Assembly (NCBI GenBank): GCA_964644925.1 | Contig: CAZXYJ010000001.1 | Span: 1-25,891 of the forward strand | Reading direction: 5' to 3' | Source of the DNA: an uncultured Halobacteria archaeon | GTDB lineage: Archaea > Halobacteriota > Syntropharchaeia > Alkanophagales > Methanospirareceae | DNA length: 25,891 nt | In this document: positions 1 through 25,891 of the stretch, in pieces | Layout: each line of letters starts with the position of its first letter | How positions within the stretch are numbered: the first letter of the stretch is position 1 | Notes under the pieces: model-generated | What the model was told of the DNA's origin: nothing | Database searches by the model: none | What the model saw: the letters and a program-made list of their open reading frames with translations, nothing else | Position numbers and translations under genes: made by a program

Positions 1-117
1 AGGAAGAAAAAAAGAATAAAATAATAAAAATATAAGTACTCTTCGGTGGCAAAAAAGAGCGAGGAAAAGAAAAAGTTTCTATTAACATGTTAGAACTTCT
101 CAAGCTAAAAACGGAAA

Positions 118-435
118 ATGAAAATAAAAAATGGTGAAATGATATTGGAATCTTGGGACGATGTATTTTCAAATCAAAACATTTCCGAACAGAAAAAGGA
201 AGAAATAAAGAAGAAAATAGTCAGAAGGACAAGACCTTACAACCATTATCTTCCCATTGAAAGTCCTGGTGATCACATGCACGCAGAAGTACGTATTCTT
301 GAATGTGTTGACGGCATACAAATACAAGATACGCTATATGGCGAGGAGTTTCCAGATACGATTAGACTGAGCATAATAAACACTGACAAAGATAGCGTTA
401 TAGTATATCTCGATGATATTCCATGTTGGGGCTGA
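118..435 (+). CDS. Hypothetical protein
   Basis: 105-aa ORF on the majority strand; no motif recognised. Confidence 0.6.
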   Translation: MKIKNGEMILESWDDVFSNQNISEQKKEEIKKKIVRRTRPYNHYLPIESPGDHMHAEVRILECVDGIQIQDTLYGEEFPDTIRLSIINTDKDSVIVYLDDIPCWG

Positions 436-485
436 AAGTTAGAAGAAAATGTATATTTTGAAGAGATAAAGGAGGTAAAAGAAAA

Positions 486-1352
486 ATGGAAACACAACTA
501 ATTTTTAAAATCAGCAAAAATGAAGTAATAGTGGAAGCGCAAATAGGTAAACATGAACCAAACGAAATAGGCAGATTAACAAACTTTCGCTATCCGGATA
601 TAATGTTAGACTGTGTCAAGGTATTTTATCGACATCATAGAGATTGGTTGTTAAATGGTGAAGAAGAGAATGATTTTAAAACCGATAGTTCTGCAGCTAC
701 CGAGGATCCAGCCAAACTGATAGGTTCATGTGGAGAAAAAACATCAGCGTTTTCAAAATCATCCGTTTCGCCGGTCCAAGCATCATCAAAACAACGAAAA
801 AAATATCCCAACTGGCATGGTATAGGAAAAGGAAGAGCAGGAACGATATATGAAGAGGTTCTGAATGCTTTCTTAGAAGAATACAAAGAGAGAGGAGAAC
901 CAAGCCCTGAAAGGGCGTATTGTCTTATTCGCGAGATGTATGGCAAACACTTGGGTGGAAAATCCCTTTCCGTGTATGCAAGTATGTATAATATATACAT
1001 TAGAGAAAACAAACTCGCCGAGTTCGCAGTAAAACCTTCTGCAAAAGAGTCGGAAACAAATAATCTATACATCCCTGAGTCCACCGTAACCCCCCCCCAA
1101 AAAGAGCTAAAATCGAAAACAAAAAACATTTCGATGGAAGAGGTAGTAGAGATATGGGGGGCACTCCCTGGTAAATTTAAATATAAACAGATTAAAGCGC
1201 TTGTGCCCATGCACATAGCACAAACCGCTCCTCGTATAGATGCCACTAACTTCATCATTAAACAGTTTTTAGAAAACAGCGAGTTTGAATGTGAAGAGAT
1301 ATCACCGGGTATCTTCAGAAAAAATCTTGAAGAGAGAAAAGAAAAGCAATGA
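486..1352 (+). CDS. Hypothetical protein (288 aa)
   Basis: Long ORF preceded by GGAGG; its stop overlaps the next ATG (ATGA at 1349-1352). Confidence 0.75.
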   Translation: METQLIFKISKNEVIVEAQIGKHEPNEIGRLTNFRYPDIMLDCVKVFYRHHRDWLLNGEEENDFKTDSSAATEDPAKLIGSCGEKTSAFSKSSVSPVQASSKQRKKYPNWHGIGKGRAGTIYEEVLNAFLEEYKERGEPSPERAYCLIREMYGKHLGGKSLSVYASMYNIYIRENKLAEFAVKPSAKESETNNLYIPESTVTPPQKELKSKTKNISMEEVVEIWGALPGKFKYKQIKALVPMHIAQTAPRIDATNFIIKQFLENSEFECEEISPGIFRKNLEERKEKQ

Positions 1353-1528
1353 TGCCTGAAGACATCAAAGCTGGCTTAAAATCCAACAGGCTAAAAGAGA
1401 TTTCGCTTACGCAAGCAGAACGATACAGCCGCAACGAGCAGTTTCTGCAGCTCATGCGCGAAGATAAGTTAGGTATCAAAGCTTACTGGGATGAAGAGCA
1501 GCGGATGGTTCGGTTCGGGTTAGAATGA
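1349..1528 (+). CDS. Small hypothetical protein (59 aa, MMPEDIKAGL...VRFGLE), absent from the ORF track
   Basis: Fills the gap exactly, with ATGA overlaps at both ends (1349-1352 and 1525-1528). Confidence 0.7.
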   Translation: MMPEDIKAGLKSNRLKEISLTQAERYSRNEQFLQLMREDKLGIKAYWDEEQRMVRFGLE

Positions 1529-2538
1529 AATATGTCGGCAGTCTGTTCGGCGGAATCGGGGGATTTGAACTCGGCTTTGCGCGAGAAGGATTTAAAACAA
1601 AATGGTTCATTGAGAATAACGAATACTGCCAAGCAGTCCTCAGAAAGAACTTTCCAAATACCCCTATTTACGGAGACATACGAAAACTCAATTTTGGAGA
1701 ACTCAAAGAAGTTGATATACTCACAGGTGGCTTCCCCTGCCAGGACATCTCCTGTGCCAACCCAAAAGGAAAAGGAATTGAAGGAGAACGGAGCGGGTTA
1801 TGGACATATTACGCAAAAGCTATTAGGGAGATACAACCAGAATACGCAGTCATTGAAAACGTTCCAATGCTCGCTAACAGAGGACTCAACTTTGTCCTTA
1901 GAGACCTTGCCGAAGACGGGTATGATGCAGAATGGTTCTGTTTACGGGCTTCAGATTTCGGAGCGTTACACAGAAGAGAACGATTATTCGTTATTGCCTA
2001 CCCTTCAAGCACGAGAATGGAAAGGAATGACGGCTGCAGATTACAAAACTCTGAGAGGGGAGAAGAGCAAATGGGGGCGCGGGAGTTTAAAAAGTGCATT
2101 TCTCCCAACAGTAACGGGGGACAGTGTAAATATGAGAACCAAGAACTATGCACAGGGCGGAACTCCTCTACCACTTGTTTTGTTACCGACCCTAACTATC
2201 AACGGCAATTACAACCGCAAAGGAGCAAGCAAGACATCGGGGGACGGATTGGTGACGGTGTTGAAACGCGTTTCGTTACCAACGATTTCCGCAACAGAAT
2301 ACAAAGGTGCGCAGAAGAATCGTTACAAGGGGAGCAGGGATTTTCGTGGTGTACGAATGTCAGAAGGATTGAGGACTTGCAAGGAAGACCCGATATACCT
2401 GAACCCCTCTTTCGCGGAGGTCATGATGGGATTCCCAGTTGGATGGACAGAATTAAGTGTTGTGGAAACGCAGTCGTTCCGCAAGTTGCACAATTCATCG
2501 CAAGGAGAATTAAAGAGATAGAAAAGTGGACTTTTTAA
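1525..2538 (+). CDS. DNA (cytosine-5) methyltransferase, catalytic (alpha-like) chain
   Basis: Motif I LFGGIGG, motif IV GFPCQD, motif VI IENV, motif VIII HRRERLFVIA, motif X GNAVVPQVA; motif IX not seen in this frame. Confidence 0.92.
   Translation: MKYVGSLFGGIGGFELGFAREGFKTKWFIENNEYCQAVLRKNFPNTPIYGDIRKLNFGELKEVDILTGGFPCQDISCANPKGKGIEGERSGLWTYYAKAIREIQPEYAVIENVPMLANRGLNFVLRDLAEDGYDAEWFCLRASDFGALHRRERLFVIAYPSSTRMERNDGCRLQNSERGEEQMGAREFKKCISPNSNGGQCKYENQELCTGRNSSTTCFVTDPNYQRQLQPQRSKQDIGGRIGDGVETRFVTNDFRNRIQRCAEESLQGEQGFSWCTNVRRIEDLQGRPDIPEPLFRGGHDGIPSWMDRIKCCGNAVVPQVAQFIARRIKEIEKWTF
1532..2521 (+). CDS. Overlapping +1-frame ORF, probable beta chain (target-recognition region + motif IX) of a split C5 methyltransferase; true start uncertain (1532, or ATG 1922)
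   Basis: 329 codons open in the alternative frame; repeated LPTxxA units and C-terminal LNPSFAEVMMGFPVGWT, which resembles motif IX. Confidence 0.65.
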   Translation: MSAVCSAESGDLNSALREKDLKQNGSLRITNTAKQSSERTFQIPLFTETYENSILENSKKLIYSQVASPARTSPVPTQKEKELKENGAGYGHITQKLLGRYNQNTQSLKTFQCSLTEDSTLSLETLPKTGMMQNGSVYGLQISERYTEENDYSLLPTLQAREWKGMTAADYKTLRGEKSKWGRGSLKSAFLPTVTGDSVNMRTKNYAQGGTPLPLVLLPTLTINGNYNRKGASKTSGDGLVTVLKRVSLPTISATEYKGAQKNRYKGSRDFRGVRMSEGLRTCKEDPIYLNPSFAEVMMGFPVGWTELSVVETQSFRKLHNSSQGELKR

Positions 2539-2960
2539 GAGCAGAATTTACCAAACGAATAAAAACCTTCAGCTTAACGGACCAAGCAAAACAAGAACTA
2601 TTCAACAAATTCAAAGACTGCTGGGATACAGGTTTCAGGTGCTTCTATTGTAAAAAAAGAATGGACTTGAAATTTGAGAACGAATATTCATTCACGATAG
2701 ATCATACAACCCCGAAAGCCAAAGGAGGTCAGGACACAGTGCAAAACTTAGAATTTGTATGTAGGACCTGCAACTTCCTCAAGGGTGGCATGGACACAGA
2801 AAAATATATGGACAATATGGAACGGCTAACAGCAAGAAAAAACAAAAATGAATACAGGAAGGCAAGAAGAGCAACAGAAAAAGACAAACAAACAAGAGAA
2901 GCATATAAGACTATTTTTGAACTGGTGGGCGCTACAAGGACAGAAGCAAACGAGAACTAA
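2526..2960 (+). CDS. HNH endonuclease
   Basis: CFYC...TIDHTTPKAKGG...NLEFVCRTCNFLKG zinc/HNH signature. Confidence 0.88.
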   Translation: MDFLRAEFTKRIKTFSLTDQAKQELFNKFKDCWDTGFRCFYCKKRMDLKFENEYSFTIDHTTPKAKGGQDTVQNLEFVCRTCNFLKGGMDTEKYMDNMERLTARKNKNEYRKARRATEKDKQTREAYKTIFELVGATRTEANEN

Positions 2961-3407
2961 ATGAAACAATATAATTTTGTCCCTATTGAATTGAAAGATG
3001 CCAACCGTTTCATAGCGCAGTTTCACCGGCATAACAAACCTGTTGTCAGAGCAAAGTTTCAGGTGGGGCTTATGAAGGACAAAGAACTAATCGGTGTTGG
3101 AGTTGTCGGCAGGCCCATTGCCAGAATGTTATCTAATGGTAAAACCGTTGAAGTGCTGAGAACGTGCATCAAAGAAGGCTACCCAAATGCGTGTTCAATG
3201 ATGTATGCACGGCTGAAGCGAATCTCAGAATTACTGGGTTATGAGAAAGTTATAACATACACCCTCCAGAAGGAAAGCCAGAGCAGCCTAAAAGCGTTAG
3301 GAGCTTCCATCGTTGCAGAGGTTAAACCACAGGATTGGAATAGGAAGAATCGGCGTAGAGCGGCACAGCCCGTGTACAAAGAGCCAAAATACAGATGGGA
3401 ATTATAA
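2961..3407 (+). CDS. Conserved phage protein, XF1762-like (possible GNAT/Mom-like fold)
   Basis: ANRFIAQFHRH, VGRPIAR, EVLRTC, NACSMMY, ITYTLQKES motifs recalled from this phage family. Confidence 0.6.
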   Translation: MKQYNFVPIELKDANRFIAQFHRHNKPVVRAKFQVGLMKDKELIGVGVVGRPIARMLSNGKTVEVLRTCIKEGYPNACSMMYARLKRISELLGYEKVITYTLQKESQSSLKALGASIVAEVKPQDWNRKNRRRAAQPVYKEPKYRWEL

Positions 3408-3411
3408 CACA

Positions 3412-3702
3412 TTGAAATCCTTCACCGACCGCGTAAAACGTAACCAGGAAAAGCAGGGGTTATATGTATTTAAAGTGCCAAAAAGCGTTGACCCGCAGAT
3501 ACGAGAACCCATTGATTTAATCTGCATGAATACACATGGCAAAGTAACATTTATCAGGGCGAGGGGAAACGGTCACGGCAATCTTAACGGGGTAACTACA
3601 TTACGACTGAAACAACTCGGTAAACAGTGCGGTGCTAAGGTATTGCATTCAAAAGAAAACGGTGCCGGTGAGATTGTATTTTTCAGGATATACGAGAGAT
3701 GA
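3412..3702 (+). CDS. Hypothetical protein, weak similarity to Hjc/PD-(D/E)xK nucleases; start uncertain (TTG 3412 proposed)
   Basis: PIDLICMNTHGKVTFIRAR resembles the DLIA...IEVK motif but lacks E and K; stop overlaps next ATG. Confidence 0.4.
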   Translation: MKSFTDRVKRNQEKQGLYVFKVPKSVDPQIREPIDLICMNTHGKVTFIRARGNGHGNLNGVTTLRLKQLGKQCGAKVLHSKENGAGEIVFFRIYER

Positions 3703-3935
3703 ATAAAAAGAGACGAAAGAGGAGAAGACGTATCAGATTCACAGAGGAAGTCCCAGATGCAGAATGCCTTATATGTCCCTTCTCTTGCTGCTCTCACCCC
3801 TTCCAAGAACTATTTGACGAATCTTATCTAACCACATACGCCAAACTGTGCATCAAAGACCTTACCCCGCACGACCGCCGTAAAGTTCTTGCAAGAATCG
3901 AAAATCAAGGTTGTGTTAAAAATGCCAAGATTTAG
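3699..3935 (+). CDS. Small basic Cys-containing hypothetical protein
   Basis: ATGA overlap with upstream gene; CxxCxxxCC cluster. Confidence 0.6.
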   Translation: MNKKRRKRRRRIRFTEEVPDAECLICPFSCCSHPFQELFDESYLTTYAKLCIKDLTPHDRRKVLARIENQGCVKNAKI

Positions 3936-3958
3936 ACTACCCTAACCAAACACAAAAA

Positions 3959-3975
3959 CCGAAACCTTTATATAC
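3959..3975 (+). promoter_or_regulatory. Archaeal promoter (BRE + TATA)
   Basis: CCGAAA followed by CC-TTTATATA-C (3967-3974), upstream of ORF 4013. Confidence 0.7.
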
Positions 3976-4012
3976 CCTTTCCGCTAATATACTATTATAG
4001 GAAAAAACTAAA

Positions 4013-4222
4013 ATGGGAAAAACCGAAAAGAAGGGAGAAGAAGGGCAAGAAGAAGAATACTTTGACCTATCAATAAAAATATCGGGTGAACCACTCAGAC
4101 AACTTATGGCAATAAGAGCGGATAAGGAAAAGAAAACAAGAAAAATAACATCAGCAACAGAAATTGTTCGGGAAGCGATAGAGCGTTGGTATAAGGAAAG
4201 TTTTGAAAAGGAGAAAAAATAA
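4013..4222 (+). CDS. Ribbon-helix-helix-like DNA-binding protein
   Basis: DLSIKIS strand followed by helices ending ATEIVREAIERWY. Confidence 0.55.
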   Translation: MGKTEKKGEEGQEEEYFDLSIKISGEPLRQLMAIRADKEKKTRKITSATEIVREAIERWYKESFEKEKK

Positions 4223-4227
4223 AGAAA

Positions 4228-4410
4228 ATGGAAATGAGAAGGCGCTTCGGGGCAACCTTCTCGGTAAAACAATTTGCCGAGCAGGTATATAAGTTTTTCG
4301 GTTTTCAGCTTAGCGGGCTGAAGACACGACTCTCGGAAATGAGAGCCAGAGAAGAGAGCTGGGGATTGGTTGTATTTGAGAGTGGGGTAGTTACGGAGGT
4401 AGCAGCATGA
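4228..4410 (+). CDS. Small hypothetical protein
   Basis: 60 aa; ATGA overlap with the next gene. Confidence 0.55.
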   Translation: MEMRRRFGATFSVKQFAEQVYKFFGFQLSGLKTRLSEMRAREESWGLVVFESGVVTEVAA

Positions 4411-4913
4411 GCGAAGAAGTCAAAGAGCAAGTTAAGTACGATTGGAAAGAGCTGAGAATAGCCGAATATGCACGACTCGAAAACGAGATAGCTATCGAAA
4501 CGCATGAATTAGTTACCGACCCAGTGAGGAACAGACTGATTAAGGAGCAGGCAATGCTGAACGCGGAGATTGAAGAGGTTGAGGCGATATACCATAAAAA
4601 CATCGAAGCAGCACAACAGCAACAGGCAGGCATAAAGTTAGAGCTTGCAGAAACCTGGAGCGACACAGAAGATAAAACTTTTGAATGCGATGCCGGCACA
4701 GCAATACTACGCACGACAAAGTCACTGCATATCAGAAGCAAAGAAAAACTCGTGGCTTTCCTCGAGCTGAACAAAAAACTCACTGAATTTATAAAGAGCT
4801 TCGAGATAACAAAGTTGAGGAAGATAAAGGACGCGGGGATGCTGGAAGATGAGATAGCAACCTGGGACGAAAAGAAGAACGTGGCGATAAAACTTGCGGA
4901 GGCAGACCAATGA
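4407..4913 (+). CDS. Gam-like / Gp157-like host-nuclease inhibitor (tentative)
   Basis: N-terminal coiled coil, then KTFECDAGTAILRTTKSLHI, resembling the Mu Gam KT...GT...R segment. Confidence 0.5.
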   Translation: MSEEVKEQVKYDWKELRIAEYARLENEIAIETHELVTDPVRNRLIKEQAMLNAEIEEVEAIYHKNIEAAQQQQAGIKLELAETWSDTEDKTFECDAGTAILRTTKSLHIRSKEKLVAFLELNKKLTEFIKSFEITKLRKIKDAGMLEDEIATWDEKKNVAIKLAEADQ

Positions 4914-5107
4914 GAAAATGGAAAGCAGAACTATGGATGGATGATACCCCTCCAGAAGAAGACATAACACTCAAGGACGGAGGACATCTCGCACAGAAGG
5001 AAATAAACATCGCAATGGAAAAGGCAAAAGCAGCAATCGAAAAGGAATGGGACGGTCTGAAAGTAACGAATTACGATGTGTATATTGACAAGGAGGCAGC
5101 CCAATGA
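4910..5107 (+). CDS. Small hypothetical protein
   Basis: ATGA-coupled on both sides. Confidence 0.65.
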   Translation: MRKWKAELWMDDTPPEEDITLKDGGHLAQKEINIAMEKAKAAIEKEWDGLKVTNYDVYIDKEAAQ

Positions 5108-5325
5108 AAACCGAAAACATAGAGTTGAAAAGCGATCCAAAGTTGGGGCGGATTCTCGCTGAATATTGCGAAGATATAGGTGCTATACCCACCCAGGAAG
5201 GCAAGAGATTCTTCAGAGAATGGAATACAAAAGTTCCTACGAAACTTATCAGGCAGTGCATCTTCGCTGGGATTTACTGGGTGAAAAAGTATCCTGAGGA
5301 TATAACAGTCGTGGAGGGAGAATAA
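5104..5325 (+). CDS. Small hypothetical protein
   Basis: ATGA-coupled to the upstream gene; abuts the next gene. Confidence 0.65.
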   Translation: MKTENIELKSDPKLGRILAEYCEDIGAIPTQEGKRFFREWNTKVPTKLIRQCIFAGIYWVKKYPEDITVVEGE

Positions 5326-5326
5326 G

Positions 5327-6457
5327 ATGGATGAACAAGAGAGGACATCGTTAGAAGAGCGGGAATTGGAGGAAGCAGAAGAAGTATTCGCTAAATCTGG
5401 TACAGCGGAAGAAAGCTATCATTCCGATGGCACCGGAGACGCGGCGACCGATGAAGAAGAAAGTGTTCTTGCTGCAGAGATACAGAAGATAAGAGAAGAG
5501 CAAGGCAGAGCAGCACAACCGGTAGCAGTAGAGAAAAAGCCATCCCAGAAGAAGGAAGAAACAGCCAAAGAAAACCAGCAGATATTAGCGGCACTTGGAT
5601 TCAAGCGATATGAGGATACGGGGGTGATAAAATACAGCATCCGGGTAATGGACAAAAAGATTGGTGTGACATTCAACGAAACGAACCCACTCGGTAAAGT
5701 GTGGGCTTACACTGTTCCAGAAGGAGAGGAGGATAAGGAGTTTCTCAAGAACGGCGAACTCGCAGAGCATCCATTGATAGAAAAATATATCGCCATCAAA
5801 GAGGGTAAAGAGCCGATGCCTGAAATACGCGTGACCGGCAAGATAACGGAAAAGCGAGGTAAAGCCATCAAGATAGAAATCGAAGAGAACGGAGAAACAA
5901 AACAAATCTTCTTCGGACAGGGAGCAGTAAAGAAAGACAACGACGGATATTTCATACCCGCAGGATTCAGCAAGGCGACAAAGGATCACGAGGCAAAGAT
6001 GGCAATACCCAGAAACATTCGGCTCCAGGATTATTTAATACAACTCGAACAGGCTCCGATGGCGGACACAACAGAAGAAAAAAAAGAGTTACCTAAAAAG
6101 CCCGACGAATTAGCAAAGGCAGAATTACAACCAACCGGAAAAACCACTATGGACGAAATAATAAAGCCAGAAGAAGAATACACGGACATGGGAGAACAAG
6201 TAATAATCGAAGAGCATATCAAGAAATATGTGGGAATACTGGCACGAGTTACAGAAGTGATTTTAGCAGAGGATAGAATCCCGGACCGCGAGAAAGGCTA
6301 CGGGGTGAAATTCGTATATTACTCGGTAATCGGAGAAACAAAGAAAAAACCGGAACTGAGCAAACACGAGATAGAAGAGATAGCCCGGGCGATATTAGAC
6401 ATACCGATAGAACCGATTGCGAAGGAAAACGGAGGCGACAATGAAGGGTGGGACTAA
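5327..6457 (+). CDS. Acidic hypothetical protein (376 aa)
   Basis: Long ORF in the operon; no motif recognised. Confidence 0.75.
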   Translation: MDEQERTSLEERELEEAEEVFAKSGTAEESYHSDGTGDAATDEEESVLAAEIQKIREEQGRAAQPVAVEKKPSQKKEETAKENQQILAALGFKRYEDTGVIKYSIRVMDKKIGVTFNETNPLGKVWAYTVPEGEEDKEFLKNGELAEHPLIEKYIAIKEGKEPMPEIRVTGKITEKRGKAIKIEIEENGETKQIFFGQGAVKKDNDGYFIPAGFSKATKDHEAKMAIPRNIRLQDYLIQLEQAPMADTTEEKKELPKKPDELAKAELQPTGKTTMDEIIKPEEEYTDMGEQVIIEEHIKKYVGILARVTEVILAEDRIPDREKGYGVKFVYYSVIGETKKKPELSKHEIEEIARAILDIPIEPIAKENGGDNEGWD

Positions 6458-6483
6458 CCTGCTCTTCACCGTCGAAAAGAAAA

Positions 6484-6882
6484 ATGGTTTCAGCAAAGAA
6501 ACAAGTAACTTCTTTGGAACCTTCAAAACGGTTGAAGGAGTTGGGGGTAAAACAAGATAGCCTTTTTGCATGGTATCAATATCCCGATAAGCACATATAT
6601 TGTGAATACCGTGAATACCAAGCGTCTCAGGATGATCAAAGCACATTTCAAGACGGATACGCAAAATTGCCAGTTGAGATATGTGCGGCATTCACAGTTG
6701 CGGAACTCGGCGAGCTGCTACCGAAGTATGTAACATCCGAAAAAGATCACTAAGGAAAATTCTTCGTTAGAAGTGAGGACGCAGTTTATAACACATTAGA
6801 AAACACCGAAGCAAATGCACGGGCTGAAATGCTAATCTATCTCATAGAGAACATGGAAATGGTAGGGGCGACCAAACAATGA
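6484..6882 (+). pseudogene. Conserved phage hypothetical protein interrupted by an in-frame TAA at 6751-6753
   Basis: The frame continues after the stop (GKFFV...TEANARAEMLIYLIEN...KQ) and ends in an ATGA overlap with ORF 6879. Confidence 0.7.
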
Positions 6883-7079
6883 GAGACAAAACAATAGATT
6901 ATAACGCACAGGCAGGCGGCGGAGTAATAGCAATACTCAAAGCAATAGAAGGACTGAAAGCATGGAAAAGAGAATATAAAGGGCAAACAGGAATGGACTT
7001 AGACATATCCGATGACTTAAAAGGAATCAGAAGCAATCTAAATGATTTGATAGAGATAACGGAGGAGACAGAGCAATGA
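6879..7079 (+). CDS. Small hypothetical protein
   Basis: ATGA-coupled on both sides. Confidence 0.65.
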   Translation: MRDKTIDYNAQAGGGVIAILKAIEGLKAWKREYKGQTGMDLDISDDLKGIRSNLNDLIEITEETEQ

Positions 7080-7351
7080 AAGAAGAAATTATCGAAGAGA
7101 GGTTCTGGATATCCAATAAGGATTGCAAAAACGGTATCGGAGTGAAAATAAATAGCATACAAAGCAAAAGAGCGAGTGGAGGAGGTATCGAAAAAGAAAG
7201 AGCAATAAAACAATTGGAGAAAATGGAAGCCGAAAACGATGTTAAAATCGAAAAGTTAGAAATAAAACTGCACAATTTGAAATGTGAACAAGACCAAATA
7301 ATAGAAACAATAAAGAAGTTAAAGTGGCAAAAGGGAGCGACTATATTATGA
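7076..7351 (+). CDS. Coiled-coil hypothetical protein
   Basis: ATGA-coupled on both sides. Confidence 0.65.
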   Translation: MKEEIIEERFWISNKDCKNGIGVKINSIQSKRASGGGIEKERAIKQLEKMEAENDVKIEKLEIKLHNLKCEQDQIIETIKKLKWQKGATIL

Positions 7352-7597
7352 TACCGCGACTATGGACTGACCTGACAGAAGAAGAGTTACAAGAGGAAAG
7401 AAAGCGTATCCAGAAAGACCAGAATGCACATACTGGGGAGAAAGGGAATGATATTACTCAATCCTTTCCCTAATGGCAAGTTGCGTGATGAGATGCTTCG
7501 CACAGTAATCAAAGCAGAAGGCGCTGAGGATATAGCAGCCGTTGGAGTATTCCGATTATACACGGTGGAAGTCATAGAGGACAAGAGAGAAAAATAG
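7348..7597 (+). other. Two small overlapping ORFs (7348-7473, 41 aa; 7448-7597, 49 aa) or one frameshifted gene
   Basis: Translated by hand; removing one base near 7441-7447 fuses them into one ~82-aa ORF. Confidence 0.4.
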
Positions 7598-7603
7598 AAA
7601 ACC

Positions 7604-7620
7604 TAACAATTGTAAAAAAA
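7604..7620 (+). repeat. Direct repeat copy 1 (TAACAATTGT-AAAAAAA) flanking the HNH cassette
   Basis: Matches 8171-8188 except for one extra T. Confidence 0.7.
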
Positions 7621-7654
7621 CGGCGATTAGGTCGTTTTCGCTATGCCTTATACC

Positions 7655-7663
7655 TTTATATAC
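7655..7663 (+). promoter_or_regulatory. Archaeal TATA box of the HNH cassette
   Basis: TTTATATAC, same motif as the other viral promoters. Confidence 0.6.
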
Positions 7664-7729
7664 TCTAAAAGCCAATATTTAATAGGGGTACGCCTTGACC
7701 GTATCCCCACCTGTCAAGGGGGTAAAAAG

Positions 7730-8173
7730 ATGGTAAGTGAAGTAAAGGGAATAGGAACTCAGAGAGCTAAGGAGTTTGCAGAGTGGTTAAAATCAAAACA
7801 TCAAAGAGAGGAAAAAGAATATAAAAGAAAGAAGAGAGAAGAAAGAAATATAAAAGAAATAACACCCCCCAATGATGTTTTTGGTTTAAGGCGTAATAAG
7901 AAAATTTTATTATTTAAAGCAAACGTCCCCATCAAAATAAATATTACAAGAGATAATCCTAATTGGCATCTCTTTAGAAAATATATATTAAAGAGAGACG
8001 ATTTTAAATGCGGTTTATGTCCTAATAAAAACAATTTGCAGATTCATCATATCATACCTGTTTCTGAAAACATTAATTTAATGTATGATGAAGATAATTG
8101 TTTAACATTATGCCTGAAATGCCATCAAAAACAACATCCAAATAATAATCTTTTTAAAAATGGAGAAACATAA
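7730..8173 (+). CDS. HNH endonuclease (AT-rich; start reassigned to ATG 7730)
   Basis: CGLC...LQIHHIIP...NCLTLCLKCHQKQH; SD-like GGGGGT at 7718-7723; the longer ORF start at 7643 lies upstream of the TATA box. Confidence 0.85.
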   Translation: MVSEVKGIGTQRAKEFAEWLKSKHQREEKEYKRKKREERNIKEITPPNDVFGLRRNKKILLFKANVPIKINITRDNPNWHLFRKYILKRDDFKCGLCPNKNNLQIHHIIPVSENINLMYDEDNCLTLCLKCHQKQHPNNNLFKNGET

Positions 8174-8188
8174 CAATTGTTAAAAAAA
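8171..8188 (+). repeat. Direct repeat copy 2 (TAACAATTGTTAAAAAAA)
   Basis: See 7604-7620. Confidence 0.7.
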
Positions 8189-8214
8189 TAGGATACGAGT
8201 TGCCTCAGCGGAGA

Positions 8215-8459
8215 TATACGGCTGTTTTAAGGTGGAGCTACAGGGCGATTTTCGCATATAAGTTACGTTTAGCTATTGCAGAATACAAATATACCCGGGA
8301 AATCCATTTGAGTTCTAAGCTGCTATACATAACGCACAGTAAAAGATTATTTTAAGCCGATTTAAAAAACGAGGCTCATACAGGCCACCTAAGCAACGAA
8401 AACAACTTCCGAGATATTTAAATAGCTTTTTATATTTTAACGTCTAAGGTCTATATGTG
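8215..8459 (+). repeat. Long non-coding diverged direct repeat, copy A (upstream of terminase)
   Basis: 36/39 identity at the start and 25/27 at 8377-8403 to copy B, at a constant offset of 9168 bp. Confidence 0.85.
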
Positions 8460-8466
8460 GGCATAC

Positions 8467-9000
8467 ATGAATAAAGAAAATCATTCTTGGGATAAACAAG
8501 AAACTGAAACAAATCGGGCTTTTAATGCTTTTCTGGTTTATAAAAACATGGGTGCTTTGCGGTCGTTAAGAAAGGCAGCAGAGGAATTTTACGGTAATGC
8601 TTATATAACCAATAGTGTATCCAAAGTGAACATATTTAGAAGATGGTCAACCAAGCACAACTGGGTAGCTCGCTGCGGAGCTTACGACATAGAGCAGGAT
8701 AGAATATTCCAGGTAGAACAGCGAGAAGCGATAAGAGAAATGAACAAACGCCAGGCAAAAATCGGCGCAGCAATGCAAAACAAAGGCATAACTCGATTAT
8801 TGGATATGGATGTTAACGAACTCACGCCAGACCAAGCGGCGAGACTGGCAAAGACCGGCGTAGAAATAGAACGTCCGGCGAGAGGTGAAGCAACAGAAAT
8901 TAGCGAACATAAAGGTGAAGTCGGGATAAAGATTATAAAAGTGGAGCCTGAAGTAGCAAAGAAGATAGGGGATGAACTCGCGAAAAAGGATACCGGATGA
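8467..9000 (+). CDS. terS: Terminase small subunit (start 8455 or 8467)
   Basis: ETNRAFNAFLVYKNMGALRSLRKAA...WSTKHNWVAR HTH-type N-terminus; lies directly upstream of and overlaps terL. Confidence 0.7.
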   Translation: MNKENHSWDKQETETNRAFNAFLVYKNMGALRSLRKAAEEFYGNAYITNSVSKVNIFRRWSTKHNWVARCGAYDIEQDRIFQVEQREAIREMNKRQAKIGAAMQNKGITRLLDMDVNELTPDQAARLAKTGVEIERPARGEATEISEHKGEVGIKIIKVEPEVAKKIGDELAKKDTG

Positions 9001-10417
9001 AATACTCGAGACGGAATTACTTGAGAACAGCCCCGCATATTTCATCAAAACCATCTTCGGATACAGAATAGATGAGCCACACTGGAATATCCTAAGACAT
9101 TACGAAGAGATGCAAGAGACGTTAGATTTAGCACCGAGAGGTTGCGGCAAAACGAGAATAGGCAATATCGGTTACTGCGCCTGGCTTGCAGCAAACAATC
9201 CGAACATAAGAATATTGATAGTTTCGGATACGGATACACACGCAGTAAAATTCTTAGGCCCAATAAAAGCGGTCTTGGGGTCACATCCTTTAATTCGACA
9301 ATACTACGGCGACTTAAAAAGCAACAAGTGGACAGACCACGAGATAACACTGAAAACACGTACAGATAAGGTGCTCATGGAAGCGACTATATCAGCAATG
9401 GGTATGTATTCCGGTGCCGTAACGACCGGACATTATAACATAATCATAGCGGACGACCTAATCAATTTCGACAACAGCCGTACAGAAGGGCAGCGGGAAC
9501 GTAGCAAGGAGTGGTTTAAGACTACGTTACTTCCAACAATTTTACCGGGTGGTGAGATACACTGCTTAGGTACAAGATACCATTATAGCGAACTGTGGGA
9601 CTGTGTGCAGAACGAACTCGGATATGACACGCAAATACAACGTGCGATAATAGATGAAGGGCTGGAAACGGAACATTCGCTATGGGAACGGCACATGCCG
9701 CTACACACTAAAATCATAGGTAAGGAGCGAATAAAAGGATTAATAGAAATCCGAGAAGGAGACCCCGAAAACCCTTCAGATTCCGGCACAGGCAGCATAA
9801 TTTTCAACCTCCAGTATCAGAATGACGTGGAGCTACTGAAAGAGGGCAGGATATTCTTATACGACTGGTTTAAGTTTTACGAAGACATCCCTTCTGGACT
9901 CCGGATATATCAAGGAGTTGACCCAGCAATATCGCAGAAAAGCACCGCAGATTATTTCTGTCTTATTACAATCGGAATAGACCGCTTAAAGAACATCTAC
10001 GTGCTGGACATAATACGTGAACATCTGACCTTTGATAAGCAAATAGAGATGATAAAGCGGAAATGGGATGAATGGAAGCCAGACGTTACCGCTATTGAGA
10101 AGGTCGCATATCAAGAAGCTCTAATCCAACAAGTGCGAAAAGAGCACCCTGAGATGCGAGTGCGTGAGATACAAACCGGCACTGATAAAGTCAGCCGTGC
10201 ATATAGCCGCTCAGGACTATTTGAAAACGGTAAGATATTCGTGCGAAGAGACATGCACTTATTCATAGATGAGCTCGTGCTATTCCCAGATGCGAGACAC
10301 GACGACCAGTTTGACGCTTTCGACTTCGCTCTGGACGTGGGGTTGGCAACTAAAAGACCCGTATCTTCTTATGTCCCACCCCCCATAAGCCCTTCGGGTC
10401 CGGGAATAAGGATATGA
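8972..10417 (+). CDS. terL: Terminase large subunit
   Basis: Walker A APRGCGKT, Walker B IIIADD, coupling motif GTRYH, nuclease residues GVDPA and HDDQFDA. Confidence 0.93.
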   Translation: MNSRKRIPDEILETELLENSPAYFIKTIFGYRIDEPHWNILRHYEEMQETLDLAPRGCGKTRIGNIGYCAWLAANNPNIRILIVSDTDTHAVKFLGPIKAVLGSHPLIRQYYGDLKSNKWTDHEITLKTRTDKVLMEATISAMGMYSGAVTTGHYNIIIADDLINFDNSRTEGQRERSKEWFKTTLLPTILPGGEIHCLGTRYHYSELWDCVQNELGYDTQIQRAIIDEGLETEHSLWERHMPLHTKIIGKERIKGLIEIREGDPENPSDSGTGSIIFNLQYQNDVELLKEGRIFLYDWFKFYEDIPSGLRIYQGVDPAISQKSTADYFCLITIGIDRLKNIYVLDIIREHLTFDKQIEMIKRKWDEWKPDVTAIEKVAYQEALIQQVRKEHPEMRVREIQTGTDKVSRAYSRSGLFENGKIFVRRDMHLFIDELVLFPDARHDDQFDAFDFALDVGLATKRPVSSYVPPPISPSGPGIRI

Positions 10418-10421
10418 CGAA

Positions 10422-10550
10422 GTAATGCAATGTGATACGTAATGTAATGCAATGAAGCACAACAGAATACACCACTATATTGCAGTATTTTATATGGAGT
10501 GCAGTAATGTTTGCAGTAACCTTTATATACTTGCAGTATAGTTTACAGTA
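10422..10550 (+). promoter_or_regulatory. Operator-like repeat array around a TATA box
   Basis: GTAATGCAATG at 10422 and 10444; TGCAGTA at 10481, 10500, 10512, 10532 and TACAGTA at 10544; TTTATATA at 10522-10529. Confidence 0.7.
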
Positions 10551-10561
10551 TAGAAACAAAA

Positions 10562-10825
10562 ATGGTAGAAAAAGGCTATAAAGCGATAAGCGTAAAAAGG
10601 GATATTGCAGTAAACATACAGCAAAGAGCGAAAGAAGAAAAAAAGAGTATATCAGATTTCTTAAATGGATTGTTAAACGGAGAAGGCGTATTATTAGAAT
10701 TTCAAGAAGCACCTGGATGTGTAACAAAAGAAGATTTAAAGAGAGCAATAACGGGACTGGAGAACGACATAACCGTGCTGGTCAGAGACGCGGTAAAGGA
10801 TGCGTTTGCTGAGATAAAGTATTAA
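10562..10825 (+). CDS. Ribbon-helix-helix (CopG-like) regulator
   Basis: YKAISVKRDIAVNIQQRAKEEKKSISDFLNGLL strand-helix-helix pattern. Confidence 0.6.
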   Translation: MVEKGYKAISVKRDIAVNIQQRAKEEKKSISDFLNGLLNGEGVLLEFQEAPGCVTKEDLKRAITGLENDITVLVRDAVKDAFAEIKY

Positions 10826-10847
10826 GAAAAAAAAGGAGAAAAAGAAT

Positions 10848-11045
10848 ATGAAAAGAGAAGAAGACAAAGGGAAACCCACAAATATTAGAGGGGTTATTAA
10901 AAAAGGTAAAGATAATGGTATAAGTAATAGCGATACATTACTCCGAGATGTCATCATATCAGCAGGTGGAAAGGGGAAGCTAAAGATTCGGAGAAGCCCT
11001 CCGAATCAGCTATTGCTTGAAGTCCCTCCCAACGAAACTGTATAA
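10848..11045 (+). CDS. Small hypothetical protein (weak AbrB-like pattern)
   Basis: 65 aa preceded by GGAG; fold guess is weak. Confidence 0.45.
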   Translation: MKREEDKGKPTNIRGVIKKGKDNGISNSDTLLRDVIISAGGKGKLKIRRSPPNQLLLEVPPNETV

Positions 11046-11086
11046 AAAGGAGGGAAAAGATAGGAAATAAGAAAGGGATAAAAACG

Positions 11087-11476
11087 GTGGAAAATAATAA
11101 AGAAGCAGTAAATGCAATTGCAAAAGAACTTATAAAGGCGGTGGATGAACTAAAAAAAGATACAATGCGAGCATACGTATTGAAAGATGCTGATGATAAT
11201 ATAAAACGGTTAGTTGGAGAAGTATATAGTACCTCCCAAGATGCATTATTCCTTATGTTTTTTTATAGTACTTTCAGGTATCACCTATGGGCGCATATAG
11301 CTGCTGATGCGTCTTTGAAAATGAGCGATTCAGAAACAAAAGGTATTATAATAAAGGTCACGGAGGGTTTAGATTACTTGGCTGAAAGCTTAGCGAGAAA
11401 CGATAAAGCAGAAATATATGTGGCTTTGGCAAAACTGGTGTCTGATTATCTAAATGAATTAAACAAAGAGGGGTAG
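11087..11476 (+). CDS. Helical hypothetical protein
   Basis: 129-aa ORF with a GTG start; no motif recognised. Confidence 0.6.
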   Translation: MENNKEAVNAIAKELIKAVDELKKDTMRAYVLKDADDNIKRLVGEVYSTSQDALFLMFFYSTFRYHLWAHIAADASLKMSDSETKGIIIKVTEGLDYLAESLARNDKAEIYVALAKLVSDYLNELNKEG

Positions 11477-11483
11477 GAAAAAA

Positions 11484-12347
11484 ATGAGCGTTGATACTAA
11501 AAAGAAGTTGTATGAATGTTTGGTAAAGCGACCTGCCATCATGAGTAAGAACGAGTTCGTTTACACTGCAGGGTATACAGGATATGACTTCTTCGATCTT
11601 AGTAAACTGACTCTTTCACCAAAAACCTCTGGAGATATAGTTAAAATGTATGTGGATTTGCTTGAAGAAGCTAAAAGAGAGGGTTTGGATTTCAACAAAT
11701 TAGCATTCATAGAAAGAACAATTGGTCCTATGACGATAGCTTCTCAACTTTCGTCTGAAGAGAATTTAGAAATCGTGGTTATTAGAACGAAAGTACCATG
11801 TTCCTGTAAGTTATGCGAGACGAAATTACGAGTTAAAGGTGGCATCGAACCTCCACTTTTCAAAGTGGATAAAGTGGTAATCGTAACCGATGTTGTTACC
11901 AGCGGAGGAACGGTATTGGATGCAATTAATATTATAAAGAAGGCAGGTGCAAAAGTCGTGGCAGCCATTGCTATACTTGACAGGCAAACAAAGGTCAAAG
12001 ATAAAACAGGGAAAGAGAGGATAGAAAAGCAAGGGGCGAAGCTATTTGCTTATTATACAAGAGACGAGCTATTAACATTAGGATTTGCAATGCCAAGCAA
12101 GGAGGATCTAGGGCAAAGAGACTTTCTTCTTGAGCTAAGTAAAGCAATATATCTATCAGAGGAGGAGACGGGCCTGTTTAGAAGCCTTTTCGACTCTATT
12201 GCAGAAGAGGTTTTAAGGAATAAAAAGGATGCTGAAGCTAATGAAAAGAATAAAAGAGTGATTAGAAACATGTTAACGTCTATCTTGATAAATACGAGAG
12301 TTAGCGTACTCCAGGCTGCGGAGTTGATGGAGACGAAAGAAAAATAA
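11484..12347 (+). CDS. Type I phosphoribosyltransferase (OPRT-like) with C-terminal extension
   Basis: PRPP-binding loop VVIVTDVVTSGGT followed by AGAKVVAAIAILDR; YDFFDLSKL resembles the OPRT N-terminal region. Confidence 0.8.
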   Translation: MSVDTKKKLYECLVKRPAIMSKNEFVYTAGYTGYDFFDLSKLTLSPKTSGDIVKMYVDLLEEAKREGLDFNKLAFIERTIGPMTIASQLSSEENLEIVVIRTKVPCSCKLCETKLRVKGGIEPPLFKVDKVVIVTDVVTSGGTVLDAINIIKKAGAKVVAAIAILDRQTKVKDKTGKERIEKQGAKLFAYYTRDELLTLGFAMPSKEDLGQRDFLLELSKAIYLSEEETGLFRSLFDSIAEEVLRNKKDAEANEKNKRVIRNMLTSILINTRVSVLQAAELMETKEK

Positions 12348-12592
12348 TGACCCCTCAATATGAAGTTTTTATTTGTTATGAGACTACATCGGAGTTTGAT
12401 CTCGCTGTAAATGTAAGAGAGTCCTTAAGAAAGATCGATATTAAAGCATTTGTTGCACAGATGGACATCCCTGAAGGCAAGGATTGGGTGCCCTATATCA
12501 ATGACGCCATTGAGAAATGCAAACATTTCGTAGCAATTATAAGTAATGTAGCGCTATTCTCTGAGGTATTAAAGAGAAGTTTATATACCTAA
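12347..12592 (+). pseudogene. Truncated TIR-domain protein
   Basis: YEVFICY...AFVAQMDIPEGKDW...IEKCKHFVAIIS is the N-half of a TIR domain; the ORF ends at 81 aa where the catalytic Glu is expected. Confidence 0.7.
12580..12588 (+). promoter_or_regulatory. Archaeal TATA box, candidate promoter of the structured ncRNA
   Basis: TTTATATAC about 25-30 bp upstream of the GC-rich structured region; no ORF follows. Confidence 0.55.
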
Positions 12593-12604
12593 TCCCCTAT
12601 CTTC

Positions 12605-12877
12605 TTAATGAGGAAACTCACCGGCAGTCACCGGCAACGGTGGCTCCGGTTTATGGTGCTCCGCGAACGCCAACAATGGGCGGTACTATCTGATGGGCGT
12701 TGGAATGATAGTGCGCGCTGGGTGAAACCCCCAGGCGGAGCCCCTTTATGATGCCTAAAACAAACAAAGGCGTAGATATGGAGAGGAGTAGTTCAGGTTG
12801 CGGCCGGTTGTACAGCTAACCGCAGGTTGAAGTTGGCGGGTCGCTCCCGCCCCCGCCCCTCTTCAGCAAACTTTTTT
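12605..12877 (+). ncRNA. Candidate structured non-coding RNA (~260-270 nt), family unknown
   Basis: GC-rich, several stems, GAAA and GCAA tetraloops, a TATA box upstream and T-tracts downstream. Confidence 0.55.
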
Positions 12878-12929
12878 GAAAAAGAATACTTTTTTGCTGC
12901 AAAAGGTTTTCTTTTTTAAAAAAAGAAAA
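12864..12929 (+). terminator. Oligo-T terminator / inverted-repeat region
   Basis: T6 at 12872-12877 and 12890-12895; CAGCAAA/TTTGCTG inverted repeat; near-palindrome TTTTCTTTTTT-A-AAAAAAGAAAA at 12907-12929. Confidence 0.55.
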
Positions 12930-12933
12930 AGTG

Positions 12934-12955
12934 ATTTGTAAACGTCCTTTATATA
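12934..12955 (+). promoter_or_regulatory. Portal-gene promoter with a shared 17-bp upstream motif
   Basis: ATTTGTAAACGTCCTTT is identical to 17631-17647 and runs into TTTATATA (12948-12955), 32 bp before the ATG. Confidence 0.75.
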
Positions 12956-12979
12956 AAAGCATAGCATAGATTTTCAGAT

Positions 12980-14548
12980 ATGCCACTAAAATATCCTCTC
13001 TTCATAGGTGCGGAGAATATTATACCGCGAGGGATAACAGCAGGCGAAGACGACAGCACAACCACAGAGAAGAAAGTTTGGAAGGATGCAGAGATAAGAG
13101 CGATAGAAGACAACCGTGCAAACCGCGAACTGGCGTGTTCTATTGACGCCTTAACATCTCTAATCCTGACGGTCGAGAAGTTCTCTATACTGGGCTCTTA
13201 TGAGATACACAGCTCAGATGACGAGCAGCACTCAGAAACGATAAAGAAAATCAAGGACTGGGTAAATGAGTTTGGATTGCTCAAGTCATTCCGGGAATCG
13301 TTTAAAGACGTGAAGGTGCATGGTGTCGCGTATTTCCAGAAGTTAACGGAAAACGGCGTAAAGATGAAGGGCGAACCAAAAGGGTTACAATCATTGCAGC
13401 AGCTCGTAGGCGTAGAAAAGAAAGAGAACCCGTTTAATTCGCAGGATTACTACTTATATCAAAAGCTGAAAATATCTCAGAACTGGAAAGATCCGGAAAA
13501 CACGGAAGACCCAAAAGACAAACGAGTGTTCTTTATCCAGGGCGGGATGGAGAACGTAAGCGAATACCCGGCAATAAAACCGGCTGACGCTCAGGAAGAT
13601 CCGAACACGGCAACAGGCGACAGCGTGATTAATCTGGAAGACATTATAGAAATCAAGAATAACGAATCAGGTGACAGTGCGATAACCGCAGCGTTAAATG
13701 AAATATACATCAAAAATCTTATCATGCTAAATCTGCCCAATCTCATATACTTAATCGTGGCGCCAGGAATAGAGCTAATCACAAAATCGTTTATTGAGTC
13801 AAAAGATGGCGTTATATGGGAAGCACCGAAGTATCCAGACAGCAAGCTTGAAGAAAGCAACAATGCGGAATATACGCATGCGGTCGAGGACTATAACACA
13901 TATCAAGCAAACATACAAACGATAGTGGACAACCTGTGGACTAACTGGCTCAAGAAAGGTATTATGAGCCACAGCGACATGATAGACACGAACATTATAG
14001 AATCCAACCAAGCGATGAATCCGGAGATGCTGGACGTTATAGTCAACTTACTAAATAGAGAAATCGCCTTTGCGCTCGGTTTCCCTCTATCTCTTTTAGA
14101 TGCGAAAGGTGCGGAACTGGCAACCGCACGAAACATATTTACAACGATTTCAACGATGCTAAAAGGCATCCAAGTTCAGTATCAGACAATCGCATTAAAT
14201 CTGATATACGAACAGTTCCCGAAGGAAGCAGAAACAGCGGGGATAACGTTTACGCTGTCGGAACTTAGCGCGCAGGATGCGAAAGACGTAGCAGAAGTTG
14301 AGAAATCTCATGCAGCAATACTGAAAATATACAAAGAAATCGGCGCGAGTGATGGCGATCTAAAAACACTCTCCCGCAAATACAACTTGCTGGCAGAACC
14401 AGAAATGGGCGGTGGTGGATTAGCCAAGTCCGTTGGAGAAGGGAGTGCAGAGACGTATCCCGCAGAGGATATGGAGACGGCATTAAAATTCGTGCATCGT
14501 ATAACCGAAGATAGGAAGACGGTGGCGATAGATATAGAGGAAATGTGA
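12980..14548 (+). CDS. Probable portal protein
   Basis: 522 aa between terminase and head morphogenesis genes; REIAFALGFPLSLL...AELATARN resembles the portal wing/crown segment. Confidence 0.7.
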   Translation: MPLKYPLFIGAENIIPRGITAGEDDSTTTEKKVWKDAEIRAIEDNRANRELACSIDALTSLILTVEKFSILGSYEIHSSDDEQHSETIKKIKDWVNEFGLLKSFRESFKDVKVHGVAYFQKLTENGVKMKGEPKGLQSLQQLVGVEKKENPFNSQDYYLYQKLKISQNWKDPENTEDPKDKRVFFIQGGMENVSEYPAIKPADAQEDPNTATGDSVINLEDIIEIKNNESGDSAITAALNEIYIKNLIMLNLPNLIYLIVAPGIELITKSFIESKDGVIWEAPKYPDSKLEESNNAEYTHAVEDYNTYQANIQTIVDNLWTNWLKKGIMSHSDMIDTNIIESNQAMNPEMLDVIVNLLNREIAFALGFPLSLLDAKGAELATARNIFTTISTMLKGIQVQYQTIALNLIYEQFPKEAETAGITFTLSELSAQDAKDVAEVEKSHAAILKIYKEIGASDGDLKTLSRKYNLLAEPEMGGGGLAKSVGEGSAETYPAEDMETALKFVHRITEDRKTVAIDIEEM

Positions 14549-14551
14549 TGG

Positions 14552-14794
14552 ATGGAGAAAGAGAAAACGCCAATAGGGGACTTTTTAAATGACACGGGGG
14601 AAGTTCACGCCCTATGGTACGGCTTCTATTCTGCTTGGTACACACTTGACCAGGATAAGTTATCAGAAGAGCTTAAAAAGGACATTGACGAAAACCATCA
14701 TTACTATACAGCGGGATACTTCATAGGACGGGGAATTAAGAAAATACTGGCTCTCTGGCTGCATAAGAAACGGGAAACGAAAAATGGCAAATAG
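14552..14794 (+). CDS. Small hypothetical protein
   Basis: 80 aa within the head operon. Confidence 0.6.
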   Translation: MEKEKTPIGDFLNDTGEVHALWYGFYSAWYTLDQDKLSEELKKDIDENHHYYTAGYFIGRGIKKILALWLHKKRETKNGK

Positions 14795-14903
14795 AAGCGG
14801 ACGTGGGAATAAGGATGGAAAGCAAACCGGCTGGAAAAAAGGCGGACAAGGACGTAACCGAACGAACTCATGCCGGCACCCTGCAACAAAAAAGAACAGA
14901 TGA
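14784..14903 (+). CDS. Small basic Gly/Lys/Arg-rich peptide (39 aa), absent from the ORF track
   Basis: MANRSGRGNKDGKQTGWKKGGQGRNR...; ATGA overlap with the next ORF. Confidence 0.5.
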   Translation: MANRSGRGNKDGKQTGWKKGGQGRNRTNSCRHPATKKNR

Positions 14904-15034
14904 AATGGTTGTTCCTTTTCACTATTGAAAGAGAAGCGGAAATAGAAGCGGACAATCTGAACGAAGCAGTCAGTAAAGCGAACTTTAAAAAGGCAACGGA
15001 AGAAAAGATAGTTAGCATAAGATTAAAGAGGTAA
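14900..15034 (+). CDS. Small hypothetical protein (44 aa), absent from the ORF track
   Basis: MKWLFLFTIEREAEIEADNL...; ATGA-coupled and ends 2 nt before the next ATG. Confidence 0.55.
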   Translation: MKWLFLFTIEREAEIEADNLNEAVSKANFKKATEEKIVSIRLKR

Positions 15035-15036
15035 AA

Positions 15037-16176
15037 ATGACACCCGCAAAGGAACTTGAGCGTAAGTTATTACACGAATATGCACGTGCACGAGCGACCC
15101 TATTAGACGGCTTCTCTTTCCCTTCAGATAAAGGCTTTGCGGAAGACTACATCCAACAAACACTATTAACGTGTTCGGCAAAGCAGGCGGAAATCATGCT
15201 GGCAGACTTACCGGAGTCCTTTCTATCCGGCGTGTATTTAGAAAGCGATATATTGCGAGACAAGGTGCCAGCATATACGGGAGTTGATTTAAAGCTGGTA
15301 TCTAAGACGCATTTAAAACGCATCTCTACTAACACCATAGGTGGCATCGGAAATTTCAACACAGCGCTCTCAAGCAACCTTACAGAGCAATATAACACAC
15401 TGCTTATGGATAACGAATTAGTTAACAGCATTAGTGCGCACGGCTGGACAAAGAACGCCGAAAAGCGTATGATTAAAGCGGGATTCGACAAGGAAATAAT
15501 AAATCTTGTCAAGCAACAAACCACCGCTAACAAAATGGTGCAGATATTAGAACAGCAGGGAATCAAAGGCGGGATGCACCCCAATGATTGTGCCGAACTA
15601 TTGCAGCCGCATATCAGGGACGTGTTTGGAGATGGTGGCGTCGAAATAAGCAATATCGGCAAACTACGAAAAGAATTAATTGTAAACGCAAAAGGCAAAT
15701 ATTGGTGGCGAGAAGTCAAAGTAACGCATCCTTATCATTCAACAGTACAGAACTATGCCGATATTATTACTCGGTCATCAATGCTGAAAGCGCATAACGA
15801 AGGCAGGCTACAAACCTTGCGGCAATCTGGATTAGTAGAAAAATATAGGTTTATTTGTGACCAAACAGCCAACTCATGTAGCACCTGTCTGGGCATGCAC
15901 GGATTAATTGTAGAACCTTCAGAAGTGACGCCACCGATACACCCTCGCTGTTCATGTCGTCTTGCTCCTGTTTGGAAGAAAAGCACGGGTTTGCATAATC
16001 ATTCTGAAAAGTTTTATACACAGCAACGCGATACTGCGCTATTTAAACGCTATAAATTAAAAGAATATAACAAAACACATGAAACGAAACTGATAAATGA
16101 AAACTTCTTACCACCTATTGGAGAAGTCCCTAAAGGTAGCGAGATGGCAGCAATCCGAGAGGCGATATTGGGATAA
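15037..16176 (+). CDS. Head morphogenesis protein (SPP1 gp7 / Mu gpF-like)
   Basis: C-terminal CSTCLGMHG...PPIHPRCSC signature; follows the portal gene. Confidence 0.85.
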   Translation: MTPAKELERKLLHEYARARATLLDGFSFPSDKGFAEDYIQQTLLTCSAKQAEIMLADLPESFLSGVYLESDILRDKVPAYTGVDLKLVSKTHLKRISTNTIGGIGNFNTALSSNLTEQYNTLLMDNELVNSISAHGWTKNAEKRMIKAGFDKEIINLVKQQTTANKMVQILEQQGIKGGMHPNDCAELLQPHIRDVFGDGGVEISNIGKLRKELIVNAKGKYWWREVKVTHPYHSTVQNYADIITRSSMLKAHNEGRLQTLRQSGLVEKYRFICDQTANSCSTCLGMHGLIVEPSEVTPPIHPRCSCRLAPVWKKSTGLHNHSEKFYTQQRDTALFKRYKLKEYNKTHETKLINENFLPPIGEVPKGSEMAAIREAILG

Positions 16177-16179
16177 AAG

Positions 16180-16188
16180 TTTATATAC
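16180..16188 (+). promoter_or_regulatory. Archaeal TATA box
   Basis: TTTATATAC upstream of ORF 16231. Confidence 0.55.
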
Positions 16189-16230
16189 TCTAAAAAAGTT
16201 TTTATAACACAAAATCATATTAAAAACATT

Positions 16231-16650
16231 ATGCCTCAAGTAAATATAATCGTTCTGGACGAGACGGACATTCCAGGGGGTGTGCAGCGAATACTCGCAG
16301 GAGCAAGACGCGGGGTGAAGCTCGCCACAGAGGAGGGGGTTGAGTTTATAAAATCGGATATTTTTGAAGGCCAGAAATTTGTGGGGGATGATTTATATCC
16401 TGATGTTAAAGAAAGTACAAAACGGATAAAAGCAATAAAAGGCAAAGAACTTGTTGGTGTAGATACAGGCAACTTAAAAGCTTCCTTTGACACAAGTTAT
16501 GAAAACAAGGGGCTTTCGGGAATAATCACCGGTGGCGGTCCTGAATACGGTGAGTTTCTCAATCGTTGGCAGATAGACCAGCTATTTCTGAAAGAGCGAG
16601 GCAACAAAAGCCGTGAACTCATAAGAGAGGAAATAAATAAAGAGGTATAA
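16231..16650 (+). CDS. HK97 gp10-like head-tail/neck protein
   Basis: VDTGNLKASF matches the VDTGxLxxS motif. Confidence 0.6.
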   Translation: MPQVNIIVLDETDIPGGVQRILAGARRGVKLATEEGVEFIKSDIFEGQKFVGDDLYPDVKESTKRIKAIKGKELVGVDTGNLKASFDTSYENKGLSGIITGGGPEYGEFLNRWQIDQLFLKERGNKSRELIREEINKEV

Positions 16651-16673
16651 GGAAGAGGAGGAAAAGAGAGATT

Positions 16674-16940
16674 ATGACCGAAAAAGAAACGTGCCCTATC
16701 TGCGGTGGAAACCTAAAGGAAACCACCATCAAAGAGAATGTAAACACAGGGGGGAAATCGTTAGTTATTGAAGGAATCCCGGCAAAGGTATGTAGCAAAT
16801 GTGGCGAAACAATAGTGGATTACGACAATATGCGTCAGATAACAGAAGAGCTCAAAGATGATATAAAGCAAATAGAAGAAGCCCGAGAAGATTACAAAGC
16901 GGGACGGTTTAAGAATGTGCGGGATTTAGTTGCAGATTGA
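16674..16940 (+). CDS. YgiT/MqsA-type zinc-finger protein (antitoxin-like)
   Basis: CPICGG...VIEGIPAKVCSKCGE; C-terminal IEEAREDYKAGR. Confidence 0.8.
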   Translation: MTEKETCPICGGNLKETTIKENVNTGGKSLVIEGIPAKVCSKCGETIVDYDNMRQITEELKDDIKQIEEAREDYKAGRFKNVRDLVAD

Positions 16941-16973
16941 AAAAATAGATATTACTCCTTATGAATATGAACC

Positions 16974-16981
16974 TTTATATA
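16974..16981 (+). promoter_or_regulatory. Archaeal TATA box
   Basis: TTTATATA upstream of the RHH-HicB gene. Confidence 0.55.
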
Positions 16982-17040
16982 GTCTAAATATCCTATATAG
17001 TAATCATTATGCCTAAATACTTTAAGGGGGCCGAATTAAT

Positions 17041-17361
17041 TTGAGATTCAGAAGTGATGACCGGCAAGGACGCAACAATTGTATTTCAAGTAGAATCACC
17101 GACCACGAAGATACAGCGATAGATAAGATAGCAGAGGAGGAGGATAAGACACGAAGCCAGATTGTTTCCGAAGCAATCGGTAACTATCTGATGCAGAAGA
17201 GAATAGGAGATAAGCACATCTGCATATTAGTTGAGAAGGACGAGGACGGTATATTAATTGGTTCAGTCCCCTCCATTCCCGGTTGCCATACACAAGGCGA
17301 AACAGTTGAGGAGCTCATAGAGAATCTGAAAGAAGCGATAGAAGTTAACGTGGAGTTGTAA
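17041..17361 (+). CDS. RHH + HicB-like antitoxin fusion (start uncertain)
   Basis: ISSRITD...KTRSQIVSEAI (RHH), then ILVEKDEDG...SVPSIPGCHTQGETVEELIENLKEAI (HicB core). Confidence 0.8.
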   Translation: MRFRSDDRQGRNNCISSRITDHEDTAIDKIAEEEDKTRSQIVSEAIGNYLMQKRIGDKHICILVEKDEDGILIGSVPSIPGCHTQGETVEELIENLKEAIEVNVEL

Positions 17362-17382
17362 AGAAGAAGACACTCCGCAGGT

Positions 17383-17627
17383 TATACGGCGATTTTAAGG
17401 TGGAGTTACAGGGCGATTTTCACGTCTAAGCCACGTTCTCCGGGAGCAGAATATACTTACATCTGGAAAAAGAAATTGGATTCTAAGGTATCAAATAGAA
17501 ACCACCATAAAGGATTATTTCAGGGTGTTTTCGGAAATGTCTTCCATACAGCCCATCTAAGCAACGAAAACGAATCCGGTAATATAATAACACCCCCCTA
17601 TATCCAGCGTCTAAGCCTCTATACGTG
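17383..17627 (+). repeat. Long non-coding diverged direct repeat, copy B (upstream of the capsid operon)
   Basis: See copy A at 8215-8459. Confidence 0.85.
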
Positions 17628-17630
17628 CGT

Positions 17631-17654
17631 ATTTGTAAACGTCCTTTTTATATA
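17631..17654 (+). promoter_or_regulatory. Capsid-operon promoter with the shared 17-bp motif
   Basis: ATTTGTAAACGTCCTTT, then TTTATATA at 17647-17654, 30 bp before ATG 17677. Confidence 0.75.
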
Positions 17655-17676
17655 CCCTCTCGCCGATTTTTTAATC

Positions 17677-19143
17677 ATGCCGTATAAATCTATTGAAGGA
17701 GCGAAGAAAGCAAACTTTCCGACAACTGCGGAGAAAGTGCCCCTGACTCTTGCACAGATAAACCACTTGGCGCGAATTTATGATGGAGTCCAGAAATCAG
17801 GTAGCGCGGATAATCCGATGGCTGTTGCGTGGGCGCGATGGAAAGAGGTATATACGAAGACGGATGGCAAGTGGAAACTGAAGGAAGGGAAGAGCGGAAT
17901 AAGTGATGCACTTACACCACCGGCAAAAGAAGGCGGATGGATTCCAGTAGCGAAGGTCGGTCAGGAAGTAAGAATGTCGAGCGTAGAAGAGGACAATTCA
18001 AAAATCCCGCAAAATGTCTATCCCACGGCGGAAGGTTTTGAAAAAGCGGTGGAACTGTTCAAGGAGATAGCAGAAAAAGGTTACGTTGGCAAGAACCATC
18101 TGGAAGTCTTGGAAGGGATGGAAGTGACCGACCAGAAGTTCGAGTTTCCTTTCCTTTACGCGAAGTTCAATCAAGAAGGAGAAGCAGCGATAAAAGACCC
18201 GAAGTCAACAGGCAGGAGCATAGATGCCACCGTGTTTGGTGTTGAGGGACATCTGCTCACAGACTTTCTCGTGCCGGGTGTTTCGGTACTATTTGAACCG
18301 CATAATCCAGCATGTACGCCAGAAATGGGCTGCTCAAGCACAAGCGCAAAAACCAGCAGTTACGAGTCTAAAATTGATTTTGACTTGGTGGTGATGAACA
18401 ACAATGGCGAGAACGTGAAGGTTCGGGACGTGAATATGTATCTGGACAAAGAGGAAATGAAAGACAAGGAAAAGGTAAAGGATCAGTTATTGGCGGAAGT
18501 CGCATATCTGGACTATCAGACCAGTTGTATGTTCATACCACATAATCCAGCATTACGAATCGGGGATGTGGTTCCTTCGGATGTTAAACCACTATACACT
18601 ATTCAAATTGCTATATCGGCAAAAGGGAAAATTGAAGTAGATTATCACGAAGGAGGTGGTAAGAAAAAGATGGCTGAAAAAGAAGGAGATGAGCCTGTTA
18701 CCTTTACGGAGGAGCAGGTAAAGGAGAGGATTGCGACCGCAGTGTCGGAAGTCACTGAAAAACTTGACAACGCACATGCGGTTGTGGTCACGGATTTAGA
18801 GAAGGCAAACGAGGCGAAGATTGCGGAATTGGGGACAGAACACGAAACAGCAATAGATGCTGCGAGAGTGGCAGCTATGAAGCAGGCGGAAGCACGGGCA
18901 ACGTTTATGCACAACTTCGGGCTCAAGGAAGACAGCGAACTGATGAAGAGCTACGACAAGGTAGAGACGGTAGAGGACATGAGAGAGCTAATGAACTCTA
19001 TAGAAATACCAAAAATGGCAGCAGCGGCACTGGGTATTAGCTCTGTGAGTGGCGGAAAACCTGAGACGGAAAGGGACGAGGTATTGGGTGCATGGGACCC
19101 GGTCAAAGGCGAATTTGGGAAAGCATACAGGGGGGAGAAGTAG
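17677..19143 (+). CDS. Prohead protease / scaffold polyprotein with an N-terminal ChaB-like domain (start reassigned from 17476)
   Basis: MPYKSIE...AVAWARWKEVYTKTDGKW (ChaB-like); candidate catalytic His (KNH) and Ser (GRSID); acidic coiled-coil C-terminus; position before the capsid genes. Confidence 0.7.
   Translation: MPYKSIEGAKKANFPTTAEKVPLTLAQINHLARIYDGVQKSGSADNPMAVAWARWKEVYTKTDGKWKLKEGKSGISDALTPPAKEGGWIPVAKVGQEVRMSSVEEDNSKIPQNVYPTAEGFEKAVELFKEIAEKGYVGKNHLEVLEGMEVTDQKFEFPFLYAKFNQEGEAAIKDPKSTGRSIDATVFGVEGHLLTDFLVPGVSVLFEPHNPACTPEMGCSSTSAKTSSYESKIDFDLVVMNNNGENVKVRDVNMYLDKEEMKDKEKVKDQLLAEVAYLDYQTSCMFIPHNPALRIGDVVPSDVKPLYTIQIAISAKGKIEVDYHEGGGKKKMAEKEGDEPVTFTEEQVKERIATAVSEVTEKLDNAHAVVVTDLEKANEAKIAELGTEHETAIDAARVAAMKQAEARATFMHNFGLKEDSELMKSYDKVETVEDMRELMNSIEIPKMAAAALGISSVSGGKPETERDEVLGAWDPVKGEFGKAYRGEK
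18670..19143 (+). CDS. Nested in-frame scaffold protein (157 aa)
   Basis: Strong SD AGGAGGTG at 18651-18658 before an in-frame ATG; VTFTEEQV scaffold-type motif. Confidence 0.6.
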   Translation: MAEKEGDEPVTFTEEQVKERIATAVSEVTEKLDNAHAVVVTDLEKANEAKIAELGTEHETAIDAARVAAMKQAEARATFMHNFGLKEDSELMKSYDKVETVEDMRELMNSIEIPKMAAAALGISSVSGGKPETERDEVLGAWDPVKGEFGKAYRGEK

Positions 19144-19653
19144 ATGGTGCAAGTAGGTTTTGTGGAACCCCTTAACGATGTGGTTCAGGGACCATATATG
19201 ACTGAGCGGTTGAAGGTCGGTGCAAATGCAGCAGCCGCGAAGATGTTGCCGGGTATGCACGTGGTATTCGACACAAACGACTATTCCGTAAAGGAAGGAG
19301 GTGCTGCTGGATCAGTAATAGGTATTTTAGGATACGGCGAGGCGGCAGTGGATTTTAAACCTGCCACACGCGATACAGCATATGCACTTGCAGATGAAGT
19401 CCCGATTCATACGGGAATTTTTCGTGCAAGAGTTTATGTCACCGAGACCGTAGTCAAAGGCGACCCCTTAATCGCAGCGGCAGACGGTAAGTTCGACAAA
19501 GGAGATGAAATAACGATAGCAGCCAGCGGAGCAGCTAACATCACAGACGGACAAGCAGTAACGGGCTCATTTGGTGCTCAGGGACCAGTATTGGGACGTG
19601 CAGCAGCATCAAGAACCGGCGCGGGATACGTATGGGCGAATATGATATTATAA
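19144..19653 (+). CDS. Capsid cement / decoration protein
   Basis: 169-aa Gly/Ala-rich beta protein between scaffold and capsid genes; VKGDPLIAAADGK. Confidence 0.65.
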   Translation: MVQVGFVEPLNDVVQGPYMTERLKVGANAAAAKMLPGMHVVFDTNDYSVKEGGAAGSVIGILGYGEAAVDFKPATRDTAYALADEVPIHTGIFRARVYVTETVVKGDPLIAAADGKFDKGDEITIAASGAANITDGQAVTGSFGAQGPVLGRAAASRTGAGYVWANMIL

Positions 19654-19669
19654 GAGGGGGAAACGAAAA

Positions 19670-20572
19670 ATGGCAAACGCATTAAAGGATTTGGGAAAGT
19701 CGTGGGATAAAGACATCGTACCGGTATTGGCAGAGCAGACAATAGGTCGGAAGCTCATACCGAAAAACGCAGCGTTGAGTGGAAAAGGATTGGGGATGAC
19801 CTCTGTGGAGACACGAGCATACACGGCACGTTCCGGCGCAGTGATAAACTACGATATACAGGAAGATTTGGAAGATGCAGTTGACATAACATCCAAAACG
19901 CTGAAGATACCCGTGCAGCAAGATGACGCCCGGATAAAGAGAAGAGACTGGGAAGCATACAAACTCGCTGGTGTGGCTGTTGACAATGACATTGCGATTG
20001 ATATGGCGGCAAATGTCGCAGCGCAAGAAGACGCTCTGATTATAGACGGCTGGAAACCGAATGGAACCAATTACGCTCTCAAGGGTATGTATCAGGTAGC
20101 AAATAACACCTTTGGCGGCGCAACTTTCGGAACAGTGGGAAACGCTTTAGCGGCTGCTGCAAATGCAATTTCGCTGTTGAGGGCAGACAAGATATACAGT
20201 GTCGGATGGAATATGGTGTTAAATCCTGTCCAGTACGGGGAATTGGAGGCAAGCTATTCGACCACACTCGGTTTAGAGTATGACGCTGTTCTGAAGATGT
20301 TGAACAGAAACGCGCCAGGCAATCCGGGACGTATATACGAATCTTCAAATATAGCAGCGGGAACAGGTATGATTGCGCCGGTCGCAACTCCAGCGAACAA
20401 GAGGTTTTTCGACTTGGTCATAGCACAGGAGCCGAAACACGACATCTGGTACGAGACCTCTGAGGACACAGGTCCAATCAGAACACGGTTAGTCGGTGCT
20501 TTGGTGCCACGGTTCAAGCATCTTGACGGCAGCGATTTGGACAACTGTGTATGCACCTTAACGGGGATATGA
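19670..20572 (+). CDS. Major capsid protein, HK97 fold, encapsulin/linocin-like
   Basis: 300 aa; IGRKLIP, AAQEDALIIDG, MVLNPVQYGEL resemble family-1 encapsulin motifs; canonical position. Confidence 0.82.
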   Translation: MANALKDLGKSWDKDIVPVLAEQTIGRKLIPKNAALSGKGLGMTSVETRAYTARSGAVINYDIQEDLEDAVDITSKTLKIPVQQDDARIKRRDWEAYKLAGVAVDNDIAIDMAANVAAQEDALIIDGWKPNGTNYALKGMYQVANNTFGGATFGTVGNALAAAANAISLLRADKIYSVGWNMVLNPVQYGELEASYSTTLGLEYDAVLKMLNRNAPGNPGRIYESSNIAAGTGMIAPVATPANKRFFDLVIAQEPKHDIWYETSEDTGPIRTRLVGALVPRFKHLDGSDLDNCVCTLTGI

Positions 20573-20575
20573 GAG

Positions 20576-20758
20576 ATGAAGGTGAGGTGCCTTATCGGTT
20601 CCTTACGCCTTAATGACGGCACGGAATATTCAAAGGGAGATGTGTTTTCTCTCGATGACGAAAAAACCGTGCGCTCATTATTGCGTGCGGGATATGCGCA
20701 AGAAGCGGAAGACGATCTAAAAAAGATAGTGAAGAAAACACAATCCAGTAGGCGGTAG
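20576..20758 (+). CDS. Small virion-associated protein following the capsid gene
   Basis: YSKGDVFSLDDEKTVRSLLRAGYA pattern, typical of small post-capsid genes. Confidence 0.6.
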   Translation: MKVRCLIGSLRLNDGTEYSKGDVFSLDDEKTVRSLLRAGYAQEAEDDLKKIVKKTQSSRR

Positions 20759-20773
20759 AGTAAGTGGTATAAA

Positions 20774-21760
20774 ATGTCAAAAACAACCAATTACAACTTT
20801 GATAAGCAGAAGTGGGGTCATCAAATAAGAGAAGATGACCTAAATCGTATAGCGGCAAATCTCGACTTAATAGATACCGCTATCCATGACCGAGAGGTGG
20901 AATATGGCGCACATGATACAGCAAAAACAGGGGTACATGGTGTTGGATCAGATTATATCGCGAAAGTGTCCAATTCTGACCAAAAGCTACGTATTGTTGA
21001 TTTTCCGGCTGCTGAATTCGATGCCGCAAATAAGATACCTTTACTGGACGCTTCAACGTTTCTGAAGTTGGCACAGATAGTAGGCAATGTCCCTTCTCTG
21101 GATGGAAATGGGAAGCTCATTCTTACAGGAACTTCTCAAATTGGAACTAAAGCGACAGATCTTGCAGCGCTGTGGGATAAGACAACGAAAATAGCCAAAG
21201 CGGATTTAACAGCAGCGGAATTCAATGCAGCCAACGGTATTTGCGGATTAGATGCAAGTGCAGATGTACCTCTTGCACAAATACCGGATACACTTACCGG
21301 TAAAGATGCGGATTCTGTTGATGGTAAAGAACCAGGTACAATTGCGGGTAAAATACCATATCTTGATGCAAGCGCATTTCTTACGTTATCACAAGTAGTT
21401 GGAAACATTCCCGCTCTGGATGTTAATGGCAAGTTAGTGCTTACAGGTTCAGGACAGATAGGCACAAAGACGGCGGACCTCGCCGAACTGTGGAGTAAAG
21501 GGACACTCATAGACGACTCAATGATAGGGCTTAATGAGATACACGCAGAAGGTTCAAGCAACTTCGCTGGTCCTGGCGGTGTCACAATTACACACAACCT
21601 AAATCTTTCTAATTACGCACCACACATAATCCCAACTGCGGATCCAGCTGGTGCGCTCGGCGAAGTATGGATAACGGATGTAGCTGTTAATTCGTTTGTA
21701 GTGCGAAATAGCGGTATCGCAGTGACCTCCTTTACGTGGGTCATACATAATAGGACGTGA
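20774..21760 (+). CDS. Fibre-like structural protein with an internal 50-aa repeat
   Basis: Repeats at 21032-21181 and 21350-21499; C-terminal VTITHNLN...NSFVVRN beta domain. Confidence 0.65.
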   Translation: MSKTTNYNFDKQKWGHQIREDDLNRIAANLDLIDTAIHDREVEYGAHDTAKTGVHGVGSDYIAKVSNSDQKLRIVDFPAAEFDAANKIPLLDASTFLKLAQIVGNVPSLDGNGKLILTGTSQIGTKATDLAALWDKTTKIAKADLTAAEFNAANGICGLDASADVPLAQIPDTLTGKDADSVDGKEPGTIAGKIPYLDASAFLTLSQVVGNIPALDVNGKLVLTGSGQIGTKTADLAELWSKGTLIDDSMIGLNEIHAEGSSNFAGPGGVTITHNLNLSNYAPHIIPTADPAGALGEVWITDVAVNSFVVRNSGIAVTSFTWVIHNRT

Positions 21761-21766
21761 TAGAAA

Positions 21767-22102
21767 ATGCCAACAATAACCAAATCAGGCTCCAAGGTAA
21801 CAGTTGGAGTAATGGAATATGCGGGAATACACATACCTGGAAAAGCTTTCGACTTGAAAAGTCATAATGGCGAAAGAATCCGGGTGCACATCAATAACGA
21901 CAACAAATTAACTATTGAAACCAAACCAACGCAGAAATTACTGGTTTGCGAACTCGACATTCCGGAAAGAAAATATATCCATACCAAAACGGCAGAGAAA
22001 GATGAGAAGGGCGAATACATCATAGAAACAAAAGAGAAGGAATTGAAGCTGGAAGAGATAGAAATGAAAGAATATCCGAAAGAGGTGATGAAAATAAAAT
22101 GA
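21767..22102 (+). CDS. Hypothetical protein (possible fibre adaptor)
   Basis: Lies between the fibre-like gene and the DGR target; ATGA overlap. Confidence 0.6.
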   Translation: MPTITKSGSKVTVGVMEYAGIHIPGKAFDLKSHNGERIRVHINNDNKLTIETKPTQKLLVCELDIPERKYIHTKTAEKDEKGEYIIETKEKELKLEEIEMKEYPKEVMKIK

Positions 22103-23430
22103 CGGAAGATCTGAGTCTAAGTGGATTGAGAAACAGGTTTAACCAGTTGAACGATTTGAATGAGAACTTCGTGGAATTCCCACGCAAAGCGACAAGTGGC
22201 TTTGGCGGTTCTGGAACTTATTTTGATAAAGGTTTCCGGGATGGTGTGTTAATAGGTGGCTGCTGGCTTGCGAAATATCCTATGAGCCGGCTGGACGCAA
22301 CGCCAAAGTCTCAGGGTAGTTCGGGCATACCCGTTTCGCAACCGCGAGTCCCTGCATGGACAACCGTAAACTGGCAAGCAGCACTTGAAGCTTGCAGATT
22401 AATGAACCGAAGCGATGAGCAGGCTTTAGCGAAAGCTTATGTTTCTGGTGGTGGTATTGGCTCTTTGGGAGATATAAACGGCTATCATTACATTCTTATA
22501 GATACCGATGCGCATTTTCTTGAACTTGCCGTGGGGAATCATATTGAGCTCTCACATCCACTTAGCGCAGCCGAAGCGGCTGCAATGAATACAAACAACT
22601 ACGATAATGCAATTCATACCAATACAACGACAGCGCCAACGGTGCGTTTAGGCAGTTCAAATCAATGGGTAGAAGGTGACGCCATTATCTATGAGCGAAA
22701 AGTGGCAAAGTTTGACCAGGTGAACAAGAAGATATATCTTACTGTTGCACTACCCACAAATGCGCTTGGCGTTGCAGACATAACGGCAAAATCAGGCGAC
22801 AGCGTAAGCGTCAGGAAATACGACCTTGTAGGACTTGAAGAGTGGGCAGCAATCAAGTTAGAATGTGCAATGCAGGCAAAAGCTGCGTCACCGTTTGGCG
22901 CGGATGGTTATCCAAAAGGGAATAATTCTTATGGAAGAGATACGGGCGATGCAGACGAATGGAGATATTACGGCGATAACGACCCGACTTACATTGCCGC
23001 TGGACATCCAATTTATAAAGTTCTGTGCGGTTCCGGTCCTGACTCGTGGTTCCATAACAACAACCGCAAGACAGGTGTATGGTGCTACAATGGAAATGTA
23101 TGGGATTGGATAAACGCAAAAGCGTACGATAGAAAAATCCAAGCTGGTTATCCTGGTGAAGGCTTTACGCTTCCAGCAACGAATAATTACGTAGCGACAA
23201 TAGAAGCAGCGGCCGCATTGTGCGGGGCAAAAGATTTGGCTTTACCGGTAACGGTCGGCGCGGCTTGCGCACAGTTTGGCAATGATTACTACTCTCAGAA
23301 TACAGGGGATAGGGCTTTTCTCGTTGGCGGCCGCTACGGCACGACCAGTGGTGCGGGGGTCTTCGCTGCGGGTATCGATACGACGCCTGACTGTGCGAAC
23401 GTGTACGTCGGCTTCCGTGCGGCCTTGTAA
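22099..23430 (+). CDS. DGR target protein, CLec/FGE-like fold (Mtd-like receptor-binding protein)
   Basis: LAKYPMS, WQAALEAC, EEWAA, GNVWDW and C-terminal VGGRY...GFRAAL variable-region pattern. Confidence 0.88.
   Translation: MTEDLSLSGLRNRFNQLNDLNENFVEFPRKATSGFGGSGTYFDKGFRDGVLIGGCWLAKYPMSRLDATPKSQGSSGIPVSQPRVPAWTTVNWQAALEACRLMNRSDEQALAKAYVSGGGIGSLGDINGYHYILIDTDAHFLELAVGNHIELSHPLSAAEAAAMNTNNYDNAIHTNTTTAPTVRLGSSNQWVEGDAIIYERKVAKFDQVNKKIYLTVALPTNALGVADITAKSGDSVSVRKYDLVGLEEWAAIKLECAMQAKAASPFGADGYPKGNNSYGRDTGDADEWRYYGDNDPTYIAAGHPIYKVLCGSGPDSWFHNNNRKTGVWCYNGNVWDWINAKAYDRKIQAGYPGEGFTLPATNNYVATIEAAAALCGAKDLALPVTVGAACAQFGNDYYSQNTGDRAFLVGGRYGTTSGAGVFAAGIDTTPDCANVYVGFRAAL
23312..23427 (+). repeat. DGR variable repeat (VR); 3' boundary inferred from the gene end
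   Basis: 23312-23342 aligns to 23537-23567 with 6 mismatches, all at template adenines. Confidence 0.85.
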
Positions 23431-23536
23431 CTGCCAAACCGAAAGGACGAAAACGAGCACATGGGAAAAAAAATCATAGTCATGGAGGAAAAAAACAAAA
23501 AAGAACCACATGATAAGGTTTGAGCGGAATAAGTCG

Positions 23537-23574
23537 AGGCTTTTCTCGTTGGCGGCAACTACAACAATAGTTCC
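23537..23574 (+). repeat. DGR template repeat (TR), 5' remnant only
   Basis: GCT TTT CTC GTT GGC GGC AAC TAC AAC AAT; AAC/AAT codons sit opposite the varied VR codons; cut off by IS607. Confidence 0.85.
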
Positions 23575-23577
23575 TTA

Positions 23578-24702
23578 TCATATAGAAGAATCTCCCTTTG
23601 ATAAGGTTGGCAGTGAACGGAGACTATAAACTCCCGCCAATCCCAGAGCCTCAAGATTCTTGGACGCATTGTAGTCCGCGTTTGCAGTATAACCGCATCT
23701 CAAACACACGAATCTCTCACCTCTGCGATTTCTCCTATCTATGTTGCCACAAACGGCGCATCTCTGCGATGTTTTCCAGGGGTTTTTGAGACTTATGCGT
23801 ATCCCCTTTTCTTCACAAATCTGCTTTAACCGCTCGCCGACCTTGGCATAAAGCCAGAAAGATAGGAGTCTATTCGATATTCGAGAGAACTTCCCCCGCT
23901 TACCCCTCTTCACATGCTTCAAATTCTCTAAAGAGATAAGTTTAACCACGTCAAGATTTAGCTGTTTGAGGAATCGGTTTGCCTCTGTTTCAATGAAGTG
24001 GTGCCAGCTTTTCCGCCGCTTTCCACCCCTCTTAATCGTTTCTTTCAACCCCTCTCCTATAAATTGATTATCAGATGTAACGAGCATAGAGTTTAATCCG
24101 CTATCTATTCCAATTACTTTTCCCTCTTCCCTCAATTCCGGGCGTTCCTTCTCAAACACCAAATCAATAAAAAGCCCTTTTTTGCGGTTGTACCCCAACC
24201 TTACTGATTGCCCCAGAACCCACCCCTCCTCTCGGAACTTATTGGTGTGGTGAGTCCAGTTAAAGGGAATGATAAGTTTAGGAACCCCGGAACCAAATTT
24301 AAGGCACATATCAAAAACCCCGTTAAAAGGTGTGATTTTTACAAACCGGCCATCCAGATTGGCAATAGCGGATTTAACCCTCGGCATCCGCCTCCTTTTC
24401 TTGGTGAGTTCGTTTTGAGAAAGAACCGTCTCATTTGCCTGTTTCGCACCGCATTGGCTCAATCTCGCGGTAACTCCAAATCGCTCCTCCACTCCCTTTG
24501 TGAACTCCTTTTTAGGGAGGGCGTTATCATCTGTGTCGTGGGATGCCCATAGGCGGGTGATGGAGTAGTTAAGAATGTTTTTGTAGAGGTGGAGGAAGGT
24601 TTTTAACTTCTCCGCCTTGCCCTTATTAATGCAGCTATTGAGGTAGATTCGTGATGTTCTCCTCATCCACCCAGAGTGTTTTCGTTTATATCGCTTCTTC
24701 AT
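23578..24702 (-). CDS. tnpB: TnpB RNA-guided nuclease
   Basis: RuvC-I VIGIDSG, RuvC-II SLENL, zinc finger CAVC...CLRC, RuvC-III NADYNASKNL. Confidence 0.93.
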   Translation of the reverse strand: MKKRYKRKHSGWMRRTSRIYLNSCINKGKAEKLKTFLHLYKNILNYSITRLWASHDTDDNALPKKEFTKGVEERFGVTARLSQCGAKQANETVLSQNELTKKRRRMPRVKSAIANLDGRFVKITPFNGVFDMCLKFGSGVPKLIIPFNWTHHTNKFREEGWVLGQSVRLGYNRKKGLFIDLVFEKERPELREEGKVIGIDSGLNSMLVTSDNQFIGEGLKETIKRGGKRRKSWHHFIETEANRFLKQLNLDVVKLISLENLKHVKRGKRGKFSRISNRLLSFWLYAKVGERLKQICEEKGIRISLKNPWKTSQRCAVCGNIDRRNRRGERFVCLRCGYTANADYNASKNLEALGLAGVYSLRSLPTLSKGDSSI

Positions 24703-25270
24703 TTTCCCCCTCCTTCAGTTCTTTAATTATCTTCTCTGTCTTCCTTTTACTCCTTCTCAATCCGTAATAGCGAGCACAGAAAGAGGTTATGATAGAAACT
24801 AAATCCTGCATCAAATCATCTTTATCCTCTGTTGCTTCATTTACAACTTCTATTTCACAATCAAGGGGCAAGAGGAGAGTGGAGAGGTAATTAAAGCCAA
24901 AGCGAGTTAATCTATCCTTATGCTCTACGATGATTTTTGTTGCCTTCCCCTCTCGCAGTATTTTTTGGAGTTTTGGACGGTTATCATTTACTCCAGAACC
25001 TACTTCTTTAACGACTTCTTTTATCTGATAACCACGGGCAATTGCATATTGTGTCAGTCTATCCGCTTGACTATTAAGATTGTTTTTATTCTCTGAAGAC
25101 GAAACACGGGAGTATATCACAATATAATCCCCCCTCCTCACCATCTCTTCTGGTACGATGATAGTGCCGCTTTCCGTCTTGAAAGCCCCCTTTATCTTCC
25201 CCGCTTTGAACCATTCCCAAGCAGTGCGATAACTTATCCCCAACCCCTTTGCATAAACCGATAGTTTCAT
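24686..25270 (-). CDS. tnpA: IS607 serine transposase TnpA (start reassigned to ATG 25270)
   Basis: N-terminal MerR-like HTH (GISYRTAWEWFKAGKI), catalytic YSRVSS, EHKDRLTRFGF. Confidence 0.95.
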   Translation of the reverse strand: MKLSVYAKGLGISYRTAWEWFKAGKIKGAFKTESGTIIVPEEMVRRGDYIVIYSRVSSSENKNNLNSQADRLTQYAIARGYQIKEVVKEVGSGVNDNRPKLQKILREGKATKIIVEHKDRLTRFGFNYLSTLLLPLDCEIEVVNEATEDKDDLMQDLVSIITSFCARYYGLRRSKRKTEKIIKELKEGENEEAI

Positions 25271-25296
25271 GTGATAATTATAATAAGAAAACATCC

Positions 25297-25345
25297 TATA
25301 TAAATGTTTAACTATTTTTACCTATACCTAACTATAAAATCATAT
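25297..25345 (-). promoter_or_regulatory. tnpA TATA box and IS607 left-end repeat array
   Basis: TTTATATA on the minus strand (25297-25304); TA(A/C)CTAT at 25309, 25319, 25329. Confidence 0.65.
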
Positions 25346-25355
25346 TGCTTTAATG

Positions 25356-25582
25356 ATACTGTATGGAAGGATCACAAAAAACTAAGAAGAAGAAATGTTG
25401 AGAGATTTATAAGCAGGCTGGATAAATTTGATAAAGCATCCTCAATAACCCCCTTCATCGTAGCATCTCTGATGAGTTGGAAAGGATATTCTATACACGC
25501 GGACGCTTTTGGATTGACAAAGCATTTATATGAATCACACCCGGTAATGCAAGCATCGGCATTGGAGAAATACACTGATTGA
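25356..25582 (+). pseudogene. C-terminal remnant of a DGR reverse transcriptase
   Basis: TVWKDHKKLRRRNV...SLMSWKGYSIHADAFGL resembles the post-FLGY / thumb segment of DGR RTs; no catalytic palm present. Confidence 0.75.
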
Positions 25583-25585
25583 AAT

Positions 25586-25885
25586 ATGACAGAAGATTAC
25601 CACCATTTCAGTGATTTCGCCGATACACAACCACAGTTTGAAGGCGAGAAGAAAAAAATACAAGAAATACTCAACAAGGAAATCCTCATTATTGGCTTTC
25701 GTATAGGCAAAAGCAAATACAAAGGCAAGAAATATCTTACGTTGCATTTTAAGTTGGATGGTGAAAAATATATTGTGTTCACTGGATCCAAGCCTTTGAT
25801 GGACTGTGCTCAGGAAGGCGAAAATGAAATGCCATATTACACGACCATCATTCAAAGAGGCGAATATTATATAATGACAAAATGA
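25586..25885 (+). CDS. Small beta-rich hypothetical protein directly downstream of the RT remnant
   Basis: Complete 99-aa ORF starting 3 nt after the RT stop; ILNKEI...VFTGS...PYYTTI. Confidence 0.7.
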   Translation: MTEDYHHFSDFADTQPQFEGEKKKIQEILNKEILIIGFRIGKSKYKGKKYLTLHFKLDGEKYIVFTGSKPLMDCAQEGENEMPYYTTIIQRGEYYIMTK

Positions 25886-25891
25886 ATCTGT

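Follow-up and report, generated by a model that had tools for sequence, protein, structure and literature searches.

The window analyzed here, a stretch of 25,891 nucleotides, is a complete 25.9-kb contig (C1) of a 1.33-Mb MAG, and carries terL, portal, Mu-F-like and HK97-type capsid genes on this one contig. These genes fit an archaeal virus, in agreement with the TATA-type octamers of the window and with the initiator tRNA of the MAG, which is of the archaeal A1:U72 type. BLAST gives no match among the INPHARED phages. The same virus has stand-alone antitoxin-like genes (MqsA-like and HicB-like). The sequencing runs in which the sequence is found are marine-sediment and cold-seep metagenomes, with no RNA runs among them. 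Much of the methane that rises through marine sediments is consumed by ANME-1 archaea, and to our knowledge metagenomes are the sole source of what is known of the viruses of these archaea. The words tRNA and non-coding are absent from the main text of the main paper on the ANME-1 virome (PMC9894754).

The gap between terL and portal is a hot spot for accessory genes, with gene contents that differ from relative to relative, and in the window it contains a cassette with mapped ends. The left junction lies at 12578-12582, where identity with a variant carrying a full-length TIR gene stops; it is marked by a loose end in read mapping at 12577, and by BLAST identity of L032 and L034-L036 that extends to 12584. 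These four contigs, drawn from several samples, match the window at 99.6% identity between 11400 and about 12580, past which they encode a full-length TIR protein (212 aa), an OMP decarboxylase, and an HNH protein. The TIR ORF of the window, and likewise that of its identical copies L031, L033, and L037, retains only Pfam positions 1-65 of 122, and stops 10 nt inside the new sequence. On the right side, homology to L030 restarts at 12931, and the cassette ends in a copy (12904-12933) of a dispersed host palindromic motif. The MAG has about 40 copies of this motif spread over 37 contigs, which accounts for the huge read depth at 12903-12943. Bounded by these junctions, 12580-12930 forms a unit that brings a promoter and terminators of its own. 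As judged from these alignments, this mobile cassette arrived by insertion or replacement and cut the TIR gene, and it is the RNA cassette that has taken the place of the 3' half of TIR together with the OMP decarboxylase and HNH genes.

The cassette opens with an archaeal/viral TATA box, TTTATATA, at 12580-12587 on the + strand. The window contains 10 copies of the octamer where 1.5 are expected, most of them embedded in ACC-TTTATATA-C and placed 28-51 nt ahead of gene starts, as is seen for archaeal TATA boxes whose genes have short leaders or none. The flanks of the 12580 box are also those of the boxes ahead of portal and other genes. From this excess and this context, the box is of the usual promoter type of the virus, and the first-pass annotation, which had proposed a structured RNA with its own promoter at this place, is borne out on that point. 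In the related contig L040, TTTAAATA stands in place of the TATA box, at an equal distance to a common start sequence, and the start region TATCTTCTTAATGAGGAA (12597-12615, + strand) recurs there as an identical 18-mer at 369-386, 3' of the L040 TATA box. Transcription is predicted to start near 12608, as inferred from the 28-33 nt that separate TATA and ATG at other boxes. At the other end, three oligo-T tracts on the + strand (12872-12877, 12890-12895, and 12907-12917) resemble archaeal terminators as read from the sequence, and confirm the earlier observation of T6 runs 3' of the element (12872-12877, 12890-12895, and 12912-12917); oligo-T ends archaeal transcription. The box had also been described as having no ORF behind it, which is not strictly so, since a 47-codon ORF (12608-12751, + strand) lies over the structured RNA, but this ORF has no family, is not conserved, and is probably no gene.

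The GC-rich, strongly folding segment of the + strand is 12604-12866. Its GC content is 0.52-0.54 against 0.35-0.41 upstream, in keeping with the GC-rich tract in AT-rich surroundings noted at the outset, and the + strand folds more stably than its shuffles (z = -3.2 for 12590-12900; z = -3.8 for 12604-12750), whereas the - strand has no excess stability over its shuffles (z = -1.1). The 5' part of this segment (12609-12650, + strand) forms two hairpins with GNRA loops in both MFE and centroid folds, UGAG-GAAA-CUCA at 12609-12620, and ACCGG..GUCACCG-GCAA-CGGUGGC..CCGGU, the inner stem-loop of which is at 12627-12644. These are followed by a cloverleaf-like module (12658-12741, + strand) identified by an architecture scan and by folding, which we call TLS-0. 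It has a 7-bp acceptor GCUCCGC/GCGGAGC (12658-12664 with 12735-12741), a 4-bp D-like arm, an 8-bp arm with a 16-nt loop (16-18), a 3-nt linker, and a T-like arm CUGGG-UGAAACC-CCCAG (5 bp, 7-nt loop) that abuts the acceptor 3' strand. The stems named for this part in the first-pass annotation, among them also AACGCC/GGCGTT, are all present where it had placed them. A covariance model of TLS-0 (R2) found a second copy nowhere among the genomes and contigs searched, and in L040 only the first ~25 nt of the 5' domain and one short word align with the window; the L040 domain folds, unlike that of the window, as a 145-nt hairpin (z = -5.7). TLS-0 and the 5' hairpins are homologue-less, and single-sequence folding is the sole basis of their predicted shapes.

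Beyond TLS-0 lies an A-rich leader, UUAUGAUGCCUAAAACAAACAAAGGCGUAGAUAU (12746-12779, + strand), with a hairpin UGCCU/AGGCG, that is conserved in L030 and L178. We rejected a coding function for it, as the window and L030 differ here by two 1-nt indels, which shift the frame. The leader runs into TLS-1 (12780-12865, + strand), a tRNA-like three-helix RNA defined by covariation and by its match to the covariance models R1 and R3, which score it at 100-113 bits. TLS-1 consists of a 7-bp acceptor (12780-12786 with 12858-12864) with a discriminator A at 12865, a long arm (12792-12831) tipped by a GUAC tetraloop, and a T-like arm (12835-12839, loop GUCGCUC, 12847-12851). The T-like arm is the GGCGG-7 nt-CCGCC element that had been picked out among tRNA-like pieces, found at 12835-12851; the stem CGGTT/AACCG from the same list gives way to GGUY-GUAC-RGCU, the pairing preferred by covariation. 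The tail A-GCA (12865-12868, + strand) is conserved in all five of the family members described below, despite their variable acceptor helices. The window copy has a 6-nt tandem repeat, CCCGCC followed by CCCGCC, between the T stem and the acceptor 3' strand (12852-12857, + strand), which is missing in L030, L040, and L178; since the L030 acceptor 3' strand comes directly after the T-like stem, we regard it as a duplication in the window copy. When folded with the duplication, the window TLS-1 retains its acceptor and T-arm with a bulge between them, and the presence of the six nucleotides at this junction could signal decay of the window copy. The description of the element as a single ~260-nt RNA needs amending: it is structured, non-coding, promoter-driven, and terminator-bounded, but a composite of 5' hairpins and two tandem modules, of which just the 3' module, with its leader, recurs in other contigs.

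Homologues of TLS-1 are present in other viral contigs. L030, a JGI contig, has the leader and TLS-1 (87% identity) directly 3' of terL and behind its own TATA box, and a covariance model seeded from L030 added three members when used for searching. L040, with a portal 72% identical to that of the window, carries two tandem family copies (TLS-1 and TLS-2), and L178 (= G103:C77, a viral contig assigned by binning to a different ANME-1 MAG), with a terL 25% identical, carries one. The L030 form is identical in L191-L196, representing six or more further assemblies, and runs X9 and X13 contain further TLS variants with substitutions and a 9-nt insertion after 12808. In all, the TLS-1 family comprises five distinct sequences of two subtypes, from four lineages of ANME-1 tailed viruses, and is located directly 3' of terL in 4/4 lineages and 5' of portal in the 3/3 that have portal on the contig.

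Covariation among homologues, for which the first-pass annotation had suggested a test, is indeed seen. In the alignment of five sequences, which was fitted to the model and in which the TLS-2 rows are less sure in the long arm, 96% of the cells are paired, and nine pairs are changed on both sides, compared to 4.4 +/- 1.4 in shuffles and <=5 in slid controls. RNAalifold independently gives the identical three helices. Within the three TLS-1 copies, 10/14 variable positions fall into six pairs, every one of which stays paired, and four of these are changed on both sides, namely acceptor pairs 3:70 and 5:68, the second T-stem pair, and the long-arm tip; folded singly, the TLS-1 copies share a common shape. 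The single-stranded parts that are conserved are the loop GUCGCUC and the tail A-GCA (5/5 copies) and, over much of its length, the leader. G-U pairs are frequent and would turn into A-C mismatches on the opposite strand, so that the molecule under selection is the + strand RNA. The proposal of structure at the RNA level accordingly gains from the + strand folding excess, from G-U pairs that fit the + strand only, and from compensatory changes, and the tRNA-like reading of the 3' part holds in homologues with compensatory changes.

The family is narrowly distributed. Models R1 and R3 matched only two viral contigs when run against 66 family, 79 class, and 150 phylum genomes (overlapping sets of about 215), and the family is missing from the 42.7-kb relative G106. 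No family RNA is present upstream of portal in L002/L029, L174-L177, L179-L184, or L197-L199, and several of the close relatives of the virus that were compared are without the cassette. Pattern scans of IMG/VR with a T-arm 28-mer, a 17-mer, and a degenerate T-arm-plus-tail pattern yielded chance matches, none of them confirmed by the models, and BLAST against 100 relatives gave only 20-22-nt chance matches in GC-rich coding regions of G068 and G071. By these sequence comparisons TLS-1 is an apparently undescribed, virus-restricted RNA family, and a candidate new Rfam family.

Searches for known RNAs are in line with the unassigned status given to the element earlier, with no Rfam family, tRNA, or tmRNA called. 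Rfam models have no match in the segment at gathering thresholds, and at E <= 10 give miRNA-like matches on an AT-rich terminator hairpin. RF00005 is without a match in the segment at E <= 10, and recovers its positive control, the L040 tRNA-Met, at 61 bits. ARAGORN in default, intron, and mitochondrial modes reports no tRNA in the segment, and under relaxed settings (-ps70/80) makes a weak call of TLS-1 with an 8-nt 'anticodon' loop. A resemblance to RNase P RNA that had been remarked upon finds no backing, as the Rfam models, including the P4 core, are negative even at E <= 10, and at about 140 nt the 5' part is short. A tmRNA was also rejected, with ARAGORN -m empty at the 80% threshold, and the 7.3-bit alpha_tmRNA match, which is on the - strand, at the level of noise. 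Inspected by eye, the junction strands (AGURG, RUU, and none) lack the core motifs of hammerhead and other three-way-junction ribozymes.

Neither module is a canonical tRNA. Where an anticodon arm would have a 7-nt loop on a 5-bp stem, TLS-1 has GGUY-GUAC-RGCU with a compensatory U-A/C-G change; its T loop is GUCGCUC (5/5), its GG lies inside a helix, and the corresponding TLS-0 loop is UGAAACC. Without a 7-nt anticodon loop, a normal D arm, and a canonical T loop, TLS-0 and TLS-1 cannot decode. Nor are they intron-containing tRNAs: TLS-0 has no bulge-helix-bulge by eye and ARAGORN remains empty after in-silico deletions of 8-13 nt at every position of its big loop, and TLS-1 exceeds tRNA size by 7 nt, which is too short for an intron. 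What is shared with tRNA is a 7-bp acceptor contiguous with a 5-bp T stem and its 7-nt loop, seen in L030, both L040 copies, and TLS-0, and interrupted by an extra C in L178 and by the 6-nt duplication in the window TLS-1.

There is also a link to true tRNA genes. L040 has TLS-1, TLS-2, and tRNA-iMet within 260 nt on one strand, the tRNA lying 11 nt past the TLS copies; its A1:U72 pair and its GGG/CCC anticodon stem mark it as an initiator, and it is a near-match to that of the host. In L030, the first 12 nt of an initiator tRNA remain behind TLS-1, and in the window no true tRNA is called. The L040 gene and the L030 remnant place the family as a resident of a viral tRNA locus. In alignments with the initiator tRNA, TLS-1 scores 2.1 sd (L040) and 2.9 sd (L030) over a shuffle null, and the two share the words GGGGU.G and UCAGGUU (D-loop) and the T-stem/acceptor junction. 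This weak sequence likeness suggests that TLS-1 descended from a tRNA.

We think that 12580-12917 is best explained as a self-contained viral gene cassette for a noncoding RNA, and give this account as a whole a probability of about 0.6; that the TLS RNAs constitute a functional tRNA-like RNA family we hold to be quite probable. On this account, the virus-type TATA box would drive an inferred transcript of ~260-300 nt from near 12608 to the oligo-T tracts, made up of the two 5' hairpins followed by the tandem tRNA-shaped TLS-0 and TLS-1. Host RNase P and tRNase Z might then cut at the acceptor helices, which would free stable L-shaped RNAs of about 80-86 nt with A-GCA ends; for such predicted processing by tRNA enzymes we put the chances at roughly even. 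The released RNAs could, at a guess, act as tRNA mimics that occupy or divert a tRNA-binding factor during infection, with a nuclease of the host that targets tRNA, or an enzyme that handles it, as candidates, although we regard a decoy role as putative and rather doubtful. Several points weigh against this account, namely that there are just five sequences, that TLS-0 and the 5' hairpins are orphans, that the window copy carries the 6-nt duplication, and that the cassette is sporadic.

The locus could instead be a decaying tRNA gene cluster, in which functionless viral tRNA pseudogenes linger in the recombination hot spot between terL and portal. The missing canonical tRNA features with negative ARAGORN and Rfam searches, the truncated initiator tRNA in L030, the patchy occurrence among relatives, the duplication, and the lack of relatives of TLS-0 all suit such a history. 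It is nonetheless unlikely, because stem substitutions among the TLS-1 copies are compensatory without exception, two paralogous types keep GUCGCUC and AGCA across viruses with 25%-identical terL, the L030 form is unchanged in six or more independent assemblies, and the promoter and terminators of the cassette are intact. The fixed place between terL and portal may alternatively mean that in some archaeal tailed viruses the packaging motor has an RNA cofactor, a three-way-junction RNA on the portal/terminase motor like the phi29 pRNA. Both the constant location behind terL in four lineages (even with a terL 25% identical) and 5' of portal in three, and the junction of three helices with paired 5' and 3' ends, are suggestive of this. 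However, the RNA is missing from the majority of relatives whose terL and portal belong to the same families, so that it cannot be an essential motor part; moreover, the terL-portal gap is a general hot spot for accessory genes, the Rfam pRNA model is unmatched, the long-arm tip is variable and tolerates a 9-nt insertion, and the neighbouring initiator tRNA suggests a connection with tRNA biology. We therefore consider a packaging RNA very improbable.

Three further readings seem as remote. That the leaderless 47-codon ORF is itself the product, with the RNA folds incidental, gains some appeal from its ATG, 28 nt from the start of the TATA box as is typical of leaderless genes of this virus. 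A phmmer search of 1.84 billion representative proteins, however, returned only the ORF itself and one marginal repeat protein, a weak resemblance to a host protein of 413 aa (E of about 0.03 per genome, 79 genomes) is judged noise, the L040 counterpart reads ATG AGG AAG TGA and so ends after three codons, and the ORF spans only the non-conserved half, leaving TLS-1 unexplained; a small-protein gene is thus hardly credible. Its position at cassette junctions and the host-type palindromic motif at its right end could be taken to mean that the segment acts as DNA, being a tRNA-derived attachment or recombination site, a MITE, or a palindromic repeat, and tRNA genes are frequent integration targets. 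Against this, 12595-12870 is single-copy in the MAG, with nothing similar in the 100 relatives (BLAST) or the approximately 215 phylum genomes (covariance model), G-U pairs and compensatory changes imply selection on the + strand RNA, and no integrase adjoins. The first-pass annotation had named a match to a MITE or palindromic DNA element as grounds for abandoning its proposal; only 12904-12933, which lies outside the RNA, is dispersed, and we see very little prospect of a DNA-level explanation. Finally, the RNA could be the partner of a protein encoded outside the window, for example a Y-RNA-like partner of a Ro60-type protein. This too is highly improbable, as PF05731 (TROVE) is missing from the MAG (G000), from G103, and from the 42.7-kb relative G106 (all incomplete) under conditions in which control genomes respond, the Rfam Y RNA models are unmatched, and the ends of TLS-1 are on the acceptor side, in contrast to YrlA.

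We return, then, to the tRNA-like RNA cassette. An RNA that is tRNA-shaped, anticodon-less, confined to viruses, and encoded beside an initiator tRNA suggests interference with, or protection of, the host tRNA or translation-initiation machinery, a theme that the MqsA-like and HicB-like genes of the virus fit. More speculatively, and in our estimation improbably, the TLS RNAs might be a new class of archaeal-virus tRNA mimics, forming one unit with the viral initiator tRNA in a conflict over the host tRNA pool or translation start. Such mimics might, for instance, sequester a defence nuclease of the host that cleaves tRNA; alternatively, charging or CCA repair at the A-GCA end might let them mislead a tRNA-sensing system. 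Regardless of role, the family would offer a small, concrete RNA for work on conflicts between archaeal viruses and their hosts, and the locus provides an example of cassette exchange in the hot spot between terL and portal.

Among known systems, the phi29 pRNA resembles TLS-1 as an RNA of a tailed virus with a three-way junction and paired ends, but TLS-1 has neither a pRNA match in Rfam nor, by eye, a complementary loop pair, and is missing from most relatives. The tRNA-like domain of tmRNA similarly combines an acceptor/T-arm stack with one long helix; TLS-1 differs in lacking both a tag reading frame and pseudoknots, and we know of no tmRNA in archaea. Canonical and initiator tRNA-Met share with TLS-1 the 7-bp acceptor followed by the 5-bp T-like stem, U55, C56, and R57, and an unpaired discriminator A, whereas TLS-1 lacks a D arm, has G54 and C58 rather than U and A, and ends in GCA rather than CCA. 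Covariation-backed screening of viral metagenomes by Fremin et al. (2023) yielded 10,006 structured-RNA candidates, some of which overlap tRNA predictions and were proposed to be noncanonical tRNAs or tRNA mimics; archaeal viruses are unmentioned in the text of that study (PMC10690425), and our pattern scans of IMG/VR, the source of that set, revealed none of the TLS family. The small RNAs of T4 are co-transcribed with its tRNAs, and have tRNA-like 3' parts cut by RNase P. Like them, the TLS RNAs are viral non-tRNA RNAs sited with viral tRNA genes; a small RNA gene beside a viral tRNA, of the T4 RNAC/RNAD type, is found in L040, and in L030 next to a remnant. Two small RNAs come from the T4 tRNA region, and their role is still unsettled (PMC3014915). 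T4 is a bacterial virus and its RNAs have no sequence or Rfam relation to the TLS RNAs, which are distinguished from them by a TATA promoter of archaeal type, a complete stack of acceptor and T-arm, and the conserved A-GCA tail.

At its right end, the RNA cassette between terL and the portal gene carries a link between virus and host. The sequence at window positions 12904-12933, AGGTTTTCTTTTTTAAAAAAAGAAAAAGTG, matches a motif that is dispersed through the host metagenome-assembled genome (MAG) in ~40 copies on 37 of its 235 contigs, with the consensus TTTTTTCTTTTAGCACAGGTTTTCTTTTT-NNN-AAAAAGAAAAAGTGT and a hairpin loop that is variable. Because an ATG lies within a few bases 3' of many host copies, the motif has the appearance of a conserved module of the host, either a promoter or a leaderless start. 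The presence of this dispersed motif also accounts for the enormous metagenome depth at 12903-12943.

The accessory island at 11484-12592 has a second haplotype, found in four contigs lacking the cassette (L032, L034, L035, and L036), with the gene order PRTase (287 aa), full-length TIR (212 aa), OMP decarboxylase (235 aa), and HNH; it is thus a pyrE-like and pyrF-like pair flanking the TIR gene. The same samples contain both haplotypes.

A 47-aa ORF (12608-12748) overlaps the cassette's 5' structured RNA. Across 32 residues its product is 45-48% identical to the same region of 411-417-aa host proteins that form a single family (G017:C101, G002:C120, G022:C72, and G057:C201). With E values of ~0.03 per genome, and because the matched proteins are orthologues of each other, we judged this similarity to be noise.

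Among relatives carrying the tRNA-like module TLS-1, contig L040 has an imperfect 145-nt hairpin (376-528; region z = -5.7 on folding) that separates TLS-1 from the predicted transcript start common to L040 and the window. This hairpin neither matches Rfam nor resembles the 5' part of the window's cassette. L040 also encodes, within the head module and 3' of the portal gene, a 604-aa protein that carries a domain of the ADP-ribosyltransferase exotoxin type (3315-5129; PF03496, precomputed annotation). L178 (G103:C77), a distant viral contig that also bears a TLS module, encodes a TATA-binding-protein homologue (1995-2579; PF00352, 5.5e-14) adjoining an MT-A70/ParB_N methyltransferase. L040 has an initiator-type tRNA-Met (792-866), with A1:U72 and a GGG/CCC anticodon stem, that is very close to the host's initiator tRNA. 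In L030, no more than the first 12 nt of this tRNA remain (3187-3198), where another cassette interrupts it.

Follow-up and report, generated by a model that had tools for sequence, protein, structure and literature searches.

An IS607-family insertion sequence in the diversity-generating retroelement of an ANMV-1-like archaeal virus

The DNA analysed here (the window, a stretch of 25,891 nucleotides) is best explained as part of the genome of an ANMV-1-like virus whose canonical diversity-generating retroelement (DGR) was broken by an IS607-family insertion sequence (IS), a reading that we hold with high confidence. A complete target gene with its variable repeat (VR), the beginning of the template repeat (TR) and the end of the reverse transcriptase (RT) gene are all recognizable, and the IS lies between the last two. 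The event is an ordinary one of decay in a known system, and the window adds a new, degenerate member to the DGRs. The features on which the argument rests are as follows.

22099..23430, plus strand: adtA-like DGR variable (target) gene, 443 aa; tail-fibre-associated ligand-binding protein with an FGE-type C-type-lectin (CLec) fold
23312..23426, plus strand: VR, 115 nt, the last 38 codons of the target gene; intact
23537..23569, plus strand: TR stub, the first 33 of 115 nt of the TR
23570..25355, minus strand: IS607-family insertion sequence, 1,786 bp, with tnpA and tnpB
23578..24702, minus strand: tnpB, 374 aa, RNA-guided nuclease family protein (PF07282, E 2.8e-16)
24686..25294, minus strand: tnpA, 202-aa IS607 serine transposase; 17-nt overlap with tnpB
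25356..25582, plus strand: DGR RT remnant, the last 74 codons (25358-25579) and the stop
25586..25885, plus strand: conserved 99-aa gene, a synteny anchor that follows the RT in all relatives

The virus, its target gene and the two repeats

ANMV-1 is a close relative of the head-tail virus from which this contig comes, and the two are syntenic; the virus genes of the window include those for a terminase, a Mu-F-like head protein, an HK97-type capsid protein and a tail-fibre-like protein. These data show that it is part of an ANMV-1-like head-tail virus genome, a virus of mcrA-bearing archaea, and its hosts are probably of the ANME type. The McrA fragment of the MAG found no meaningful match in the protein atlas, and no Rfam family was matched anywhere in the window.

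Over its full length, the 443-aa target protein is 83% identical to AdtA of ANMV-1, a published DGR target, and its family profile matches TaqVP, a solved DGR variable protein (PDB 5VF4), with an E value of 1.4e-36 and an alignment that runs through the C-terminal VR. The AdtA identity and the TaqVP match together place the VR at the C terminus of a ligand-binding CLec-fold variable protein. TaqVP was reached by the family profile only, the target protein as a single-sequence query giving no match in a PDB search or in Pfam; matches to PHROG tail-protein families were also found. An AlphaFold2 model of the protein, built from a 29-sequence alignment, had a mean pLDDT of 39.5 and was unusable.

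An earlier note on this DNA had aligned 23312-23342 with 23537-23567 at 25 of 31 positions, all six mismatches being an A in the downstream copy (A to G four times, A to C twice), and had pointed to TR AAC codons opposite CGC and GGC; both observations hold, the codons being in the frame of the 22099-23430 gene. Where that note had the match breaking after 23567, it in fact extends two bases further, to 23569, and the break there comes down to one non-adenine mismatch (T at 23568 versus G at 23343). The VR consequently differs from the window's own 33-nt stub at six A sites and by one T-to-G change, so that 6 of the 7 differences fall at TR adenines, although the window retains just 33 of the 115 nt of the TR. 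The template had been taken to end at about 23574, which is slightly off: the breakpoint is 23569/23570, where homology to the relatives L003, ANMV-1 (L004) and L020 ends, and the bases from 23570 onward belong to the IS.

A chance match between the two repeats is excluded by the intact relatives, since L003, ANMV-1, L018 and L020 carry VR/TR pairs of 113-118 nt at the same position and with adenine-specific mismatches (21 of 21 in L003, 18 of 19 in ANMV-1 and 23 of 24 in L018). The VR 3' end and the 30 nt that follow it are conserved with L003 and ANMV-1, and a search for a hairpin after the VR gave no fold better than shuffled sequence (z +0.77). Adenine-specific TR-to-VR differences and a VR at the C terminus of an FGE-type CLec-fold protein are shared with the DGRs of Bordetella phage BPP-1 (Mtd) and of Thermus aquaticus (TaqVP). 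Unlike those systems, the clade of the window has no conserved Avd-like ORF and an archaeal host, and the element in the window is defective.

The most informative relative is L020, a near-identical sibling contig from another JGI metagenome in which the cassette is intact. The window from 21789 to 23569 is 98.2% identical to it, with the differences concentrated in the VR, and the TR stub is identical to positions 1-33 of the L020 TR. Of the 24 positions at which the window VR departs from that TR, 21 are among its 33 adenines and 3 among its 82 remaining bases (Fisher p 9e-12); the TR portion that the window has lost accounts for 17 of these differences, 15 of them at adenines (p 1.4e-8). 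The window and L020 hold two variants of the VR that differ at 25 sites, and 21 of these are TR adenines, which shows past DGR activity. At 89.8% only, the identity of the RT remnant to the L020 RT tail marks L020 as a mosaic sibling rather than the direct parent. An exact-pattern scan for the TR of the intact allele gave no match in metagenome_contigs, a collection that may lack near-window records.

The missing segment and the RT remnant

The window can be aligned with L003 up to 23569 and again from 25356 onward, leaving 1,027 bp of L003 (7493-8519) with no counterpart; the absent segment measures 1,021 bp in ANMV-1 and 1,029 bp in L020. The approximately 1,029 bp that were lost comprise 82 of the 115 nt of the TR, a spacer of ≈148 nt and RT codons 1-267, and 1,786 bp stand in their place. 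The intact relatives L003, ANMV-1 and L020 thus bear out the earlier claim that most of the TR and the RT palm are gone. The accompanying suggestion that any accessory gene was deleted too has no basis, as the intact relatives contain no conserved Avd-like ORF between TR and RT. Before the loss, the order would have been adtA with its C-terminal VR, a 106-nt gap, the 115-nt TR, the spacer of ≈148 nt and a 341-aa RT.

The fragment beyond the IS had been likened to an RT thumb, and it does match the profile of phrog_1423, a reverse transcriptase family; it represents the C-terminal thumb end of the RT. It aligns to residues 268-341 of the 341-aa RTs of the ANMV-1 clade with up to 85% identity (71.6% for the ANMV-1 RT by tblastn, E 8e-31). 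Its codons now make up the last part of a chimeric ORF of 92 codons (25304-25582) whose start lies within the IS end. The exact parental RT was not found in the protein collection, where no C terminus of an RT exceeds 85% identity to the remnant. Directly 3' of the remnant, the 99-aa gene has homologues in the corresponding position next to the RT in L003, ANMV-1, L018 and L019.

No intact DGR-clade RT lies next to the TR in the window. A search of the remaining MAG (69.7% complete) for a replacement found a group II intron maturase as the sole RT, and the 38 kb of ANMV-1 contain no second DGR RT or TR outside this cassette. Since the window covers only a portion of the viral genome, a second DGR RT and TR elsewhere in this virus retain a small probability.

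As in the ANMV-1 DGR (Paul et al. 2015, Nat Commun 6:6585; KP703175), the genes follow one another in the order tail-fibre genes, adtA, TR, RT and an ORF of ≈98 aa, the VR has the same length and place, and the target protein and RT C terminus are 83% and 72% identical, respectively. Where ANMV-1, L003 and L020 are intact, the window has an IS607 element in place of 82 TR nucleotides (of 115), the spacer and RT codons 1-267.

The IS607 element and its junctions

The assignment of the inserted DNA to IS607 in the earlier note was confirmed by family profiles, with 184 bits for TnpA against NF033518 (cut-off 110) and 104 bits for TnpB against NF040570 (cut-off 100). TnpA is a serine-recombinase transposase with an N-terminal DNA-binding domain, a helix-turn-helix at residues 15-52 (PF12728, HTH_17), followed by a C-terminal resolvase catalytic domain at residues 58-196 (PF00239), and tnpB lies downstream of tnpA and overlaps it. 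No terminal inverted repeats pair the two ends, which share a short core.

Because ATA (23567-69) and ATAC (25352-55) occur in both the element and the virus, the IS ends can be placed only to within 3-4 nt. They coincide with the ends of homology of independent IS copies in other sediment runs and in G008, an archaeal genome of the same family (L007, L010, L011). The G008 copies are 84-89% identical to the IS and have the same end bases and unrelated flanks, which identifies the element as a mobile unit, and difference-free stretches of the IS occur in other contexts in sequencing runs X3 and X7. The closest genomic copies of TnpB are in 'Methanomicrobia archaeon LH_S13' (93% and 82%, partial matches) and 'archaeon Yes46-13' (78%); IMG/VR held no close relative, its best match being 39% identical. 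The IS607 element is of archaeal-host origin.

In its HTH-plus-resolvase TnpA and overlapping tnpB, its lack of terminal inverted repeats, the short core at its ends and targets and the diverged copies in related archaeal genomes, the element resembles the IS607 family at large (Boocock & Rice 2013, Mob DNA 4:24; Zedaveinyte et al., 10.1101/2023.11.20.567912). Unlike the characterised clostridial elements with their GG core, it appears to have a TA(T) core preceded by G; it also differs in residing in a virus genome and in being accompanied by a 1-kb flanking loss.

Both breakpoints, 23569/23570 and 25355/25356, each uncertain by the 3-4 nt of shared bases, fall on a G-TAT motif (read on the IS strand) that also flanks other copies of the IS. 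The TAT/GTAT overlap is seen at the window joints, at the TR and RT sites of L020 and in the G008 copies; TAT stands at both joints of the window, whose IS flanks lie 1 kb apart in the parent. On the IS strand, the two targets have the same orientation, GGTAT in the TR and GGTAT or AGTAT in the RT. IS607 recombines at a short core common to both of its ends and the target (bioRxiv 10.1101/2023.11.20.567912), and the pattern suggests that both joints were made by the transposase. The motif is suggestive rather than proof of the mechanism, since the region is AT-rich and ATAC, at 13 copies in 1.3 kb, is common there.

The IS607 serine transposase would have made both joints at these two look-alike targets, and two routes fit. 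Two insertions may have been followed by recombination between the IS copies, or, after a single insertion, the transposase may have recombined one end of the IS with the second target. The deletion that the earlier note had placed after insertion is thus real in its outcome; given joints that resemble IS607 targets, it was probably transposase-mediated or the result of recombination between two insertions, rather than a random later loss.

An ordinary illegitimate or microhomology-mediated deletion beside a simple IS insertion, with no part played by the transposase, would also fit joints that share just 3-4 nt each in a region where ATAC is so frequent. We nevertheless consider it somewhat unlikely: the joint on the deleted side has the same GTAT overlap as an independent IS copy (G008 C188) and as the other target, and the IS end is complete to the last base that it has in common with other copies, whereas a random deletion would usually trim the IS end or leave extra viral bases.

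Consequences, timing and assembly

Lacking the RT and the part of the TR with the 3' homing end, the genome should be incapable of making or homing mutagenised cDNA, so the receptor-binding VR would be fixed, in cis only, at the last variant written. The IS/deletion event is probably recent, because the target gene outside the VR is ≈99% identical to that of the intact sibling, because the RT remnant has no excess of unique substitutions (3 unique residues versus 0-5 in intact homologues, with no signal of relaxed selection) and because the likely source sample still seems to contain the intact-TR allele. In one run of that sample, X2, this allele appears to be present as a 161-nt Logan contig, the 30 nt displayed being identical to positions 34-63 of the L020 TR; the depth of the intact-TR path is 4.9 and that of the IS path 5.3.

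With that allele apparently in the source sample and an intact sibling, L020, elsewhere, trans-complementation during co-infection is possible, and the DGR might be broken in cis without being off, co-infecting intact siblings supplying TR-RNA and RT while the VR keeps diversifying. In the Bordetella phage system, a VR can be homed into when the TR and RT are provided in trans. The X2 contig that continues from 23569 into intact TR and the conservation of the VR 3' end and following DNA with intact relatives are both in keeping with such supply. Against it, L016, a 1,831-nt Logan contig that covers the VR at a depth of 14.4, is unbranched, which indicates no abundant second VR variant on this backbone, though contigs drop rare variants. 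On balance, ongoing diversification in trans seems unlikely, and we favor a VR fixed in cis.

A further idea concerns the TnpB of the IS. Its putative guide, the reverse complement of 23547-23566, would come from the retained TR stub beyond the tnpB-side IS end, and this 20-mer perfectly matches the intact TR of L020, where the target is preceded by GGTAT, resembling the AGTAT beside the other IS end. The window VR differs from the guide at 5 of 20 positions because of DGR mutagenesis. The element could in principle cut the intact TRs of co-infecting siblings and insert a copy of itself, along with the DGR deletion, into those genomes, an RNA-guided drive that would spread the knock-out across the virus population; we regard this as quite improbable.

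The window leaves the understanding of DGRs and of IS607 unchanged. Its value lies in being a naturally occurring knock-out of a DGR that, alone among those of archaeal viruses, is well described, and for which near-identical intact siblings exist in L020 and apparently in the likely source sample. This pairing allows one to test for continuous selection on tropism hypermutation in ANME-associated viruses and to measure the rate of VR drift after loss of the engine. A host-type IS607/TnpB element is, moreover, clearly resident in an archaeal virus here, which links the virus to mcrA-bearing hosts with the same IS.

The IS junctions, which the earlier note had allowed might be assembly chimeras, are spanned by three assemblies (the MAG contig, the JGI contig L014 and Logan contigs of runs X1 and X2). 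An exact-pattern scan for the TR/IS junction gave no match in viral_contigs or metagenome_contigs, collections that may lack near-window records. L014 is 100% identical to the window across both junctions, over 23426-25891; the X1 contigs cover 22900-24250 and 25281-25866, and the X2 contigs 23540-24064 and 24309-25891, each junction being spanned at even depth. A mis-joining of host IS repeats in a virus that really has an intact DGR is highly improbable. In its favor, the IS is multi-copy in the community (with other contexts in X3, X7 and G008), and the X2 assembly graph forks precisely at 23569, one arm leading into the IS and the other into intact TR. Against it, the DNA on either side of the IS is viral and in the same order as in relatives, a mis-join would not in addition have removed exactly the DNA between two GGTAT sites, and the structure is identical in three different assemblies, with even depth across the junctions in X1 (18.2, 16.8 and 22.6).

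The viral contig and its truncated retroelement

The window spans, end to end, contig C1 of a metagenome-assembled genome (MAG; 1.33 Mb, 235 contigs, 69.7% complete, mcrA present). The contig is viral, and the features that bear on this and on its diversity-generating retroelement (DGR) are as follows.

8972-10417, large terminase
19670-20572, HK97/linocin-type capsid protein
Encoded on the window, Mu-F-like head protein
Encoded on the window, tail-fibre-like protein
22099-23430, target gene (adtA-like), ending in the variable repeat (VR)
23537-23569, template repeat (TR) stub
23570-25355, minus strand, IS607 element (1,786 bp)
25356-25582, reverse transcriptase (RT) remnant

The only GenBank phage record matched by the open reading frame at 25304-25582 in tblastn is the RT of ANMV-1 (KP703175; 71.6% identity, E 8e-31), a methane-seep virus and the source of the first DGR described in an archaeal system, in which AdtA is the target, accompanied by 114-bp repeats and an RT (PMC4372165). 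The target protein of the window is 83% identical to AdtA. A profile of its family matches TaqVP (PDB 5VF4), a solved DGR variable protein with an FGE-type C-type-lectin fold, at E 1.4e-36 in an alignment that reaches the C-terminal VR; the AlphaFold model of the target protein was unusable (pLDDT 39.5).

A recount of both segments confirmed the match reported earlier between 23312-23342 and 23537-23567: 25 of 31 bases are identical, the downstream copy has A at each of the six mismatches, and AAC in that copy stands opposite CGC and GGC in the frame of the target gene. The template had been thought to run to about 23574, where an IS607 begins; the IS607 is there, but the match already ends at 23569, with one non-adenine mismatch (T23568 versus G23343), and everything from 23570 onward is IS.

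The full cassette is present in three relatives, L003 (an IMG/VR contig of 53 kb), L004 (ANMV-1), and L020 (a JGI contig of 2,977 nt, near-identical to the window), in the order target gene, gap, TR, spacer, RT (341-352 aa), and an ORF of ~98 aa. In L003 and L004 the paired VR and TR span 115-118 nt, and TR adenines account for 21 of 21 (L003), 18 of 19 (L004), and 17 of 20 (L020) mismatches.

Segment absent from the window, by intact relative
Relative; homology ends; homology resumes; absent segment
L003; 23569 (= L003 7492); 25356 (= L003 8520); 1,027 bp
ANMV-1; 23569; 25356; 1,021 bp
L020; 23569; 25356; 1,029 bp

The loss takes in TR positions 34-115 together with the spacer and RT codons 1-267, which include the entire RVT_1 polymerase domain (fingers and palm). 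The remnant (25358-25579) aligns to residues 268-341 of the 341-aa RTs at 72-85% identity and is now the last part of a chimeric ORF of 92 codons whose start lies inside the IS end. The alignments and the tblastn match thus bear out the earlier note in that the fragment beyond the IS is a C-terminal piece of RT and that most of the TR and the RT palm are gone; its proposal that any accessory gene was lost as well gains no support, since the intact relatives examined have no conserved Avd-like ORF between TR and RT. Relative to intact homologues, the remnant is not enriched in unique residues, which fits, though does not prove, a recent break.

In two further ANMV-1-like contigs, the DGR RT is split across two frames (L018:5322-6387, shifting at about residue 113; L019:340-1357, at about residues 275-293), either because other DGRs in the clade are decaying too or because of assembly errors. 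The VR/TR pair of L018 remains adenine-specific (23 of 24 mismatches).

A sibling with an intact template and the history of the variable repeat

L020 is 98.2% identical to window 21789-23569, with differences almost all within the VR, and the first 33 nt of its TR are identical to the window stub.

Differences between the window VR and the repeats of L020
Comparison; differences; at TR adenines; significance
Window VR vs L020 TR, all 115 nt; 24; 21 (of 33 A); Fisher p 9e-12
Window VR vs L020 TR, positions 34-115 (deleted in window); 17; 15; p 1.4e-8
Window VR vs L020 VR; 25; 21; -

Because the differences from the full TR are adenine-biased, including at positions 34-115, the window VR was written from a full-length TR of the L020 type and represents one DGR-generated variant, in keeping with the adenine-specific TR-to-VR mutagenesis first proposed from the stub. 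The RT tail (window 25356-25522 versus L020:2811-2977) is only 89.8% identical, compared with ~99% for the target gene outside the VR, so the region is mosaic and L020 is not the direct parent; the contrast suggests a recombination boundary within or near the cassette.

At 22461-22467, distant from the VR and unrelated to adenines, six substitutions relative to L020 form a tight cluster that turns residues 122-123 of the target protein from Ser-Leu into Gly-Ala. Of the six VR/TR differences at non-adenine positions in the window and L020, five are T>G (window VR 23343, 23365, and 23382; L020 VR positions 54 and 68, with position 54 common to both) and one, at L020 VR position 9, is C>G. The T>G changes lie mostly between adenines (ATA context), beside a mutated A, and may reflect a secondary error pattern of this RT.

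The IS607 element and the two breakpoints

The identification of the element as an IS607 is upheld by its tnpA (N-terminal HTH plus resolvase domain; NF033518, 184 bits) and the tnpB that tnpA overlaps (NF040570 at 104 bits, also PF07282); no terminal inverted repeats were found. Copies in G008, a same-family archaeal genome, are 84-89% identical; their homology breaks off at the same terminal bases, and their flanks are unrelated. Runs of other sediment samples contain further copies in different contexts. The closest reference-genome TnpBs belong to 'Methanomicrobia archaeon LH_S13' (93% and 82%, partial matches) and 'archaeon Yes46-13' (78%), and the best match among IMG/VR viruses reaches 39%, so the IS is a host-type element taken up by the virus. 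Diverged copies, mostly at contig ends, were seen in same-family archaeal genomes (L007 and L009-L012 of G008; L025, L026, L042), which public records call 'Methanomicrobia archaeon LH_S13' and 'archaeon Yes46-13'; the shared IS links the virus to this host group. No second copy was found in the rest of the 69.7% complete MAG; multi-copy IS often fail to assemble.

On the IS strand, the tnpA-side joint reads (virus) ...ACA-GTAT-CATT... (IS) and the tnpB-side joint (IS) ...GGAAC-TAT-TGTTG... (virus), and the G008 copies have the same GTAT and TAT. The intact sibling has GGTAT at both corresponding sites, ...CGGTAT-ATCC... (RT) and ...CTGGTAT-TGTTG... (TR), equally oriented and separated by 1,029 bp. 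Recombination by IS607 transposases takes place at a short core common to both ends and the target, via a circular intermediate (bioRxiv 10.1101/2023.11.20.567912), and each junction accordingly resembles a normal insertion joint at a separate target. The segment could have been lost through two IS insertions followed by recombination between the copies, or through one insertion whose end then recombined with a second target. ATAC occurs 13 times in 1.3 kb of this region, so the motifs are only suggestive of transposase-type joints at both breakpoints.

Characterised IS607 elements read the TnpB omega-RNA guide from the flank. If that applies here, the guide would be the reverse complement of the TR stub (23547-23566, minus strand, adjoining the tnpB-side end). 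This candidate matches the intact L020 TR at 20 of 20 positions, preceded there by GGTAT, and differs from the window's own VR at 5 of 20; the predicted fold of the tnpB 3' end with its flank is better than that of shuffled sequence (z -3.0).

Diversification and coexisting alleles

DGR homing depends on an RT and on a TR transcript containing the 3' homing region. The window has neither, and the only other RT found in the MAG (69.7% complete), which has no further DGR RT, is a complete group II intron RT/maturase (RVT_N, RVT_1, and GIIM domains) on contig C5 of the host bin (L002:949-2328). By its gene content, then, the DGR appears inactive in cis; the earlier view that diversification is switched off stands to that extent, and the VR may still be diversified in trans on co-infection with intact siblings. 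The locus combines a new but degenerate representative of the ANMV-1 DGR family with a new IS607 member, a well-supported finding of modest interest. Inactive DGRs as such are already known from surveys (PMC8144416), and our literature search found no paper linking a DGR to IS607 disruption.

The junctions are genuine rather than assembly chimeras, as contigs from other assemblies cross them: L014 (JGI, 2,788 nt) is 100% identical to 23426-25891, covering both, and Logan contigs from two runs of the likely source sample cover 22900-24250 and 25281-25866 (X1) and 23540-24064 and 24309-25891 (X2). All probably derive from one sample, making the assemblies independent but not the biology. In X2, a contig carrying the target gene (L016, 1,831 nt, depth 14.4) stops exactly at 23569 and is extended by two others, one into the IS (depth 5.3) and one of 161 nt (depth 4.9) that continues with 30 nt matching L020 TR positions 34-63 exactly. 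Given these two continuations, an intact-TR allele, seen in this one 161-nt X2 contig and not among the X1 contigs listed, apparently occurs beside the IS allele on a common backbone.

Follow-up and report, generated by a model that had tools for sequence, protein, structure and literature searches.

A DGR was reportedly described by Paul et al. in 2015 in ANMV-1, a virus of ANME archaea (KP703175; here L171). The locus analysed here, in a 25,891-nt stretch of DNA referred to below as the window, has in common with ANMV-1 a target gene with a C-terminal VR, a TR, an RT and an ORF of 98-99 aa, but the window copy lacks 82 nt of the TR and the whole RT domain, where an IS607-family element now lies. 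For the TnpB proteins of both IS605 and IS607 elements, the use of a guide taken from the right-end flank and the cutting of transposon-free alleles are established (bioRxiv 10.1101/2023.11.20.567912), and IS607 TnpB has been reported to cut vacant sites, by which the element is retained (Zedaveinyte et al., bioRxiv 10.1101/2023.11.20.567912). In CboIStron, the core dinucleotide found at both junctions is the 3' end of the TAM, namely GG within TGGG (bioRxiv 10.1101/2023.11.20.567912). In CboIStron the omega-RNA overlaps the right end, and recombination restores the element once TnpB has cut a vacant site. A serine TnpA, scarless excision, a core dinucleotide, an omega-RNA at the right end and a flank-derived guide are common to CboIStron and, as predicted from sequence, the present element. 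Unlike CboIStron, however, the present element has a TA core following G rather than GG within TGGG, contains no group I intron, belongs to an archaeal lineage with a virus as its apparent carrier, and has its scaffold wholly inside the tnpB ORF, with the stop codon 10 nt from the element end.

ISFba1 and 22 other IS607 TnpBs work with guide RNAs derived from RAGATH-18 (Cell Res 2024, PMC11061315), and in 23 IS607 TnpBs other than the present one AG-rich TAMs adjoin the left end (PMC11061315). With that group the present element shares a compact TnpB of about 380 aa, the RuvC triad, a predicted TAM at the left end and a predicted guide located 3' of the scaffold. Their guide RNA is encoded downstream of tnpB and constitutes an Rfam family and their TAM is AGGAG or GAGGG, whereas no Rfam match was obtained here. 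In bacteria, an IS200/605 TnpB was shown to act as a gene drive on multicopy plasmids (Mears et al., PMC11870625). The guide keeps a record of where the element inserted; plasmid copies lacking the IS are cut, and those carrying it come to predominate, a course of events proposed here for co-replicating viral genomes. In contrast to those plasmids, the replicon here would be an archaeal virus, and the driven allele would also carry a 1-kb deletion abolishing the DGR. A search for literature joining DGRs and TnpB found nothing on a DGR as a target.

The window is the entire contig C1 of a 1.33-Mb, 70%-complete MAG that encodes mcrA; an archaeal 16S gene was sought in this 70%-complete MAG and none was found. 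Runs containing the window sequence are marine-sediment and cold-seep metagenomes, those listed being all marked as DNA. The contig is considered viral because it encodes a terminase and a Mu-F-like head protein, and the carrier appears to be an ANMV-1-like virus of methane-cycling archaea. The DGR components in the window are as follows.

22099-23430, plus strand: DGR target gene (ORF) encoding 443 aa, with the VR at its 3' end (about 23313-23430).
23538-23569, plus strand: TR remnant, the first 32 of about 115 nt, from the direct repeat and an alignment with the TRs of L007, L055 and L168.
25359-25582, plus strand: 3' remnant of the DGR RT gene, residues 278-351 only, from BLASTP against the RT of L007.

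The 443-aa target protein gave no Pfam match and shares 85% identity with the target of the IMG/VR relative L007. The top direct repeat in the window (23538-23562 = 23313-23337) places the TR copy 225 nt downstream of the VR. Over positions 23537-23567 the two copies differ at six positions, all of them TR adenines, which is the DGR signature of VR/TR differences at template adenines; in the L007 pair this holds for 21 of 21 differences. The only TR/VR difference off TR adenines is at 23568 (T of the TA core) opposite VR position 23343 (G), and the position equivalent to 23568 is T in the TR of all intact relatives. One contig from run X8 (depth about 50) skips 343 nt within the DGR target gene (22460-22804), which suggests a length variant in the middle of a putative receptor-binding protein. 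A 443-aa ORF beside a solo tnpB in L015 was considered as a second DGR target and rejected, as the BLASTN similarity of that locus to the window was restricted to tnpB.

A full DGR cassette is present in the relatives L007 and L166-L171. In L007 it consists of a VR, a 115-nt TR, a 351-aa RVT_1 protein and a 98-aa ORF, the RT sharing 77% identity with that of ANMV-1. The RT remnant in the window shows 81% identity to the L007 RT over 74 aa (BLASTP); as the RVT_1 domain of L007 spans residues 81-279 of the 351-aa protein, the window copy is without the whole RT domain. Of a complete TR and a DGR-type RT, only 32 nt of TR and RT residues 278-351 are left in the window, and the remainder of the TR, sought in the window and in the MAG, was absent from both. 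Compared with L007, about 1.03 kb is missing, comprising 82 nt at the 3' end of the TR, then the spacer, then codons 1-277 of the RT. The missing segment is bounded by TA sites in L007 (9491-9492 and 10521-10522), and the last two bases of the TR remnant are themselves the TA crossover site (23569-23568). The insertion thus reads as a replacement of about 1.03 kb, more than a simple interruption of the TR, a point missed by an earlier reading of this DNA made without database searches (the sequence-only reading). A search of the MAG for a DGR RT found none, the sole reverse transcriptase with a Pfam RVT_1 match being on contig C5 (L006; G000, 949-2328); this protein looks like the group II intron RT/maturase type and unrelated to the DGR. 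Structured RNA-like sequence was noted upstream of the L006 RT. Since the DGR RT is absent from the MAG, the local DGR is dead and its VR frozen.

The element occupying the place of the missing segment comprises the following features, all on the minus strand.

25358 to 23568, minus strand: IS607-family element, 1791 bp including the TA at both ends, delimited by BLAST against other copies and L007.
25295-25358, minus strand: left-end non-coding region with a TTTATATA box upstream of tnpA, from an alignment of five left ends.
25294-24686, minus strand: tnpA, IS607-type serine transposase (NCBIfam NF033518 transpos_IS607; Pfam Resolvase and HTH_17).
24702-23578, minus strand: tnpB, 374-aa RNA-guided nuclease (Pfam Cas12f1-like_TNB; NCBIfam guided_TnpB).
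23568-23751, minus strand: omega-RNA-like scaffold within the tnpB 3' end, including an invariant block and a terminal hairpin (covariation, RNAalifold).
23548-23567, minus strand: predicted guide of the omega-RNA, made up of the 20 nt of flank next to the right end and beginning with TTGTTGTAGTTGCC (19 copies diverge after AAC-TA).

By BLAST the element spans 23570-25355, and its flanks correspond to L007 up to 9492 and from 10520. TnpA scored 184 bits against transpos_IS607 (cut-off 110) and contains the catalytic motif YSRVSS; its start is probably the second ATG at 25270, the homologue in L014 being called at 195 aa. The left-end region opens with the TA core at 25358-25357, and its TTTATATA box is an archaeal-type TATA box that is kept in left ends and fits expression in an archaeon. 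At the right end, 19 independent copies from Methanoperedens, Ethanoperedens, Thermoplasmatota and metagenome contigs all showed a hairpin followed by AAC-TA, after which the sequences diverge; the base before the TA is C in 19/19 and the first flank base after it is T in 18/19. Members of the close family have TA-TCATTAAAGCAA at the left end and those of the Thermoplasmatota family TA-TTAA, with G as the base before the TA in all 13 independent insertions and G or T as the second base before it in 11 of them. The element therefore bears the hallmarks of IS607, with a TA core at both junctions, left and right ends unrelated in sequence and conserved ends in differing contexts (19 right ends, 13 left-end flanks); no terminal inverted repeat pairing both ends was found among the listed window repeats. 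By the same logic as for CboIStron, the core would be TA, the target site G-TA-T and the TAM about (G/T)-G-T-A. Both ancestral sites, one in the TR and one in the RT gene, are G-TA-T on the element strand, and both junctions therefore look TnpA-made.

No second copy of the IS was found in its own MAG, which contains only a 33%-identical tnpB on contig C15. In a scan of metagenomes with the left-end motif, 80 listed loci were examined and nearly all were chance matches or belonged to a repeat family unrelated to the IS; just two were retained, L110 after confirmation by tblastn and L108 on similarity in the left end. The members of the unrelated repeat family (L060, L063, L064, L068, L069 and about 20 more MWV* metagenome loci) share the 14-nt motif TATCATTAAAGCAA, always with CGCCAATTACAC before it and AGATTGGGCTTT after it, and neither tnpA nor tnpB was found near these repeats.

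TnpB matched Pfam Cas12f1-like_TNB with E = 2.8e-16 and NCBIfam guided_TnpB (NF040570) with 104 bits (cut-off 100). The sequence-only reading had placed the tnpB stop at 23578 and counted all three RuvC acidic residues as present, and both statements hold: the stop is a TGA at 23580-23578, and the residues are D200 (GID), E259 (LENL) and D343 (NADYNA). These three are invariant or nearly so among 25 homologues of 54-90% identity, as are C315/C318/C333/C336 of a CxxC...CxxC zinc finger. In alignment the three acidic residues fall on the GID, E-L and NADYNA motifs of AsCas12f, and the dead mutant in PDB 7wju has Ala at the D200 position. The closest structural relatives by sequence are Cas12f proteins, with a weak match (E = 1.9e-5) to PDB 8iaz, putatively the ISFba1 TnpB. 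TnpB relatives in IMG/VR share only 27-39% identity with the window protein.

The overlap of an omega-RNA with the tnpB 3' end, which the sequence-only reading cited as known for TnpBs, was borne out in the form of a conserved, covarying predicted scaffold that ends at the right end. In an RNAalifold consensus of the last ~180 nt of 15 copies (alignment A2), 37 pairs were predicted, 13 of them with compensatory changes. Cells were paired in 96% of cases compared with 38-48% with slid partners, and the covariation score was 0.367 compared with 0.05-0.11 with slid partners, a value reached by 0/500 shuffles; the single-sequence fold of the scaffold gave z = -4.2. The right-end hairpin is present as an 8-bp stem (23574-23581 paired with 23599-23606), and in the 15 related copies 5/5 consensus pairs of the terminal stem are changed on both sides. 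A 33-nt block of the scaffold is nearly invariant at the nucleotide level, third codon positions included, and the window scaffold equals the family consensus across this block. An Rfam scan of 22000-25891 on both strands (E <= 1) returned a chance miRNA match only, with none of the IS605-orfB or RAGATH families. In a single-sequence fold of 23548-23767 on the minus strand, the 5' part of the scaffold (GUGGCAAC...) is base-paired to the predicted guide, a pairing that may be due to chance or may represent a guide-sequestering fold.

The position at which the guide begins was derived from the right ends. The sequence-only reading took the element to end at 23573 and the guide to be the reverse complement of 23553-23572, starting AACTA. 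The bases that it quoted after the hairpin on the tnpB strand are correct as sequence, and the hairpin does end at 23574, but AACTA terminates 19/19 copies. As this pentamer is kept whatever the flank, the guide is predicted to begin at 23567 instead of 23572, the earlier assignment being 5 nt off in that it included the element end and core. Also against it, homology to the intact TRs of relatives ends at 23569, and 23570-23572 (GTT) have no counterpart in the TRs of L007, L055 and L168, which read CCG there; in the earlier register guide positions 1-3 would therefore be mismatched to an intact TR. That register is thus very unlikely to be the true one, and the flank-derived guide predicted from 23567 is TTGTTGTAGTTGCCGCCAAC on the tnpB strand.

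With the guide set in this register, uninterrupted TR alleles carrying a compatible predicted TAM were found, as the sequence-only reading had expected of relatives with a working DGR. Specifically, read on the element strand, the intact TRs of L055 and L166-L169 show CCGG-TA and then 23 nt that match the right-end flank perfectly, and that of L007 has GG-TA followed by a 17-nt match to the predicted guide. The leading guide match falls to 8 nt in L170 and 5 nt in ANMV-1, whose TR differs at guide position 6, and these more distant relatives would be expected to escape. The local VR, which had been predicted to be spared, has TC instead of the TA core and mismatches at guide positions 1, 4, 5, 10 and 11, making five in the first 11 positions. 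TR adenines make up 7 of the first 12 guide positions, and diversified VRs should therefore generally escape. A TAM of G-TA is put forward from the G-TA in 13/13 left-end flanks and its absence from the 19 right ends (C-TA), although insertion flanks reflect the choice of TnpA as much as the specificity of TnpB. Since the right-end junction is C-TA and not G-TA, the element's own junction would be protected. The present left-end flank reads AG-TA, and as A at -2 occurs in only 2/13 flanks, cutting of the element's own donor joint could be weaker. No other guide match with <=2 mismatches beside a G-TA was found in the element's own MAG. An omega-RNA ending before 23572, an inactive TnpB and intact TR alleles lacking a compatible TAM were the grounds on which the sequence-only reading would have given way, and on sequence none of them was found; in those parts that computation can address, the reading is supported once its register is moved by 5 nt.

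The distribution of alleles in the metagenome runs was compared on contigs. In run X8, from a sister sample of the same study, contigs cover the viral flanks at about 200-330x (about 260x) and do not cover the IS; one contig passes 23569 into an intact TR, and a second leads from RT sequence into 25356. These communities contain multiple copies of the IS family, and a number of contigs terminate at IS ends, as might be expected if a host IS had been wrongly joined to viral DNA during assembly. Against such an artefact, the junctions are spanned at 100% or 99.8% identity in three assemblies made independently (L164 both junctions, L161 the right-end one, L165 the left-end one), the depth in run X1 is even over flanks and IS (17-23x), and each junction coincides precisely with a G-TA-T site in the ancestral sequence; wrong joining is scarcely credible as the origin of the locus. 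The IS+ junctions are thus present in L164, L161 and L165, and L166-L169 have an intact TR. JGI assembly 3300028837 contains both the IS+ contig L164 and the IS-free DGR contig L168, in an assembly that may pool samples. Run X7 contains a right end that equals the window over 23566-23641 but is joined to another flank, and this suggests that the IS was recently mobile in the community.

Some further observations concern the element ends in these assemblies. Contigs L014, L016, L018 and L162 have their ends close to the IS right end, within 6-80 nt of it (that of Logan contig L162 is exactly at 23569), consistent with a repeat or an allelic branch at the junction. X7 and X8 each contain a contig with only a 72-nt left end (25288-25359) and unrelated sequence on both sides, at about 262x in X8, equal to the virus depth; this may be a solo end or a related element with other cargo, located in the IS-free virus or in a host.

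The similarity of the window to the abundant IS-free virus in X8 is uneven along the contig. Contig pieces of about 290-690 nt covering 21500-23306 each differ from the window at 0-2 positions; then come 18 differences over 23277-23569 and 42 in the 536 nt of 25356-25891 (92% identity). Compared with L169, the window differs at 6 of the 103 positions of TR and non-VR spacer that precede the junction. This abrupt step in divergence near the IS may reflect ordinary mosaicism among viruses, or it may mark a co-conversion tract.

The following course of events is proposed for the locus. A recently active IS607 element of archaeal origin would have inserted at a G-TA-T site in the TR of an ANMV-1-like viral DGR, and a second event at a G-TA-T inside the RT gene would have removed the intervening 1.03 kb, either by a second insertion and recombination between the two copies or by a TnpA-mediated adjacent deletion, two routes that fit equally. 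If transcription continued beyond the right end, the TR remnant, read from 23567 downwards, would be added to the scaffold as a guide, and the TnpB-omega-RNA complex would cut any copy of the site without the transposon. Two kinds of target would be exposed, the donor joint left after excision by TnpA and the intact TR of related viruses in the same cell, both presenting G-TA and then a matching target. Neither the junction at the element's right end, with its C-TA, nor the diversified VR, with a TC core and mismatches in the seed, would be cut. We put at roughly 60% the probability that the module works and takes its programming from the TR in this way. The sequences themselves show the anatomy of the locus, the ends of the element, the covariation of the RNA, the catalytic residues and that matching IS-free alleles exist; the identity of the TAM, the expression and length of the guide, cleavage and any effect on the population are all inferred.

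The element may on the other hand be a passive wreck, in which the IS killed the DGR and its TnpB or omega-RNA is unexpressed or ineffective in the virus, or co-infection with IS-free relatives is too rare to matter, and the TR-derived guide would change nothing biologically apart from the loss of the DGR. This would agree with the single IS copy in the 70%-complete MAG and with the low depth of the IS+ allele (about 18x, compared with about 260x for the IS-free allele in the sister sample). An exact scan of IMG/VR viral contigs with the scaffold block returned zero matches, which implies that the IS family is not a regular viral passenger. However, tnpA and tnpB are intact with all catalytic residues present, the invariant block of the scaffold does not deviate from the family consensus, the left end retains a conserved archaeal-type TATA box, and recent activity is suggested by the identical right end found elsewhere in X7. 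A passive wreck is accordingly graded as possible, with a chance well short of even.

If the module is functional as proposed, repair of a cut genome from an IS+ genome would copy both the IS and the DGR deletion into it, and the step in divergence around the IS could be the co-conversion tract of such a homing event. The TR must stay constant for the DGR to work, and it would therefore be an unusually durable target for a drive. That the IS+ allele is at present an active gene drive among viruses of ANME archaea, converting DGR-proficient genomes to DGR-null ones through cleavage of the TR, is nevertheless considered unlikely. The sequence-only reading had proposed an accidental drive or superinfection-exclusion activity aimed at a DGR; this amounts to the published function of TnpB, the cutting of transposon-free alleles, with nothing specific to DGRs. 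Every TnpB element is programmed by its own flank, so that no new mechanism is added, and the case appears to be canonical TnpB homing in an uncommon setting. What distinguishes it is that the IS607 lineage is archaeal and uses a TA core, that the scaffold lies wholly inside the ORF and that the carrier is viral; in addition, the target is constrained to stay constant and the insertion is linked to a deletion that abolishes the DGR.

Should the nuclease prove active, the locus would represent a selfish RNA-guided nuclease aimed at the DGR template, the one part of a DGR that is unable to mutate away, and a loss-of-DGR allele would spread among co-infecting viruses. The IS+ and IS- alleles, the predicted guide, the inferred TAM (G-TA) and the escape variants (the VR and the ANMV-1 TR) together form a defined system, which suffices to test TnpB homing in viruses as well as this archaeal TA-core lineage of IS607.
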